In this document: positions 1 through 62,373 of the stretch, piece after piece
Layout: the number at the start of each line of letters is the position of its first letter
Position numbering within the stretch: the first letter of the stretch is position 1
Assembly: GCA_035281265.1 (NCBI GenBank)
Contig: DATEEF010000125.1
Span: forward strand, 1-62,373
DNA: 62,373 nt
Reading direction: 5' to 3'
Origin: Steroidobacteraceae bacterium
GTDB lineage: Bacteria > Pseudomonadota > Gammaproteobacteria > Steroidobacterales > Steroidobacteraceae
The notes under the pieces: model-generated
The model's database searches: none
What the model saw: only the letters and a program-made list of their open reading frames with translations
Told to the model about the DNA's origin: nothing
Program-made: the position numbers and the translations under genes

Positions 1-1
1 C

Positions 2-490
2 GGCGGCGGGCGCATCGACCAGCTCTCCGGCGGCAAGCTCGCCGCCTGGCGAGCGGCCAACGTCGGATTCGTCTTCCAGTTCTACAACCTGATGCCGGTA
101 CTGACCGCGGAACGGAATGTCGAGTTGCCCCTGCTGCTCACGCGGCTCTCGGCGGCGCAGCGCCGCAAGTCCGTCGCGGTCGCGCTCGAGGTCGTCGGGC
201 TCGCGGACCGCGCCCGCCACAAGCCGAAGGAGCTTTCCGGTGGGCAGGAGCAGCGCGTGGCGATCGCGCGCGCGCTGGTGTCCGATCCGGCGCTCCTGAT
301 CTGCGACGAGCCGACCGGGGACCTCGACCGCAGGACGGCGGACGAGATCCTCGGCCTCCTGCAGGTGCTGAACCGCGACCACGGCAAGACCGTCGTGATG
401 GTGACGCACGACCCGAAAGCCGCCGAATTCGCGAACCGCATCCTGCACCTCGAGAAGGGCCAGCTCCTCGAGCAGGCGACCGCGGCCTGA
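2..490 (+). CDS. ABC transporter ATP-binding protein (LolD/MacB-type), 5' end cut by window edge
   Basis: The frame of ORF 92..490 stays open back to nt 2 ([32 protein letters not shown]). ABC signature [16 protein letters not shown], Walker [14 protein letters not shown]-loop VMVTHD. Confidence 0.9.
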
Positions 491-497
491 GACGCGC

Positions 498-1655
498 ATG
501 ACGCGGACCGGATTCGTGCTGGCCAACCTCGGGCGCAGGAAGATGCGCACGGTGCTCACGCTGCTGTCGATTGTCATGGCGTTCCTGCTTTTCGGGCTGC
601 TCCAGGCCGTCAACGTGCTGTTCGCGGCCGGGGCCGACTTCGTCGGCGCGACGCGCCTCGTGACCCAGGCCAGGGTCTCGTTCACGCAATCGCTGCCCAT
701 GCGCCTCCTGCCGCAGATCGAGTCGGTGCCCGGCGTCGAAGACGTGATGTGGAGCCAGTGGTTCGGCGGCGTCTGGCAGGAGAACACGCAGCTCATCATC
801 CAGGCAGCGGATCCGGCGCGGCTGCACGCGGTCTACCCCGAGTTCGTGATGCCAGACGCCGAATGGCAGGCCTTCGAGAACACGCGCACCGGCATGATCG
901 CGGGCCGCAACCTGGCGAACCAGTACGGCTGGAAGGTCGGGCAGAAGGTGCCCATCGGATCGAACATCTTCCCGCAGAAGGACGGCAGCAAGGCCTGGGT
1001 CTTCGACCTCGTCGGCATCTACGACGGCAAGGACGAGGAATGGCAGCGCAGCACGAGCGGCGGCTGGATCAACTTCGCCTACTTCGACGAGGCGAACCAG
1101 TTCGCGCGCGGCCTCGCCGGCGTCTACATCGTCCGGCTGGCGGACCCCGACCGCGCGTCCGAGGTCGCCGCGACGATCGACCGGATGTTCGAGAACTCGC
1201 CCGACGAGACGAAGACCCAGACCGAGAAGGACTTCAACATCGGGTTCTTCAAGCAGATCGGCGACATCGGCCTCATCGTCCGCTGGATCCTGTTCGCGGT
1301 GTTTTTCACGCTGCTGCTGGTCGTCGGCAACACGATCGCCCAGAGCGTGCGCGAGCGCATCCCGGAGCTCGCGATCCTGAAGACGCTCGGATTCACCGAT
1401 GGCGCGGTGCTGGGGTTCGTGCTGGCGGAAGCCGCGGCGCTCTGCGTCATCGGCGGCCTTTTCGGGCTTGCGATCGCGACGCCGCTGGGGGTCGCCATCA
1501 CGAACGCGACGGGCGGCAACCTGCCGGTGGCCGTGGACGGCACGGTCTGGCTGACGGGCGCGATCACCATCGTCGTTCTCAGCCTCGCCGTCGGCCTGCT
1601 GCCTGCACTGCGGGCCGCGCGGCTGACGATCGTGGATGCGCTGGCGGGGCGTTGA
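498..1655 (+). CDS. ABC transporter permease, FtsX/MacB-like
   Basis: 385 aa. N-terminal TM ([19 protein letters not shown]), large periplasmic loop, C-terminal FtsX-type TM bundle ([22 protein letters not shown]). Starts 7 nt after the ATPase stop. Confidence 0.8.
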
Positions 1656-1668
1656 GGGGGATCTGCCC

Positions 1669-2844
1669 GTGCTGAAACAGGTACTCGCCATCACGCAGCT
1701 GGGCCTGCGCAGCATCCCGGAGCGGCTGGGTCCGTCGCTCGTGATCGTCATCGGGCTCGCCGGTGTCGTCGCGGTGTTCACGGCCCTGCTCGCCATGGCC
1801 GCGGGCTTCGAGTCCACGCTCGAGGCGGCCGGACGTGCCGACGTCGCCCTCGTCCTGCGCGGCGGTTCGCAGGCCGAGCTGAACTCCGGCCTCTCGCGCG
1901 AGCAGGCGACGATCATCAAGCAGGCGCCGGGTGTTGCCGCCGGCGCGGACGGCGCTCCCGCGGCGTCCGGCGAGCTGATCGTGATCGCGGAGCTCATGAA
2001 GGCCGGCGAAACGACGGGCTCGAACATCACGGTTCGCGGCGTCGAGCCCGCCGCGTTCGGGCTGCGGCCGCAGCTGAAGATCGTCGAGGGCCGCCGCTTC
2101 CGCCCGGGGCTCAAGGAGCTGATCGTCGGGCGCGGCGTCACGCAGCAGTTCCAGGGCGCCGGCATCGGCGACCGGCTGCGCATGCGCGGCTCGGAATGGG
2201 ACGTCGTCGGGATCTTCGAATCCCGCGACGCCAACGAGAGCGAGCTCTGGGCGGACGTCGAGGTCGCGCAGTCCGCGTTCAACCGCCAAGGCTTCAGCTC
2301 CGTGAGGCTGCAGCTCGCCGACGCCAAGGGTCTCGCGACCGTCAAGGACGCCCTGACCGCGGATCCCCGGGTCAACGTGGACGTCGAGACCGAGCAGTCC
2401 TACCTGAGCGGCCAGACGAAGCAGTTCCGGCAGACCATCGGCGCGCTCGCCCTCGTGGTGACGGTCATCATGGGCCTCGGCGCCACCTTCGCCGCCCTCA
2501 ACACGATGTACGCCGCGGTCGGCACGCGCTCGCGCGAGATCGCTACGCTCCGCGCCATCGGCTTCGGCGGCTTCCCGGTCGTCGTGTCCATCATGCTGGA
2601 GGCGCTCGTGCTGGCGATCGCGGGCGGGCTCCTCGGCGCCGTCATCGCATTCGTGCTCTTCAACAACGTGGCGGTCTCGACGCTCGGCAGCAATTTCACG
2701 CAGGTGGTGTTCCGCTTCGCCGTGACGCCCGAACTCGTGCAGCAGGGGCTCCTCATCGCAGTCGTGATCGGCATGGCCGGCGGATTCCTGCCTGCCCTGC
2801 GCGCCGCGCGGCAGCCGGTCACGACGGCTTTGCGCGCCGCCTGA
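1669..2844 (+). CDS. ABC transporter permease, FtsX/MacB-like (second copy)
   Basis: Same architecture (REIATLRAIGF motif). I prefer GTG 1669, which has a GAGGGGGA Shine-Dalgarno about 8 nt upstream, over the ORF-track start 1636, which overlaps the previous gene. Confidence 0.8.
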   Translation: MLKQVLAITQLGLRSIPERLGPSLVIVIGLAGVVAVFTALLAMAAGFESTLEAAGRADVALVLRGGSQAELNSGLSREQATIIKQAPGVAAGADGAPAASGELIVIAELMKAGETTGSNITVRGVEPAAFGLRPQLKIVEGRRFRPGLKELIVGRGVTQQFQGAGIGDRLRMRGSEWDVVGIFESRDANESELWADVEVAQSAFNRQGFSSVRLQLADAKGLATVKDALTADPRVNVDVETEQSYLSGQTKQFRQTIGALALVVTVIMGLGATFAALNTMYAAVGTRSREIATLRAIGFGGFPVVVSIMLEALVLAIAGGLLGAVIAFVLFNNVAVSTLGSNFTQVVFRFAVTPELVQQGLLIAVVIGMAGGFLPALRAARQPVTTALRAA

Positions 2845-2854
2845 GCCAGCGTCG

Positions 2855-3694
2855 ATGCAGCCGACACTTGTCGACATCGGCGCGAACCTCGCGCACGACA
2901 GTTTCGATGCGGACCGCGACGCGGTCCTTGCGCGGGCGCTGCAAGCCGGCGTCGCCGCGATGGTGGTGACCGGCAGCACGCTCGACGACACCGAGAAGGC
3001 GATCGCACTGTGCCGGCGCCATCCGCGCACCCTGAGAGCGACCGCGGGCGTGCATCCGCACCATGCGACGGGCCTGGCGGAGTCCGACGCGGACCGCCTC
3101 TGCGCGCTGCTCGCGGACCCGATGGTCGTCGCGGCTGGCGAATGCGGGCTCGACTATTTCCGCAACTTCTCGCCGCCGGCCGATCAGCGCCGCGCCTTCG
3201 AGCTGCAACTCGCGCTTGCCGAGCGCGCGCGCAAGCCGGTCTTCCTGCACCAGCGCGATGCGCACGCGGACTTCCTCGCAATGCTTCGGGCGCACCCGCA
3301 GGCCGCGGCGCGCGCAATCCTGCACTGCTTCACTGGCGGTCCCGCCGAGCTCGAGGATTGCCTGGCGCTCGGCCTCTCGGTCGGCATCACCGGCTGGATC
3401 TGCGACGAGCGGCGCGGGCAGGCGCTGCGCGAGTCCGCGGCCCGCGCGCCTCCCGACCGCTTGATGCTCGAGACCGACGCGCCGTACCTGCTCCCGCGCA
3501 CGCTGAGGCCGAAGCCGGCCCACCGCCGCAACGAGCCTGCGTTCCTGCCGGCCGTGCTGGCGGAGACGGCACGCTGCCGGAACGAGGATCCCGCCGCGCT
3601 GGCCGCGGCCACGACCGGGAACGCCTGCCGCTTCTTTGGCCTTAAACTGCGCGAGGCGGCCGCAGGCGCTCCGGGCAGCGTGGAACTGGTTTAA
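2855..3694 (+). CDS. tatD: TatD family metal-dependent deoxyribonuclease/hydrolase
   Basis: 279 aa, collinear with E. coli TatD: DIGANL, AGVHPHHA, GECGLDYFRNFSP, HCFTG, GITGWICDERRG, LETDAPYLLPR, RRNEPAFLP. Confidence 0.85.
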   Translation: MQPTLVDIGANLAHDSFDADRDAVLARALQAGVAAMVVTGSTLDDTEKAIALCRRHPRTLRATAGVHPHHATGLAESDADRLCALLADPMVVAAGECGLDYFRNFSPPADQRRAFELQLALAERARKPVFLHQRDAHADFLAMLRAHPQAAARAILHCFTGGPAELEDCLALGLSVGITGWICDERRGQALRESAARAPPDRLMLETDAPYLLPRTLRPKPAHRRNEPAFLPAVLAETARCRNEDPAALAAATTGNACRFFGLKLREAAAGAPGSVELV

Positions 3695-3731
3695 ATAACT
3701 GTCCCAACTTACTGATATCAGGCTGTTTAAT

Positions 3732-5147
3732 ATGGATTATCGGCGAGCATTGAACACCACCCGGGCGGCCTACAAGGATTCGATCATCCCACGCCTGTCC
3801 GAGTACATCCGCATCCCGAACAAGTCGCCGCTCTTCGACGCCGAATGGGAATCCCACGGCCACATGCTGCGCGCGGCCGAGTTGATGGCCGCCTGGTGCC
3901 GCGAGCAGCGCATCGCGGGACTCGAGGTCGATGTCATCCAGGAGCCCGGCCGCACGCCGCTGCTTTTCTGCGAGATCCCGGGCGATGGTGCCGACACCGT
4001 GCTGCTGTACGGCCACATGGACAAGCAGCCGGAGTTCACCGGCTGGTCGCCGGGACTTTCTCCCTGGGAGCCGGTCCTGCGTGACGGGAAGCTATACGGT
4101 CGCGGCGGGGCGGACGACGGCTACGCCGTGTTCTCGTCGCTGACGGCGATCCGCCTGCTTCAGGAGCAGGAGATTCCGCACGCACGCTGCGTCGTCCTGA
4201 TCGAAGCCTGCGAGGAAAGCGGCAGCTACGACCTGCCGCACTACGTCGAGAAGTTCGCGTCGCGCATCGGCTCTCCCACCCTCGTCGTCTGCCTCGACGC
4301 CGAGTGCGGCAACTACGACCAGCTCTGGTGCACGACGTCGCTGCGCGGCAACCTTGTCGGCGACCTCGTGATCGAGGGACTGACCGAAGGCGTGCATTCC
4401 GGCGCCGGCACGGGCATCGCGCCCTCCGCCTTTCGCGTCGCGCGCACGCTCCTCGCGCGCATCGAGAGCGACGTCACGGGCGACATCCTCGTGGACGAGC
4501 TGCACGTGCCGGTCCCGCCCGCGCGCGTCGACCAGGCGCGCGCCGCCGCGGGCGTCCTGGGCGACCAGATCGCCGGCAAGCTGCCCTTCGTTCCCGGCGC
4601 ACGTGCGCTTTCGGATGCGCCGGTGGAGCTGGTGCTCAACAACACCTGGCGCCCCACGCTCGCGGTGACGGGAGCCGCAGGCCTGCCGGCCATGGCGGAT
4701 GCAGGCAATGTCCTGCTGCCGCGCGTCGAGCTCAAGTTGTCGTTCCGGCTGCCGCCCTCCGCCGACGCCGAAGTCGCCGCCGCGGCGGTGAAGAAACGGC
4801 TCGAGGCCGACCCCCCCTATGGCATGCGCGTCCGCTTCGACGTCGGATCGTCGCTGCCGGGCTGGGATGCGCCGCCGGTCGCGGAATGGCTCGAGGCCTC
4901 CATGCACTCGGCATCCCGCGCGACGTTCGGCCGGGACGCGATGTACCTCGGCACCGGCGGCAGCATTCCCTTCATCGGGATGCTCGGCGAGCGCTACCCG
5001 GGGACGCAGTTCCTCGTCACCGGCGTGCTCGGCCCGCATGCGAACGCGCACGGCCCGAACGAGTTCCTGCACATCGACTGTGCCGAGAAGCTGACGGTGT
5101 GTGTCGCGCAGGTGATCGCCGATCACCGCGCGCGTCCGCGCGGCTAG
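3732..5147 (+). CDS. M20 family metallopeptidase (dipeptidase/ArgE-DapE-CPG2 superfamily)
   Basis: 471 aa. Motifs LLYGHMDKQP, GRGGADDGYA, IEACEESGS. ATG follows an AT-rich spacer. Confidence 0.8.
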   Translation: MDYRRALNTTRAAYKDSIIPRLSEYIRIPNKSPLFDAEWESHGHMLRAAELMAAWCREQRIAGLEVDVIQEPGRTPLLFCEIPGDGADTVLLYGHMDKQPEFTGWSPGLSPWEPVLRDGKLYGRGGADDGYAVFSSLTAIRLLQEQEIPHARCVVLIEACEESGSYDLPHYVEKFASRIGSPTLVVCLDAECGNYDQLWCTTSLRGNLVGDLVIEGLTEGVHSGAGTGIAPSAFRVARTLLARIESDVTGDILVDELHVPVPPARVDQARAAAGVLGDQIAGKLPFVPGARALSDAPVELVLNNTWRPTLAVTGAAGLPAMADAGNVLLPRVELKLSFRLPPSADAEVAAAAVKKRLEADPPYGMRVRFDVGSSLPGWDAPPVAEWLEASMHSASRATFGRDAMYLGTGGSIPFIGMLGERYPGTQFLVTGVLGPHANAHGPNEFLHIDCAEKLTVCVAQVIADHRARPRG

Positions 5148-5731
5148 CCGCGGCCGAGCGGACTCGGTTCGGCCTGGGCCGCGAGCTGGTCCCAGGCGGC
5201 GCGGTAGCGCTCCGCCGGATGCGTGCTGCCGGGCACCGCGGGCGGATACTCCCCCTCGAGGAGGTCGAGCCGCAGTACGCGCGGGGGCCGCCCCTTGGGA
5301 AACTTGGACCGGCTGGTGAATACGATCCTGCCGTCGACGGGGGCCTCGCCCGCCAGCAGCTTCACGGCGGCAATGCGGTCGTAGAGCGCCTCGAGCGGAT
5401 TCAGGAAGGTGGAACGCTCGCTGCCGTTCATGACGGCCCACTCGCGCATGTGCTCGCCGCCGAACACGACGCCCTCCACGTCCCGGTAGTCCACCACGAG
5501 CAGGCCGCGCGCGGTGAGCAGCAGGAAGTCGATGTGGAGCTGCCCGCCACTCCCGTCTGGAATGACGACATCCCGCAGCACGGCTGCCGACACGGCCTCA
5601 AACGACCTGACTGTCCGCTTGCGCGCGCGGAACCGTCCCCAGCGACGGTATGCCCAGGCGAAGGCGACCGCGAGCAGCGCGATCAGCATGACGGCGACAG
5701 TCACCTGCACGATGATGTCGTTGACGTTCAC
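5144..5731 (-). CDS. NERD domain-containing membrane-anchored protein
   Basis: The plausible part of ORF 5144..6259 starts at in-frame GTG 5731 (VNVNDIIVQVTVAVMLIALLAVAFAWAY is a TM helix). NERD-like core QLHIDFLLLTARGLLVVDYRDVEGVVFGG..W. The start codon is uncertain. Confidence 0.65.
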   Translation of the reverse strand: MNVNDIIVQVTVAVMLIALLAVAFAWAYRRWGRFRARKRTVRSFEAVSAAVLRDVVIPDGSGGQLHIDFLLLTARGLLVVDYRDVEGVVFGGEHMREWAVMNGSERSTFLNPLEALYDRIAAVKLLAGEAPVDGRIVFTSRSKFPKGRPPRVLRLDLLEGEYPPAVPGSTHPAERYRAAWDQLAAQAEPSPLGRG

Positions 5732-5874
5732 GTGCCCCGCCTCGCGTGCCAGGCGCGCAGCAGCCTGGTCCCGCCCGGAAGCCGCAAAAGGGCGAGCAGG
5801 CAGCGCACGGCGAGCCGCTCGCCGGCACCGAGCGCGAAGGGACGGTGAAGCTCCGCGAAGAGCGCTGGGCGCAT
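5728..5874 (-). CDS. hypothetical 48-aa ORF translationally coupled to the NERD gene (tentative)
   Basis: The TGA stop overlaps the NERD GTG start (GTGA). Hand-counted G+C by codon position over 5731-5820 is about 93% third, 55-60% second, 77-80% first, the genome's coding signature. No clear SD. Arg/Leu/Ala-rich sequence with no recognised family. Confidence 0.3.
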   Translation of the reverse strand: MRPALFAELHRPFALGAGERLAVRCLLALLRLPGGTRLLRAWHARRGT

Positions 5875-5901
5875 CGCGATGCGGTCGGTGCCCCGCGCGC
5901 C

Positions 5902-6066
5902 ATGCACGACGAGATCCGAGCCACCATCGGCACGGGCAAGTCGTTCCACGCGCACTGCGGACCCGGCGCTTTCGCGGACCCGGAGTCCGGTCGTTGCATC
6001 CCCTGGCATGCGCAGATGATAGTCGGCGCGGGCGGGCGTCACCACCGCAATCGGCTTGCGGCATGA
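5902..6066 (+). CDS. hypothetical 54-aa His/Cys-containing peptide upstream of the N2227-type methyltransferase (tentative)
   Basis: MHDEIRATIGTGKSFHAHCGPGAFADPESGRCIPWHAQMIVGAGGRHHRNRLAA. The first ~30 codons are almost all G/C-ending. The stop (6064-6066) lies 7 nt before ATG 6074. No obvious SD and no recognised family. Confidence 0.35.
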   Translation: MHDEIRATIGTGKSFHAHCGPGAFADPESGRCIPWHAQMIVGAGGRHHRNRLAA

Positions 6067-6073
6067 TGCACGG

Positions 6074-7432
6074 ATGACCTTCGACGCCGCGGTCGCCGGA
6101 TTGCTCGCCTGCCCGTCCTGTGGTACGCGGCTCACCGGCGCGAGCTGCCTTCCGTGCCGCCTCGACTTCCCGTCGATCGGCGGGATTCCGTGGCTGATGC
6201 CGGAGCCTCGGCTCGCCCTGACCGAATGGCGCGGACGGCTGCATCACCTGCTCTCGCACTACGGCGGCGAAGCCGCGCGGCAGCGGGCTGCGCTCGAGGC
6301 TCCGCTGTCAGCGCTCGCCCGATCGCGCATCGAGCGCGTCGCAGCCGCGCTGGACGACCAGGCGGCACGGGTCCGCGAGCTGTTGCAACCGCTCGGACTG
6401 TCCGGCCGCCACGAGGCACCTGCCGTGCACGCTGCGCTCGGCACCGAGCTGCCGGTGAGCCAGGGCCTCACGACCTACTACCCCAACCTCCATCGCGACT
6501 GGAACTGGGGTGGCGAGGAGAATCGCGCGAGCCTCGAGGCCGTCGCCGGCGTCCTGCCCGGCGCCGCTTCGGCGGCACGCGTACTCGTCCTCGGAGCCGG
6601 TGCCTGCCGCCTCGGCTATGACCTGCACCAGCGCCTGCGGCCGCAGCTCACCGTAGCGCTCGACTTCAATCCCTTCTTCCTGCTCGCAGCGCGGCGCATC
6701 CTCGCGGGCCAAGCGCTCGAGCTGTACGAGTTCCCGATCGCGCCGCGCACGGCTGAAGACCACGCGATCTTGCGAACGCACCGGGTGCCAGAGCCGCCGG
6801 CCCCGGGGCTCGCGCTCGTCCTGGCCGATGCCACTGCCCCGCCCTTCCGGCCGGGCATGTTCGACCTGGTGCTGACGCCCTGGTTCATCGACGTCGCCGG
6901 CGAGCCGGTCGCGCGCGTGGCCAGGCGCATCAATGCGCTGCTTGCGGCGGGCGGGACCTGGGTCAACCACGGCTCCCTCGCTTTTCCTGACATCGACCCG
7001 GCGGATGCCTGGAGCCTCGAGGAGCTGCTGGATGCGCTGCCGGCTGCCGGCTTCGCGCGCACCGAGGCGCGCGAGTCGCGGCAGCCTTACCTTTCGTCTC
7101 CCGCGAGCCGGCACGCGCGGCTCGAGTCCGTCGTCACTTTCGCGGCGCGCAAGGATCGGGATCTGCCCGCGCCTGCCGCGGGCCGTGAGCTGCCGCCCTG
7201 GATCGAGCGCGCGGACCTGCCGGTGCCGTCCCTGCCGCAGTTCCGGGCGCAGTCCCTGTCGACGCGCGTCTATGCGTACCTGCTCGCGATGATCGACGGC
7301 GAGCGCAGCATCCGCGACATGGCGCGGCTCATGGAGCAGCAGAAGCTGATGCCGGCGGACGACGCCGTGCCGGCGATCCGCGGCTTCCTCGCGCGCGCCT
7401 TCCGGGATGCCGGCCGGCGGCCGCAGTTCTAG
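6074..7432 (+). CDS. SAM-dependent methyltransferase, N2227/carnosine-N-methyltransferase-like, with N-terminal zinc ribbon and C-terminal PqqD-like domain
   Basis: N-terminal CPSCGTRL..CLPCRLDF..GIPWL (Trm112-like ribbon). Core motifs VLVLGAGACRLGYDL, LDFNPFFLLAARRIL, FDLVLTPWFIDVAGEPVARVARRINALLAAGGTWVNHGSL, ESVVTFAARK match the N2227 fold motif by motif. C-terminal YAYLLAMIDGERSIRDMARLM..AVPAIRGFLARAF. A TTG at 6056 is an alternative start. Confidence 0.75.
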   Translation: MTFDAAVAGLLACPSCGTRLTGASCLPCRLDFPSIGGIPWLMPEPRLALTEWRGRLHHLLSHYGGEAARQRAALEAPLSALARSRIERVAAALDDQAARVRELLQPLGLSGRHEAPAVHAALGTELPVSQGLTTYYPNLHRDWNWGGEENRASLEAVAGVLPGAASAARVLVLGAGACRLGYDLHQRLRPQLTVALDFNPFFLLAARRILAGQALELYEFPIAPRTAEDHAILRTHRVPEPPAPGLALVLADATAPPFRPGMFDLVLTPWFIDVAGEPVARVARRINALLAAGGTWVNHGSLAFPDIDPADAWSLEELLDALPAAGFARTEARESRQPYLSSPASRHARLESVVTFAARKDRDLPAPAAGRELPPWIERADLPVPSLPQFRAQSLSTRVYAYLLAMIDGERSIRDMARLMEQQKLMPADDAVPAIRGFLARAFRDAGRRPQF

Positions 7433-7504
7433 TCGCGGCAACCGCCGCCCTTGTGGCGGCGCCGCGCCTGCGATTATCGTGACGCCGGCTGGCAAGGACA
7501 GGAA

Positions 7505-9565
7505 TTGACGACGACACCACGCCTCTTGCGCGCGGCCCTGTGGGTGGGTATCGCGATCCTGGGCGCTGCGGGATTCGGGGGCATCGCCCTGAACCGCGGC
7601 GAGAGCATCAACGCGCTCTGGTTCGTGGTTGCCGCCGTGTCGACCTATCTCATCGGCTACCGCTTCTACAGCGGATGGATCGCGGCGCGCGTGTGCCGGC
7701 TGGACGCGACGCGCGCGACCCCGGCGGAGCGCCTCGACAACGGGCGCGACTTCATGCCGACGCACCGGTCCATCGTGTTCGGCCACCATTTCGCCGCCAT
7801 CGCGGGTGCGGGCCCGCTGATCGGCCCGACGCTCGCGGCCCAGTTCGGCTACCTGCCCGGCACGCTGTGGCTGCTGGTCGGCGCCGTCCTCGCCGGGTGC
7901 GTGCAGGACATGCTGGTCCTGTTCTGCTCGACGCGCCGCGACGGGCGCAGCCTCGCCCACCTCGCGCGCGACGAGCTCGGGCGCTTCGGCGCCGCCGCGG
8001 CGATGCTCGGTACGCTTTTCATCATGATCATCCTGATGGCGGTGCTCGCGCTCGTCGTCGTCAAGGCCATGGCCCACAGCCCGTGGTCCACCGCGACCGT
8101 GTTCGCGACGATCCCGATCGCGATCCTGGTCGGGATCTACCTGCGATTCCTGCGCCCGGGCCGCGTGATGGAGGCGACGGCGATCGGCGTCGCGCTCCTC
8201 CTGCTCGCCGTCGCCGCGGGCGGCTGGGTCGACCAGCACCCGGCGCTGCGGGCCTGGTTCGACCTTGGCGAGCGCGCGCTCGCCGTGTTCGTGATCGCGT
8301 ACGGGTTCGTCGCCGCGGTGCTGCCGGTCTGGCTGCTGCTCGCGCCGCGCGACTACCTGTCCACCTTCGTGAAGCTCGGCGTGGTGTTCCTGCTGGCGTT
8401 CGCGATCGTGGTGCTGCAGCCCGAGATCCACATGCCGGCGATCACGCGATTCGTCGACGGCAGCGGCCCGATCTTCAGCGGCAAGCTGTTCCCCTTCCTC
8501 TTCATCACGCTCGCCTGCGGCGCGATCTCCGGCTTCCACGCGCTCGTGTCGTCGGGCACGACGCCCAAGCTGATCGCGCGCGAGACGGACGTGCGCATGG
8601 TCGGTTACGGGTCGATGGCGCTCGAGTCCTTCGTCGCGATCATGGCCCTCGTCGCCGCCTGCGTGCTCGACCCTGGGGTCTACTTCGCGATCAACACGGC
8701 GGCGGGCGTCGTGGGCGCGGATCCCGCGACGGCCACGGCGACGATCTCGTCCTGGGGATTCCCGGTGACGCCGGGCCAGATGCAGGAGCTCGCCTCCAGC
8801 ATGGGCGAGCAGTCGCTCTACGGGCGCACGGGCGGCGCGCCGTCGCTCGCGGTCGGCATGGCCCACATTTTCGGGTCCGCCTTCGGCGACGGGCTGTTCG
8901 CGGTCTGGTACCACTTCGCGATCATGTTCGAGGCCGTATTCATCCTGACCGTGCTGGATGCGGGGACGCGTGTCGGGCGATTCATCATGCAGGACGCGCT
9001 CGGCACGCTCTGGGAGCCGCTCGGCCGCACGTCCTGGAATCCCTCGGCCTGGGCCGCGAGCGTCCTCGTCTGCCTTGGCTGGGGTTACTTCCTCTACATC
9101 GGCGTGCTGGATCCCAACGGCGGCATCAACATCCTGTGGCCGTTGTTCGGGATGGCGAACCAGATGCTGGCGGCCATCGCGCTCGCGGTGGTGACGGCCG
9201 TGTTCGTGAAGTCGGGACGCCTGCGCTACGCCTGGGTCCCCGGCCTGCCGCTCGCCTGGCTCGTCATCGTCACGACGACAGCCGCCATCCAGAAGGTCGC
9301 GAGCGACGACCCGCGTATCGGCTTTTTCGCCGCCGCGCGCGACCTGGCGGCAAGGCTCGCCGCCGGGGCGCTGCCGCCCGAGCGCTTGGCGGTCGCACCC
9401 AAGCTCATCTTCAACCTGCATCTCGATGGCTGGCTGACGGTCGCCCTCCTCGCCATCGTCTGGATCATCGTTGTCGACATGGCCCGAGGATGCTGGCTGC
9501 ACCTGAGCGGACGGCGGGTGGCGCCGTCCACGGAGTCGCCTTACGTCGCGACGCAACTCGCATGA
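7505..9565 (+). CDS. cstA: carbon starvation protein A (peptide/pyruvate transporter family)
   Basis: CstA hallmarks LWFVVAAVSTYLIGYRFYS, FGHHFAAIAGAGPLIGP, many TM helices. TTG 7505 sits behind AAGGACAGGAA. The ORF-track start 7451 is an alternative. Confidence 0.9.
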   Translation: MTTTPRLLRAALWVGIAILGAAGFGGIALNRGESINALWFVVAAVSTYLIGYRFYSGWIAARVCRLDATRATPAERLDNGRDFMPTHRSIVFGHHFAAIAGAGPLIGPTLAAQFGYLPGTLWLLVGAVLAGCVQDMLVLFCSTRRDGRSLAHLARDELGRFGAAAAMLGTLFIMIILMAVLALVVVKAMAHSPWSTATVFATIPIAILVGIYLRFLRPGRVMEATAIGVALLLLAVAAGGWVDQHPALRAWFDLGERALAVFVIAYGFVAAVLPVWLLLAPRDYLSTFVKLGVVFLLAFAIVVLQPEIHMPAITRFVDGSGPIFSGKLFPFLFITLACGAISGFHALVSSGTTPKLIARETDVRMVGYGSMALESFVAIMALVAACVLDPGVYFAINTAAGVVGADPATATATISSWGFPVTPGQMQELASSMGEQSLYGRTGGAPSLAVGMAHIFGSAFGDGLFAVWYHFAIMFEAVFILTVLDAGTRVGRFIMQDALGTLWEPLGRTSWNPSAWAASVLVCLGWGYFLYIGVLDPNGGINILWPLFGMANQMLAAIALAVVTAVFVKSGRLRYAWVPGLPLAWLVIVTTTAAIQKVASDDPRIGFFAAARDLAARLAAGALPPERLAVAPKLIFNLHLDGWLTVALLAIVWIIVVDMARGCWLHLSGRRVAPSTESPYVATQLA

Positions 9566-9750
9566 AGCAATTCCTGCACCGTGCACGCGGCTTGTGGAGC
9601 GGACTGCGCTCCCTCCTCGGGGACGACGCGTACGAGCGCTACCTTGCACACCGTGAAGTACGGCACCCCGGCGATGCGACGCTTGACCGGCGAAGCTTCT
9701 ACCTGTCGGAGCTTGACCGGCGCTGGGCGCGCATCAACCGCTGCTGCTGA
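9562..9750 (+). CDS. ybdD: YbdD/YjiX family small protein (DUF466)
   Basis: 62 aa taken from the tail of ORF 7540..9750. The ATG overlaps the cstA stop (ATGA). DDAYERYLAH...HPGD...RCC end resembles E. coli YbdD, which also follows cstA. Confidence 0.85.
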   Translation: MKQFLHRARGLWSGLRSLLGDDAYERYLAHREVRHPGDATLDRRSFYLSELDRRWARINRCC

Positions 9751-9762
9751 GCTCGTGCCTGC

Positions 9763-10173
9763 TCAGCGCATGCGTTCGATGAGGAACTGTCCACTTTCCA
9801 GGGTTTCCGACTCGGTTTCCGCGAGGACGCGCAGGCGACAGGGGCCGATTGCCTGGAACGGCGTGACCGCGAGGATGCCGGTCATGGACAGCCACCGCGC
9901 CCAATCGGGCGTGTCGCCCGCATTGAGTTTCTCCGGGTTCGCGACCAGTTCCGAAAGCACGTCGCCGCCGCGGGCGAGTCGCAACGTAAGCCGCTCGAAC
10001 GGCTGCTCGCGCGGCGTGCGCACGTGCACGAAGACGCACAGTTTCGGCAAGGTCACCGGAAACGACGGCACGTAAAGGTCCGTGCCATAGCAGCCCATCA
10101 GGGAGAACTTGTTGCCGATCTCCTGGCGGACGTCGTCGCAGAACTGGGCTATGACCGTGCGTTGTCCCGTCAT
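9763..10173 (-). CDS. hypothetical protein (136 aa)
   Basis: I chose the internal ATG 10173 (MTGQRTVIAQFCDDVRQEIGNKFSLMGCYG...). Codons are overwhelmingly G/C-ending and the competing frame (9734..10255) looks like junk. I cannot name a family with confidence. Confidence 0.6.
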   Translation of the reverse strand: MTGQRTVIAQFCDDVRQEIGNKFSLMGCYGTDLYVPSFPVTLPKLCVFVHVRTPREQPFERLTLRLARGGDVLSELVANPEKLNAGDTPDWARWLSMTGILAVTPFQAIGPCRLRVLAETESETLESGQFLIERMR

Positions 10174-10283
10174 CCCTGACCCCGATTGACACGCTGCACG
10201 CGGCCGTCGCGGGATCAGTGTGGCGACGACGATGGCGCGCGTCAAACTGTTGCACAATCGCCCGCGGGTGACGGAGATCCGCC

Positions 10284-12278
10284 TTGCGTGACAGGGACGG
10301 GCAGCTGGTGGGGTACCGGGCGGACGTCGATGGGCTGCGCGCCGTCGCGATCGTCGCCGTGCTGCTTTATCACGGAGGGTTCGGCTTCGCGGGGGGCGGC
10401 TATGCCGGGGTGGACGTGTTCTTCGTCATCTCCGGCTATCTCATTGCGTCCCTGATACTGGCCGAGCTGTCGGCTGGCCGGTTCTCCGTGCTGGGCTTCT
10501 ACGAGCGGCGCATCCGCCGGCTCTTTCCTGCCCTGTTCCTCGTGCTGGCGGCCTGCAGCGTGGCCGCGGTCTGCCTGTTCCTCCCCGACGAACTGAGGCG
10601 CTTCGGCGGCAGCGCGCTTGCGACGTCGGTGTTCGCTTCCAACGTTTTTTTCTGGCTGGAGACCGGGTACTTCCAGACGGCGGCCGAGTTCAAACCGCTG
10701 ATCCACACGTGGTCGCTCGCCGTGGAGGAGCAGTTTTACCTCTTCGTGCCGCTGCTCCTGCTGCTCGGCGTGCGGCGCAGGCCAGCGGCCCTCGGGCGCT
10801 GGACGGCGGGCATCCTCGTGGTGTCGCTCATTGCCGGCGAGTGGGCGGTGCGTGCCGCGCCATCCGCCGCGTTCTACCTCACGCCGTTCCGGGTGTGGGA
10901 GCTTGCGACCGGCGTGATGCTTGCGCTTCCGCGGCGGACCGCTGCGCCGAACAGCCGGACGCGATCGGCCGCGGCCTGGCTCGGCCTTGGATTGGTCATC
11001 AGCAGCGTAGCCATCTTTTCCTGGCAGACGCCATTCCCGGGACTCAGCGCGCTCGCGCCCTGTGCGGGCACTGCACTCCTCATCTGGTCGGGCACCGGCG
11101 GCGACACTGCCGTCAAGCGGCTGCTGAGCCGTCCTCCGGTCGTGTATCTGGGTCTCATCTCCTACTCGCTGTATCTCTGGCACTGGCCGATCCTCAGCTT
11201 TGCCCGGTACTGGGCCGTTCGCGAGTTGAGCACGATGGAAACGGTCGCCTTGCTCGCGGCGTCGGTGGGACTGGCAGCGCTGTCGTGGCGCTTCGTCGAG
11301 CAGCCATTTCGGGCGAGGAACGGAGTCCTGGCCGGACGCAGGTTGTTCGCGGCCGCCGGCGCCGCGATCGCGGGAGTCTGCCTCTTCGGCCTGGCGGCCG
11401 TAATTAGCCAGGGCTGGCCGGGAAGGCTCGACGCGGAAACCCTTCGCCTGGCGAGCTCGAATCGCGACCGGAATCCCCGCACCGCCGAATGCTCCTTCCT
11501 GGATGCCGGGGACCTGTTGCGCGGAAAAGCCTGCCGGCTGGGTGCGGCGGGCGGCGCGCCCTCTTTCGTCGTGTGGGGCGATTCGCATGCCGATGCCTTG
11601 ATGCCGGCATTCGACCAGCTCGCGCTGCGGCACGGCGTGTCGGGGCTTTATTTCGGCCGGGTCGGCTGCCCGCCGCTGCTCGGCGTCGACCGGCCCGGGA
11701 CCGGATTCCATTGCCGCGCTTTCAACGACGCGGCGCGCCGGGCGATCGAGGAATCCGGTGCACGCACGGTCATCCTGGTCGCCCGGTGGAGGCATTTCTC
11801 GAGCGAGCCGCTCTATGGACGCGAGCCTCGCGTGCGGGTGGTCATCAGCGAACCGGGATTCGCATCGTCCGGCGTCGCGGACAACGACCGCGTGCTGATG
11901 CACGGCCTGGAGCGGACCTTGCAGTCGCTGTCCGCATACCGGCTTTTCGTCGTCGCCGGGGTCCCGGAAGTCGGTTACGAGGTTCCGGAGGTTTTGGCGC
12001 GCCTTCGCCACCTCGGCCGGGAATTCGACATCCGTCCCGCCACAGCGGCGTTTGCAGAACGACAACAGCCGGTGCAATCCATGTTTGACCTGCAACGGCA
12101 ACGATCTTCGTTCACGCTCCTGCAACCGTCACGCCGGCTGTGCGACCGCCGGGCTTGCAGGGTCGAGTCGGACGGCAAGCCCCTCTATTGGGACAGCCAT
12201 CACCTGTCGGGCGAGGGTGCGGCTTTCGTCGTCGACGAACTCGAGCCTGCCTTCACGAAGATCGATGGTGGGCCGTGA
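10284..12278 (+). CDS. acyltransferase family 3 (OafA-like) with C-terminal SGNH domain
   Basis: RADVDGLRAVAIVAVLLYH, VDVFFVISGYLI, about 10 TM helices, then a soluble tail with VVWGDSHADAL (SGNH block I-like). GTG 10308 is an alternative start. Confidence 0.85.
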   Translation: MRDRDGQLVGYRADVDGLRAVAIVAVLLYHGGFGFAGGGYAGVDVFFVISGYLIASLILAELSAGRFSVLGFYERRIRRLFPALFLVLAACSVAAVCLFLPDELRRFGGSALATSVFASNVFFWLETGYFQTAAEFKPLIHTWSLAVEEQFYLFVPLLLLLGVRRRPAALGRWTAGILVVSLIAGEWAVRAAPSAAFYLTPFRVWELATGVMLALPRRTAAPNSRTRSAAAWLGLGLVISSVAIFSWQTPFPGLSALAPCAGTALLIWSGTGGDTAVKRLLSRPPVVYLGLISYSLYLWHWPILSFARYWAVRELSTMETVALLAASVGLAALSWRFVEQPFRARNGVLAGRRLFAAAGAAIAGVCLFGLAAVISQGWPGRLDAETLRLASSNRDRNPRTAECSFLDAGDLLRGKACRLGAAGGAPSFVVWGDSHADALMPAFDQLALRHGVSGLYFGRVGCPPLLGVDRPGTGFHCRAFNDAARRAIEESGARTVILVARWRHFSSEPLYGREPRVRVVISEPGFASSGVADNDRVLMHGLERTLQSLSAYRLFVVAGVPEVGYEVPEVLARLRHLGREFDIRPATAAFAERQQPVQSMFDLQRQRSSFTLLQPSRRLCDRRACRVESDGKPLYWDSHHLSGEGAAFVVDELEPAFTKIDGGP

Positions 12279-12340
12279 TGGGATCGAACCATCGACCAAC
12301 TGGTTAAAAGCCAGATGCTCTACCACTGAGCTAACGGCCC
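12266..12340 (-). tRNA. tRNA-Lys (anticodon UUU)
   Basis: Reverse complement GGGCCGTTAGCTCAGTGGTAGAGCATCTGGCTTTTAACCAGTTGGTCGATGGTTCGATCCCATCACGGCCCACCA. 7-bp acceptor stem, anticodon loop CTTTTAA, encoded CCA. Close to E. coli tRNA-Lys. Confidence 0.95.
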
Positions 12341-12414
12341 GTTCGCGGCCGCGGATCATACCTGAGCATGGGGGGCGCCAACACCCGCCGCGGCTGGCGG
12401 CATAATAGGCGCTC

Positions 12415-13167
12415 ATGAGCCGCGTCGTTCACCCTGCTGTCGCCCGCTGGCGCGCAGCCGACGACGGCGATGCGACCCGGTTCTGCTCCACCTGCGCATT
12501 CTCCAGCGCCTGCCTCGATCAGGGCATGGACAAGTCCGCACTCAGGGACCTGCACCTGCTGGTCGAGCACGTGGGTCCCTTCGCGCCCGGCCAGCACGTG
12601 TTCCGCACCGGCGATCCGTTCGAGGCCATCGCCGCCGTTCGGCAGGGCACGGTGAAGACCTGGCGCGTGGATCGCGAGGGCCGCGAGCAGGTCCTCGGCT
12701 TCCACCTGCCGGGCGAGGTCATCGGGCTCAGCGCCATCGAGAACGAGCGCTACCCCTGCAACGCGGTCGCGCTCGACGAGGTCCAGCTGTGCCGTTTCTC
12801 GTTTCCGCGCATCGCCGTGCTGGCGACGAGGGTTCCCGGCCTGCAGAGGGAATTGTTCCGGCTCATGAGCCGCGACATCGGGCACGCCGAGCGACTCGCC
12901 GGGGATCATCCGGCCGACGCGCGCCTCGCCGCATTCCTCCACGACCTCGCGGAGCGCCTCTCGCGGCGCGGATTCCCGCCGGGGCGGGTCCATCTCGCGA
13001 TGCCCCGCGCGGATATCGCGAATTACCTGCGCCTCGCGCCGGAAACGGTGAGCCGCCTGTTCAGGCGCCTCCAGGATTCGGGACTTCTTCGCGCGCGCGG
13101 CCGGGACGTGGAGCTGCCGGATTTGCAGGGGCTCGCTCGCCTCGCCGAGCCCGCCCTCGGCAATTGA
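12415..13167 (+). CDS. fnr: Crp/Fnr family transcriptional regulator, FNR/ANR type (oxygen-sensing)
   Basis: N-terminal Cys cluster CSTCAFSSAC plus central Cys (YPCNAVA), matching the FNR [4Fe-4S] ligand pattern. cNMP-like barrel. Recognition helix RLAPETVSRLFRRL (E--SR motif). Confidence 0.85.
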   Translation: MSRVVHPAVARWRAADDGDATRFCSTCAFSSACLDQGMDKSALRDLHLLVEHVGPFAPGQHVFRTGDPFEAIAAVRQGTVKTWRVDREGREQVLGFHLPGEVIGLSAIENERYPCNAVALDEVQLCRFSFPRIAVLATRVPGLQRELFRLMSRDIGHAERLAGDHPADARLAAFLHDLAERLSRRGFPPGRVHLAMPRADIANYLRLAPETVSRLFRRLQDSGLLRARGRDVELPDLQGLARLAEPALGN

Positions 13168-13177
13168 CCTACATCAA
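13164..13177. promoter_or_regulatory. FNR/ANR-type operator TTGAC-N4-ATCAA upstream of the NO reductase gene
   Basis: TTGACCTACATCAA differs from the TTGAT-N4-ATCAA consensus at one position. It overlaps the fnr stop codon and is centred about 61 nt upstream of the norB ATG. Confidence 0.6.
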
Positions 13178-13231
13178 GGCGGGAGAGGGCCCGAAAATCG
13201 AACATTCGCCCAGGTAGCCGGAGGTGATGCG

Positions 13232-15511
13232 ATGGACAACACACGCAAGCTGTGGATAGGCCTGGGGGCGCTGCTCGCCATTTCCTTCTCGGTCCTGCTG
13301 TTCATGGGCGGCGAGATACACCGCCAGGCGCCGCCGTTGCCGGAGCGTGTCGTTTCGACGGACGGAAAGGTCCTGTTCGAGCGCGCGGACATCGAGCGGG
13401 GCCGGCAGGTGTGGCAGTCGCTCGGCGGCATGCAGCTCGGCTCCGTCTGGGGGCATGGCGGCTACGTGGCACCGGACTGGACGGCCGACTGGGTGCACCG
13501 CGAGGCGCTTGCCGTGCTCGACCTGTGGTCGCGTCGGCGCGGGTCGTCGGCATTCGCCGATCTCGACGCGGCGGGACAAGCCGGACTCATCGGCGAGCTG
13601 AAAGAGTCGATCCGGCGCAACACCTACGACCCTGTGACACGCTCGATCAGGCTCGATGAGGACCGCATCGCGGCCATCTCGAACGTCGCGGCACATTACG
13701 AAAGCCTGTTCGGCAATGATCCAGCGACGGCGACGCTGCGCGAAGCCTATGCAATGAAGAACGACACGGTGGCCGACCAGGCGCGCCGGCACGCACTCTC
13801 GGCCTTCTTCTGGTGGACGGCCTGGGCGGCCATGACCGAGCGGCCCGGCCGCGAGGTCACCTACACCAACAACTGGCCCGGCGAGCCGCTCATCGGTAAC
13901 GCGCCGACGGGCACGATGTACCTCTGGTCGGCGTTCAGCGTCCTGTTCCTCATTGCGGGCATCGCGCTGCTGGGCTGGCACCACGCGACGACGCACGGCC
14001 GCGAGGCAGGCGGGCATCGGCTGCCTGACACGGACCCGCTGGCGCTCGTGCGCGTCACACCTTCCATGCGGGCGACCGCCGCGTACTTCTGGATCGTCCT
14101 CGCGCTGTTCCTTGTGCAGATCCTGCTGGGCGCCATGACGGCCCACTACCAGGTCGAGGGTCAGGAGCTCTACGGCGTGCAGCTGTCGGACCTGCTCCCG
14201 TATACGTTGACGCGCACCTGGCACACGCAGCTTGCAGTGCTCTGGATCGCGACCGCATGGCTCGGCACCGGCCTCTACATCGGGCCGGCCATCTCCGGCC
14301 ACGAGCCGCGCTTCCAGCGCGCCGGGGTCGTGTTCCTTCTCGTCTGCCTCGTCGTCATCACGGTAGGTGCCTTCACGGGCCAGTGGTTCGCGGTGATGCA
14401 GAAGCTCGATCTCGAGCTCAACTTCTGGTTCGGCCACCAGGGCTGGGAGTACGCCGACATCGGCCGCTTCTGGCAGTGGTTCCTGTTCATCGGCCTGATG
14501 CTCTGGCTGACCCTCGTCGGCCGGGCGCTGTGGCCGGCCCTCAGGCGCGGCGGCGAGTCGCGGTCGATCGTGGCCCTCCTGTTCCTGTCCGTCGTGTGCA
14601 TCGGGCTCTTCTTCGGCGCCGGGCTCATGTGGAACGAGCACACGCACCTCTCGATGGTCGAGTACTGGCGCTGGTGGCTCGTGCACCTGTGGGTGGAAGG
14701 CTTCTTCGAGGTCTTCGCGACCGCGGTCATTGCCTTCCTGTTCACGCGGCTCGGACTCCTGCAGGCACGTACGGCGACGGTGGCGGTCCTGTTCGCGACG
14801 ATGGTTTTCATGGCGGGCGGCGTGCTCGGCACCCTGCATCACCTCTACTTTGCCGGCACGCCGACCGCCGTCCTCGCCCTCGGGGCGAGCTTCAGCGCGC
14901 TCGAGGTCGTTCCGCTCGCCTACATAGGTTTCGAGGCCTATCACACCTGGAAGCTCGGCCGCGCGACGCCCTGGATGTCCCGCTACAAGTGGCCGATCTA
15001 CTTCTTCGTGGCGGTCGCCTTCTGGAATCTCGTCGGCGCGGGACTTTTCGGGTTCCTCATCAATCCCCCGCTGTCGCTGTACTGGATGCAGGGCCTGAAC
15101 CTGACGCCCCTGCACGGCCATACGGCACTCTTCGGGGTGTACGGCATGCTGGGAATCGGCCTCGTCCTGTTCTGCCTGCGGGGCCTCAAGCCGGGCCTCG
15201 TGTGGAACGAGCGCCTGCTGGCGACGACCTTCTGGTCCCTGAACATCGGCCTTGCGCTGATGGCACTGCTGACGCTGCTGCCCCTCGGGACGATGCAGCT
15301 GCTGGCCGCGATCGAGCACGGCTACTGGTACGCGCGCTCGGCGGAGTTCATGCAGCAGCCGATCGTCGAGCTCCTCATCTGGCTGCGCGTGCCGGGGGAC
15401 ACCATCTTCAGCATCGGCGCAGTCACCTTCGCGTGGTTCGTGCTGCGGCTGTGGGTGGGCCCGAAGAGCAGCCCGGCCATTCCTGCGGGCACCGAGCCGG
15501 TCGCGCGCTGA
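13232..15511 (+). CDS. norB: quinol-dependent nitric oxide reductase (qNOR, single-subunit NorB/NorZ)
   Basis: 759 aa. Haem-copper oxidase-like 12-TM core preceded by an N-terminal extension of about 250 aa with one TM and no CxxCH. No norC adjacent. GGAGGTG SD. Confidence 0.9.
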   Translation: MDNTRKLWIGLGALLAISFSVLLFMGGEIHRQAPPLPERVVSTDGKVLFERADIERGRQVWQSLGGMQLGSVWGHGGYVAPDWTADWVHREALAVLDLWSRRRGSSAFADLDAAGQAGLIGELKESIRRNTYDPVTRSIRLDEDRIAAISNVAAHYESLFGNDPATATLREAYAMKNDTVADQARRHALSAFFWWTAWAAMTERPGREVTYTNNWPGEPLIGNAPTGTMYLWSAFSVLFLIAGIALLGWHHATTHGREAGGHRLPDTDPLALVRVTPSMRATAAYFWIVLALFLVQILLGAMTAHYQVEGQELYGVQLSDLLPYTLTRTWHTQLAVLWIATAWLGTGLYIGPAISGHEPRFQRAGVVFLLVCLVVITVGAFTGQWFAVMQKLDLELNFWFGHQGWEYADIGRFWQWFLFIGLMLWLTLVGRALWPALRRGGESRSIVALLFLSVVCIGLFFGAGLMWNEHTHLSMVEYWRWWLVHLWVEGFFEVFATAVIAFLFTRLGLLQARTATVAVLFATMVFMAGGVLGTLHHLYFAGTPTAVLALGASFSALEVVPLAYIGFEAYHTWKLGRATPWMSRYKWPIYFFVAVAFWNLVGAGLFGFLINPPLSLYWMQGLNLTPLHGHTALFGVYGMLGIGLVLFCLRGLKPGLVWNERLLATTFWSLNIGLALMALLTLLPLGTMQLLAAIEHGYWYARSAEFMQQPIVELLIWLRVPGDTIFSIGAVTFAWFVLRLWVGPKSSPAIPAGTEPVAR

Positions 15512-15524
15512 CGGGGACAGGCGG

Positions 15525-15938
15525 ATGATCGAGTACTACCTTCCGATACGCAGCACGCACATCGCCGCCGTCCTCGCGAGCGGCGTGCTCTTCCTCCTCC
15601 GGGGAACGCTCGTGCAGTGCGGAAGGCAGGCCTGGGCGCTCGCGCCGGTGCCGCGCTACCTGAGCTACGCCATCGACACGACGCTGCTCACCGCGGCACT
15701 GATGCTCGTGGCCATCCTGCCGGCGGCCGTGTACGAGAACGGCTGGCTGGCGGTGAAGCTGGCGCTTTTGCCCGTCTACATCGGACTCGGGTGGTTCGCG
15801 CTCCGCGCGCAGGACCGGCGGCTGCGCCTCGCCAGCCTGGCGGGCGCGGCGCTCGCCTACGGCACGATGTACTCGATCGCCCGCGCACACGACCCGCTCG
15901 GACTGTTACAGCTCTTGTCCCACGCTGTTCCCGGCTGA
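15525..15938 (+). CDS. SirB2/YchQ family membrane protein
   Basis: 137 aa, 4 TM helices. Pattern HIAAVLASGVLFLLRG ... YAIDTTLLTAALMLV resembles E. coli YchQ. Confidence 0.6.
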   Translation: MIEYYLPIRSTHIAAVLASGVLFLLRGTLVQCGRQAWALAPVPRYLSYAIDTTLLTAALMLVAILPAAVYENGWLAVKLALLPVYIGLGWFALRAQDRRLRLASLAGAALAYGTMYSIARAHDPLGLLQLLSHAVPG

Positions 15939-15950
15939 TTGCGAAATGCG

Positions 15951-16649
15951 TCAGGCGGCAGGGTCCTGCACGCCCGCAGCCGCAAACCCTTCGCGCCGCA
16001 GCCGGCAGCTGTCGCAGCGACCGCAGGCTCTGCCGGCAGCGTCCGGCTGGTAGCAGGACACGGTCAATCCATAGTCGACGCCGAGCGAGATGCCGCGCCG
16101 GATGATGTCGGCCTTCGACATCTCGATCAGCGGCGCGTGCACGGTCATCGGGCGACCTTCGACGGCGGCGCGCGTAGCGAGGTTCGCGAGGTGCTCGAAG
16201 GCGCGGATGAACGCAGGCCGGCAGTCCGGATAGCCGGAGTAATCGACCGCATTGACGCCGATGTAGATGTGCTGCGCACCAAGGACCTCCGCAAATCCCA
16301 GCGCGCAGGCCAGGAACACCGTGTTCCGTGCCGGGACGTAGGTCACCGGGATGCCATCCGTCGGATTCTCCGGCACGGCGATGCCGCGGTCCGTGAGCGC
16401 CGAGTGCCCGAACTGGCCGATGGGCATGGTGAGCACGCGATGCTCGGCTGCACCCAGCGCCGTCGCGACGCGCCGTGCGGCGGCAAGCTCGATGGCATGC
16501 CGCTGGCCGTAGTCGAACGACAGCGCATGGCAGCGATGCCCGCGTTCCCGGGCGATCGCGAGCGTCGTCGCCGAGTCGAGCCCGCCCGAGAGGAGCACGA
16601 CGGCAGGCTGGCCGGCAAACGAGGCGGCTTCAGCGTCCCGGGACGTCAC
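15951..16649 (-). CDS. queC: 7-cyano-7-deazaguanine synthase
   Basis: [15 protein letters not shown]-loop, and C-terminal Zn cluster [21 protein letters not shown] 16649 is the only start that leaves the first beta-strand intact. It overlaps the queE end by 20 nt. Confidence 0.88.
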
Positions 16650-17301
16650 CCCAGAGCACCTTGTGCAGCTGCACCTGGAATCGAACCGGCAGGCGGTCCT
16701 CGAGGATCCAGTTCGCGAGCTGTGCGGCCGGCAATTGCTGGTAGCTAGGCGAGAACAGCACCTGGCAGCGACCGTCGAGGCGCTCGCTGCGCACGCGTTC
16801 CCGGCTCCACTCGTAATCCGCCCGGTCGCAGATGACGAACTTGAGCTGGTCGCCCGCGCGCAGGCCATGCACGGACAGGTCCAGGTTGCGCCGCGATTCG
16901 CCCGATCCCGGGGTCTTGACGTCGATTACACGCGTGACGCGCGGATCCACGCTGCTCGCGTCGATCGCACCGCTCGTCTCGAGCGAGACCTCGAAGCGCG
17001 CCTCGCACAGCGCCGCGAGGAGCGTGGCGCACTCGCGCTGCGCGAGCGGCTCGCCACCCGTCACGCAGACGTGGCGCGCGCGCGACTCCCGCGCCTCGTC
17101 CACGAGCCGCGCCAGCGTGCGCCACTCGCCGCCGTGGAAGGCGTACGCCGTGTCGCAGTAGCGGCAGCGGAGCGGGCAGCCGGTCAGCCTGATGAAGAAA
17201 GTCGGCCAGCCGACGGCATTCGCCTCGCCTTGCAGCGACAGGAAGGTCTCGGTGATTCGAAGTCTCGCGACCGCGGCAACGGCCGGGATCTCGGCGGACA
17301 T
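16630..17301 (-). CDS. queE: 7-carboxy-7-deazaguanine synthase (radical SAM)
   Basis: [34 protein letters not shown] (CxxxCxxC cluster) and VCVTGGEPL. Confidence 0.9.
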
Positions 17302-17310
17302 GGCGTCTCC

Positions 17311-18027
17311 TCAGCCGCCCTGCGCCCCGATGCGCTCGAGGCGCGTCCTGGCTTCCGCGGCGGCGGAAGAATCCGGGAATTCCTGGACCACGCGGGCGAG
17401 CGTCGCGCGCGCCGCGCCGGTCTGCTTCAGCTCGAGCTGGCAGTAGCCCAGCTTGAGGAGCGCGTCCGGCGCCTTCCGGTTGCCGGGATACTGCTGCATC
17501 AGGCTTTCGAAGGCGGCGAGCGCGGAGGCATAGTCGCGGCGGACGTAGTGTGCCTCGCCCAGCCAGTACAGGGCGTTCGGTGCGAGCTCGTGGTCCGGGT
17601 AGCGCGCATGGAAATCCTTCAAGGCCGTCGCCGCTTCGTCGTACTTGCCGTCCTTCATCAGGTTGAAGGCGGCCTGGTATTCGGCCTCGGGGGTGCCGGC
17701 CGGCACCTGGGGCTGTGTCGCGACAAGGGCTGCCTCGGCGGTTTTCAGCCGCGTGTCGAGGTCCACGTACTGGTCCCGCTGCTGCGTGCGCGCGCGTTCC
17801 AGCTCGTGCTGGAGCTGGTCGATCTCACCCCGGAGCGTGCGCAGCTCGGCGGTCATCTGCTGGATCTGCCGTGACATCTCGAGCAGGCCCTGGTTGGCCA
17901 GCTGGCGCTCCACCGCCGCCATGCGCGACTCCAGCATGTCGAGGCGCTCGCCTTTCGACTGCGCGAACGTGCCCGGCGACGCGAGGGACGCGAGAACGCA
18001 GGTTGCGGCGGGCAGGAACCTGCGCAT
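17311..18027 (-). CDS. cpoB: cell division coordinator CpoB (YbgF), Tol-Pal associated
   Basis: Signal peptide from the internal ATG 18027 (MRRFLPAATCVLASLASPGTFA), a coiled coil, then TPR repeats (YQAAFNLMKDGKYDEA.., ALYWLGEAHY.., ALLKLGYCQ). Located downstream of pal. Confidence 0.9.
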   Translation of the reverse strand: MRRFLPAATCVLASLASPGTFAQSKGERLDMLESRMAAVERQLANQGLLEMSRQIQQMTAELRTLRGEIDQLQHELERARTQQRDQYVDLDTRLKTAEAALVATQPQVPAGTPEAEYQAAFNLMKDGKYDEAATALKDFHARYPDHELAPNALYWLGEAHYVRRDYASALAAFESLMQQYPGNRKAPDALLKLGYCQLELKQTGAARATLARVVQEFPDSSAAAEARTRLERIGAQGG

Positions 18028-18034
18028 GCGCGGC

Positions 18035-18568
18035 TCAGCGCCCGTAGACGAGCTCGACGCGGCGATTCTTCTCATAGGCGGACTCGTCGCTCCCTGCCAC
18101 CGCAGGCCGCTCCTCGCCATAGCTGACCGTCGTCAGCTGCGTGTCGCCCGCGCCCTGGAGTGTCAGGGCCGACCGCACGGCCTGCGCGCGGCGCTCGGCG
18201 AGCGCGATGTTGTACTCACGCGAACCCCGCTCGTCCGTGTGGCCCTCGACGCGGATCTTCACGGACCCCGAGGCGGCGAGGAACTTCGCATGCGAGGTGA
18301 TGAGCGACGCATACTCCGGGCGGATGTCGCTGCGGTCGAAGTCGAAGTAGATGATGTTCGCGACGCCCGCGGGCCCGCCACCGGCCGCCCCCGATGCGCC
18401 CGGCAACTCGCGGCCTTCGCCGACCTGGCCTTCTCCGGCCGCCGCGCCGGTCTCGCCCTGCCCGGCGGCCGTCGAGCCGGCGCCGTCGGGGACCGTCGTC
18501 GCCTTCTTGCCGCAGCCGGCCAGCATCAGGACGCCAATCACGATCGCTAGGGCAGGCAGGACACGCAT
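18035..18568 (-). CDS. pal: peptidoglycan-associated lipoprotein Pal
   Basis: Lipobox LMLAGC. OmpA-like domain IIYFDFDRSDIRPEY..VEGHTDERGSREYNIALAERRA. Confidence 0.95.
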   Translation of the reverse strand: MRVLPALAIVIGVLMLAGCGKKATTVPDGAGSTAAGQGETGAAAGEGQVGEGRELPGASGAAGGGPAGVANIIYFDFDRSDIRPEYASLITSHAKFLAASGSVKIRVEGHTDERGSREYNIALAERRAQAVRSALTLQGAGDTQLTTVSYGEERPAVAGSDESAYEKNRRVELVYGR

Positions 18569-18645
18569 CTCTCGGACTCCTTCAAATCGGCCAAACTCGT
18601 TGATCGCGGCGCGATCTTCTCATACGGCGGGCGGCCGCGCGTCAC

Positions 18646-19932
18646 CTAGTTCAGGAACGGCGACCACGCGGCCTCGCGCAACTCGCCGGAACTCGCGGCT
18701 ATCTGGCGCTGGATGCGCCCGTCGCTCGAGACGATCGCGAGCGTGTCGCGCCCGCCGACGCGGCTCGTGTACAGGATATCCGCGCCGTTCGGCGCGAAGG
18801 ATGGCGACTCATCGAGCTGTCCGCCGGACAGCACCTGGATGCCTCCCTGTTTGAGATCGACGCCCGCGATGCGATACGCGCCCCGGTCGAGCGTGACCAC
18901 GGCGAGCTGGCGACCATCCGGGGAGACCCGCGGGCGCGCGTTGTAGCCGCCGTCAAAGGTGACGCGCTTCGCGCGGGCGCCTGGCTCGAGGCCGACCTGG
19001 TAGACCTGCGGTCCGCCGGCGCGGTCCGACGTGAAGTACAGCGAGCGGCCATCCGCGGACCAGGCCGGCTCCGTGTCGATCGCGGGGTCGTCGGTGATCC
19101 GCTTGAGGTCCTGGTTCGCCAGCGTCAGCACGTAGACGTCCACGTTGCCGTCGCGACGCGACAGGGCGAGGGCGAGCTGCGTGCCGTCGGGCGAATACGC
19201 GGGCGCGCCGTTGATCCCGGACTTGGCGGAGACCTGGACCTGCGTCCCCGTCGTCAGCGTCTGCACGTAGACGGCCGAAAGTCCGCTGTGGAAGGACACG
19301 TAGGCGAGCGAGCGCCCGTCCGGCGCCCAGGCCGGCGACATGATCGGGTCCGGCGAGCCAAAGACAATACGCTCGTTCGCCCCGTCGGCGTCGGAGACGA
19401 TGAGCCGGTAACTGCGGCGATTGACCGGGCCTTCGACCGCGACGTAGGCGATCCGGGTCGCGAACGCGCCGCGCACCCCGAGGATGCGCTCGTAAACGGC
19501 GTCCGACACGCGATGGCTCGCGCGCTTCAGGGCCTTCGGGTCGACCGGCACCGCCGTGCCGAGCAGCCGCTCGCCGCTCGCCACCGAGACGAGCTCGTAG
19601 CGGATTTCGTAGCGTCCGTCGGCCAGCGCCGACAGGCGGCCGACCAGCACGTAATCCACCTTCAGCATGCGCCAGTCGGCGGTGTCCACCTCGCTGGCGG
19701 CATGCGGCTGCTCGAGGAGCTGATCACGCTTGAGCGGCCTGAAGCGCCCGCTGCGCTCGAGGTCGGCCTGCACCGTCGCCGCGACGTCGTAGGGCAGCGG
19801 CCCGCTGCCCTCCCAGGCGAGCGGGACGATCGCGATCGGCACGGATTCCGCCATGCCCTTGAGGATCTGCACGGTGAGCTGGGCCACGGCGGTGCCGAGC
19901 GGCAGGGCCATGACGACGAGGACCAGTAGCAT
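18646..19932 (-). CDS. tolB: Tol-Pal system beta-propeller protein TolB
   Basis: Internal ATG 19932 gives a signal peptide (MLLVLVVMALPLGTAVA). Repeated SPAWAPDG/APAYSPDG/EPAWSADG/RPRVSPDG propeller motifs. Confidence 0.95.
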   Translation of the reverse strand: MLLVLVVMALPLGTAVAQLTVQILKGMAESVPIAIVPLAWEGSGPLPYDVAATVQADLERSGRFRPLKRDQLLEQPHAASEVDTADWRMLKVDYVLVGRLSALADGRYEIRYELVSVASGERLLGTAVPVDPKALKRASHRVSDAVYERILGVRGAFATRIAYVAVEGPVNRRSYRLIVSDADGANERIVFGSPDPIMSPAWAPDGRSLAYVSFHSGLSAVYVQTLTTGTQVQVSAKSGINGAPAYSPDGTQLALALSRRDGNVDVYVLTLANQDLKRITDDPAIDTEPAWSADGRSLYFTSDRAGGPQVYQVGLEPGARAKRVTFDGGYNARPRVSPDGRQLAVVTLDRGAYRIAGVDLKQGGIQVLSGGQLDESPSFAPNGADILYTSRVGGRDTLAIVSSDGRIQRQIAASSGELREAAWSPFLN

Positions 19933-19943
19933 GCGGCGGACGT

Positions 19944-20768
19944 TCAACGGCGGGACTCCTTGGGCGTGAAAACGAGCTTGACCTCGCGCTCGAACAAGCG
20001 GGGCTCGGGCGGGGCCGGCAGGGGCGATGCGTTGCGAACCGCATTCTCGATGGACTGGCGCACGGCGGCGTTGCCATTGCAGGGCCCGAATCGCATGCCG
20101 ACCACCTCGCCTCCCGGTATCTGCGACACGAAGATCGTACAACTGAGTCCCGCCGCGAGTCCCGGCGGCTCGTACCAGCGCTGCTCGACGTGAACCTGGA
20201 TGGCGCGCACGTAGCTCGCCTTGAGGCTCTGGAACCCCGCGCTGGCGCGGTTCTCCTCTTCGGCCAGGCTCGCCCGGAGCTCGGCCTCGCGCGAGTCGCG
20301 TTCCTGCTGATCCTGGGCCGCGCGTCGCTTGTCGGCCGCTGCCTTGGCCTCGGCCGCCTTGCGCTTCGATTCTGCGGCCTGCTCCGCCTTCCGCTTCGCT
20401 TCCGCCTCCGCACGCGACTTGCGCTCGGCGGCCAGACGCGTCTCCTCCTCGGCGCGGCGGGCAGCTTGTTCTTCCGCAACGCGCTCCGCCTCGACCCGGG
20501 CAAGCTCCTCCTCCTCGAGCCGACGCTTCTCGGCCTCGGCAGCGGCCTGTGCCCGGCGCTCGGTCTCGCGTCGCTCGATCTCGCGGCGCTGCCGCCCCGC
20601 GGCCTGCAGGATGGCGTCGTCGACGACGACGGCGTCGATCGGCAGCAGCACCATGTCGGGTTCAGGCTTCGGCAGGGACAGGCCGACGAACAGGAGGCCC
20701 GCGAGTACCGCATGCAGCGCGATCGACCAGCCGACGGGCGCAATGGGCGTTCGTGGCCTGGCAGTCAT
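19944..20768 (-). CDS. tolA: Tol-Pal system protein TolA
   Basis: N-terminal TM, long Ala/Glu/Lys/Arg-rich helix (AEAEKRRLEEEELARVEAE...), small C-terminal domain. Its ATG overlaps the tolR stop. Confidence 0.85.
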   Translation of the reverse strand: MTARPRTPIAPVGWSIALHAVLAGLLFVGLSLPKPEPDMVLLPIDAVVVDDAILQAAGRQRREIERRETERRAQAAAEAEKRRLEEEELARVEAERVAEEQAARRAEEETRLAAERKSRAEAEAKRKAEQAAESKRKAAEAKAAADKRRAAQDQQERDSREAELRASLAEEENRASAGFQSLKASYVRAIQVHVEQRWYEPPGLAAGLSCTIFVSQIPGGEVVGMRFGPCNGNAAVRQSIENAVRNASPLPAPPEPRLFEREVKLVFTPKESRR

Positions 20769-21229
20769 CGCCTGCGTTCGAGCTCTTCGAGCGCCTCCAC
20801 CGCCTTGGGGTCGGTCAGGAACCCGATCTTGGTTGCGCCCGCCTGCTGCAGGATCACCATGCCGCGCACCACCCTGCCGTAGGGGACGCGCTCGTCGGCC
20901 TTGACGAGCACCGGCAGCGCCGGGTCGCGGCCGATCACGGCGGAGGCCCTGCGCGCGATCTCGTCCTCCGTGACCGCACTATCCTCGTCCCCGCCGACGT
21001 TGAGGTAATAGCGTCCGTCGCGATCCACAGACAGCACGAGCGGCTCGCGGTCCTTCAGCAGCTCCGGGTCGATGGGCTTGGCATTGGCGTCCGGCAGCTC
21101 CACCTGCACGCCCTGTGTGAGCAGCGGCGCCGTCACCATGAAGATGATGAGGAGTACGAGCATGACGTCGATGTACGGCACGACGTTGATCTCGCCCATC
21201 AGCCGCCGGCGCCGCTGGATCGCGGGCAT
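20765..21229 (-). CDS. tolR: Tol-Pal system protein TolR (ExbD/TolR family)
   Basis: EINVVPYIDVMLVLLIIFMVTAP motif. 154 aa. Confidence 0.9.
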   Translation of the reverse strand: MPAIQRRRRLMGEINVVPYIDVMLVLLIIFMVTAPLLTQGVQVELPDANAKPIDPELLKDREPLVLSVDRDGRYYLNVGGDEDSAVTEDEIARRASAVIGRDPALPVLVKADERVPYGRVVRGMVILQQAGATKIGFLTDPKAVEALEELERRR

Positions 21230-21230
21230 C

Positions 21231-21914
21231 TCAGGCCCTGCCCGAGGCGTGGCGCTGCAGCAGCGTCGAGAACTCGTCCATGAACGCGTCGTAGCGCAGC
21301 TCGAGGCGGCTCATCTTGTCGGCATAGCGGTTGTAGGCGACGACCGCGGGGATTGCCGCGAACAGGCCCGCCGCGGTCGCGATCAGCGCCTCGGCGATGC
21401 CGGGCGCGACCATCGCGAGCGTCGCCTGCTGTGCGTTTCCAAGTCCCTGGAAAGCTCCCATGATGCCCCACACCGTGCCGAAGAGGCCCACGTACGGGCT
21501 CGTCGAGCCCACGGTGGCGAGTGTCGCGAGGCTCGCCTCGAGCCGGTCGATCTCGCGCAGCTGCGCGACGCGCATCGTGCGCCGCACGCCTTCGAGCAGC
21601 TCGCCGGCGGGCACGGACTGGCCGCGCAGGCGCGTGAACTCGCCGAAGCCGGCCTCGAAAATGCTCTCCATGCCGACCGGCGTCTTGTTGCGAGTGCCGA
21701 TCGCGCGATACAGCTTGCCGAGGTCGCCGCCGGACCAGAACGTGCCCTCGAACTTGTTGGCTTCGCTTTCAGCCTGGGAAAGCAGGCGCTTCTTGCGGAA
21801 GATGATGGTCCAGGACACCAGCGAGGCGACCAGCAGCATCGCGATGATGACCTTGACGACCGGTCCGGCGTTGAGGATCAGCGAGAGCACCGAGTGCGGA
21901 TCGTTCAGGTTCAA
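21231..21914 (-). CDS. tolQ: Tol-Pal system protein TolQ (MotA/TolQ/ExbB family)
   Basis: 227 aa, 3 TM helices. LATVGSTSPYVGLFGTVWGIM motif. Confidence 0.95.
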   Translation of the reverse strand: MNLNDPHSVLSLILNAGPVVKVIIAMLLVASLVSWTIIFRKKRLLSQAESEANKFEGTFWSGGDLGKLYRAIGTRNKTPVGMESIFEAGFGEFTRLRGQSVPAGELLEGVRRTMRVAQLREIDRLEASLATLATVGSTSPYVGLFGTVWGIMGAFQGLGNAQQATLAMVAPGIAEALIATAAGLFAAIPAVVAYNRYADKMSRLELRYDAFMDEFSTLLQRHASGRA

Positions 21915-21924
21915 ATGCGCTCCT

Positions 21925-22326
21925 TCAGGCGTTGCGCGCGAAAACCGCGGGCAACGGCCGCGGTTTCAGCGTGTCGCAGGCGAGGCAGGCCGCGCGGACC
22001 GTCGCGCTGACGAGCAGCTCGCCCGCCAGCGTGCCGCGGCGGATCTCCTGCACGAAAGTCACCGACGCGCCGCGTCGCGCCTCGAGCGCCGACGTGACGA
22101 CCAGCTCGTCGTCGAACTTCGCAGGACGATGGTAGCGGATGTTGGCTTCGACCACGACGAACTGCAGGCGTTCTTCCCGCTGCAGCCGGGCCTGGTCGAT
22201 GCCGACGCTGCGCAGCCACTCGCTGCGCGCGCGCTCGAGGAAATGCAGGTAGCGTGCGTAATAGACAACACCCCCGGCGTCGGTGTCTTCCCAGTAGACG
22301 CGCACCGGGATCGAGAAGGTCCCCAC
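21925..22326 (-). CDS. ybgC: Tol-Pal associated acyl-CoA thioesterase YbgC (4HBT hotdog)
   Basis: VRVYWEDTDAGGVVYYARYLHFLERARSEWL. Located directly upstream of tolQ. Confidence 0.85.
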   Translation of the reverse strand: MGTFSIPVRVYWEDTDAGGVVYYARYLHFLERARSEWLRSVGIDQARLQREERLQFVVVEANIRYHRPAKFDDELVVTSALEARRGASVTFVQEIRRGTLAGELLVSATVRAACLACDTLKPRPLPAVFARNA

Positions 22327-22332
22327 GCCGCC

Positions 22333-23373
22333 CTACCCGCGGAACAGCGGAAGGGTTGCGCCACCCGGCTCGGCGGGCGGCTCGCGGCCCAGATGGCGCC
22401 ATGCCGCGGCCGTCGCCACGCGGCCGCGCGCCGAGCGCACGATGAAGCCCTGCTGGATCAGGAAGGGCTCGACGACGTCCTCGAGCGTGTCCCGCTCCTC
22501 GCCGAGCGTGGCCGCCAGGCTGTCGATCCCGACCGGGCCACCGGAGAACTTCTCTATCACGGTCAGCAGAAAGCGCCGGTCGAGCAGGTCGAACCCCTCG
22601 ACGTCGACCTCGAGGAGGTCGAGCGCGTCCTTCGCGACCGCGGCATCGATGCGCCCGGAGGCCCGCACCTCGGCGAAGTCGCGCACGCGCCGCAGCAGGC
22701 GGTTCGCGATGCGCGGCGTGCCGCGCGAGCGCTGCGCAAGGCCCGTCGCGCCCGCGTCGTCGATCGGCAGCCCGAGGATGCCCGCGGCGCGGACGACGAT
22801 CTGCTTCAGCTCGTCGCGGCCGTAGAAGTCGAGCCGCTGCACGATGCCGAAGCGGTCGCGCAAGGGTGAAGTCAGGAGTCCCGCCCGCGTGGTCGCGCCG
22901 ACCAGCGTGAATGGCGGCAGGTCGAGCTTGATCGAGCGGGCCGCGGGCCCCTCGCCGATCATGATGTCGAGCTGGAAGTCCTCGAGCGCCGGGTAGAGCA
23001 CCTCCTCCACGACGGGGCTCAGCCGGTGGATCTCATCGACGAACAGCACGTCGCGCGGCTGCAGGTTGGTGAGTATGGCGGCGAGGTCGCCGGCCCGCTC
23101 CAGCACCGGCCCCGAGGTCTGGCGCAGGTTGACGCCGAGCTCGTGCGCGACGATGTGCGCAAGCGTGGTCTTGCCGAGGCCGGGCGGCCCGAAGATCAGC
23201 ACGTGGTCGAGCGCCTCGTTCCGCCGCCGCGCCGCCTCGATGAAGATGCTCATCTGCTGCTTCACTGCGGCCTGCCCGATGTACTCGTCCAGCCGCCGCG
23301 GGCGCACGCTGCGCGCGAAGTCCTCGTCCTCACGCGTCGCGGTGGCGGCGGTCACGCGGTCTTGCTCGATCAT
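22333..23373 (-). CDS. ruvB: Holliday junction branch migration helicase RuvB
   Basis: [11 protein letters not shown], Walker [10 protein letters not shown], Walker [25 protein letters not shown]. Confidence 0.97.
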
Positions 23374-23384
23374 CGTGCGGAATC

Positions 23385-23969
23385 CTACCGGGCCGCCGCC
23401 TGCAATGCGCGGCGAATGAGCTCCTCCGTGCCGGCGCCCTCCTGCTCGACGCCCTGCAGCAGCCGGTTGACCTCGACCGGGCGGTAGCCGAGCGCGACGA
23501 GCGCCGCGTAGGCCTCGGCGCGGGCGCCGCCGGCGCTCTTCGGAGCGGAAGCCGGCATCTGCCCGAGCGCGCTGATGCGATCGCGCATCTCCACCAGCAG
23601 GCGCTCCGCGGTCTTGCGCCCGATGCCGGGAATCCGCGTCAGCGCCGCGACGTCCTGTGCCTCGACGCAGCGCATGAAGGTGTCGACATCGATGCCGGAG
23701 AGCAGCGCCAGCCCGATCTTGGGCCCGATGCCGGTCACGCGCAGCAGGTCGCGGAACAGACGCCGCTCGTCCTCGGTCGCGAACCCGTACAGGAGGTGGG
23801 CGTCCTCGCGCACCACGAGGTGCGTGGCGAGCTCCACCTCGCTGCCGAGCTCGGGCAGGCGGTAGAACGTCGACATCGGCGCCTCGAGCTCATAGCCGAC
23901 GCCGTTGACGTCGACGATGAGCGCCGGCGGCGCCTTGCGCACGAGCCGGCCGCGCAGGTGCCCGATCAT
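23385..23969 (-). CDS. ruvA: Holliday junction DNA-binding protein RuvA
   Basis: 194 aa from the internal ATG 23969 ([28 protein letters not shown]). HhH motifs [11 protein letters not shown] and [12 protein letters not shown]. Confidence 0.95.
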
Positions 23970-24457
23970 CGGCCGTTCCGGGCGCGCGCGGCGCCGCGAT
24001 GCTGGGCGTGGCAGACCGCGATCGCGAGGGCGTCGGCCGCGTCCGCGCTCAGCCGTCCCTGCAGGGCCAGCAGGGCCTTGACCATGTGCATGACCTGGGC
24101 CTTCTCGGCGCCGCCCGTTCCCGTCACCGTCTGCTTCACCGCCCGGGGCGCATACTCGAAGACCGGGGCCCCGGCCTGGCAGGCGCCGCAGAGTGCGGCG
24201 CCGCGCGCCTGGCCGAGCTTCAGGGCACTGTCGGGATTCCGGTGCATGAAGACGCGCTCGACGGCGATCTCGTCGGGGGCGTGGGCCGTCACGAGCTCCG
24301 TGACGTGGCGGTGGATCGCGAGCAGGCGTCCCGCCATCGCGCCCTCGCCCACCCGGATGCAGCCGCTCGCGACGTACCGGACGCCGTGACTGCCGGCATC
24401 CACGACGCCGTAACCCGTGATCCGCGATCCGGGATCGAGGCCGAGGATGCGCACCAT
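23966..24457 (-). CDS. ruvC: crossover junction endodeoxyribonuclease RuvC
   Basis: Internal ATG 24457 (MVRILGLDPGSRITGYGVV). The stop overlaps the ruvA start (ATGA). DAADALAIAVCHA motif. Confidence 0.95.
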   Translation of the reverse strand: MVRILGLDPGSRITGYGVVDAGSHGVRYVASGCIRVGEGAMAGRLLAIHRHVTELVTAHAPDEIAVERVFMHRNPDSALKLGQARGAALCGACQAGAPVFEYAPRAVKQTVTGTGGAEKAQVMHMVKALLALQGRLSADAADALAIAVCHAQHRGAARARNGR

Positions 24458-24480
24458 GGGAGTTATGATAGCCATTCGCC

Positions 24481-26619
24481 ATGAAGACGACGACCACTGC
24501 AGCGGCCGCCGGCGCGGCCGTGCTGGCCGACTTGCGCGCGGCGCTGGACGCGAGGGCCGTGCCCGATGCCGGCTGGGACGAGGCACGCGCGCAGGGTGAC
24601 GAGACGGCCGCGATCGTCGCGGCGCTCGACGCCGAGCGCGACATCGTCGCCGGTGCCCTCGTGCAGCCGCTGCTCGCGCGCGGACTCCTGACGCGCGCCG
24701 GCGCCGTCGAATGCGGCGGAGAGGCCGCGACCGTGATGGCCGAGGAGCTCGGCCGCCTCGGCGAGTTCCGCGCGGGGAACCCGCTCGCGACGTCGAGCGG
24801 GCTCTCCGGGGTGCAGGCGGACGCGTTGCGCCGCATGCTGCTCGCGGTCGTCACCGACCCGCGGCTCGTGCTCGTCCGCCTCGCGGACCAGCTACGGCGA
24901 ATGCGCGGCGCCCGCGACCTCGATGACGCGGCCCGAATGCGGCTCGCGTGGGAGACGCGCGAGATCTATGCGCCGCTGGCGAACCGCCTCGGCATCTGGC
25001 AGCTCAAGTGGGAGCTCGAGGACCTCGCCTTCCGCTGGCTCGAGCCCGCCGAGTACCGCCGCATCGCCGGCTGGCTCAACGAGTCGCGCATGGACCGCGA
25101 GCGCTACATCGCCGCCGTCATCGCCGAGATCTCCGCAGAGCTCGAGGCTGCCGGCATCCGCGCCGAGGTCGTCGGCCGGCCCAAGCACATCTACAGCATC
25201 TGGCGGAAGATGCACCGGAAGAATCTCGCTTTCGAGCAGGTCTTCGACGTGCGCGCCGTGCGCATCATCACGGCCTCGGTCGAGGACTGCTACGCGGCGC
25301 TCGGCATCGTGCACGGTCGCTGGCACTACATCCCGGGCGAGTTCGACGACTACATCGCGACGCCGAAGGACAACCTGTACCGCTCGCTGCACACGGCGGT
25401 GCTCGGTCCGTCCGCCGTGCCCGTGGAGATCCAGATCCGGACGCGCGAGATGCACGACCACGCCGAGCTCGGAGTGGCCGCGCACTGGCGCTACAAGGAG
25501 GGGGCCGCGCGGGACGCCGCCTACGACCGCAAGATCGAATGGCTGCGCGAGCTGCTCGCTCCCGCCTCGGACGCGGAAACCGAATCCGACTTCCTGAGCC
25601 GCGTGCGGGCGGATCTCTTCGACGATCGCGTGTACGCCCTCACGCCGAAAGGCGAGGTCGTCGACCTGCCGTCGGGCGCGACGCCGCTCGACTTCGCGTA
25701 CCACGTACACACCGAGCTCGGCCACCGCTGCCGCGGCGCGCGCGTCAACGGCCGCATCGTGCCGCTCAACCACCGGCTCGCGAACGGCGAGGTGGTCGAG
25801 ATCATCGGTGGCAAGAAAGCGCAGCCGAGCCGCGACTGGCTCGTCGAGCGCGAGGGCTTCCTCGCCTCGCCCCGCAGCCGGGCGAAAGTGCGCGCCTGGT
25901 ACAAGCGGCAGGACGCCGGCGTGAACCGGCGCGAGGGCCGGGAGATGTTCGAGCGGGAGCTCGATCGCCTGGGCGCGGAACATTCAATCACCTCGGACCT
26001 GGTCGGCGAATTCGGCCTCACGAGCGCCGAGGCGCTGCACCTCGCCATTGGATCGGGCGAGCTGGGGCTCGCTCAGGTCGCCGGCGCCATCGAGCGCCGC
26101 CAGCGCAACCGGTCGCAGCCCCTGCCCGGCGCCGAACTGCCGCCGATCGGCGTGACGCGCCGGGAGCAGGCAGCGGCGGTCGAGGTCGAGGGCGTCGGCG
26201 ACCTGCTCTCGACGCACGCTCGCTGCTGCAACCCGGTGCCCCCCGAGCCGGTGACCGGCTATGTCACCGTCGGGCGCGGCATCACGCTCCATCGCTCGGG
26301 CTGCCGCAACCTCGCCCGGCTCGCGGCCCGGGCGCCGGAGCGCCTCCTGCAGGTGGATTGGGGCAAGGCGGCGGGCCGCCGCTACCCGGTCGACATCGTC
26401 GTGCACGCGATGGACCGGAGGGGCCTCCTGCGCGACATCACGACGGTGGTGGCCGAGGAACGCATCGACATCGAGCGGCTGGCGTCGCAGGGCAACGCCG
26501 CGCAAGGGAGCGCGGACCTGACCTTGCGCGTCGCGGTCGGCGGCCTCGCGGAACTGTCCCGGCTGCTGTCGCGGCTCTCGGCCATGCCCGGCATCATCAG
26601 CGCCCGACGCCGCGCATGA
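24481..26619 (+). CDS. relA: GTP pyrophosphokinase RelA ((p)ppGpp synthetase I)
   Basis: Synthetase motifs KHIYSIWRKM and YRSLHTAV. TGS domain (VYALTPKGEVVDLPSGATPLDFAY). C-terminal ACT-like domain. No intact HD hydrolase motif seen in the N-terminal region. Confidence 0.9.
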   Translation: MKTTTTAAAAGAAVLADLRAALDARAVPDAGWDEARAQGDETAAIVAALDAERDIVAGALVQPLLARGLLTRAGAVECGGEAATVMAEELGRLGEFRAGNPLATSSGLSGVQADALRRMLLAVVTDPRLVLVRLADQLRRMRGARDLDDAARMRLAWETREIYAPLANRLGIWQLKWELEDLAFRWLEPAEYRRIAGWLNESRMDRERYIAAVIAEISAELEAAGIRAEVVGRPKHIYSIWRKMHRKNLAFEQVFDVRAVRIITASVEDCYAALGIVHGRWHYIPGEFDDYIATPKDNLYRSLHTAVLGPSAVPVEIQIRTREMHDHAELGVAAHWRYKEGAARDAAYDRKIEWLRELLAPASDAETESDFLSRVRADLFDDRVYALTPKGEVVDLPSGATPLDFAYHVHTELGHRCRGARVNGRIVPLNHRLANGEVVEIIGGKKAQPSRDWLVEREGFLASPRSRAKVRAWYKRQDAGVNRREGREMFERELDRLGAEHSITSDLVGEFGLTSAEALHLAIGSGELGLAQVAGAIERRQRNRSQPLPGAELPPIGVTRREQAAAVEVEGVGDLLSTHARCCNPVPPEPVTGYVTVGRGITLHRSGCRNLARLAARAPERLLQVDWGKAAGRRYPVDIVVHAMDRRGLLRDITTVVAEERIDIERLASQGNAAQGSADLTLRVAVGGLAELSRLLSRLSAMPGIISARRRA

Positions 26620-26620
26620 C

Positions 26621-26666
26621 GAAGGGGTCTGACCCCTTCATATTCGTGAAGGGGTCTGACCCCTTC
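26621..26666. repeat. two tandem copies of a 19-nt palindromic unit GAAGGGGTC-T-GACCCCTTC; probable bidirectional terminator or REP-like element
   Basis: Copies at 26621-26639 and 26648-26666. Each forms a 9-bp GC-rich stem with a minimal loop. They fill the 55-nt gap between convergent relA and lpdA. Confidence 0.7.
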
Positions 26667-26674
26667 GAATCAGG

Positions 26675-28102
26675 TCAGCGATTGGGGATATCGATCGCCC
26701 GCTTGTCCGCCGCCAGCGCCGCCTCGTGCAGCGCTTCCGACAGCGTCGGGTGTGCGTGGACGGTGCGCTGCAGGTCTTCGCTGCTCGCCGAGTACTCCAT
26801 CGCGAGCACGGCCTCGGCGATGAGTTCCCCCGCCATCGGTCCGATGATGTGCACGCCCAGGATCTCGTCGCTGCCCGCGTCCGCGACCACCTTGCAGAAG
26901 CCGGCGCCCGCCTCCATCGCCTTGGCGCGGCCGCTCGCGGCGAACGGAAAGCTGCCGATCTTGACGCTGCGGCCCGCGGCCTTCGCCTGTTCCTCGGACT
27001 GCCCGACCCAGGCGATCTCGGGGGCCGTGTAGATCACCGACGGGATCACGTTGTAGTTGACGTGCCCGTACTGTCCCGCGATGAGGTCGGCGACGGCGAC
27101 GCCCTCCTCCTTGCCCTTGTGCGCGAGCATCGGCCCGCGAACGCAGTCCCCGACGGCCCACACGCCCTCGGCGCCGGTACGGCAGTGATCGTCCACCTCT
27201 ACGAAGCCGCGCGCATCGAGCGCGACGCCGGTCCCGTCCGCCAGCAGGTCCTTGGTGTAAGGCCTGCGGCCGATCGCGACGATCACGCGGTCAACGACGA
27301 GCGACTGGCTGCCGGCGGCGTCCGTGTAACTCACGCGCACACCGTCCTTCTCCGCCTTGGCGCCGGACACCTTCGCCCCCAGCCGCACGTCGAGCCCCTG
27401 CTTCTTGAAGTGCCGCAGGGCCTCTTTCGACAAGGCGCCGTCCGCCATCGGCAGGAACTGCTCGAGCGCCTCGAGTACGACGACCTCGGCACCGAGGCGG
27501 CGCCAGACGCTGCCGAGCTCGAGGCCGATCACGCCGGCGCCGATGACGCACAGTCGCTTCGGGACCGCCTCGAACTCGAGCGCTCCCCAGGAATCCACGA
27601 CGAGCCTGCCGTCGAAGTCGACGCCGCGCAGCGCCATCGGCTCCGAGCCCGAGGCGATCACCACGTGTTTCGCCTGTAACCTGCGCTTGGCGCCGTCGGC
27701 GCCCGTGAACTCCACCTGGCGCCCCGGCAGGAGCTTGCCGTGGCCCGTGAGCGGCGTGACGCCGGCAGCTTTCAGCAGCGAGAGGATGCCCTGCGTCATC
27801 CCCTTCACGATCGTGCCCTTGCGCTTCTGCATCGCGGCGACGTCGAACGCGATGCCTTCGAACCTGACGCCGTGAGCCGCGAACTCGTGCTGCGCGCGGT
27901 GGAAGAGCTCGGAGGACTCGAGCAACGCCTTCGATGGAATGCAGCCGGCGTTCAGGCAGGTGCCGCCGAATGCGGAGCTGCCGTCGCGGTTCTTCCAGCC
28001 GTCGATGCAGGCGACCGCAAGCTTGTTCTGCGCCGCACGGATGGCTGCGGGGTAGCCGGCCGGGCCGCCGCCGATGACGATGACGTCGAAGCTGTCAGAC
28101 AT
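26675..28102 (-). CDS. lpdA: dihydrolipoyl dehydrogenase (E3)
   Basis: FDVIVIGGGPAGY, redox-active GGTCLNAGCIPSK, C-terminal HAHPTLSE. Confidence 0.95.
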   Translation of the reverse strand: MSDSFDVIVIGGGPAGYPAAIRAAQNKLAVACIDGWKNRDGSSAFGGTCLNAGCIPSKALLESSELFHRAQHEFAAHGVRFEGIAFDVAAMQKRKGTIVKGMTQGILSLLKAAGVTPLTGHGKLLPGRQVEFTGADGAKRRLQAKHVVIASGSEPMALRGVDFDGRLVVDSWGALEFEAVPKRLCVIGAGVIGLELGSVWRRLGAEVVVLEALEQFLPMADGALSKEALRHFKKQGLDVRLGAKVSGAKAEKDGVRVSYTDAAGSQSLVVDRVIVAIGRRPYTKDLLADGTGVALDARGFVEVDDHCRTGAEGVWAVGDCVRGPMLAHKGKEEGVAVADLIAGQYGHVNYNVIPSVIYTAPEIAWVGQSEEQAKAAGRSVKIGSFPFAASGRAKAMEAGAGFCKVVADAGSDEILGVHIIGPMAGELIAEAVLAMEYSASSEDLQRTVHAHPTLSEALHEAALAADKRAIDIPNR

Positions 28103-28114
28103 GGTGTCGGGTCC

Positions 28115-29344
28115 TCAAACCTGGAGCAGCAGCCGCGCGGGATCCTCGAGCGCTTCCTTCACGGCCACGAGGAACTGCACGGCCTCGCGGCCGTCGATGA
28201 TGCGGTGATCGTAGGTCAGCGCGACGTACATCATCGGCCGGACGACGACCTGGCCGTCCGCGGCGACGGGTCTTTCCTGGATCTTGTGCATGCCGAGGAT
28301 GGCGCTCTGCGGCGCGTTGACGATCGGCGTCGACATGAGCGAGCCGAACACGCCGCCATTGGTGATCGAGAAGGTGCCGCCCGTCAGCTCATCGAGAGTG
28401 ATCGAGCCGGTGCGCGCGCGCTCGGCGAAACCGGTCACCGCCCTCTCGATCGCGGCGAAGTCCATCCGGTCCACATCGCGCAGCACCGGCACCACGAGGC
28501 CACGGTCGGTGGATACGGCGACGCCGAGGTCGTAGTAGTCGTGGTACACGATATCGGCGCCCTCGACCGACGCGTTGACGACGGGGTAGCGCCGCAGCGC
28601 CTCGACGCAGGCTTTCGCGAAGAACGACATGAAGCCGAGGCGCACGCCGTGCCGCTTCTCGAAGGCGTCCTTGTAGCGTGCGCGCAGTGCCATCAGCGCC
28701 TGCATGTCGATCTCGTTGAATGTCGTGAGGAGCGCGGCCGTCGACTGGGCTTCCACCAGGCGCTCGGCGATGCGCGCCCGCAACCGCGACATCGGCACCC
28801 GGCGGTCCTCGCGGGCGGGCGCCGGCGACGGCGCGCGAGCCTGCGGCGCGCCTTCGAGGTGATGAGCCACGTCGCTCTTCGTGATGCGACCGTCGCGCCC
28901 GCTGCCGGCGATGTCGCCGGCACTCAGGCGGTTCTCCTCGACCAGGCGCCGGGCAGCGGGTGACAGCTTCGCGGGATGATCGTCGGCGCGAGCCTGGGCT
29001 GGTGCAGGCGGTGCGGGAGCCGCGGATGGCGCGGCAGCAGCCGGCTTTTTCCCGTCAGCCGGCTTCTTCGCGTCCGCCCTGGCCGCGGCAGGCGCTGCGG
29101 CGCCCGCCTGCTCTTCGATCACCGCCAGCAGTTCCCCGCTGGTCACGGTCGTGCCGGCGGCCTTCGCGACCGACTTGACGATACCGGCCGCGGGCGCGGG
29201 CACTTCGAGCACGACCTTGTCGGTTTCGAGGTCCGCGAGGTTCTCGTCGCGGCTGACGGTGTCGCCCGCCTTCTTGTGCCAGGCGACCAGGGTCGCGTCG
29301 GCAACGGATTCGGGCAGCTGGGGAACGCGGACTTCCGTGGTCAT
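28115..29344 (-). CDS. sucB: dihydrolipoyllysine-residue succinyltransferase (E2 of 2-oxoglutarate dehydrogenase)
   Basis: Lipoyl domain ([14 protein letters not shown]), Ala/Pro linker, E3-binding segment, and catalytic domain ending [15 protein letters not shown]. Confidence 0.95.
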
Positions 29345-32157
29345 GAATCCTTCCGGTTCAGGGCAGCGGCGACCAGAGCTTCCTGTTCGCGCTGGTGATT
29401 GGAATAAAGTCCCGTCGCCGGGGCGGCTGCGCTCTCGCGGCCAGCGTAGTGCAGGGTGCGGTCACCGTCGAGCGGCGCCTGCAGGCGATGGCGGATCTGG
29501 TACCAGGCGCCCTGGTTCTGCGGCTCCTCCTGGCACCAGACGATGTCCTTCGCCTTGCCATAGCGCTCGAGGATCGCGTGGTAGCCGTCCGCCGGGAACG
29601 GATACAGCTCCTCGATGCGCACGATCGCGACATTGCCGTCCTTCGCAGCGCGGCGACGTTCGAGCAGGTCGAAATACACCTTGCCGCTGCAGAACACGAT
29701 CCGCCGCACCTTCGCCGCGTCGAGCGCATCGACTTCGTCGATGACCTGCTGAAAGCGGCCTTCGCTCAGGTCGGTCATGGTGGACACCGAGAGCTTGTGG
29801 CGCAGCAGGCTCTTCGGCGTCATGACGACGAGCGGCTTTCGCAGCGCGCGCAGCATCTGGCGGCGCAGCATGTGGAACATCTGCGCCGGCGTCGACGGCA
29901 CGCAGACCTGCTGGTTGTTCTCCGCCGATAGCTGCAAAAAGCGCTCGAGGCGCGCGGAACTGTGCTCCGGGCCCTGGCCCTCGTAGCCGTGCGGCAGGAA
30001 CAGCGTGATGCCGGACATCCGGCCCCACTTCGACTCGCCCGAGGTGATGAACTGGTCGATGATCACCTGCGCGCCGTTGACGAAGTCGCCGAACTGGGCT
30101 TCCCAGATCACGAGCGTCGAGGGGTCGGTAGTCGAGTAGCCGTACTCGAAGCCGAGCACCGCCTCCTCGGACAGCGTCGAATCGATGATGCGGAAGCGAA
30201 CCTTGTCCTTGGCGACACGCACGAGCGGAGTGTCCGTCCCGCCCGTCGCCTGGTCGTGCAGCACGGCATGGCGATGGAAGAAGGTCCCGCGCGCGGAGTC
30301 CTGGCCGGTGATGCGGACGTCGTAGCCGTCCGTCAGGAGCGTCGCGTACGCCATCGTCTCCGCCGCGCCCCAGTCGAGGGGGATCTCGTCCGCGTACATG
30401 CGGGCGCGGTCGTCGACGATGCGCGCGACGCGTGGGTGCAGCTGGAAGCCCGCGGGCGGCTTGGTGAGGATCTTCGCGAGCGAGTCCATGCGCTTGCGCT
30501 CGACGGCCGTCACCACCTTCTCCGCGGGGTCCGCAGCGATATGGTGGCTCCAGTCGACCGTGAACTTGTTGCCGCTGGTGCCGGCGAATGCGCGCGCCTG
30601 CGGGCGGTCCTCCTCGAGGCCGCGCCGGTAGTCCTCGAGCATGGTCGCCGCCTGCCCCTCGGCCAGCAGGCCGTCCTGCTCGAGGCGCTGGCCGTAGATC
30701 TGCCGGGCGGTCGCGTGGCGGCGGATTGCCTGGTACATGAGCGGCTGGGTGGCCGCGGGCTCGTCGGCCTCATTGTGTCCGTGCCGGCGGTAGCAGACGA
30801 GGTCGATGACGACGTCCTTGCGGAACTTCATGCGGTAGTCGAGCGCGAGGCGCGCGACGAACACGACCGCCTCCGGGTCGTCCGCGTTCACGTGGAAGAT
30901 CGGCGCCTCGATCATCTTGGCGACGTCGCTGCAGTAGAGCGTCGAGCGGGCGTCGGCCGGCTCGCTGGTCGTGAAGCCGACCTGGTTGTTGATGACGACG
31001 TGCAGCGTGCCGCCGGTCGTGAAGCCCCGCGCCTGCGACAGCTGCAGCGTCTCCATGACGACGCCCTGCCCGGCGAAGGCGGCGTCGCCGTGGATCAGGA
31101 GCGGCAGGATCGTGGCGCCGGTCAGGTCGCCGCGCTGCTCCTGGCGCGCGCGCACCGAGCCCTCGACGACCGCGTCCACGACCTCGAGGTGCGAAGGATT
31201 GAAGGCGAGGACGACGTGCACGTTGCCACCCGTCGTGCGCAGGTCAGCCGAGAAGCCCTTGTGGTACTTGACGTCGCCCGATCCCTTCGCATTCGCGTGC
31301 TCGACCTTGCCCTCGAACTCGGAGAACAGCATCGACGGCGACTTGCCGAGCACGTTGACCAGCACGTTCAGCCGGCCGCGGTGCGCCATGCCGATCACGA
31401 TTTCCTCGACGCCCGCGGCGCCGCTGCGCTGGACGACGTCGTCGAGGAGCGCGATGAGCGCATCGCCGCCCTCGAGCGAGAAGCGCTTCTGGCCGACGTA
31501 GCGCGTGTGCAGGTAGCGCTCGAGGCCTTCCGCCGCCGTGAGCTGCCACAGGAGATTCAGGCGCTCGTCGTTGGTGAAGCGGTGATGCAGGCGCCCGTCC
31601 TGGAAGCGGTCCTGCAGCCACAGCCGCTCCTCGCTGGTCGACACGTGCGCGAACTCGGCGCCGATGCGGCCCGTATAGATGTGGCGGAGCTGCTTCACGA
31701 TCTCCGACAGCTTCATCTGCTTGTCGACGCCGCTTGTGCGGCTCGCCGTGAAGAACACCTTGTCGTAGTCCGCTTCGGTCAGGCCGACATAGGCTGGATC
31801 CAGCACCTTCGGCACCGGCCGCTGCATCAAGCCGAGCGGGTCGATGTCGGCGATGAGGTGGCCGCGGTTGGCGTAGAACTGGATCAGCCGCGAGACGGAT
31901 GACTGCTTCTCGACGTCCGAGGTCGGCGCCGGATAGGGCGGCGCGACCGTCGCCGTCGACGGCTGTGCAGAAATCTCTTGCGGCGGCTTCCCCGGTTTAG
32001 GTCGCGGCGCAGCGCCGAACGGGCCGAAGAATTCCCGCCACTCCGCGCTGACGCTCGACGGATCCGCCTGGAACCGTTCGTATTGCTCTTCGACGTAGGA
32101 CGCCTGCGCGCTCGAGAACGGGCTCGATTCGTAAAGCTCGCGCAGGGATCGGCTCAT
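29341..32157 (-). CDS. sucA: 2-oxoglutarate dehydrogenase E1 component
   Basis: 938 aa. Typical SucA N-terminus ([16 protein letters not shown]) and ThDP region ([23 protein letters not shown]). Confidence 0.97.
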
Positions 32158-32355
32158 GGCCTGAGCAATTATACCGGACGCACCTCGACTCTAAGTCAAA
32201 GGATTTCAACAGCCTGTGCGCGGAATCGCATGCACCGGCGCGTCGGGGGCAATGCCTCTGCCCGGACGGCTCCCTGGTGAAGCTACGACGATCGCCTACA
32301 GTCCATTCGAGCTGACCGTGTTAACTACTCGGTCTCAGACACCGGAGGTGCAAGG

Positions 32356-32595
32356 ATGAATCCGATCCAGATACTTGCCGTGATCGCACTGGGCGGAACG
32401 CTGCTCGCGGGCTGCAATCCCAAGGATCCGGCAGACGACGCAACGACTACGCCCGCCACACCGGCGGATGTGCCGCCGGCCACGGACACGACGGCTACCC
32501 CGCCGCCGCCGGCGCCGACCGACATGCCGCCGCCGCCCGATGGTTCGACCCCGACCGATCCGGCACAGGAACCGGCTCCGCCGCCGAACGGCTGA
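32356..32595 (+). CDS. small Pro/Thr-rich lipoprotein (79 aa)
   Basis: GGAGGTGCAAGG SD. Signal peptide with lipobox LLAGC. The mature part is low complexity (TTPATPADVPPATDTTATPPPPAPTDMPPPPDG). Confidence 0.6.
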   Translation: MNPIQILAVIALGGTLLAGCNPKDPADDATTTPATPADVPPATDTTATPPPPAPTDMPPPPDGSTPTDPAQEPAPPPNG

Positions 32596-32630
32596 CGAAA
32601 CCGGCGACTGCTGAAAGAGAACACAAGGGC

Positions 32631-32706
32631 TGGCGCCCCGGGCCGGAGTTGAACCGACGACCTGCCGCTTAGGAGGCGGCCGCTCTATCCACTGAGCTAC
32701 CGGGGC
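32631..32706 (-). tRNA. tRNA-Arg (anticodon CCU)
   Basis: Reverse complement GCCCCGGTAGCTCAGTGGATAGAGCGGCCGCCTCCTAAGCGGCAGGTCGTCGGTTCAACTCCGGCCCGGGGCGCCA. Anticodon loop CTCCTAA. 7-bp acceptor stem. Confidence 0.95.
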
Positions 32707-32779
32707 GGGCGAGGCAAAATCTTACCCGAGGGCCGGTCCGTCCGGACCGGCCCCGGGGAAAGTGCCTGGATTCAGCGCT

Positions 32780-33202
32780 TCAGGCCGCCTGGGCGGATGC
32801 CGCGGCCGGAGACTGGCGCGGCTCGGCAAGCGATTGGTCGACGGCAACCGTCGCCTGCTCGACTTTCGTCGCGGCCACGCTGACGAGGTCGGTCGCCGCC
32901 CTTTCGACCGTACGGGTCGCCGAGCGGACGTTCCTCGCCGTGCTGCGGATCGCCGAGCGGGCACCGCGCTTGGCGGCCCGGACCTTCCGGCGGGCAGCGC
33001 TCGTCGCCTTGCGGGCGGCCTTGCGCACCGTGCGCTTCGCACTGCGTACTGCAGAGCGCGCTTTCACGCGGGCGCCGGCCTTGCGCGCCTTGACCCGGAC
33101 CCGTGCCGCCGTCTTCCTGCGCGCCACCTTGCGCCGTACGGCGCGGCGCTTGCGCTCGATCGAGCGTCGCGCGGTTCTTGCTGCCTTCTTCCTTGCTGCC
33201 AT
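32780..33202 (-). CDS. highly basic Arg/Lys/Ala-rich protein, histone H1-like / AlgP-like (140 aa)
   Basis: GGAGAGAACCC-ATG SD. MAARKKAARTARRSIERKRRAVRRKVARRKTAARVRVKARKAGARVKARS... followed by a less basic Ala/Val/Thr-rich tail. The competing frames are antisense junk. Confidence 0.6.
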   Translation of the reverse strand: MAARKKAARTARRSIERKRRAVRRKVARRKTAARVRVKARKAGARVKARSAVRSAKRTVRKAARKATSAARRKVRAAKRGARSAIRSTARNVRSATRTVERAATDLVSVAATKVEQATVAVDQSLAEPRQSPAAASAQAA

Positions 33203-33313
33203 GGGTTCTCTCCAGAAAATGTCGACGCCAACGCGGGCATCGCCGGATGCCGCGCCCCAGGTTCAACCTAGGCCTGCGACCAGCCAGTGTCAACGAGAGA
33301 AATGAAAAGAAAT

Positions 33314-33389
<76 letters not shown>

Positions 33390-33506
33390 ACGAATGAGGG
33401 GCGGAATTGTAATGAGACGCCCCCGGGCCAGCAAGCAAACGGACGCCTGCGCGACGTTGGACCCCTCGATCGGGTACCTTATCGAGCCTATGCACGGCGC
33501 CTTGAA

Positions 33507-33971
33507 ATGCTGAAGATCGGAGTCGCCGCGCCGGACTTCACGCTGCCGGACCAGGATGGCAGGCCTCGCCGGTTGCGGGACCTGGTCGCAGACGGCCCGC
33601 TGATCCTCTACTTCTACCCGGCCGACTTCACGCCCGGCTGCACAAGGGAAGCCTGCGACCTGCGCGACCTGCACGCCCGTATCCTCGCCTCGGGCCTTCG
33701 CGTCGTCGGTGTCAGCCCGCAGTCGCCCGACAGCCACCAACGCTTCCGCAAGGAGCATGCCCTGCCCTTCACCCTGCTCTCGGACGAGGACAAGCTGGCC
33801 GTCAAGGCCTATGACGTCGATGGGCCGCTCGGCATCGGCGTCCGCCGTGCGACCTACCTGATCGACGCACGTGGGCGCATCGCGGACGCGGTCCTCGCCG
33901 ATCTCATGATCGGCAAGCACCAGGCGTTCGTCGAACGCGCGGTTGCGGCTAGGGAAGGTCGAGGCGCGTAA
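33507..33971 (+). CDS. bcp: thioredoxin-dependent thiol peroxidase (peroxiredoxin Bcp)
   Basis: APDFTLPDQDG, ILYFYPADFTPGCTREAC (peroxidatic and resolving Cys), PFTLLSDEDK. Confidence 0.9.
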   Translation: MLKIGVAAPDFTLPDQDGRPRRLRDLVADGPLILYFYPADFTPGCTREACDLRDLHARILASGLRVVGVSPQSPDSHQRFRKEHALPFTLLSDEDKLAVKAYDVDGPLGIGVRRATYLIDARGRIADAVLADLMIGKHQAFVERAVAAREGRGA

Positions 33972-34515
33972 CCGCCGCGCGGCTGAACCTCGGCACGGCC
34001 ACGACGTATACGATTCCGTATTCGGTCTCGGACATTTCGCCGACGTCGTCCCCGGAAAGCTCCTTGACGATCGTGGGCACCGTGTCGGAGTGCGCGACCA
34101 TGAGGATGCGCCCCCCGCGGAAATCGGTCAGCGCCCGCTTGGCGGCCTCCGCCGGATCGTCGGCCTTGACGGTCAGCACCGGGATCCCGAGGCGGTTCGC
34201 GAGCGGTCGCACCGTGTCGCCGGTGCGCCGCAGCTCCGTCACGAAAATGGCATCCAGTCCCTGTCCCTCGGGCGCGCGCCCGAACAGCTGTGCGATCTCG
34301 AGCGCACGGGCCTCGCCGGCGGGTGCGAGCGCCGGATCGGGGTCGTCGGGATTCGCCGTCAGTTTCTCCGCGTGGCGCATGACGAAAACCGTCGTCGTCG
34401 ACGCCGCCGAGAGCAGCCAGAAACCGAGCACGATCACGACGATGCCCGCGAGCGCGGCGATCCACACGGGTGCCAGCAATGGCCGGCGGCGCAGGCTCGC
34501 GTATTCTTTGCGCAT
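33949..34515 (-). CDS. histidine phosphatase family protein (SixA/PhoE-like), membrane anchored
   Basis: Internal ATG 34515 (MRKEYASLRRRPLLAPVWIAALAGIVVIVLGFWLL is a TM helix). Catalytic VFVMRHAEK and LMVAHSDT motifs. Confidence 0.75.
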   Translation of the reverse strand: MRKEYASLRRRPLLAPVWIAALAGIVVIVLGFWLLSAASTTTVFVMRHAEKLTANPDDPDPALAPAGEARALEIAQLFGRAPEGQGLDAIFVTELRRTGDTVRPLANRLGIPVLTVKADDPAEAAKRALTDFRGGRILMVAHSDTVPTIVKELSGDDVGEMSETEYGIVYVVAVPRFSRAAVTRLDLP

Positions 34516-35179
34516 GCCACGGATGATAGCGCGGCCTTGGGTCGTCCTGCTCGCCGCGGGCGGGTCGCGGCGCTTCGGCGCGCCCAAGCAGTTCGCGCGC
34601 ATCGGCGGCGAGTCGATGTTGCGGCGCGCGGTCCGCAGCGCCGTTGCGATTGCACCGGCCGGCTGCGTCGTGGTGCTCGGTGCGCAGGCGGGTCGACTGC
34701 GTCAGGAGCTATCCGGCTTGCCGGCGCACGTGGTCGTGAATCGTGCCTGGCGGCGCGGCCTCGCCTCGTCCCTCGCCGCGGGTATCTCCGCGCTGCCGCG
34801 GACTGCCAGGGCCGCGCTCATCGTCCTTGCCGACCAGGCGTCACTCGGCCCGGGTGACCTCGCACTGGTCGCCGCCGCCTGGCAGGCGCGGCCGAGGTCC
34901 ATCGTCGCGAGTCTGGCCGGCGGCATCCTCGGCCCGCCCGCGCTGTTCCCGCGGCGGCTCTTCCCGGAACTGCGCCGCCTGCACGGCGACCAGGGCGCGC
35001 GTGACTTGCTGCGCGATCCGGCAAGGTCGGTCGTCGGCATCGAGCTGCCTCGGGCGGCGCTCGACGTGGACACGCCCGCCGACGCCGCGCGGGTCAGGAA
35101 TCGGACAGCGCGCGGCCGAACTCCTCGATCCGCGCGATCGTCCCCCGCACGTCGTCCCAGGTCGTCTGGTGGGACATGA
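34514..35179 (+). CDS. MobA-like NTP transferase family protein (MocA/molybdenum-cofactor cytidylyltransferase-like)
   Basis: VVLLAAGGSRRFGAPKQF, NRAWRRGLASSLAAG, IVLADQ. The start is ATG 34514 or 34523. The last ~25 codons overlap the convergent decarboxylase gene. Confidence 0.75.
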   Translation: MPRMIARPWVVLLAAGGSRRFGAPKQFARIGGESMLRRAVRSAVAIAPAGCVVVLGAQAGRLRQELSGLPAHVVVNRAWRRGLASSLAAGISALPRTARAALIVLADQASLGPGDLALVAAAWQARPRSIVASLAGGILGPPALFPRRLFPELRRLHGDQGARDLLRDPARSVVGIELPRAALDVDTPADAARVRNRTARGRTPRSARSSPARRPRSSGGT

Positions 35180-36533
35180 TGCAGAGGCGCAGCGAATAGG
35201 CCTTGCGCAGTCGGGTCGAGGAGATCATGGCGGTACTGGACGCGATGACGCGCGCCTGGATCGCTTCATTGAGCTTGTCAATGCGCTCTGCAGTCCAGGC
35301 CTTGCCGCGCGGGAGATACCGGAAGCAGACAATGCCGAGGGACGGCGGGCCGAGCAGCTCCAGCTCCTGGCTGGCTTCGACGAGCGCGCCCGCCTGTGTC
35401 GCGAAATCGATCCCGCGCGCGATCGCCTCGCGAAAGCGGGCCATGCCGAAGGTCTGGATCGACATCCACACTTTGAGCGCGCGAAAAGACCGCGTGAGCT
35501 GGTAGCCCCGGTCCGCAAAGTTCACGTGCTCGAGCCCCAGCTTCGTGTCCTGGAGATAGTCCGGATTCACGCTGAAGGCGCGCACGAGGTGCGCGACGTC
35601 CTTGACCATGACGCAGCCCGCCTCGAACGGCTGGAACAGCCACTTGTGGGCGTCGAGGCTGATCGAGTCGGCGCGCTCGAGGCCCCTGAGCAACCGCCGG
35701 CCCTGCTCGCACAGGACGGCGAAGCCGCCGTAGGCACCGTCGACATGCATCCACAGCTTCTCGGCGGCGCAGAAGTCCGCGATCGCAGGCAAGGGATCCA
35801 CCGCGCCCGTGTTCGTCGTGCCCGCATTCGCGCAGATGGCGATCGGCGTGAATCCCCCCGCCCGCGCCTCCTGAACCGCAGCGGCAAGCGCCGGCACCGT
35901 AACCCGGTAGTCGCCGGCCGCGGGCACGATGACGATGCCTTCCCGCCGCACGCCGATGATGCGCGCCGCCCGCTCGACCGCCGAGTGCGTCTGGTCGCCC
36001 AGGATGACAGCGGGACGATCCGGGGCGCCGGCCCATTCCCGCGCGGCGACGAGCGCATCGAGGATTGCCGCCGATCCGCCCGACGTGAAGAGCCCTCCAG
36101 CAGATTCCGGGTAGCCGATCCAGTCGCGGATCCAGTCGATCACGACGAGCTCGACCTGGCTCGGTGCGCCGGCGCCCAGCCAGGTTCCCTGGAACGTGTT
36201 GAATCCCGCGGCCAGGTAGTCGGCGATCACGCCCGGCCAGGTTGGCGCAGAGGGCACGAAGGCGAAGAAGCGTGGATGGTCGACGCGCCCCGCAACGGGC
36301 AGGACTTCCCGCACGGCGCGCTCGAGGACCTCGACGGGGTCGCTCCCCTGCTCCGGCGGCGGTTCGCGCAGCAATCGCTCCAGCTCGGCACGGCTGGCGC
36401 CGCGCCAGGGTGCATCGTCGCGCAGGCCCGCCAGACGCTCCAGCAGCCCTCGCGTCGCGGCGTCCGCGAGCCGCCGCATGGTATCTGGCGACAGCGTCAG
36501 GCCGTCCCGGTCGTCCTGCGAACGGTCCGTCAC
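35094..36533 (-). CDS. group II pyridoxal-phosphate-dependent amino-acid decarboxylase
   Basis: HPRFFAFVPSAPT, FTSGGSAAILDAL, HVDGAYGG, PLP-lysine motif SLDAHKWLFQP. I chose GTG 36533 (GGAGA about 14 nt upstream) because the conserved N-terminal helix LSPDTMRRLADAA lies before the next ATG. Confidence 0.85.
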   Translation of the reverse strand: MTDRSQDDRDGLTLSPDTMRRLADAATRGLLERLAGLRDDAPWRGASRAELERLLREPPPEQGSDPVEVLERAVREVLPVAGRVDHPRFFAFVPSAPTWPGVIADYLAAGFNTFQGTWLGAGAPSQVELVVIDWIRDWIGYPESAGGLFTSGGSAAILDALVAAREWAGAPDRPAVILGDQTHSAVERAARIIGVRREGIVIVPAAGDYRVTVPALAAAVQEARAGGFTPIAICANAGTTNTGAVDPLPAIADFCAAEKLWMHVDGAYGGFAVLCEQGRRLLRGLERADSISLDAHKWLFQPFEAGCVMVKDVAHLVRAFSVNPDYLQDTKLGLEHVNFADRGYQLTRSFRALKVWMSIQTFGMARFREAIARGIDFATQAGALVEASQELELLGPPSLGIVCFRYLPRGKAWTAERIDKLNEAIQARVIASSTAMISSTRLRKAYSLRLCIMSHQTTWDDVRGTIARIEEFGRALSDS

Positions 36534-36541
36534 GCCGGGCT

Positions 36542-38461
36542 CTAGTCTCCGGTCGTCACCGCGGTCGCACCGCGATCGCCGTGCTGGCTGCGGACGATCT
36601 TGAGGCAATCGCGGTCGGTGATGATCCCGACGAGCTTGCCGTTCGCGAGCACCGGCAGGCAGGTCAGGTCGCGGGAACCGAGGAGTGCGATCGCCTCCGC
36701 GATCGGCGTGTCCGGCGTGACGGTCGGTGGATCGCGCTCCATGACGTCGGCGGCGCGCAGCTCGGTTTCGTCTTCACCCGGCGCGAGCTTCGCCAGGAGG
36801 GACTCGCTCGAGACGACGCCGAGCAACGTCCCATCGTCCGACTCCACGGGAATGTGCCGGACGTTGCTCCACAAGAGGAGGCCCCGGACCAGCTTGACCG
36901 GCTCGTCCGGCTGCGCCGTGACGAGGTCCGTCGACATGATGTGCTCGACCCGCGAGCAGCGGTCCCTGGCGCTCTCCGCCTCGGCGAGCCGGCTCGGCTG
37001 CCAGCGATGCACGGGGTGGCCGAGCTTCTGGCGCTGGTAAATGCCTTCGGTCGTCGCCGCAATGGCCTCGTGGCGCGAGCTCTCGCCTTCCAGGCGTTCT
37101 ATCGAGTCCAGGATCCACTGCGAGCCTGTCTTGCCGCTGCGCACTCGCTCCTCGATGATCGACAGGTACTTGTCGATGTCGGCATCCTGCACCGCCGCCC
37201 TTTGCAGGCCGCCACGCGCAATGGGGAGCAGGGTCTCGAGCAGCAAGGTGCGCGCGGGAATGGACTGGCCGTCGAGCCAGTCGATCGATGCGCCAAGCCC
37301 GACCTGCGCCGCAGCCAGGAAATTGCCGTGCGCCTCCTCGAACCTCAAGCGGGGCGGCAGGTCGGCGCAGTCGTCCGGCATGCCGTGCATCAGCCCGACC
37401 CACAGCGCCGCATTCGCCACTTCGTCGACGATCGTCGGGCCCGCGGGCAGGAAGCGGCACTCGATGCGCAGGTGCGGCTTCCCGCTGGTGATCCCGTAGC
37501 AGGGCCGGTTCCACGGATAGACCGTGCCGGTGAAGAGGCACAGCGCCTTCAGCTTCGGGATGCGGCCCTCCTTCAGCTCGACCAGCGCATCCTGCTCCAT
37601 GGCCGGCGTGATGAGGACCCGGTGCCGGCTGATCTCCTCCTGGTAGTACTCGACGACGGACCGGTTCTCCCAGCGGTGCCCGAAGCCGACGCGCGGGCGC
37701 TGCTCGCGGTAGGTGCTCGGCAGGCGGCGGTCGTCGGTGGACTGGTGGAACACCGCGATGCGCGTTTCGCGCCACAGCCGCTTGCCCAGGAACAGCGGCG
37801 AGTTGGTCGCGCAGGCGAGGACCGGCGCAGCGATCGCCTGCGCCCAGTTGAACTGGGACGCGAAGCGCGCCGGGTCGATCTGGTAGTGGACCTGGAAGCT
37901 CGTGTTGCAACCCTCGACCATCACCGTGGCCTTGCTCGTGATCAACTCCTCGATGCCGCGGATGTAGAAGTGGAAATCCTGGCCGCGCAGCTCGCGCAGC
38001 GCGTCGTTCAGCAGCTTGTAGCGCGGAACCGGCGTCAGGTTGTCGAGCGTGATGTCCGAGTCCCGGATCGTCGGCAGGATGCCCGTGAGGATGATCTTGG
38101 CGCCGAGCCGGTGCGCGGCCTTGTTCGCGCGCGTGAGCAGCTCGATCAGCTCGTGCTCCAGCTGCGAGAAGCAGTCGCCGCCGAGCTCCCGGGGATCCAG
38201 GTTCACTTCCGCGTTGAAACGCGCGAGCTCGGTCGTGTAGTGCGGATCGTCGAGGCTCTGGAGCAGTTCCATCCCGAGCATCGCGGGCCGCAACGCATAG
38301 TCGATCAGGCACAGCTCCTGCTCGGCACCGATGCGCGTGACCCCGCTCTCGAACATCCCCGCCGCCAGCATTTTCTCGAGGGCTTTCAGGTCGTCGACGA
38401 GATGCACCATGTACGCGGTACGCTGCCTTGGGTCGCTCGCACCGAATTTCGTGTCACCCAT
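36542..38461 (-). CDS. GCS2-family carboxylate-amine ligase (glutamate-cysteine-ligase family 2-like) fused to a C-terminal CBS pair
   Basis: Internal ATG 38461 (MGDTKFGASD). RIGAEQELCLID and GCNTSFQVHYQ ligase motifs. Two CBS repeats in the last ~130 aa (HIMSTDLVTAQPDEP..LLGVVS and VMERDPPTVTPDTP..LVGIITDRD). Confidence 0.8.
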   Translation of the reverse strand: MGDTKFGASDPRQRTAYMVHLVDDLKALEKMLAAGMFESGVTRIGAEQELCLIDYALRPAMLGMELLQSLDDPHYTTELARFNAEVNLDPRELGGDCFSQLEHELIELLTRANKAAHRLGAKIILTGILPTIRDSDITLDNLTPVPRYKLLNDALRELRGQDFHFYIRGIEELITSKATVMVEGCNTSFQVHYQIDPARFASQFNWAQAIAAPVLACATNSPLFLGKRLWRETRIAVFHQSTDDRRLPSTYREQRPRVGFGHRWENRSVVEYYQEEISRHRVLITPAMEQDALVELKEGRIPKLKALCLFTGTVYPWNRPCYGITSGKPHLRIECRFLPAGPTIVDEVANAALWVGLMHGMPDDCADLPPRLRFEEAHGNFLAAAQVGLGASIDWLDGQSIPARTLLLETLLPIARGGLQRAAVQDADIDKYLSIIEERVRSGKTGSQWILDSIERLEGESSRHEAIAATTEGIYQRQKLGHPVHRWQPSRLAEAESARDRCSRVEHIMSTDLVTAQPDEPVKLVRGLLLWSNVRHIPVESDDGTLLGVVSSESLLAKLAPGEDETELRAADVMERDPPTVTPDTPIAEAIALLGSRDLTCLPVLANGKLVGIITDRDCLKIVRSQHGDRGATAVTTGD

Positions 38462-39473
38462 GGTCCGCCTCCCGGCAGGACACGGCGTAGAACAGGCAAT
38501 CCTCGGCGGCGATGCGTGCGTCCGTCGTCGCCATGAAGAGGCGCAGGGGCCGGCGCGCGTGCAGCCGACCCTCATGCAGCGTGAGCAGGTCATCGCGCAG
38601 CTCGACGCCGCGGCCGTCGCGCGCGGTGAGTACGTCCATACCGGCGATCCAGCCGAGCGGATCGGTCTCCGTCAGCACCGACGAGTTGAAGCGGTCGATG
38701 TCCCGCCGCAGGGTGAGCGCGGCCCCGGCCGCGGGCTCGCTGCCGTAGGCGACGGCGGCACCGTCGGCGAGCCGGACGCGGATCGGGTGACGCAGCACTT
38801 CCACCGCGGAGCCGCCCTCGCGCGCCCCAAAGAGCGACTGGGCGCCGAGATAGCGCGCGAGCCCCTCGTAGCCGATCTCGTCCGAACGCGGGTCGCGGGC
38901 GCCGCCGCATTCGATGGTGACCGTCGGCCAGTCGTCTTCTGCCGCTTCCATGAGCGTGCCGAGGCGGATGTCGGTGAGGACATGGTAGCCGGAAAACAGC
39001 GACACCAGCGCCAGCTGCGCCGGATCCGCGCGCGTCCCGACGCCGTAGCAGGGTCCCAGGCCGGACGTGTTGTGCAGGTCCACGAGAGCCTCCGGTCGCG
39101 CCGTCCGCAGGTCAGCCAGGACGGCCCGGGCGAGGCGGGCCTCGTTGTCGGTGCCTGCATCGGCAAAGCAGCGGTTGAGGTCCTTGCGGCCGGGCAACAT
39201 GCGGTGCGCGTAACCCGGCGGCGCAAGTGCGGCATCGACCGATGCGACCAGCGCCATGACGTTCGTCGCAGGCCGCATTCCATTCCGCAGGAAGCGGTGC
39301 AGCGCCCGCGTGCCCGAAGGCTCGTTGCCGTGCAGCAGGGTGGTGACGGCCCGCGTGCGCGCGGGGTCCTCCCCGGCCAGGCAGATCCAGGTCGGCCCGC
39401 CGAGCAGTCGCAGGAATTCCTCCGCGTCCTGCCCGACGGCCGTGCTGTCGGGGCTATTCCAGCGGCGTATCAA
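38454..39473 (-). CDS. M14-type zinc deacylase, succinylglutamate desuccinylase/aspartoacylase (AstE/AspA/DoeB-like) family
   Basis: Zn and catalytic motifs LLHGNEPSG, GRKDLNRCF, LVDLHNT, VTIECGG. TTG start at 39473. The stop overlaps the next gene's ATG (ATGGGTGA). Confidence 0.8.
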   Translation of the reverse strand: MIRRWNSPDSTAVGQDAEEFLRLLGGPTWICLAGEDPARTRAVTTLLHGNEPSGTRALHRFLRNGMRPATNVMALVASVDAALAPPGYAHRMLPGRKDLNRCFADAGTDNEARLARAVLADLRTARPEALVDLHNTSGLGPCYGVGTRADPAQLALVSLFSGYHVLTDIRLGTLMEAAEDDWPTVTIECGGARDPRSDEIGYEGLARYLGAQSLFGAREGGSAVEVLRHPIRVRLADGAAVAYGSEPAAGAALTLRRDIDRFNSSVLTETDPLGWIAGMDVLTARDGRGVELRDDLLTLHEGRLHARRPLRLFMATTDARIAAEDCLFYAVSCREADHG

Positions 39474-39516
39474 GTCAGCAGTCCCGCAGATATGGGCGGT
39501 TTCAATCGGAAAATTC

Positions 39517-39606
39517 TGGCGGAGAGGGTGAGATTCGAACTCACGAGGGGCTTGCGCCCCTGCCGGTTTTCAAGACCGGTGCATTCAACCGCTCTGCCAC
39601 CTCTCC
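39517..39606 (-). tRNA. tRNA-Ser (anticodon UGA)
   Basis: Reverse complement GGAGAGGTGGCAGAGCGGTTGAATGCACCGGTCTTGAAAACCGGCAGGGGCGCAAGCCCCTCGTGAGTTCGAATCTCACCCTCTCCGCCA. Long variable arm. Anticodon loop CTTGAAA. Confidence 0.95.
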
Positions 39607-39625
39607 ATCGCGTCCCCCGCGGATT

Positions 39626-40789
39626 CTAGATCATCGCCTGCATGAGGAGCCGCAGCAGGTCGCGGAGCGGCATCACGAGCAGCAGGAGCGGCAGCATGGG
39701 GGCGAGCGCCGCCACTGCGTAAGCAATGGCCGTCTTGAGCGAGATCGGCAGCAGGCGCATGTCGTAGACGCGATCGAGGCTCCCGCCGATATCCGCGAGT
39801 CCCTGCACGTCGCCCGAGGACTCGAGCGGGGTTTCCCCTGCCTGCGTGCCGATCCATCGCGCGTGAAAGTCCTGGATGTACTTCGACGCAAACGAACCGT
39901 ACACCAGCACGGCCGCTTCCTTCGCCATGCGCAGCGGCCGCCAGAAAACCGCGAGCGGCGCGAGGCCGAGCGCGATGGAGATCGCGACGAACGCTGCAAG
40001 CGGCCACTGGTAGCTCAAGAGGGACGCGCCCTCGTGCAGGACGCGCGTGGCGATGGCTCCCGCGACGAGGCAGCTGACGGTGAATCCGAGCTGCGCAAAC
40101 GCGGTATGGCCGAAACTCACGAACCCGAGTCCCGCGGACTGGTCGGGATGCGTCGCGAGTACCTGCAGGTCGAGCCGCGACAGTCGCTGCAGGAACCAGC
40201 ACCAGACTACGTAGCGCCAGAACCAGCGCAACAGCAGGAAGGACGACAGCCAGGAGCCGATGACATACCACCAGCCTGCGGCGGACAGGCGCGCCCCCTC
40301 GGGCGTCATCTCCTCGAACCAGAACTGCAACCCGTCGCCTCGGAAATTCTGCACCGCCGACCAGACGAAGCAGGCCGCCAGGCCGGCGATCACTGCTTCG
40401 ACAGGCGCAGATTCGAAAGCGCGACCGGCCTTGCGCAACAGCGCGTCGAAGCGCGGGCGATCTGCGGCGGAAACGAGCCGCGCCTCGACGAAGTGGGAGG
40501 CAACCTGCTTCGTGCGCCGTCCGATGCTCGCCTCGACAAGCACCAGCAGCGGGACGACCAGCAGGAAGCGCACGTGCGTGGAAAGGTCGTCGAAGAAGCT
40601 CACGGCCGCTCCGCCCTCTATCGGGGGCTTCACGAGCTCGAGCACCAGCAAGGGGACCCAGACCAGGACCGCCGGCAGGAAGGCGCGCACGAACAGTCGC
40701 GGAGGATCCCCGCTCGGCAAGCCGACGCGGGCCAGCGCCCGGTCCACGGGCCCGCAGTTCGTGAGCGAGAATTTGTCAGATTCAGCCAT
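39626..40789 (-). CDS. hypothetical polytopic inner-membrane protein (387 aa)
   Basis: Internal ATG 40789 behind GGGAGGGG. At least 6 hydrophobic helices, Trp-rich segment GWWYVIGSWLSSFLLLRWFWRYVVWCWFL. No family recognised. Confidence 0.65.
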   Translation of the reverse strand: MAESDKFSLTNCGPVDRALARVGLPSGDPPRLFVRAFLPAVLVWVPLLVLELVKPPIEGGAAVSFFDDLSTHVRFLLVVPLLVLVEASIGRRTKQVASHFVEARLVSAADRPRFDALLRKAGRAFESAPVEAVIAGLAACFVWSAVQNFRGDGLQFWFEEMTPEGARLSAAGWWYVIGSWLSSFLLLRWFWRYVVWCWFLQRLSRLDLQVLATHPDQSAGLGFVSFGHTAFAQLGFTVSCLVAGAIATRVLHEGASLLSYQWPLAAFVAISIALGLAPLAVFWRPLRMAKEAAVLVYGSFASKYIQDFHARWIGTQAGETPLESSGDVQGLADIGGSLDRVYDMRLLPISLKTAIAYAVAALAPMLPLLLLVMPLRDLLRLLMQAMI

Positions 40790-40886
40790 GGCTGCCCCTC
40801 CCCCGGCGCCGCCCGGCCGGCGGACGAGGATGTAACACGCCTCGGCTATACTTGGCACCTGTCCACCGGGGCTACGGAGAATCGCC

Positions 40887-41564
40887 ATGGAACGCAATCC
40901 CGTCGTCGTCTCAGGACGCGTCGAATCCGGCCAGTCGGTACTCGCGACCCACAAGGTCCTGCGAAACACGTACCTGCTGCTGTCCGCGACGCTCGCATTC
41001 AGTGCGCTCGTGGCGGGCCTCAGCTATGCGTTGAACCTGCCGTACCTCGGACCCTGGGTGACCCTGATCGGCTATTTCGCGCTGCTTTTCGCGGTGCACA
41101 AGACCGCTGACAGCGCCTGGGGACTCCTGTCCGTTTTCGCGCTGACGGGTTTCATGGGCTACACGCTCGGCCCGATCCTCAGCCTGTACGTACAGGCCAT
41201 TCCCGACGGGCACACCGTCGTGATGACCGCTTTCGGAATCACGGCGGTCACGTTTCTCGCGTTGTCGGCCTATGCAATCCGGAGCGGGCGGCGATTTTCC
41301 TTCATGGGCGGCTTCCTGGCCGTCGGCATCCTTACGGCCTTCCTGCTCGGCATCGTTTCGCTGGTGTTTTCGATGCCGACGCTGGCGCTCGCGGTGTCGG
41401 GCATGTTCGTGCTGCTGATGGCCGGGCTCATCCTGTACGAGACCGGTGAGATCGTGCACGGCGGCGAGACCAACTACATCCACGCCACCGTGACGCTCTA
41501 CGTCAGCATCTACAACCTCTTCACGAGCCTGCTGCACCTGCTCGGCGTCGCCGGCGACGACTGA
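40887..41564 (+). CDS. Bax inhibitor-1/YccA family membrane protein
   Basis: 225 aa, 7 TM helices. VLRNTYLLLSATL, typical C-terminal region YLDFINLF-like (YVSIYNLFTSLLHLLG). Confidence 0.9.
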   Translation: MERNPVVVSGRVESGQSVLATHKVLRNTYLLLSATLAFSALVAGLSYALNLPYLGPWVTLIGYFALLFAVHKTADSAWGLLSVFALTGFMGYTLGPILSLYVQAIPDGHTVVMTAFGITAVTFLALSAYAIRSGRRFSFMGGFLAVGILTAFLLGIVSLVFSMPTLALAVSGMFVLLMAGLILYETGEIVHGGETNYIHATVTLYVSIYNLFTSLLHLLGVAGDD

Positions 41565-44208
<2,644 letters not shown>

Positions 44209-44239
44209 CGCGAAGGATTCTAGCCGCTTGCGCCGGCGC

Positions 44240-44632
44240 TCAGGACGGGCGCCTCGCCGACAGCCACGCGGCGGCGCGCAGGCCCCAGCCGGCACGACCT
44301 TGTCCGGCGATCAGCCAGGCCACGGCGATGCCGGCGGCATTGGCGGCGAGATCGGCCGGGTCCGCCGTGCGATGGTCGGTGAGGAGCGACTGCGCGATCT
44401 CCAGCGATGCACCGAGCAGCAGGCATCGCAGCATGACCTTCCACAGGCCCGCCGGCGTTGCAATCGCGGAACCCAGCAGGGCCAGCGCAAAGTAGGCGAT
44501 GAAATGCGCGTACTTGTCGGAGAACGACTGGGTCGGGACCACTGGACTCGGCGTCAAGCTGGCCACGACGATCAGGATCACGAGGACCGCGATTGCCGCG
44601 ATCCACAGCCGCCGCAGCGTCGATTCCTTCAA
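44240..44632 (-). CDS. VanZ family membrane protein
   Basis: 130 aa, 4 TM helices. DKYAHFIAYFALALL and R.ADP.DL.AN..G motifs. The TTG start overlaps the lolA stop (TTGA). Confidence 0.65.
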   Translation of the reverse strand: MKESTLRRLWIAAIAVLVILIVVASLTPSPVVPTQSFSDKYAHFIAYFALALLGSAIATPAGLWKVMLRCLLLGASLEIAQSLLTDHRTADPADLAANAAGIAVAWLIAGQGRAGWGLRAAAWLSARRPS

Positions 44633-45273
44633 CGGCCGTCCGCCGGCGCGCGCCCGACGACATCCACGCCCGGCGGCGGCGTGAAGCGGAAGCTCGAGGG
44701 CTCGAGCCGCGGATTGCGCTCGATGTCGTCGAAATCGATCCGCGTGGTCTGGCCCAGGCGATCGACCAGGACGAGCCGGCGCAGCTGCGTGGCGGCGATG
44801 CCGACGCGCAGCTCCCTGAAATCGCTTTCCGGGTCCTTCGGCTCGAGTCGCGTCCAGTCGAGGCCGCCTTCCGAACCGCCGTCGGAGATGCGGAATTCGC
44901 CGGCGACGTCAGCCTGCCCCGAAAGCAGCAGCGCCGGCGTGCCGATGAGCGCCTCGGCCGCGGGCCGCACCGTGACCTGCGCGAGATCCTCGTCGTACAG
45001 CCAGACAGTCACGCCGTCGGAGACGATGAGTTGCGCCGGTTCGATGTAGTCCCAGCGAAACCTGCCAGGACGTGCGAGCGCAACCGTGCCCCTGGCCGCT
45101 TCCGTCTGCTGTCCCTCGGCGTTCGTGACCGCCTGGCTGAACGCCGCCCTGAAACTGCTGAGACCCGCGAGCGCCGACTCGAGCCGGGATGCAGCGCGCG
45201 CATCGGCAGGAGCATCGGCGGCGACGGGCCAGGGCAGCAGGGCCGCGGCACAGGCGAATGCGGCGAGGCGCAT
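44629..45273 (-). CDS. lolA: outer-membrane lipoprotein carrier protein LolA
   Basis: Signal peptide. FRAAFSQ...GRFRWDY...LIVSDGVTVWLYD pattern. Located between ftsK and rarA as in enterobacteria. Confidence 0.9.
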   Translation of the reverse strand: MRLAAFACAAALLPWPVAADAPADARAASRLESALAGLSSFRAAFSQAVTNAEGQQTEAARGTVALARPGRFRWDYIEPAQLIVSDGVTVWLYDEDLAQVTVRPAAEALIGTPALLLSGQADVAGEFRISDGGSEGGLDWTRLEPKDPESDFRELRVGIAATQLRRLVLVDRLGQTTRIDFDDIERNPRLEPSSFRFTPPPGVDVVGRAPADGR

Positions 45274-47603
45274 CAGTTTTCCGGGGGCGGGGGCGCGAGT
45301 ACCTCGCGGCTGCCATTCGACTGCAGCGGGCCGACGAGTCCCGCGGCTTCCATCGACTCGACCAGCCGCGCGGCGCGGTTGTAGCCGATCTTGAGCCGCC
45401 GCTGCACGCCCGACACGGACGCGCGCCGCGACTCGGTGACGATGCGGACTGCCTCGTCGTAAAGCGGGTCCTGCTCACCGTCCGCGCCGCCCTCGCCGCC
45501 TCCGCCCTCGCCGGACTCGTCCGGCGCTCCCGCGGCGCTCTCCGGCGGCCCGGTCAGCACCTCCTCGACGTACACCGGCGCGCTGCCGCCCTTCAGGGAA
45601 TCGACGACGGCATGGACCTCCCGATCCGACACGAATGCGCCGTGCACGCGATCCGGCGTCGAGGTGCCGGGCGGCTGGTAGAGCATGTCGCCGTGGCCGA
45701 GCAGCGACTCGGCGCCGTTCTGGTCCAGGATCGTGCGCGAATCGACCTTGGCCGAGACCTGGAAGGCGATGCGCGCCGGGATGTTGGCCTTGATGAGGCC
45801 GGTGATCACGTCCACGGAGGGACGCTGGGTCGCGAGCACGAGGTGGATGCCCGAGGCCCGCGCCTTCTGCGCGAGCCGCGCGATCAGCTCCTCGACCTTC
45901 TTGCCGACGATCAGCATGAGGTCGGCGAGCTCGTCGATCACGACGACGATGAACGGCAGCGGCTGCAGCGCCGGCACTTCGCCCTCGAACTTGCCCGCCG
46001 CGCGCAACCTCGCGACGAGCGGATCCGGGATCGGCTGGCCCGCGTCCTGCGCATCGCGGACCTTGCGGTTGAGGCCGGCGAGGTTCCTGACGCCCAGCTC
46101 CTTCATGAGGTGGTAGCGCCGGTCCATCTCGGCCACGCACCAGCGCAGCGCGTTTGCGGCGTGCTTCATGTCGGTGACGACCGGCGCGAGCAGGTGCGGG
46201 ATGCCCTCGTACACCGAAAGCTCCAGCATCTTCGGGTCGATGAGGATCAGCCGGACGTTCTCGGCCGAGCTCTTGTAGAGGAGCGACAGCACCATCGCGT
46301 TGATGGCGACGGACTTGCCCGAGCCGGTGGTGCCCGCGATCAGCAGGTGCGGCATCTTGCCGAGGTCGGCGCAAACGGGATTGCCGCCGATGTCCTTGCC
46401 GAGTGCGAGCGCGAGCGGCGATTCGAGCTCGTCGTAGGCACGCGAACGGAGGATCTCGCCGAGCGTGACGAGCTCGCGGGATTCGTTCGGGATCTCCAGG
46501 CCGACCACGGCCTTGCCCGGGATCACCTCGACGACGCGCACGCTGATTGCCGACAGTGCCCGCGCGAGATCCTTGGCGAGCGCGCTGATCTGGCTCACCT
46601 TGACGCCGGGCGCCGGCTTCAGCTCGAAGCGCGTGACGACCGGCCCCGGCGCCACCGCGACCACCTCGACTTCGATCCCGAAATCCTTCAGCTTGATCTC
46701 GACGAGCCTCGAGATCGCGTCGAGCGCCTCGGGCGAGTACGTGCCGGGCCGCGGCGGCGGCTCATCCAGGAGCTTGAGCTCCGGCAGGTCGCGGGAGGGC
46801 GGCTTGGCGAACAGCGGAACCTGCCGCTCCTTCTCGACGCGACGGCTCGGTTCCGCGACGGGCGGCGCCGGCGGTTCGATGCGCGGTGGCGTGCGCTTCT
46901 CGGCTTTCTTCTTGACCTCCCGCACGGCGCTCTCGCGCGCCTCGCGGAATTCGCGCCCCACCGCCTGGTCGCGCGAAGCCGTGGCGCGCTCGCGGAGCCA
47001 CGCCGCCGCGCCGAGCACGTGGTGGCCGATCCAGTCCATCACCGTGAGCCAGGACACGCCCGTGTAGAGCTGGACGCTCGCGAACCACAGCGCAAGGAGC
47101 AGCAGCGTGGCGCCGAGCAGCGATGCGGCGTCGGCGAGGCCCTCGCCCACGAGGCTGCCGAGGATCCCGCCGGCACCGGCGGGCAGCACCCCCGCGGAAA
47201 AGTGCAGCGTCGCGAGCGCGCAGCTGGTCGCGAGCGCGGCGATGAGTCCCGAGATGCGCAGCGCAATCGTCGTGCGGCCCTGCCCTCGCTCACCCGCTGC
47301 CCGCTTGAGCCCGACCCAGGCGCTGAATGCGATCGCGATCGGAAACAGGAATGCGGGCCAGCCGAACAGCAGATAGAGCGCACTGGCGAGCCAGGCGCCC
47401 AACGGTCCGATCAGGTTGCCGACCTGACCGGGTTCACCCGTGTAGCTGAAGCTGCGGTCCGCCGGGTCAAAGCTCGCGAGCGCGATGAAGAGCACGAGTG
47501 CCACCGCGGCGAGCAGCCAGAACAGCGCCTCGCGCAGCGCGCGCGCGAACACGGGATCGAGCTTTGCATCGGGGCCGATCGCCTCGGCGGCGGATTTGGC
47601 CAC
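45273..47603 (-). CDS. ftsK: DNA translocase FtsK
   Basis: GTG start. N-terminal 4-TM domain, Pro-rich linker, motor domain ([27 protein letters not shown]), and C-terminal gamma wHTH ([21 protein letters not shown]). Confidence 0.95.
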
Positions 47604-47621
47604 CGCTCAGAATTCCGCTAA

Positions 47622-48692
<1,071 letters not shown>

Positions 48693-48698
48693 GCCCGC

Positions 48699-49877
48699 GT
48701 GGACGCCCGCATCATCCGCTCGTTCGCCGAGGTCGGTGCGGCGGAGTGGAATGCATTGCCCGGCGCCGAGGCGCCGTTCCTCCGCCACGAGTTCCTGTCC
48801 GCGCTCGAAACCAGCGGCTGCGCGACGGCCGCAACCGGGTGGGACGCGCATCACGTGCTGCTGCGCACGGCGGACGGCCGCCTCGCGGGCGCGCTCCCGC
48901 TCTACCTGAAGTCGCATTCCTGGGGCGAATTCGTCTTCGACTTCGCGTGGGCGGAGGCGCACCACCGGGCGGGCCTGCGCTACTACCCTCGCCTGGTGTC
49001 GGCCGTGCCGTTCACGCCGGCGACCGGTCTGCGCCTGCTGGCGGACGGCGAACGACCTCGTACCGCACTGCTCGAGGCGGCACGCGCTCTCGGCACGGCG
49101 GTCGGGGCTTCCTCGCTGCACGTGCTGTTTCCCGGTGAGGCGGATCGCGTGACACTCGGCGAGGCGGGCCTCCTGGCGCGGCTGGATTGCCAGTTCCACT
49201 GGTTCAACGAGGGCTTTGCTTCGTTCGACGATTTCCTCGCGGGCTTCACCGCCGAAAAGCGCAAGAAGGTGAAGCGCGAGCGGCGTCGCGTGCGCGAGTC
49301 GGGCATCGACTGCCGCAGCCTGGCGGGCCACGAGCTCGACGACGGGCTCATCGACGTCATCTATCGCCTCCACGCCGCGAATTTTGCGCGCCACGGCCAC
49401 GCCCCCTACCTGAACCGCGAATTCTTCGGGGAACTTGCCCGTACGATGCCGGGCAACCTCGTCGTGGAGCTCGCGAGCCTCGGCGGCGAGCCGATCGCCT
49501 GCGCCATCCTGTTGCGCGGAGCAAAAACGCTGTACGGGCGCTACTGGGGCGCCAGCGGGGATTTCCACAGCCTGCACTTCGAATTGTGTTACTACCGCGG
49601 CATCGAGTACTGCATCCGCGAGGGCCTGTCGCGGTTCGAGCCCGGCACGCAGGGCGAGCACAAGCTCCTGCGCGGATTCCGGCCGACGGCCGTCTGGTCG
49701 ATGCACGAGATCGCCGATGCGCGGTTCGCCGCGGCCATCGGCGACTGGCTTTCGCGCGAGCGCGCTGCCATGCAGGAGTGGCTCGCGGCAGCCGCCTGGC
49801 ACCTGCCCTTCCGGCAGGGCGGCATCCCCGCTAGGCTCAATGCCGATGTCCGGGATCGCATGGCTGCAGAAGACTGA
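48699..49877 (+). CDS. GNAT-fold protein of the DUF482/FemAB-like (BioF2-like acetyltransferase) family
   Basis: 392 aa. FLRHEFLSALETSGC..GW....LL and LYLKSHSWGEFVFDF motifs as I remember them for this family. GTG start. Confidence 0.7.
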   Translation: MDARIIRSFAEVGAAEWNALPGAEAPFLRHEFLSALETSGCATAATGWDAHHVLLRTADGRLAGALPLYLKSHSWGEFVFDFAWAEAHHRAGLRYYPRLVSAVPFTPATGLRLLADGERPRTALLEAARALGTAVGASSLHVLFPGEADRVTLGEAGLLARLDCQFHWFNEGFASFDDFLAGFTAEKRKKVKRERRRVRESGIDCRSLAGHELDDGLIDVIYRLHAANFARHGHAPYLNREFFGELARTMPGNLVVELASLGGEPIACAILLRGAKTLYGRYWGASGDFHSLHFELCYYRGIEYCIREGLSRFEPGTQGEHKLLRGFRPTAVWSMHEIADARFAAAIGDWLSRERAAMQEWLAAAAWHLPFRQGGIPARLNADVRDRMAAED

Positions 49878-50544
49878 TCCGCCGTCGGCGCTGCCGCCGA
49901 CCTCCCGTGCGCTCGCCGAGCCGAATGGCCTGCTGGCCGTTGGCGGATCGCTGACCCCGGAATGGCTCATCCACGCCTACCGCCATGGCGTCTTTCCCTG
50001 GTTCTCGGCGGACCAGCCCATCCTGTGGTGGGCACCGGATCCGCGCGCCGTGCTGTTGCCGGGCGAGTTCCGCGTCTCGCGCAGCCTCGCGCGCTCCATC
50101 CGCAGGCGCGGCTTCGAGACCCGGGTCAATACCGCCTTCGCCGCGGTTGTCGAGGGATGCGCGGGCCCGCGGCGCGGCATGCCCGGCACCTGGATCACGC
50201 GTGAGATGCACGAGGCCTACGTGCTGCTGCACCGGCGCGGCCTCGCTCATTCGTTCGAGACCTGGCGTGACGGCCGCCTGGTCGGCGGCCTGTACGGCGT
50301 CGCCCTCGGCCGAGCGTTCTTCGGCGAATCCATGTTCTCGCGCGAGAACGACGCCTCGAAGGTCGCCCTGGCGCGCCTTGTCGAGGAGTGCCGGCGGCGC
50401 AACGTGCCGCTGATCGATTGCCAGATGCCGAGCCCGCACCTCGCAAGCCTCGGCAGCCGCAACATCCCGCGCTGGGAATTCGAGGCCAGGCTCGGCGAGC
50501 TGATCAATTCCCGCGTGCCCGTGTGGCGCGAAGGCCACATTTAA
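49840..50544 (+). CDS. aat: leucyl/phenylalanyl-tRNA--protein transferase
   Basis: Collinear with E. coli Aat: EPNGLLAVGGSL, GVFPWFSADQPILWWAPDPR, GTWIT, LVGGLYGVALGRAFFGESMFS, IDCQ. ATG 49840 or 49846. Overlaps the upstream gene by 38 nt. Confidence 0.9.
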   Translation: MPMSGIAWLQKTDPPSALPPTSRALAEPNGLLAVGGSLTPEWLIHAYRHGVFPWFSADQPILWWAPDPRAVLLPGEFRVSRSLARSIRRRGFETRVNTAFAAVVEGCAGPRRGMPGTWITREMHEAYVLLHRRGLAHSFETWRDGRLVGGLYGVALGRAFFGESMFSRENDASKVALARLVEECRRRNVPLIDCQMPSPHLASLGSRNIPRWEFEARLGELINSRVPVWREGHI

Positions 50545-50604
50545 TTGCGCGGGCTGGCCGCCTGCGTCACAATCCGCGCGGTTTCGCGGAAGCAAGGGGC
50601 GCGT

Positions 50605-50823
50605 TTGGCCAAGGAAGAAGCAATCCAGATGGAAGGCGAGGTCGTCGAGACCCTGCCCAACACGACGTTCCGGGTGCGCCTGCAGAACGACCACGTCGTC
50701 ACGGCGCACATCTCCGGGAAGATGCGCAAGCACTACATCCGGATCCTCACGGGTGACACCGTGACGGTCGAGCTGACGCCCTACGACCTCACGAAGGGCC
50801 GCATCATCTACCGCGCGCGATAA
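50605..50823 (+). CDS. infA: translation initiation factor IF-1
   Basis: 72 aa from TTG 50605 (AAGGGG about 7 nt upstream). [69 protein letters not shown] is near-identical in pattern to E. coli IF-1. Confidence 0.95.
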
Positions 50824-50875
50824 AAAGGGGACGTTCACCTTTTCCGCTTTGGGAAAAGGTGAACGTCCCCTTTTT
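50822..50875. terminator. bidirectional intrinsic terminator: perfect 24-bp stem hairpin between convergent infA and clpA
   Basis: AAAAAGGGGACGTTCACCTTTTCC - GCTTTG - GGAAAAGGTGAACGTCCCCTTTTT. The terminal A5:T5 pairs of the stem would supply a U run for transcripts from either strand. The left arm starts inside the infA stop codon and the right arm overlaps the clpA stop codon. Confidence 0.75.
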
Positions 50876-53156
50876 ATTCCTGCCCGAGCAGCTCGGGCGA
50901 TTTCGCAGGATGGATTTCGAGCGCGAGGCCGTCGCCGCCGGCGGCCAGCGTGACTCGGACGTTGCCGCCGTTCACCAGCTTGCCGAACAGCAGTTCCTCC
51001 GCCAGCGGTCGCTTGACGTGCTCCTGGAGCACACGCGCCATCGGGCGCGCGCCCATCTTGGGGTCGTAACCGCGCGCGGCGATCCAGCTCCGCGCGGCGT
51101 CGTCCACGGTGAGCGCCACGCCCTTCTGCTCGAGCTGCGCCTCGATCTCGATGACGAGCTTGTCCACGACGCGCTCGATGGTCGGCGGGTCCAGCGGGGC
51201 GAACTGGATGATCGCGTCCAGGCGATTCCTGAATTCCGGCGCAAAGATGCGGCGCACCGCCTCCATGCCGTCGCTGGCGTGGTCCTGCTGGGTGAAGCCG
51301 ATGCTCGCGCGGCCCATCTCGGTGGCGCCGGCATTCGTGGTCATGACGATGATCACGTGACGGAAGTCCGCCTTGCGTCCGTTGTTGTCGGTCAGCGTGC
51401 CGTGGTCCATCACCTGCAGCAGCAGGTTGAACACCTCCGGGTTCGCCTTCTCGATCTCGTCCAGCAGCAGCACGCAGTGCGGATGCTTCGTGATCGCCTC
51501 GGTCAGCAGGCCGCCCTGGTCGAAGCCGACGTACCCGGGGGGCGCGCCGATAAGGCGCGAGACCGTGTGCCGCTCCATGTACTCGGACATGTCGAAGCGG
51601 ATGAGCTCGACGCCGAGGGCGATGGCGAGTTGGCGCGTCACCTCGGTCTTGCCGACGCCGGTAGGCCCGGCGAACAGGAAGCTGCCGACCGGGTGGCGCT
51701 CGTCGCCGAGGCCGGCGCGCGACATCTTGATCGCGGCCGCCAGCGCGTCGATCGCCGCGTCCTGGCCGAAGATGACGAGCTTCAGGTTGCGTTGCAGGTT
51801 CGCCAGCACCTCGCGGTCCGAGGTCGACACGTTCTTCGCCGGGATGCGGGCGATGCGGGCGACGACGGCCTCGATGTGTGTGACCGTCACCGCAGGCTCG
51901 CGCTCAGCCGCCGGCTTGAGCCGCAGCGAAGCCCCCGCCTCGTCGACGACGTCGATCGCCTTGTCCGGCAGGTGGCGGTCGTTGATGTGGCGCTCGGCCA
52001 GCTCCGCGGCGGCCACGAGCGCCTCGTCGGCGTAAGTGATGCCGTGGTGCTCCTCGAAGCGCGACTTGAGCCCGCGCAGGATCTCGATGGTCTCGGCGAC
52101 GCTGGGCTCGACGACGTCGATCTTCTGGAAGCGGCGTGCGAGCGCGTGGTCCTTCTCGAAGATGCCGCGGTACTCCTGGTAGGTGGTGGAGCCGATGCAG
52201 CGCAGCTCGCCGTTGGCGAGCAGCGGCTTGATCAGGTTCGAGGCGTCCATGACTCCGCCGGACGCGGCGCCGGCGCCGATCACCGTGTGGATCTCGTCGA
52301 TGAAGAGGATCGCGCCGGGCTTCTTCTTGAGCTCGCCGACCACGCCCTTGAGGCGCTTCTCGAAGTCGCCGCGGTATTTCGTGCCCGCGATCAGCGCGCC
52401 CATGTCGAGTGCGTAGATCGTGCACCCGGCAAGCACGTCGGGGACCTTCCTCTCGACCACGAGGCGCGCGAGGCCCTCGGCGATCGCGGTCTTGCCCACG
52501 CCGGCCTCGCCGACGTACAAGGGGTTGTTCTTGCGGCGCCGGCACAGAATCTCGATGGTGCGCTGCACCTCGAGCTGGCGGCCGATCAGGGGATCCACGC
52601 GCCCGGCCAGCGCCTGCGCGTTCAGGTTGACCGTGTATTTCTCGAGCGCCCCGGCGGCTGCGTCCTCGGCCCCTTCGCGGTCGCCCGAGGCGTTCTCCTC
52701 GCGCGCGGCCTCGCGGCCCTCGCCCGAGGATGGCAGCCCGTGCGAGATGTAGTTGACGATGTCGAGCCGGGTCACGTCCTGCAGCGACAGGAGGTAGGCC
52801 GCGTGCGACTGCTTCTCGCTGAAGATGGCGACCAGCACGTTCGCGACCGTGACTTCCTTCTTGCCGCTCGACTGCACGTTGAAGACGGCGCGCTGGAGCA
52901 CGCGCTGGAAGCCGAGCGTCGGTTGCACCTCGCGATCGTCCTCCGCGGCGAGGGCCGGCGTCGTCTCGTCGATGAACTTCTGGAGCTCGGCCTGGAGCCG
53001 CGCGAGGTCCGCACCGCAGGCCTTGAGGATCTCGCGCACGCGCGGCGCATCCAGGATCGACAGCAGCAGGTGCTCCACGGTCATGTACTCGTGGCGCGCG
53101 TCGCGGGCCTTCTGGTAGGCCTCGTTCAGGCAGTACTCGAGCTCACTCGAGAGCAC
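50874..53156 (-). CDS. clpA: ATP-dependent Clp protease ATP-binding subunit ClpA
   Basis: GTG start directly after the clpS stop. N-domain LSSELEYCLNEAYQKARDARHEYMTVEHLLL. Two AAA+ modules (GEAGVGKTA and GPTGVGKTE). Confidence 0.97.
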   Translation of the reverse strand: MLSSELEYCLNEAYQKARDARHEYMTVEHLLLSILDAPRVREILKACGADLARLQAELQKFIDETTPALAAEDDREVQPTLGFQRVLQRAVFNVQSSGKKEVTVANVLVAIFSEKQSHAAYLLSLQDVTRLDIVNYISHGLPSSGEGREAAREENASGDREGAEDAAAGALEKYTVNLNAQALAGRVDPLIGRQLEVQRTIEILCRRRKNNPLYVGEAGVGKTAIAEGLARLVVERKVPDVLAGCTIYALDMGALIAGTKYRGDFEKRLKGVVGELKKKPGAILFIDEIHTVIGAGAASGGVMDASNLIKPLLANGELRCIGSTTYQEYRGIFEKDHALARRFQKIDVVEPSVAETIEILRGLKSRFEEHHGITYADEALVAAAELAERHINDRHLPDKAIDVVDEAGASLRLKPAAEREPAVTVTHIEAVVARIARIPAKNVSTSDREVLANLQRNLKLVIFGQDAAIDALAAAIKMSRAGLGDERHPVGSFLFAGPTGVGKTEVTRQLAIALGVELIRFDMSEYMERHTVSRLIGAPPGYVGFDQGGLLTEAITKHPHCVLLLDEIEKANPEVFNLLLQVMDHGTLTDNNGRKADFRHVIIVMTTNAGATEMGRASIGFTQQDHASDGMEAVRRIFAPEFRNRLDAIIQFAPLDPPTIERVVDKLVIEIEAQLEQKGVALTVDDAARSWIAARGYDPKMGARPMARVLQEHVKRPLAEELLFGKLVNGGNVRVTLAAGGDGLALEIHPAKSPELLGQE

Positions 53157-53516
53157 TCAGGTCTCCTCCATCGTGCACAGCAGCGGATGCTGGTGCTGCC
53201 GCGCGTAAGTCATTACCTGTGCCACCTTGGTCTCCGCGATCTCGAACGTGTACACCCCGCAGACGCCCTTGCCCTTCGTGTGCACCTCGAGCATGACCCG
53301 TGTGGCGCGCATGCGGTCGAGGCTGAAGATCCGCTGCAGGACGTCGACCACGAATTCCATGGGCGTGTAGTCGTCGTTCAGCAGCACCACCTGGTACAGC
53401 GGCGGCTTGCGCAGCTTCGGCTGCGCCTCCTCGACCACCAGGTCGAGGCCGCTCTGCCCGGTCTCACGCTCCTTGTCGCCTGCCACGATTCCCGTCTTCC
53501 TTCGCCTGCGGCTCAT
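53157..53516 (-). CDS. clpS: ATP-dependent Clp protease adaptor ClpS
   Basis: [27 protein letters not shown]...[25 protein letters not shown]. Confidence 0.95.
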
Positions 53517-53711
53517 TTATAGGGGCCGCCAGCCGGTGGCACAAGTGACGGGTCCGGCATTCCCGCAGGACGGCACGACTGCAAGCCCGGTTTGAGAAGT
53601 GTCGCACAAGTGCCCGCCGTTACATCGTTTTCCCGCACCTATTGCCTTGTGGGGCCGCGCCACCAACCCGTATCATGTCGCGGTTTCCGGGCCTCGCGGA
53701 CCAGCCACCGC

Positions 53712-54686
53712 ATGCAGCTAGTCGACCGCATCGTCGCGCCACTGCGCCGCCCGTCGGGCGGCGTACAGGGACTTGCGGCCGCCGCCCCGACTATCGCCAC
53801 CGTCCTGCTCGCCGTCGTGATAGCCGCACAGCTCGCCTCGCTTGTCTGGCGCGCGCTCGGTTCGGGGGGCGAGGAACTCGAGCCCGAGACCCCCGGATTC
53901 ACTGCGGCGGAGCCGGCCGTCGACCTTCCCGCCATCGTGAACGCCCACCTGTTCGGCGTCGCCGCCGATTCCGGCGACCCGTCGTCGGCGCCGGCTACCT
54001 CGGCGAACCTGGCGCTGACCGGGACGCTGGCCGGGCGCGAGCCCGAGCAGGGCTGGGCGATCATCGGTGCGAGCGGCCAGTCTGCCCGCGTCTACGAGAC
54101 CGGGGCGTCGCTGCCCGGCGGCACCAAGCTCGTTGCGGTGTACCCGGATCGCGTGATCCTCGACCGCAACGGTTCGCGCGAATCCCTGATGTTGCCGCGC
54201 CTGTCGGGAGGCGCGGGCTCCGCCATGGCGCCGCGCGTCGCCTCGCGCGGGCAGGCAGCTTCGCCCGACGCCTCGCTCGCCGACAGCGTGCGCCAGCTGC
54301 TCGTGCAGAATCCGCAGGCTGGCGGTGACCTGTTGCGGCCGCAACCGGTCTTTGCCGGCGGCTCGCTTCGTGGCTACCGCGTGTACCCCGGGCGCAACCG
54401 CGCCCAGTTCGCAGGGCTCGGCCTGCAGCCGGGCGACCTGGTCATGGCGGTCAACGGGGCGGCCCTCGACGATCCCAACCGCGGTCTCGAGATCCTGCGA
54501 GGTGTCGGCCAGGGATCCGCCGTCACGCTCACCGTGGAGCGCGGGGGCCAGCAGCAGCAGGTCACAATCGACCCGGTGACGGCGGTGCAGGAGCTGCAGC
54601 AGGCGCCCGCCGAGGAAGAGCCGGTCGAGGAAGAGGACGCAGAAGACGTCGAGATGGTGGAGGAGGAAGAGCCGGCCACCGAGTGA
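53712..54686 (+). CDS. gspC: type II secretion system protein C (GspC)
   Basis: Internal ATG 53712. One N-terminal TM (TIATVLLAVVIAAQLASLVW). HR-like region. C-terminal PDZ-like domain (GYRVYPGRN...GLQPGDLVMAVNGAALDDP). Acidic tail. Located directly upstream of gspD. Confidence 0.75.
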   Translation: MQLVDRIVAPLRRPSGGVQGLAAAAPTIATVLLAVVIAAQLASLVWRALGSGGEELEPETPGFTAAEPAVDLPAIVNAHLFGVAADSGDPSSAPATSANLALTGTLAGREPEQGWAIIGASGQSARVYETGASLPGGTKLVAVYPDRVILDRNGSRESLMLPRLSGGAGSAMAPRVASRGQAASPDASLADSVRQLLVQNPQAGGDLLRPQPVFAGGSLRGYRVYPGRNRAQFAGLGLQPGDLVMAVNGAALDDPNRGLEILRGVGQGSAVTLTVERGGQQQQVTIDPVTAVQELQQAPAEEEPVEEEDAEDVEMVEEEEPATE

Positions 54687-54712
54687 GGCCGTGCCCGCAA
54701 AGGAATGACTCC

Positions 54713-56797
54713 ATGACCCGATTCATCAGGATCGCCGCCCTCGTCCTCTCGGCACTGCCGCTTGCCACGGCGGCACAGCAAGGCACGCAGATCACGCCGA
54801 ACTACAAGGACGCGGACATCGCCCAGGTCATCGAGGCCGTGAGCCAGGTCACCGGCAAGACCTTCATCGTCGACCCGCGCGTGCGGGCGCAGGTGACGAT
54901 GCTGTCGACGACCCCGATGAGCCCGGACGCCTTCTACGAGGCGTTCCTCTCGATCCTGCAGGTCTACGACTACATCGCCGTGCCGTCCGGCAATGTCGTC
55001 AAGATCCTGCCGAGTGCGACTGCCCGCCAGGTGCCAGCCAACGACCTCCCGGACCGCGTCAGCTCGACGTCGGACGAGATCGTCACGCAGGTCGTGCAGG
55101 TCCGGAACGTGTCGGCCGGCCAGCTGGTGCCCATCCTGCGGCCGATGATGCCGCAGGCCGCCCACCTCGCGGCCTATCCCAGCGCCAACATGCTGATCAT
55201 CTCCGACCGCGCGGCGAACGTGAACCGCATCATGCGCATCGTCCAGCGCATCGACCGCACCGGCGACGAGGACATCGAGGTCATCCGCCTCGAGCACGCC
55301 TCCGCGAACGAGATCGTGCGGGTCATCAACTCCCTGTCGTCCGCCCAGGGCGCGGATGCGGGCGGCGGTGCGCGCGTCGTTGCCGACGAGCGCACGAACA
55401 GCGTGCTCGTGAGCGGCGAGAAATCCCAGCGGCTGCGGCTGCGCACCCTGGTCGCCCACCTCGATACGCCGCTCGAGGCGGGTGGCGACACCCAGGTGCG
55501 GTACCTGCGCTATGCCGACGCCGAAAAGCTCGCCGCCAAGCTGAAGGAGCAGTCCGGCGCGGCCGTCGCCAAGGAAGGCGGCCAAGCAGCCGCTCAGGCC
55601 GCCGCCAGCCCCGCGGCCGTCGACAAGTCGGTCACCATCTGGGCCGACCCCGAGACGAATGCGCTCGTGATGACCGCGCCGCCGAAGGCCATGCGCTCGC
55701 TGATGGCCGTCGTGGACCGCCTGGACGTGAGGCGCGCCCAGGTCATCATCGAGGCCATGCTGGTCGAGGTGTCGAACGATGCATCGCGCGACCTCGGCGT
55801 CAACTGGGTCGTCGACGGCTCCGGCGACAATTTCCTCGTGGGCCTCTTCAACCAGCCGATTGCCGGCGTGTCGCTGGGGGACATCGCGCGCGGCGTGCAG
55901 GACCCGGAATCGGTCACGAGCGCGCCGGGCGGGTTCACGCTCGGCGGCGGCCGCCGCGAGGACAGCGGGACGAACTTCGCCGCCATCCTGCGGGCCCTCG
56001 CCAGCAACGGCGACACGAACGTCGTCTCGATGCCGTCGGTGATCACACTTGACAATGAAGAGGCGCAGATCAAGGTCGCCCAGGAAGTGCCGTTCCTGAC
56101 GGGCACGTTCACCAACACGGGCGGCGCCGGCGGGGCGGTCAACCCGTTCCAGACCATCGAGCGCAAGGAAGTCGGCAACATCCTCAAGATCACGCCGCAG
56201 ATCACCGATGAGGACACGATCCTCCTCAAGATCGAGCAGGAGGCCTCGGGCATCGCCGCCGCCGCGGCGCAGGTCTCGACCACCGATCTCGTCACCAACA
56301 AGCGCACGATCACGACGCGCGTGCTCGTGGACGACGGCGGCATGCTGGTGCTCGGTGGCCTGATCGAGGACCGTCTCACGGAGAGCGAGAGTCGCGTGCC
56401 GGTGCTCGGCAAGATCCCGGTCATCGGCGCGCTGTTCCGCGTCCGCAACACGCAGAAGACCAAGACGAACCTCATGGTCTTCATCCGGCCACGCGTGCTG
56501 CGGACGGCGGAGCAGGCGGCCATCGAGACGAATTCGAAGTACCAGTACCTGCGCGACCTGCAGCTGAACCGCAACGACGGCAAGGTGCGGATGATCCCCG
56601 GCGCCCAGCAGCCGACCCTCCCGCCGCTCGTCGGACCGACCCAGCCGACACAGCTGCCGCCGCCGCCGTCGTCGCTCGAGTCGTTCTCGCCGGTCACGCC
56701 GGCGCCGCCGCCGGAAAGCGGGACATCACCGCCGGCGGACACGACGACTCCACCGCCGCCACCGCCGCCACCCGAGCAGGAAACGCCGCCGCAGTGA
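54713..56797 (+). CDS. gspD: type II secretion system secretin GspD
   Basis: AAGGAA SD and signal peptide. N0-N3 domains (NYKDADIAQVIEAVSQVTGKTFIVDPRV). Secretin domain (VPVLGKIPVIGALFR, LMVFIRPRVL). Unusual Pro-rich C-terminal tail. Confidence 0.93.
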   Translation: MTRFIRIAALVLSALPLATAAQQGTQITPNYKDADIAQVIEAVSQVTGKTFIVDPRVRAQVTMLSTTPMSPDAFYEAFLSILQVYDYIAVPSGNVVKILPSATARQVPANDLPDRVSSTSDEIVTQVVQVRNVSAGQLVPILRPMMPQAAHLAAYPSANMLIISDRAANVNRIMRIVQRIDRTGDEDIEVIRLEHASANEIVRVINSLSSAQGADAGGGARVVADERTNSVLVSGEKSQRLRLRTLVAHLDTPLEAGGDTQVRYLRYADAEKLAAKLKEQSGAAVAKEGGQAAAQAAASPAAVDKSVTIWADPETNALVMTAPPKAMRSLMAVVDRLDVRRAQVIIEAMLVEVSNDASRDLGVNWVVDGSGDNFLVGLFNQPIAGVSLGDIARGVQDPESVTSAPGGFTLGGGRREDSGTNFAAILRALASNGDTNVVSMPSVITLDNEEAQIKVAQEVPFLTGTFTNTGGAGGAVNPFQTIERKEVGNILKITPQITDEDTILLKIEQEASGIAAAAAQVSTTDLVTNKRTITTRVLVDDGGMLVLGGLIEDRLTESESRVPVLGKIPVIGALFRVRNTQKTKTNLMVFIRPRVLRTAEQAAIETNSKYQYLRDLQLNRNDGKVRMIPGAQQPTLPPLVGPTQPTQLPPPPSSLESFSPVTPAPPPESGTSPPADTTTPPPPPPPPEQETPPQ

Positions 56798-56810
56798 CCG
56801 GGCGCTACCG

Positions 56811-58295
56811 ATGATCGCGGGCACGCCGAAGCCGATCGCGCCGGTCGGACGCCTGCCCTTCGCGTTCGCGAAGCGTCACGGCGTGCTCGTGCGCGGCGTC
56901 GCGGACGGCCGGGCCCAGGTCGTCTACCGCGAAGGCGCCCACCCTTCCGCGGTGGCGGAGCTGCGCCGCTTCCTCGGCATCCCGCTGGTGATCGAGCGCG
57001 TCGCCCAGACGGCGTTCGACGAGCTGCTGCGCAAGGCCTATGAGGGCGGCAGCGGCGAGGCCGGCCAGATCGTCGAAGGCATCGAGGGCGAGACGGACCT
57101 CGCGGGACTTGCCGAAGGGCTGCCGGAGCCGTCGGACCTCATGGAGAGCGAGGATGACGCGCCCGTCATCAAGCTCATCAACGCGGTGCTGTCCCAGGCG
57201 ATCAAGGAAAACGCCTCCGACATCCACATCGAGCCGTACGAGAACCGGCTGGTCATCCGATTCCGCGTGGATGGCGTGCTGCGCGAGGTGCTGCAGACCA
57301 AGCGCGGCGTCGCGCCGCTCTTGATCTCGCGCGTCAAGGTCATGTCGCGGCTCGACATCGCGGAGAAGCGCCTGCCGCAGGACGGCCGCATCAGCCTGCG
57401 CATCGCGGGTCGTGCGGTCGACGTGCGCGTGTCCACACTGCCCTCCGGCCACGGCGAGCGCGTCGTGCTGCGACTTCTCGACAAGCAGGCGGGCCGGCTC
57501 GACCTCTCCTCGCTCGGCATGGAACCGCGCGTGCAGGGGATGATCGACGACGTCATCCACAAGCCGCACGGGATCATCCTCGTCACCGGCCCGACCGGGT
57601 CCGGCAAGACGACGACCCTGTACGCCGCGCTCGAGCGCATCAACGACCGCACGCGCAACATCATGACGGTCGAGGATCCAATCGAGTATTACATCGACGG
57701 CATCGGCCAGACCCAGGTGAATACCAAGGTCGAGATGACCTTCGCCCGCGGCCTGCGGGCGATCCTGCGCCAGGACCCGGACGTCGTGATGGTGGGCGAG
57801 ATCCGCGATACCGAGACCGCGCAGATCGCCGTGCAGGCCTCGCTCACCGGCCACCTCGTGCTCTCGACGCTGCACACGAACACCGCCGTCGGTGCGGTCA
57901 CCCGACTGCGCGACATGGGCGTCGAGCCCTTCCTCCTCGCCTCGACCCTCCTCGGCGTCGTCGCTCAGCGCCTCGTGCGCGTGCTGAACCCGGACACCCG
58001 CATCGGCTATCCGGCGGGCGACTACGAAGCGAAGCTGCTCGGCGTGCCGGTCGGCACGACGCTGTACCGCCCCGGCGCCGACGCGGGTGGCGGCTACCGG
58101 GGCCGCACGGGCATCTACGAGCTCGCGATCGTGAACGACAGGATGCGGGTCATGATCCACGACGGCGCCGGCGAGCACGAGCTGGAGCGCGCCGCCCGCG
58201 AGGTGACCCCCGGCATCCGCGACGACGGCCGCGCCAAGGTACTGAGCGGCGTCACCTCGCTCGAGGAGCTGTTCCGGGTCGCCCGCGAGGAGTGA
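56811..58295 (+). CDS. gspE: type II secretion system ATPase GspE
   Basis: Walker A GPTGSGKTTT, Asp box, Walker B DPDVVMVGEIRD, His box TGHLVLSTLHTN. Confidence 0.95.
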   Translation: MIAGTPKPIAPVGRLPFAFAKRHGVLVRGVADGRAQVVYREGAHPSAVAELRRFLGIPLVIERVAQTAFDELLRKAYEGGSGEAGQIVEGIEGETDLAGLAEGLPEPSDLMESEDDAPVIKLINAVLSQAIKENASDIHIEPYENRLVIRFRVDGVLREVLQTKRGVAPLLISRVKVMSRLDIAEKRLPQDGRISLRIAGRAVDVRVSTLPSGHGERVVLRLLDKQAGRLDLSSLGMEPRVQGMIDDVIHKPHGIILVTGPTGSGKTTTLYAALERINDRTRNIMTVEDPIEYYIDGIGQTQVNTKVEMTFARGLRAILRQDPDVVMVGEIRDTETAQIAVQASLTGHLVLSTLHTNTAVGAVTRLRDMGVEPFLLASTLLGVVAQRLVRVLNPDTRIGYPAGDYEAKLLGVPVGTTLYRPGADAGGGYRGRTGIYELAIVNDRMRVMIHDGAGEHELERAAREVTPGIRDDGRAKVLSGVTSLEELFRVAREE

Positions 58296-59509
58296 TGTCG
58301 GCCTACGAGTACACGGCGCTGGATGCCCAGGGCCGCGAACTGCGCGGCGTGCTGGACGGGGACAGCGCCCGCCAGGTGCGCCAGCTCCTGCGCGACCAGT
58401 CGCTGCTGCCCGTGACCGTCACCGAAGTGAGCGACGCGCCCGCTCCCAGGGCGTTCTCGTTCTCCTTCGGCAACCGCATCGGCACCTCCGACCTCGCCCT
58501 GCTCACGCGGCAGCTGTCGACGCTGGTGCGCTCGGGCATTCCGCTCGAGGAGGCGCTGCTGGCGGTGTCCCAGCAGAGCGAGAAGGCGCGCGTGCGCAGC
58601 GTCATCGCGGGCGTGCGATCGCGCGTCATGGAGGGACGCACGCTCGCCGAGGGCCTGGCCGCCTTCCCGACCGTGTTCCCCGAGATCTACCGGGCGACGG
58701 TCTCGGCCGGCGAGCAGTCCGGGCATCTCGACGCCGTGCTCGAGCGCATGGCGGACTACACGGAGAACCGCCAGGTGCTGCAGCAGAAGATCCGCAACGC
58801 GATGATCTATCCGGTGCTGCTGACGGTCGTATGCCTCGGCATCGTCGCGCTCCTGCTCGGCTACGTGGTTCCGGAGGTGGTGCGCGTGTTCGAGGCCGGC
58901 GAGCGCGAGCTGCCCATCATGACGCGCATCCTCATCGCGATGTCGGACTTCCTGCGTGCCTGGTGGTGGCTCCTGATCATCGTCGTCGCGGCGGCGGCCT
59001 GGGGATTCCGGCGCTGGGTGCGCGACCCGGCGGCGCGGCTCAAGTACGACGCCATGAAGCTCCGGCTTCCGCTCGTCGGCCGCATCACGCGCGGGAACAA
59101 CGCGGCGCGCTTCGCGCGCACGTTCTCGATCCTCGCGGCGAGCGCCGTGCCGGTCCTCGAGGCGCTGCGCATCGCCGCGGAAGTGGTCACCAACACCACC
59201 ATGCGTCGCGCGGTACAGGATGCCGCCGTGCGCGTGCGGGAAGGCGCGCCCATCGCACGTTCCCTCGGCGCGAGCAAGCTCTTCCCGCCGATGCTGGTCC
59301 ATCTCATCGCGAGCGGCGAGACGAGCGGCGAGCTCGAGGCCATGCTCGAACGCGCCGCGGACAACCAGGAACGCGAGCTCGACGGCGTGGTCAATACCGC
59401 CGTCGGCATCCTGGGACCGGTGATGATACTGCTCATGGGCGGGTTTGTTTTTGTGATCGTCATCGCGCTCCTGCTGCCGATCTTCCAGCTGAACCAGCTG
59501 GTGCGCTGA
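58295..59509 (+). CDS. gspF: type II secretion system inner-membrane platform protein GspF
   Basis: ATG 58295 overlaps the gspE stop (TGATG). MSAYEYTALDAQGRELRGVLD matches the GspF N-terminal pattern. Two repeats of the GspF domain, 3 TM helices. Confidence 0.95.
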   Translation: MSAYEYTALDAQGRELRGVLDGDSARQVRQLLRDQSLLPVTVTEVSDAPAPRAFSFSFGNRIGTSDLALLTRQLSTLVRSGIPLEEALLAVSQQSEKARVRSVIAGVRSRVMEGRTLAEGLAAFPTVFPEIYRATVSAGEQSGHLDAVLERMADYTENRQVLQQKIRNAMIYPVLLTVVCLGIVALLLGYVVPEVVRVFEAGERELPIMTRILIAMSDFLRAWWWLLIIVVAAAAWGFRRWVRDPAARLKYDAMKLRLPLVGRITRGNNAARFARTFSILAASAVPVLEALRIAAEVVTNTTMRRAVQDAAVRVREGAPIARSLGASKLFPPMLVHLIASGETSGELEAMLERAADNQERELDGVVNTAVGILGPVMILLMGGFVFVIVIALLLPIFQLNQLVR

Positions 59510-59573
59510 ACCCCCTTGCAGTGGGAGCCTGCGCGCCTTATAAGTCGGCCCGCAGTGACCCGGGACTGGTCGC

Positions 59574-59861
59574 ATGAGCGAGAAGCCCAAGGAAGAATTC
59601 GAGGACGAAGAGCCGGACGAACTCGAGGAAGCCGCCGAGGACCTCGACGTCGACCAGCTGATGCGGGATTTCGACACCCGCAAACGCAGGGGTGCCCGTG
59701 CGGCCGCCGCTGCCGAACCCGCGTGGCGCAAGCTCGAGCGCATCCGCGAGGAGAAGCGCACCGCGGGGCTCCTGTCGGACTTCGAGGATTACGACATCGA
59801 CGAGACCGGCGAGGGCGGCGCTAAGAAGCCGCGCCGCGCCCCGGTCCCGCGCAGGCGGTAA
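59574..59861 (+). CDS. small highly charged protein (95 aa), possibly PA3496-like family
   Basis: Acidic N-terminus ([21 protein letters not shown]), central [27 protein letters not shown], basic tail. The family assignment is from memory only. Confidence 0.55.
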
Positions 59862-59865
59862 TCCC

Positions 59866-62100
59866 CTACCTGAAGTTCCTCGCCGGCGCCGCCAGGCTCC
59901 CGAGGAGCGTCGATCGGTCCTCCAGCGCGTCTACCACGACGTGCCGCACCTCGCCCTGCCGTTGCAGCCGTCCGCGCACGCCGAGCAGCCGTGCGGCCAG
60001 CATCGCCTTGCGGTGCGCATCTGCGATGCGGCTCCAGACCACCAGGTTCACGTAACCCGTCTCGTCCTCCAGCGTCACGAAGATCACGCCGCCGGCGCTG
60101 CCCGGGCGCTGGCGCGTGACGACGATCCCGCCGGTCGCGAGCGGCGTGCCGTCGGCGAGCTCCGCCACCTCGGCGGCCGTCAGCCAGCCGTCGGCCGCGA
60201 GCCGCGGCCGCAGGAGGGCGAGCGGATGCCGCGCCAGCGTGAAGCCGAGCGAGCGGTAGTCGGCGACGATGTCCTCGCCCTCGGCCGGCGCCCGCAGGAG
60301 CGGCAGGCCCTCCTCCCGTTCCGCGGGGGGCAGGAGCGGCAGCGCCGGCTCGATCCCCAGCACGTCCCAGGCGGCGCGATGGCGGTGGCCGGCGATGCCG
60401 GCGAGGGCCCCTGCGGCCGCGAGCGCGGCGAGGTCGCGTCGGCCGAGGCTTGCGCGTCGCGCGAGCGCGGCGACCCGGTCGAAGGGCCCATCCGCGCGCG
60501 CGGCCACGATGCGCGCCGCCGCCTCCTGCGCGAGCCCGCGTACCCGGTCGAGCCCGAGGCGCAGCACCGGCAGTCCGCCGGTGCCGGCCTCCAGCGTCGA
60601 CTCCGCCCCGCTCGCATTGACGTCCGCGGCGAGCACCGTGACGCCATGGGAGCGCGCGTCGCGCACGAGTTGCGCCGGCGCGTAGAAGCCCATCGGCTGG
60701 CTGTTGAGGAGCGCGCAGCAGAACGCGGCGGGCTCGTGCCGCTTGAGCCAGGCGGAGGCATAGACGAGCAGCGCGAAGCTGGCGGCATGCGATTCCGGGA
60801 AGCCGTACTCGCCGAAGCCGAGGATCTGCTGGAAGATCCGGTCCGCGAACTCCTCGCTGTATCCGCGCGCGCGCAGCCCCCCCTTCAGCTTCGCCTCGAA
60901 CGGCTCGAGCCCGCCGCGGCGCTTCCAGGCCGCCATCGCGCGGCGGAGTCCATCGGCCTCGCCGGGCGTGAAGCCCGCGGCCACGATCGCGAGCTGCATG
61001 ACCTGCTCCTGGAAGATCGGCACGCCGAGCGTCCGCGCGAGCACCCCCTCCACCTCCGGCCCCGGGTAGGCGACGGGCTCCTCGCCGCTGCGCCTGCGGA
61101 GGTAGGGGTGGACCATCTGCCCCTGGATCGGCCCCGGCCGGACGATTGCGACCTCGATGCAGAGGTCGTAGTAATTCTCCGGCCGCAGCCGCGGCAGCAT
61201 CGCCATCTGTGCGCGCGACTCGATCTGGAACACGCCGACCGTGTCCGCGCGGCAGATCATCTTGTAGACCTCGGGGTCCTCGGCCGGGATGTCCTCGAGG
61301 CGGAACTCCGATCCCCGGCGCGCCGAGACGAGCGCGAGCGCGCGCCGGATGGCGGTCAGCATGCCGAGGCCGAGGACGTCGACCTTGAGGAGCCGGAGCT
61401 CGTCGAGGTCGTCCTTGTCCCACTGGATCACCGTGCGCTCCGGCATCGCCGCGTTCTCGATCGGCACCAGCTCCTCGAGCGGCCCGCGCGAGATCACGAA
61501 TCCCCCCGTGTGCTGCGACAGGTGGCGCGGGAAGCCGATCAGCTCACGCGTCAGCGCGACGAGCCGCGCGACGGCCGGGTTCGAGGGGTCGAAACCGGCG
61601 TCGCGGATGCGCGAATCCTCCACCTCGCGGCCATCCCACCACTGCATGCCGCCCGCGAGGCGCTCGACCTGTGCCGCGTCGAGCCCGAGCGCCTTGCCGG
61701 TGTCGCGCACGGCGCTCTTCGGGCGGTAGCAGATCACCGTCGCGGTGAGGGCGGCGCGCGCGCGGCCGTACTTCGCGTAGAGGTACTGGATCACCTCCTC
61801 GCGCCGCTCGTGCTCGAAGTCGACGTCGATGTCGGGCGGCTCGTTGCGCTCGCGCGAGATGAAGCGCTCGAACAGCATCGACATGCGCGCAGGGTCCACT
61901 TCCGTGATGCCGAGCGCGTAGCAGGCGGCCGAGTTCGCCGCCGAGCCGCGCCCCTGGCACAGGATGCCGCGCCCGCGCGCGAACTCGACCAGGTCGTGCA
62001 CGGTCAGGAAGTAACGCTCGTAGCCGAGCTCGGCGATCAGGGCGAGCTCGCGCCCGATGAGCCGCCGGACGGCCGGCGGCGTCCCTGCGGGCCAGCGCCG
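59866..62100 (-). pseudogene. dnaE2: error-prone DNA polymerase DnaE2 (ImuC), C-terminal ~750 aa only; the N-terminal PHP region is missing
   Basis: [69 protein letters not shown] ... ends ..[19 protein letters not shown]. Recognisable similarity stops near 62100. The rest of ORF 59866..62349 is antisense to another dnaE2-like segment. Confidence 0.7.
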
Positions 62101-62112
62101 CGCCGCGCGACC

Positions 62113-62373
62113 CTGCTGTTCGGCCGCTTCATCAGTGCCGAACGCAACGAGCCGCCGGACATCGACATCGACTTCGAGCACCAGCGGCGCGAAGAGGTCA
62201 TGCAGTACATCTACGGCAAGTATGGGCGGCATCGTGCCGCGCTCACGGCGGTGGTCATCTGCTACCGGCCGCGCTCGGCGGTGCGCGATGTGGGCCGCGC
62301 ACTCGGCATCGACCTGCAGCGCATCGACGCCGTGGCCAAGGGCCAGCACTGGTTCGACGGCCGCAGCATCAGC
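62113..62373 (+). pseudogene. second, diverged dnaE2-like coding segment on the opposite strand; starts abruptly mid-gene and runs off the window
   Basis: The + frame reads [87 protein letters not shown]. It aligns to residues encoded at 61621-61875 of the minus copy, with 59/85 identical by hand count. Confidence 0.6.

Follow-up and report, generated by a model that had tools for sequence, protein, structure and literature searches.

The locus examined here raises the question of whether a short, histidine-rich open reading frame (ORF) lying directly ahead of a methyltransferase gene is the substrate of that enzyme. A first-pass annotation had proposed such a substrate and enzyme pair somewhere in the window, by which we mean the whole stretch of 62,373 nucleotides analyzed. 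Our comparison of homologous loci leads to another explanation, which we consider probable: the short ORF is a shadow of an opposite-strand gene, two divergent units occupy the interval, and the enzyme is a three-part methyltransferase with predicted histidine chemistry. The genes and intervals concerned are the following.

3732..5147, plus strand: M20A dipeptidase of the CNDP/DUG1 type (Pfam Peptidase_M20; 3pfe, 1.7e-173)
5144..5731, minus strand: NERD-domain protein with an N-terminal membrane helix (Pfam NERD, E=1.8e-10)
5728..6009, minus strand: orphan gene, 93 aa from the ATG at 6009 (tblastn, alignment, gene calls, and pN/pS)
5902..6066, plus strand: 54-codon ORF, with 5902..6009 as the shadow part and 6010..6066 within the divergent control region
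6010..6073, no strand: conserved 64-nt spacer between two divergent start codons (locus comparison)
6074..7432, plus strand: three-domain SAM-dependent methyltransferase, 452 aa (homologues, GC3 of 0.87, and predicted structure)
7451..9565, plus strand: CstA carbon-starvation transporter, directly 3' of the methyltransferase gene (Pfam CstA, E=2.6e-246)

The 54-codon ORF is a shadow of the opposite strand

The description that had drawn attention to the ORF was accurate. Its 54 codons include 6 His and 2 Cys, its stop lies 7 nt upstream of the ATG at 6074, all the sequence motifs quoted in the annotation are present, and the hand count of base composition over 5881-6000 was reproduced, with a GC3 of 0.85 in the plus frame and 0.68 in the antisense frame. 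By itself, this composition favors the plus frame and counts against the shadow reading. The plus-frame signal arises because a Gly/Ala/Val/Asp/Arg-rich protein is encoded on the other strand and its first codon positions fall there.

The belief that the plus frame looks translated was not borne out by its evolution. The pN/pS values of this frame range from 0.9 to 4.5, as expected without selection, and remain high against close relatives (2.67 for L050, 1.99 for L052, and 1.20 for L057), whereas the antisense gene is conserved. Across 5902..6045, comparison with four close relatives revealed the fewest differences at the plus third position (20/174), while the plus first position, equivalent to the third position of the minus frame, had 46/173. 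The product of 54 aa was recovered by tblastn (E<=0.001) in only 7/49 genome loci. The closest relative (L056, 94% identity) retains the whole ORF, and the syntenic ORF starting at the ATG is at most 17 codons long in 14 of the 25 loci that retain the TGA. No Shine-Dalgarno sequence precedes it, and neither Pfam nor NCBIfam matched its 54-aa product or the 106-aa product of the plus strand. Furthermore, the first 16 kb of the window (69% GC) contain 97 ORFs of at least 50 aa, so an ORF of 54 codons is no more than what chance would provide. Judged from these sequence comparisons, 5902..6066 is not a gene but the mirror image of the opposite-strand gene plus the 64-nt control region, and it is not translated into any conserved product.

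The minus frame has the properties of a gene. It gave tblastn matches in 49/49 genome loci (E down to 4e-46), is kept beside every close homologue of the enzyme, and shows pN/pS values of 0.11-0.67 (0.29-0.67 where the two frames were set against each other), which denote purifying selection. The JGI and ENA pipelines call this gene at 93-111 aa and annotate no ORF on the plus strand. Its family comprises at least 348 database proteins, all named "hypothetical" and none with a Pfam match; the minus product itself matched nothing in Pfam or NCBIfam, and the family profile found nothing below E=0.5 among PDB sequences. Conservation is concentrated at the C-terminus (RPALF..LHRPFAL..DRLAVR.LLALLRLPGG.RLLR.WHARR), where the motif LH(R/Q/T)xF carries an invariant histidine, H107 of the orphan-family alignment A4, corresponding to H56 when counted from the ATG at 6009 and to H68 in the 105-aa product that would begin at the GTG at 6045. 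This GTG is disfavored as the start, as codons 1-12 of the longer product lack codon periodicity. The middle of the protein is freely deleted among relatives, with a 1-nt deletion there in L050, and the copy in the window lacks about 40 central residues present in most relatives and has an atypically low GC3 of 0.78, two traits that count against the shadow reading.

Two divergent transcription units

The orphan gene runs into the NERD gene, whose GTG start (5731..5729) overlaps the orphan TGA stop (5730..5728). This GTGA/ATGA overlap recurs in many loci, and 4-nt overlaps appear in independent gene calls. The arrangement indicates that the orphan gene is translationally coupled to the gene of the NERD membrane protein. 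A PADLOC search returned nothing for the NERD or the orphan protein and only a generic methyltransferase match (mad2, 2.2e-6), hence no evidence of a defense system. The sole Rfam match within 5000..8000 was a sub-threshold sRNA inside the NERD gene.

Between the orphan gene and the methyltransferase gene lies the 64-nt spacer, where each start codon is preceded by a -10-like hexamer, detected by comparing loci only; a consensus promoter and terminator scan of 5600..6300 found nothing. On the minus strand, TATCAT (6021..6016) stands 6 nt ahead of the orphan ATG, and in 44/51 loci a TATCAT/TATAGT/TATGAT hexamer keeps this exact distance of 6 nt from the ATG or GTG of the minus gene. On the plus strand, CATGAT (6062..6067) stands 6 nt ahead of the methyltransferase ATG, and CAT[GC]AT occurs 6 or 7 nt from that ATG in 48/51 loci. 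Codon periodicity is absent from the spacer (column entropy of 0.69/0.75/0.67). An in-frame N-terminal extension ("MRHDAR" or "RHDAR"), annotated in some homologues, is not coding, since the variation in hexamer-to-ATG spacing between 6 and 7 nt breaks the frame. From this pattern of conservation, the interval is best described as two divergent transcription units and not as an operon of peptide and enzyme.

A cis-fusion of three domains

The 452-aa protein belongs to a large family, with more than 1200 homologues and 452 clusters at 50% identity (E<1e-30), nearly all of them full length. Its AlphaFold2 model is of high confidence (pLDDT of 92.4 and pTM of 0.90). The three-part architecture read from the sequence at the outset withstood our searches: a Trm112-like zinc ribbon, a CARNMT1-type SAM-dependent core, and a three-helix PqqD-like domain are fused in cis within one protein, arranged as follows.

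6098..6202, plus strand: Trm112-like zinc ribbon (CPSC...CLPC), residues 9-43 (family profile against the PDB)
6461..7153, plus strand: CARNMT1-type class I methyltransferase core, residues about 130-360 (Pfam, PDB profile, and Foldseek)
7235..7408, plus strand: three-helix domain akin to the helical half of PqqD/RRE, residues 388-445 (profile, AlphaFold2, and fold)

The N-terminal ribbon is Trm112-like according to the family profile, which matches 2kpi (3.1e-7), 2js4 (4.8e-6), 2pk7 (1.9e-5), and 2hf1 (3.1e-5) over profile positions 4-55, and the window protein has all four cysteines (C13, C16, C25, and C28). What is shared with Trm112 and bacterial UPF0434 (YcaR; 2KPI, 2JS4, 2PK7, and 2HF1) is a CPxC...CxxC ribbon of about 40 residues, and JGI names homologues "YbaR (Trm112 family)". 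The Pfam Trm112p model gave no match to the window protein. Some family members lack ribbon cysteines, of which only C13 is at least 90% conserved. Trm112 is a separate activator subunit, in contrast to the ribbon described here, which is fused in cis to the methyltransferase.

A long helical hairpin (residues 45-103) leads into the core, for which the proposed N2227 assignment proved significant: Pfam CARME (PF07942, formerly N2227) matches residues 138-345 with 33.6 bits (E=3.4e-8) against a cut-off of 27, where the criterion is the curated gathering cut-off applied to the whole-protein score, and precomputed PF07942 matches exist for nearly all homologues. CARNMT1 (5yf0) was the top PDB match of the family profile by sequence (E=3.4e-17). 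The predicted structure likewise placed 5yf0_A first in Foldseek (E=4.9e-13, 350 aligned columns, and a TM of 0.73 normalized on the target), followed by OvsM, OvoA, and OvoM at about 1e-8 to 1e-7, with generic class I methyltransferases scoring nearly as high as these Ovo/Ovs enzymes. CARNMT1, OvsM, OvoM, and OvoA all methylate an imidazole nitrogen.

The likeness to CARNMT1 and yeast YNL092W (5YF0-5YF2 and 5X62) extends over the class I SAM core and the preceding helical region, and includes the RDW, GxGxG, and (F/W)xxD motifs and the aromatic residue, Asp, and Tyr that hold the imidazole. Among 70 diverse family members, G174, G176, W270, D273, and Y339 are invariant, and HMM alignment to 5yf0 sets W270, D273, and Y339 opposite CARNMT1 F313, D316, and Y386, the imidazole-anchoring residues whose mutants are the least active. 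Fold ranking and this retained triad point to a histidine-type N-methyltransferase core, as the annotation had suggested. Other pocket residues of CARNMT1 were not kept, as H347 corresponds to P305, Y396 to R349, and Y398 to E351, and carnosine itself is therefore unlikely to be the substrate. The two enzymes also differ in that they share only about 18% identity, in that the window enzyme is bacterial and CARNMT1 eukaryotic, and in that the former adds the N-terminal ribbon and the C-terminal PqqD-like three-helix domain. The methyltransferase domains of OvoM, OvsM, and OvoA (9BXH-9BXN and 8KHQ), the next-best folds (rmsd of 3.1-3.9 A), N-methylate the imidazole of histidine derivatives in ovothiol and ovoselenol biosynthesis. 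They are single-domain proteins of about 240 aa or part of OvoA, without ribbon or PqqD-like domain, and no ovothiol or ovoselenol genes were found near the window enzyme.

The C-terminal segment had been read as resembling a PqqD-type peptide-recognition domain (RRE). Its kinship to PqqD finds support at the family level: the domain profile has PqqD as its top PDB match (5sxy at 3.3e-4, 5vrd at 1.6e-3, and 3g2b at 6.8e-3, in the helical part only), Pfam PqqD (PF05402) matches 42/54 family members at E<=10 with a best E of 3.4e-7, and the motif IDGxRS...A is shared. It did not extend to the window protein itself, which has no Pfam PqqD match, nor to the beta-sheet wing. In the AlphaFold2 model, helices span residues 388-406, 413-422, and 428-445 (pLDDT of about 93), and no strands follow residue 360, so the beta wing of an RRE appears to be absent. 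A fold search with this modeled domain ranked PqqD 3g2b best (probability of 0.82 but E=1.5) and lasso B1 6jx3 second (rmsd of 1.4 A over 45 columns). The likeness to PqqD and RREs (3G2B and 5SXY; lasso B1 6JX3 and TbiB1 5V1U) thus consists of the three-helix bundle and the DGxx(S/T)...IA motif. The element that defines an RRE is the N-terminal three-stranded sheet, whose beta-3 strand pairs with the leader peptide, and the predicted window domain lacks it. On the basis of the model, the C-terminal domain falls outside the canonical RREs. It also differs in being fused after a methyltransferase, with no precursor peptide or other RiPP genes alongside: the sole candidate precursor nearby, 5902..6066, is neither conserved nor under selection, and no tailoring, protease, or export genes co-conserved as in a RiPP cluster were found.

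Overall, sequence comparison supports the view that the enzyme is genuinely related to CARNMT1, the histidine methyltransferase of animals, and that this bacterial protein carries two extra docking-type domains. Our literature searches found no described bacterial system with this fusion of ribbon, CARNMT1-type core, and PqqD-like domain, in agreement with the annotation.

Genomic context across the family

The orphan gene adjoins the methyltransferase gene in 49/49 genome loci and in 29/29 metagenome loci with at least 54% enzyme identity and upstream sequence present, and this adjacency holds where NERD, M20, or CstA is missing or moved (L075, L076, L078, L081, and L083-L085). The M20 dipeptidase gene, whose product also matches CNDP2 (2zof, 1.4e-17) and CNDP1 (3dlj, 2.4e-16) in PDB profiles, is found in 40/49 loci and cstA in 30/49. 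None of M20, NERD, orphan, or CstA is conserved beside homologues of 56% identity or less, and the orphan-family HMM found no member in distant loci below about 54% enzyme identity. Distant homologues are not preceded by a small ORF; in L053, for example, the end of lspA is 6 nt from the start of the gene. In about 30/55 distant loci, the methyltransferase gene is the last of a conserved same-strand cluster with four exported proteins, one of which bears a twin-arginine-type signal. HMMs of these four proteins matched nothing in the whole 62-kb window, and in profile-profile comparison they are unrelated to the orphan family (probability of 0.1).

Predicted function and alternative explanations

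N-methylation of a histidine imidazole is the most likely function, as predicted from sequence and modeled fold. SAM would supply the methyl group for an imidazole nitrogen of histidine, with D273 fixing the tautomer and W270 and Y339 holding the ring, like D316, F313, and Y386 of CARNMT1. The ribbon would act in cis to stabilize the methyltransferase fold, a task that Trm112 performs in trans for partner methyltransferases, and the C-terminal helical domain would serve to dock a peptide or protein substrate or to close over it as a lid. By analogy with these systems, we give the joint scheme (methylation chemistry, residue roles, stabilizing ribbon, and docking domain) an even chance of being right.

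The substrate is not the product of the 54-codon ORF. That a His/Cys-rich precursor peptide encoded by 5902..6066 is recognized through an RRE and histidine-methylated by the adjacent enzyme was an attractive idea given the stop 7 nt before the enzyme ATG, the GC3 of the plus frame, the intact ORF in L056, and an enzyme with both a CARNMT1-like core and a PqqD-like C-terminus. However, conservation of the ORF is limited to very close relatives, its pN/pS is never below 0.9 even there while the antisense frame is a conserved gene, its third codon position is the least variable, and it lacks a Shine-Dalgarno sequence; a tblastn search of the 49 loci found no conserved small ORF beside homologues, distant ones have none upstream, and the leader-pairing beta-3 strand is absent from the model. 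The precursor model is largely refuted, and we regard it as extremely improbable. The orphan protein of 5728..6009 could instead be the partner or substrate of the enzyme in this clade, docked by the PqqD-like domain, which would account for the unbroken adjacency of the two genes, their common conserved control region, and the invariant H107. Against it, genes within a single bacterial family may stay adjacent through inheritance of the gene order, the operon partner of the orphan gene is the NERD gene and not that of the enzyme, the orphan family is absent beside more distant enzyme homologues, and the middle of the orphan protein is freely deleted, with a 1-nt deletion in L050, all of which make this reading distinctly unlikely.

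Methylation of a small molecule that contains histidine (for instance, a histidine derivative or a dipeptide resembling carnosine), in peptide scavenging with M20A and CstA, draws on the fact that the closest folds act on small histidine compounds, that the neighboring M20 enzyme is related to CNDP2, CNDP1, and DUG1, and that cstA follows on the same strand, both genes recurring among the loci. We nevertheless hold it to be unlikely: no homologue of 56% identity or less has M20 or CstA beside it, other residues stand in place of the carnosine-contacting Y396, Y398, and H347, the PqqD-like domain and Trm112-like ribbon point to macromolecular partners, and CARNMT1 itself methylates proteins too (PMC10546975, PMC12275196). 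A role in modifying the translation apparatus (tRNA, rRNA, or a release factor), with the CARNMT1 likeness reduced to fold, would fit the ribbon and the presence of Bud23-Trm112 structures among the Foldseek matches (ranks 8, 10, and 20). It is very unlikely considering that CARNMT1 outranks the other matches by far in both sequence and fold, that the imidazole-anchoring triad is invariant, and that the family lacks a universal distribution and does not sit in a translational gene context.

Returning to histidine methylation of a macromolecule, a more specific proposal would make the enzyme a bacterial protein-histidine N-methyltransferase whose PqqD-derived domain docks a client before export, the client in Steroidobacteraceae being the orphan protein. 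In the distant loci, the twin-arginine-type protein of the four-protein cluster would fold in the cytoplasm and would thus be accessible to the enzyme. We put this full version forward tentatively and think it unlikely.

Implications

Where genomic GC is high, a protein rich in Gly/Ala/Arg has first codon positions that mimic the GC3 signal of an antisense frame; consequently, a small ORF in such genomes is not validated by composition alone.

Enzymes for protein histidine methylation have been assigned in eukaryotes only recently (SETD3, METTL9, and CARNMT1), and we know of no bacterial enzyme dedicated to this modification. The family described here is large, bacterial, and conserved over its full length, and it unites a CARNMT1-type core with a Trm112-like ribbon and a PqqD-derived module, in which a leader-peptide-binding fold would have been cut down and then reused. 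This three-part architecture makes the family a concrete candidate for a bacterial protein-histidine methyltransferase.

Coding status of the 54-codon ORF

The first-pass annotation had proposed that a 54-codon ORF on the plus strand (5902..6066) encodes the peptide substrate of the 452-aa enzyme downstream (6074..7432, plus strand). The ORF is present, with 6 His, 2 Cys and a TGA that precedes the ATG at 6074 by 7 nt, and the hand count over 5881-6000 was reproduced (G+C share of third codon positions, GC3, 0.85 in the plus frame vs 0.68 in the antisense frame). Its size is unremarkable here, since the first 16 kb of the window (69% G+C overall) hold 97 ORFs of 50 aa or more. On the opposite strand lie the following features.

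5728..6009, minus strand, orphan gene; conserved family, central part shortened in the window
5144..5731, minus strand, NERD-domain gene (Pfam E=1.8e-10; codon-position composition)
5728..5731, minus strand, GTGA overlap (NERD GTG 5731..5729, orphan TGA 5730..5728)

The plus and antisense candidate frames have their second codon position in common. Only one can be real, and the substitution pattern decisively settles the matter in favor of the minus frame. Compared with four close relatives (5902..6045), the window differs at 46/173 sites of minus position 3 (plus position 1), 28/174 of the common position 2 and 20/174 of plus position 3. Nine relatives give a minus-frame pN/pS of 0.29-0.67 over 5902..6009, as opposed to 0.9-4.5 for the plus frame; the corresponding ranges over 5731..5901 are 0.11-0.57 and 0.84-1.84. 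In the 49 genome loci encoding enzyme homologues that we compared, the 54-aa product gave tblastn matches at E<=0.001 in only 7, and the minus-frame product matched in all 49 (E down to 4e-46). Where the TGA before the enzyme start is kept, the syntenic plus-strand ORF from ATG spans at most 17 codons in 14 of 25 loci. The independent JGI and ENA pipelines call no plus-strand ORF in three close relatives; they do call the minus gene there (93-111 aa, 4-nt overlap with NERD).

Since the minus gene is real by homology, gene calls and substitutions, the plus frame owes its GC3 signal to first codon positions on the opposite strand, where a Gly/Ala/Val/Asp/Arg-rich protein is encoded. The 54-codon ORF is thus an antisense shadow of the minus-strand gene, its final third (6010..6066) overlying a 64-nt control region. 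With the plus product unconserved and no conserved small ORF for such a peptide next to the homologues, the proposed peptide-enzyme pair is rejected as unreal.

The orphan gene and the divergent spacer

The minus-strand products clearly belong to one family, with a strongly conserved C-terminus (RPALF..LHRPFAL..DRLAVR.LLALLRLPGG.RLLR.WHARR) and one invariant histidine. Their center is length-variable and freely deleted, the window and a few relatives being without about 40 residues present in most. The family profile recovered at least 348 database proteins, all "hypothetical" and none with a Pfam domain; the NCBI locus tag of one of them is next to that of an enzyme homologue. The overlap of orphan stop and NERD start is GTGA or ATGA among loci (ATGA in most relatives), implying that the two genes would be translationally coupled. 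In L050, a locus with 90% enzyme identity, a 1-nt deletion relative to the window (within about 608..943) places the halves of the orphan gene in different frames and reflects either a frameshift or a mistake in the assembly. Inside the NERD coding region (5456..5511, minus strand), Rfam gives a sub-threshold match to the Streptomyces sRNA Scr2736 (24.6 bits vs a cut-off of 43, E=0.33), probably due to chance.

Codon-position composition marks genes on the minus strand over 5144..5731 and on the plus strand from 6074. Codon periodicity is absent from the spacer between the divergent start codons (column entropy 0.69/0.75/0.67), which contains the elements listed here.

6010..6073, conserved 64-nt spacer between minus ATG 6009 and enzyme ATG 6074
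6021..6016, minus strand, TATCAT -10-like hexamer, 6 nt from the orphan ATG
6062..6067, plus strand, CATGAT -10-like hexamer, 6 nt from the enzyme ATG

In 44/51 loci, a TATCAT/TATAGT/TATGAT hexamer precedes the minus ATG/GTG by exactly 6 nt, in many of them embedded in the palindrome GACTATAGTC, and CAT[GC]AT precedes the enzyme ATG by 6 or 7 nt in 48/51. Both genes are devoid of a Shine-Dalgarno sequence. This arrangement suggests back-to-back core promoters yielding leaderless mRNAs for the orphan and enzyme genes. Because the hexamer-ATG spacing varies between 6 and 7 nt, the N-terminal "MRHDAR" extension given in the annotation of some enzyme homologues is non-coding.

Architecture of the enzyme

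Every motif quoted earlier from the 452-aa protein is present, and its N2227 assignment is significant (Pfam CARME, formerly N2227; 33.6 bits vs a threshold of 27). The enzyme has >1200 homologues. Among the representatives of a library clustered to 50% identity, 452 reach E<1e-30; nearly all are about 450 aa and alignable end to end, so the three-part architecture is old and stable.

A family profile built from 70 diverse members and searched against PDB sequences confirmed the CARNMT1-like core (5yf0, E=3.4e-17; 5x62, E=5.2e-12), and its first 55 positions match Trm112/UPF0434 zinc ribbons (2kpi, 3.1e-7; 2js4, 2pk7 and 2hf1), in line with the CPSC..CLPC ribbon read at the N-terminus. With the AlphaFold2 model based on the family alignment (pLDDT 92.4, pTM 0.90), Foldseek against PDB placed CARNMT1 at the top (E=4.9e-13, TM 0.73 on target), followed by OvsM, the OvoA methyltransferase domain and OvoM (about 1e-8 to 1e-7). 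All four catalyze imidazole N-methylation.

The proposed PqqD-type (RRE) C-terminus held in part: a PqqD relationship stands at the family level, whereas the window's own C-terminal sequence has no Pfam PqqD match. Pfam PqqD is matched by 42/54 family members (best E=3.4e-7), and the three best PDB matches of a C-terminal-domain profile are all PqqD (5sxy, 3.3e-4; 5vrd, 1.6e-3; 3g2b, 6.8e-3). The motif DGxx(S/T)...IA is common to both, but the profile match is restricted to the helical half of PqqD. Both predicted models have three helices (residues 388-406, 413-422 and 428-445) and are strand-free beyond the methyltransferase core. By Foldseek, PqqD 3g2b ranked first (prob 0.82, E=1.5) and, in fourth place, came a lasso-peptide B1 RRE (45 columns, rmsd 1.4 A), in a domain too small for either to be significant alone. 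The domain is probably PqqD-derived; with no beta-sheet wing predicted, it is not a canonical RRE.

CARNMT1 is a methyltransferase of carnosine and of C3H-zinc-finger histidines (PMC10546975, PMC12275196). Literature searches found no bacterial family with the ribbon-CARNMT1-PqqD-like architecture, consistent with the first reading.

Gene neighborhood

The window's nearest relatives are metagenome-assembled genomes of Steroidobacteraceae and Gammaproteobacteria. In the Steroidobacteraceae clade, the orphan-NERD pair and cstA flank the enzyme gene, and a dipeptidase gene is found further upstream.

3732..5147, plus strand, CNDP/DUG1-type M20A dipeptidase
7451..9565, plus strand, CstA transporter

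A CARNMT1-like enzyme flanked by these genes recalls carnosine metabolism in eukaryotes; this linkage is restricted to close relatives of the window.

The most faithful neighbor is the orphan gene, which adjoins the enzyme in 49/49 genome loci and in 29/29 metagenome loci whose enzyme identity reaches 54% and which include upstream sequence, even without NERD, M20 or CstA. It was not found beside more distant enzyme homologues. In about 30 of 55 such loci (35-54% identity), the enzyme gene comes last in a same-strand series of genes for four unannotated exported proteins, a cluster absent from the window and unrelated to the orphan family.

L053 6401..11213, L054 1..4711 and L086-L135 (homologous loci), four-protein exported cluster upstream of the methyltransferase

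CxxCH motifs occur in two of these proteins, together with weak matches to DUF1585 and Laminin_G_3; the N-terminus of one is twin-arginine-like, with TRRE(L/I). Gene order is kept, and the association with the enzyme survives rearrangement in L053 and L054.

Likely function

In the HMM alignment to 5yf0, CARNMT1 F313, D316 and Y386, which anchor the N-epsilon-2-H tautomer and whose mutants are the least active, align with W270, D273 and Y339, invariant across the enzyme family. In contrast, P305, R349 and E351 stand in place of H347, Y396 and Y398; consequently, the substrate is probably other than carnosine itself. Three less likely rivals take the target to be the orphan protein, which would then be the enzyme's client, a small histidine-containing dipeptide, or a component of the translation apparatus.

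The best reading is that the enzyme is a candidate SAM-dependent histidine-imidazole N-methyltransferase, in which the zinc ribbon would work in cis like Trm112 and the helical module at the C-terminus would serve to dock a macromolecular client.

Follow-up and report, generated by a model that had tools for sequence, protein, structure and literature searches.

Beside the gene for tRNA-Ser(UGA), in the 62,373-nucleotide stretch of Steroidobacteraceae DNA that was analysed (hereafter the window), lie three closely spaced enzyme genes, encoding a deacylase, a ligase and a decarboxylase. The question raised by this locus is whether the three form one pathway, as an earlier note on this DNA had proposed, or whether their proximity has another origin. 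The genes concerned are as follows.

39517-39606, minus strand: tRNA-Ser(UGA) (found with ARAGORN; anticodon tga)
38454-39473, minus strand: deacylase ORF (TTG start, 339 aa)
36542-38461, minus strand: ligase ORF (ATG start, 639 aa)
35094-36533, minus strand: decarboxylase ORF (GTG start, 479 aa)
34523-35179, plus strand: MobA-like NTP-transferase gene (Pfam NTP_transf_3, 106 bits)

The deacylase, ligase and decarboxylase are intact ORFs on the same (minus) strand, and the layout first described for them was reproduced throughout, i.e., the coordinates, the 8-nt stop/start overlap of deacylase and ligase (ATGGGTGA at 38454-38461), the 8-nt gap between ligase and decarboxylase (agcccggc, 36534-36541) and the 43 nt that separate the 3′ end of tRNA-Ser from the deacylase start. 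Contigs from an independent rhizosphere metagenome run (X1), which extend over 35619-36638, 36616-38994 and 39288-39545, cross every junction, so the gene arrangement is not an artefact of assembly. The GTG start of the decarboxylase lines up with the ATG starts of its orthologues in an alignment and is preceded by GGAG; together with the 8-nt spacing, this makes it very likely that the decarboxylase is co-expressed with the ligase–deacylase pair at this locus, where it may have gained a functional tie to the pair. Neither promoter-like nor terminator-like sites were found on the minus strand within the three-gene block, which is weak evidence, compatible with a single transcript, and co-transcription of the three genes at this locus is probable, in keeping with the operon originally suggested. 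The MobA-like NTP-transferase gene, which is convergent and overlaps the 3′ end of the decarboxylase by 86 nt (an arrangement that is the same in the related contigs L088, L089 and L096), marks the end of both the transcription unit and the conserved backbone.

The enzyme classes that had been read from the sequence (an AstE/AspA-type M14 enzyme, a GCL-fold ligase with a CBS pair and a group II PLP decarboxylase) were borne out by Pfam and structure comparison, and the catalytic motifs described as intact are all present in the translations, with most of their residues invariant in family alignments. The decarboxylase matches Pfam Pyridoxal_deC (PF00282) with 233 bits and contains SLDAHKW, and its best PDB matches score 286 (4obu), 219 and 208 bits. 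On these scores it groups, as a predicted group II PLP enzyme, with the aromatic-amino-acid-decarboxylase-like proteins, and not with the DABA, glutamate or CSAD enzymes among which a placement had also been considered. The DABA decarboxylases (RhbB/Ddc) were rejected because the NCBIfam model gave 237 bits against a cut-off of 900 and the PDB DABA enzyme 2qma gave 180 bits against 286 for the aromatic one; none of the NCBIfam equivalogs for DABA, Tyr, His, Glu or PanP enzymes fitted. With the aromatic L-amino-acid decarboxylases (the R. gnavus tryptophan decarboxylase 4obu, and those for DOPA and tyrosine) the protein shares the S-x-D-A-H-K PLP-lysine motif, but its gene differs from theirs in being a syntenic core gene of a Steroidobacteraceae-like group, located beside tRNA-Ser.

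The deacylase matches Pfam AstE_AspA_cat (PF24827) with 30.7 bits against a cut-off of 25, and its translation holds HGNEPSG, DLNRCF, DLH(N) and IECGG. In an alignment of 18 sequences, ranging down to 46% identity, H48, E51, N100, R101, H134 and E188 are invariant. Of these, H48, E51 and H134 are predicted to be the zinc ligands and E188 the general base, with N100, R101 and R91 as the predicted carboxylate-binding residues. No PDB relatives of the deacylase were found by sequence profile; the top Foldseek matches of its AF2 model (pLDDT 90.8) were 3cdx, DoeB/EutE (6twm), AstE (1yw6), ASPA (2gu2) and CphZ (8ein), and at the level of the model the protein was confirmed as an AstE/AspA-type M14 zinc amidohydrolase with a two-domain fold. 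It has in common with AstE, aspartoacylase, DoeB (EutE) and CphZ the H-x-x-E...H zinc triad, the catalytic Glu, the DLNR motif and this fold, but its subfamily, a distinct one with some 1000 known members, is tied to GCL-fold ligases and not to AST, ectoine or cyanophycin genes. An identity as aspartoacylase (NF002601, 20 bits against a cut-off of 180), as succinylglutamate desuccinylase or as DoeB proper was rejected, there being no equivalog-level score, no ast or doe genes near the locus, and no AST or ectoine doe/eut context. The AstE/AspA family can cleave iso-dipeptides, the precedent being its member CphZ, which cleaves the iso-dipeptide beta-Asp-Arg (PMC9974463).

The ligase consists of two parts.

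36992-38461, minus strand: ligase catalytic domain, aa 1-490 (delimited by Foldseek and invariant residues)
36578-36973, minus strand: C-terminal CBS pair (Bateman module), about aa 497-628 (Pfam CBS, PDB profile, Foldseek)

Its translation contains (GA)EQELCLID and SFQVHYQ, and the residues E47, Q48, E49, Q190, H192, Q194, R332, E334 and R336 are invariant in family alignments (E47, E49, E85, H192, R332, E334 and R336 in a set of 18 sequences). The window ligase scores 18.7 bits with Pfam GCS2 (PF04107), under the cut-off of 21, and PF04107 is found among the precomputed Pfam matches of nearly all its homologues. No PDB match for the catalytic domain was obtained by sequence profile. Foldseek, applied to the AF2 model (pLDDT 78), returned the plant GCL 2gwc (E 5e-12), YbdK (1r8g, TM 0.76), the yeast GCL 3ig5 and 1tt4, with a probability of 1.00, and the modelled domain was thereby confirmed to have the glutamate-cysteine-ligase/YbdK (GS-like) fold. 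What it shares with GCS2/YbdK and the GCLs is this fold, for which Foldseek gave E values between 5e-12 and 4e-10 and a TM of at most 0.76 on the target. Its invariant E-x-E, His and R-x-E-x-R residues are putatively of the kind that binds Mg/ATP in the superfamily. It differs from them in its identity of only 12-18%, in the lack of an equivalog match, in the length of its catalytic domain (~490 aa, compared with ~370 aa in YbdK), in the fused C-terminal CBS pair and in its recurrent M14 partner gene. From this we infer an ATP-dependent carboxylate-amine ligase of an uncharacterised family, distant from all ligases that have been characterised.

The structural matches raise the possibility that the ligase is a divergent but true glutamate-cysteine ligase, in which case it would supply a thiol buffer of gamma-Glu-Cys, controlled through the CBS pair by energy or redox state, and the M14 enzyme would recycle this buffer as a gamma-glutamyl-dipeptide hydrolase. 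This would be a specific case of the explanation favored below; the best structural matches are indeed the plant and yeast glutamate-cysteine ligases and YbdK, and the sole sub-threshold family matches are GCS2 and EgtA. The sequence identity to the GCLs nevertheless amounts to the 12-18% given above, the EgtA equivalog (TIGR03444) has a cut-off of 370.8 bits, of which the ligase reaches 17.4, the models for other GCLs (GshA included) gave no match, and the recurrent neighbours of the ligase include neither glutathione synthetase nor any other gene of a thiol pathway. A bona fide GCL was rejected at the equivalog level, and the thiol-buffer reading is unlikely.

The C-terminal part contains two CBS repeats (Pfam, 88.6 bits), the second of which carries an invariant G-x-x-T615-x-x-D618, a ribose-binding-type motif. 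Its PDB profile matches are MJ1225 and AcuB, and Foldseek adds MJ0922, CBSX2-AMP and AcuB with AMP/ADP/ATP (rmsd about 2 Å). Like the CBS modules of AcuB, CBSX2, MJ0922 and the OpuA/ProV tails it has two repeats, which superpose on nucleotide-bound AcuB, and to judge from the model it probably gates the activity of the ligase by binding an adenosine-type ligand, i.e., in response to energy state. The literature searched contained no account of a GCL-fold ligase that carries a CBS pair.

How the three genes came together can be followed in related Steroidobacteraceae contigs, in which the decarboxylase occupies the same syntenic position and the deacylase and ligase are missing. The backbone rarA-serS-Bax1-I-tRNA-Ser-decarboxylase-NTP_transf_3-His_Phos-AhpC-tRNA-Ala-tRNA-Arg is retained without the pair in L088, L089 and L090, and decarboxylase orthologues at the pair-less site are 76-83% identical. 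In L090, 21 nt lie between tRNA-Ser and the decarboxylase start; in L088 and L089 the gap is occupied by nSTAND1/TPR genes. In blastn comparisons the homology of the window to L090, L088 and L094 ends exactly at 39517, the 3′ end of the tRNA, and that to the empty site picks up again at the start of the decarboxylase, with the resumption at 36504 (blastn and junction alignment). The break and the resumption together define the deacylase and ligase as an insert.

36534-39516, minus strand: inserted two-gene segment, deacylase and ligase, ~3.0 kb (from blastn synteny breaks and junction alignment)

By these alignments, insertion of the ligase–deacylase module between tRNA-Ser and the decarboxylase is a recent event in this lineage: the ancestral genome would have had the decarboxylase directly 3′ of tRNA-Ser, and the module would have been placed between them later. 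On the same comparison the decarboxylase is a resident syntenic neighbour, which adjoins the module and is no part of it. The same segment is found in L081 (86% nt identity over 39471-36577) in an unrelated context, between DUF3291 and HxlR genes, and L082 and L083 hold the pair in yet other contexts. The 3′ end of tRNA-Ser is, as far as the alignments indicate, the upstream boundary of the insert and, in relatives, a site of variable cargo or of integration; L094 has a sulfatase insert flanked by a 59-nt exact repeat of the 3′ part of the tRNA. The pair resembles tRNA-linked genomic islets in that it lies directly 3′ of a tRNA and that relatives have it, lack it or carry other cargo in its place. 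It differs from them in that no integrase ORF was found around it, no att repeat or direct repeat of the tRNA 3′ end in 36300-39700, and no deviation in GC content.

Comparison across genomes leads to the same division. The full trio was seen in very close relatives alone, at 95% identity for the ligase and 92% for the decarboxylase, the arrangement being kept in a sister lineage at ~90% nt identity. It is missing in L081-L085, L088-L093, L102 and L001-L080, of which L079 comes from a cultured carrier, Nannocystis exedens DSM 71. Where the ligase is 87%, 73% or 66% identical, the deacylase accompanies it and the decarboxylase does not, and the pair stands without a decarboxylase in L081-L085, L091 and L102. 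Among the 80 distant ligase loci (43-51% identity) none has an adjacent decarboxylase and two have a 34-35%-identical one 4-6 kb off; Pyridoxal_deC is absent from the recurrent neighbour families. The M14 gene, on the other hand, recurs. Within the clade of the window, all relatives whose contigs extend to that side of the ligase (L081-L085, L087 and, from the L094-L101 set, the four contigs that do so) have it upstream, either overlapping the ligase or separated from it by no more than 44 nt. In 31 of 72 distant loci, from more than 10 phyla, the gene directly downstream and in the same orientation encodes an M14 enzyme of another subfamily, AstE_AspA_cat being the sole recurrent family among 145 downstream neighbours. 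In Nitrospirae-like genomes, window-type M14 genes are overlapped and preceded by GCS2 ligases that lack CBS repeats and show 36% identity over 476 aa. The pairing thus occurs in three arrangements, with two M14 subfamilies and with ligases that do or do not carry CBS repeats, and the adjacency across divergent genomes is non-random. The hydrolase is not obligatory in cis, since in 41 of the 72 distant loci the ligase stands without an M14 gene beside it; in SAR324 (L093) one window-type M14 gene occurs without an adjacent ligase. The conserved unit, as these comparisons define it, is a portable two-gene module of a ligase and an AstE/AspA-type M14 enzyme. A lack of co-occurrence, which the earlier note had named as an outcome that would refute its proposal, was thus observed for the decarboxylase; part of the note's logic, a ligase together with a hydrolase for its amide, is retained.

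A three-step pathway in a newly assembled, functionally linked operon, in which the ligase attaches the amine from the decarboxylase to a carboxylate (e.g., as a gamma-glutamyl amide), with the M14 enzyme trimming or recycling an N-acyl intermediate, would accord with the common strand, the 8-nt overlap and gap, the lack of a terminator-like site between the genes, the retention of the trio in the sister lineage and the decarboxylases in the neighbourhood of two distant loci. The distribution of the genes speaks against it: L088-L090 hold the decarboxylase at the same site without the pair, the pair dispenses with the decarboxylase in L081-L085, L091, L102 and 78 of the 80 distant loci, and no Pyridoxal_deC gene is a recurrent neighbour. 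There is also a chemical objection. In aspartoacylase the DLNR Arg of the M14 pocket pairs with the free alpha-carboxylate of the substrate, and such a carboxylate, which the invariant residues of the deacylase lead one to expect, is missing from a decarboxylated amine. The single three-gene cassette or pathway originally put forward is thus quite unlikely, while the accompanying statement that no characterised pathway matches the gene set was upheld.

Reversible tagging of a macromolecule would be a different use for a ligase and a hydrolase: the ligase would add an amino acid or peptide to a carboxylate or amine of a protein or peptide, in a PafA-Pup-like manner, and the M14 enzyme would remove it, as cytosolic carboxypeptidases remove glutamates. 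M14 enzymes do include protein deglutamylases. The pair is portable and lies in a variable tRNA-linked region where relatives carry the conflict-type nSTAND1/TPR genes, and the GS/GCL-fold family includes the protein ligases PafA/Dop (PMC2588565). However, no conserved small ORF or target gene is found beside the pair, the M14 partner falls by fold and motifs into the small-molecule AstE/AspA branch and not the CCP branch, and the PADLOC defence-system models gave no match for ligase or deacylase, which makes tagging very unlikely. A catabolic route of the Puu/Ipu type, with gamma-glutamylation of an amine as a handle for its processing and its release by an amidohydrolase, has the ligase-plus-amidohydrolase logic of PuuA/PuuD-type pathways but is highly improbable, as it needs oxidase or dehydrogenase genes, of which there are none in the module and none recurrent among its neighbours, and uses glutamine-synthetase-type ligases and class I amidotransferase-type hydrolases in place of GCL-fold and M14 enzymes.

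The best explanation, which we consider reasonably probable, is that a portable make-and-break amide module, composed of a CBS-gated ligase and an M14 enzyme, was inserted beside a resident aromatic-type decarboxylase. The ligase would form an acyl phosphate from a side-chain or simple carboxylate (e.g., the Glu gamma-carboxyl or the Asp beta-carboxyl), and would then couple this to the amine of an amino acid, resulting in an iso-dipeptide or an N-acyl-amino-acid. The M14 enzyme, with an Arg/Asn-Arg pocket holding the free alpha-carboxylate, would hydrolyse the same kind of bond. Whereas the folds, catalytic residues, insertion and pairing statistics are observed, we infer which class of substrate is used, which way the cycle runs and what the CBS pair binds. 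A ligase and a hydrolase acting on one bond would amount to a futile cycle unless regulated, and the regulation is assumed to come from the CBS pair, which would sense an adenosine-type ligand and control the ligase. The insertion of this module between tRNA-Ser and the decarboxylase means that the three genes are probably transcribed together here but represent no conserved pathway; ligase and M14 enzyme would together set the level of a small amide, which may serve as a solute, as a storage compound or as the precursor of a thiol.

The locus is laid out as follows:

39517-39606, minus strand, tRNA-Ser(tga), called with ARAGORN
38454-39473, minus strand, deacylase ORF, TTG start, 339 aa
36542-38461, minus strand, ligase ORF, ATG start, 639 aa
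35094-36533, minus strand, decarboxylase ORF, GTG start, 479 aa

The sequence bears out the earlier note on the overlap ATGGGTGA, on the gap of 8 nt and on the 43 nt that separate the tRNA from the deacylase; every motif quoted there was found in the protein translations, and the GTG start of the decarboxylase was aligned to the ATG of its orthologues. All junctions of the block are covered by contigs of an independent rhizosphere metagenome run, and the gene arrangement is therefore real. The window is high-GC (~0.66-0.72 around the locus), and no promoter-like or terminator-like site was found within the block on the coding strand. Soil and rhizosphere metagenomes commonly hold the locus, with 20 runs each containing over half of the words sampled from it. 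Soil metatranscriptome contigs gave only sparse matches to the ligase and the decarboxylase (92-95% identical), none of them spanning a junction. A contig from one such run, X27, matches the 3′ end of the ligase (window 36542-36682), with the similarity ending precisely at the stop codon of this gene, which fits expressed ligase relatives with a different downstream neighbour.

The earlier note had read the three genes as one amidoligase pathway and had proposed a survey of gene neighbourhoods, which was run on distant and on closer ligase loci and did not bear this reading out. The distant set, searched with the window's proteins, comprised 80 loci from GTDB representative genomes of more than ten phyla (43-51% ligase identity). 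A deacylase of the window type adjoined the ligase at none of the 80, and a decarboxylase (34-35% identical, 4-6 kb off) was present at just two, L048, where it lies on the opposite strand, and L071; as evidence of linkage these two were set aside, being compatible with chance. Among closer relatives (contigs L081-L085, with ligase identities of 87%, 73% and 66%), the deacylase lies directly upstream of the ligase in all, and the genes downstream are unrelated (HxlR, alpha-amylase, Hva1_TUDOR). The decarboxylase follows the ligase only in contigs with a 95%-identical ligase, to which the trio is thus limited.

Conversely, the related contigs L088, L089 and L090 carry decarboxylase orthologues (83%, 82% and 76%) at the same site, with the pair of deacylase and ligase missing and the backbone of the window kept, i.e., rarA, serS, Bax1-I, tRNA-Ser, decarboxylase and a convergent MobA-like NTP transferase, followed by histidine phosphatase, AhpC/TSA, tRNA-Ala and tRNA-Arg. 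In L090, tRNA-Ser and the decarboxylase start are 21 nt apart; blastn homology between the window and this contig stops at 39517, the 3′ end of the tRNA, and restarts at 36504, and in the junction alignment the break falls immediately ahead of the start codon of the decarboxylase. The intervening 2.9 kb has an 86%-identical counterpart on L081, a contig from farmland soil with unrelated flanks. The lack of the pair in L088-L090, the homology breaks and the unrelated context in L081 together argue that deacylase and ligase were inserted as a unit of two genes beside a resident decarboxylase gene. The pair showed no integrase, no flanking direct repeats or att sites, and no anomaly in GC or skew. 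A three-step pathway assembled locally, decarboxylase included, would account for the trio in the closest contigs; the decarboxylase without the pair in L088-L090 and the pair without the decarboxylase in L081-L085 speak against it. The first proposal, an orphan pathway of three enzymes, does not hold for the locus, and it is highly probable that the conserved unit is the pair, with the decarboxylase as a bystander. Annotators may take from this that tight, operon-like packing by a tRNA can come from insertion beside a resident gene, and need not mean a common pathway.

The tRNA-Ser site itself is active. In the sister-lineage contig L094, which has the trio, tRNA-Ser and the deacylase are separated by a 2.2-kb insert with a 634-aa sulfatase gene, which the window does not have. 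On one side of the insert stands the full tRNA (L094:1644-1733), on the other an exact repeat of 59 nt from its 3′ part (L094:3930-3990; corresponding to window 39517-39577), an att-like signature of site-specific integration into tRNA-Ser. The gap between tRNA-Ser and decarboxylase in L088 and L089 is filled by nSTAND1/TPR genes, which makes the site a variable hotspot. This cargo (L088:4297-7625, L089:3346-7684) consists of an nSTAND1/TPR protein of 862-1235 aa and a 227-247-aa protein without a Pfam match, and looks conflict- or defence-like.

Some further features of the backbone were observed. The 3′ end of the decarboxylase gene (35094-35179) overlaps the convergent NTP-transferase gene (34523-35179, plus strand) by 86 nt, and an overlap of this type is retained in L088, L089 and L096. 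An ORF of up to 447 aa between Bax1-I and tRNA-Ser (39626-40969, minus strand), which by eye resembles a membrane protein and matched neither Pfam nor PADLOC models, belongs to the conserved backbone (in L090 and L094 it has 340-387 aa). A highly basic, Ala/Arg/Lys-rich ORF of 140 aa (32780-33202, minus strand) without a Pfam match lies between tRNA-Arg(cct) (32631-32706) and tRNA-Ala(cgc) (33314-33389); at the same position in the contigs L094-L101, a 140-157-aa gene is called, also without a Pfam match.

The enzyme classes first assigned to the three proteins, a GCL-fold ligase with a CBS pair, an AstE/AspA hydrolase and a decarboxylase, stood. The Pfam GCS2 score of the ligase (18.7 bits) is below the cut-off of 21. 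Sequence profiles against the PDB gave no meaningful match for the deacylase or for the catalytic domain of the ligase (residues 1-490); for both, matches came from fold comparison only. The AlphaFold2 model of the ligase (pLDDT 78) matches plant glutamate-cysteine ligase 2gwc (E 5e-12), as well as yeast GCL 3ig5 and E. coli YbdK 1r8g (TM 0.76 on target), and its C-terminal 130 residues, with two CBS repeats (Pfam, 88.6 bits), superpose on the CBS pairs of nucleotide-bound AcuB, MJ0922 and CBSX2. Relatives with identities as low as 45% share E47, E49, H192, R332, E334 and R336 without exception, and likewise T615 and D618 of the second CBS repeat. The likeness to 2gwc would suit a true gamma-Glu-Cys ligase, against which it counts that no NCBIfam equivalog applies (EgtA, 17 bits vs a cut-off of 371). 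PADLOC defence models gave no match for the ligase or the deacylase. The deacylase (Pfam AstE_AspA_cat, 30.7 bits) gave a model (pLDDT 90.8) that matches 3cdx, DoeB/EutE 6twm, AstE 1yw6, aspartoacylase and CphZ, and its H48, E51, H134, E188, N100 and R101, invariant in the family alignment, are the predicted zinc triad, general base and carboxylate-binding pair of the AstE/AspA family.

The decarboxylase (Pfam Pyridoxal_deC, 233 bits) was compared with characterised classes in the PDB and scored best with the tryptophan decarboxylase of Ruminococcus gnavus (4obu, 286 bits), followed by DOPA and tyrosine decarboxylases (about 200-220 bits), the DABA enzyme 2qma (180 bits), GAD (~145 bits) and CSAD (~129 bits), without reaching any NCBIfam equivalog cut-off. 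Its orthologues with 71-99% identity are abundant, and named sources all label them Steroidobacteraceae. All three proteins belong to known superfamilies, none reaching a characterised subfamily.

The coupling of ligase and M14 hydrolase extends well beyond the window. A gene of a different AstE/AspA subfamily lies downstream of the ligase on the same strand in 31 of the 72 distant loci with enough downstream sequence (~390 aa, median +33 nt, nearest PDB sequence aspartoacylase); the other 41 have no adjoining M14 gene, and the link is not universal. AstE_AspA_cat is the sole recurrent Pfam family among 145 downstream neighbours, and on the upstream side of the distant loci BLAST clustering gave no family that recurs. 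In L052 (1860-3743 and 3801-5702) and four other loci, two tandem CBS-ligase paralogues precede the M14 gene. The window-type deacylase has ~1000 relatives, and in two of three distant contexts, the Nitrospirae contig L091 (near-duplicate L092) and L102, the deacylase start is overlapped by a GCS2 ligase of 495-497 aa that lacks the CBS pair and shares 36% identity with the window ligase over 476 residues. The third, the SAR324 contig L093, has no ligase nearby; its 487-aa neighbour, considered as a hidden ligase, proved unrelated. With three gene orders, two M14 subfamilies and an optional CBS pair, the link far exceeds what chance would give for a family with one or a few members per genome.

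Two intact enzymes, a GCL-fold ligase with a CBS pair and an AstE/AspA-type zinc hydrolase, are thus genomically coupled. GCL/YbdK-type enzymes activate a carboxylate as an acyl phosphate and transfer it to an amine, and AstE/AspA enzymes hydrolyse N-acyl amino acids with a free alpha-carboxylate on the amino-acid part. By analogy, a GCL-like ligase would be expected to yield products of the type X-CO-NH-CH(R)-COOH, exactly the type that its partner would hydrolyse, which led to the proposal of a make-and-break cycle: the ligase would make, and the M14 enzyme break, a gamma-glutamyl- or beta-aspartyl-type dipeptide or an N-acyl amino acid, with an adenosine ligand at the CBS pair gating synthesis. 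CphZ, of the AstE/AspA family, cleaves the iso-dipeptide beta-Asp-Arg (PMC9974463). This chemistry is put forward tentatively, as somewhat less than an even chance, whereas the explanation as a whole, conserved pair, bystander decarboxylase and chemistry, is on balance probable. A Puu-like catabolic handle is a very improbable reading of the pair. CBS-gated reversible tagging of proteins or peptides in a pupylation- or glutamylation-like cycle, with the GCL-fold ligase as writer and the AstE/AspA-type enzyme as eraser, spread horizontally over more than ten bacterial phyla, is very improbable.

The GCL-fold ligase-CBS fusion and its recurrent M14 partner are undescribed in the literature searched. 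The ligase family comprises at least 7,487 clusters, all named only "CBS domain-containing protein", from Bacteroidota, Balneolaeota, Calditrichota, Acidobacteriota, Gemmatimonadota, Myxococcota, Planctomycetota, Gammaproteobacteria and others, and because it is so large and broad, biochemical follow-up is worthwhile. The recurrent AstE/AspA amidase partner suggests that many soil and marine bacteria make and break, under sensor-domain control, a small amide metabolite or a modification that has gone unrecognised. The identity of the product would annotate thousands of genes, and a new solute, thiol or nitrogen store could come to light.
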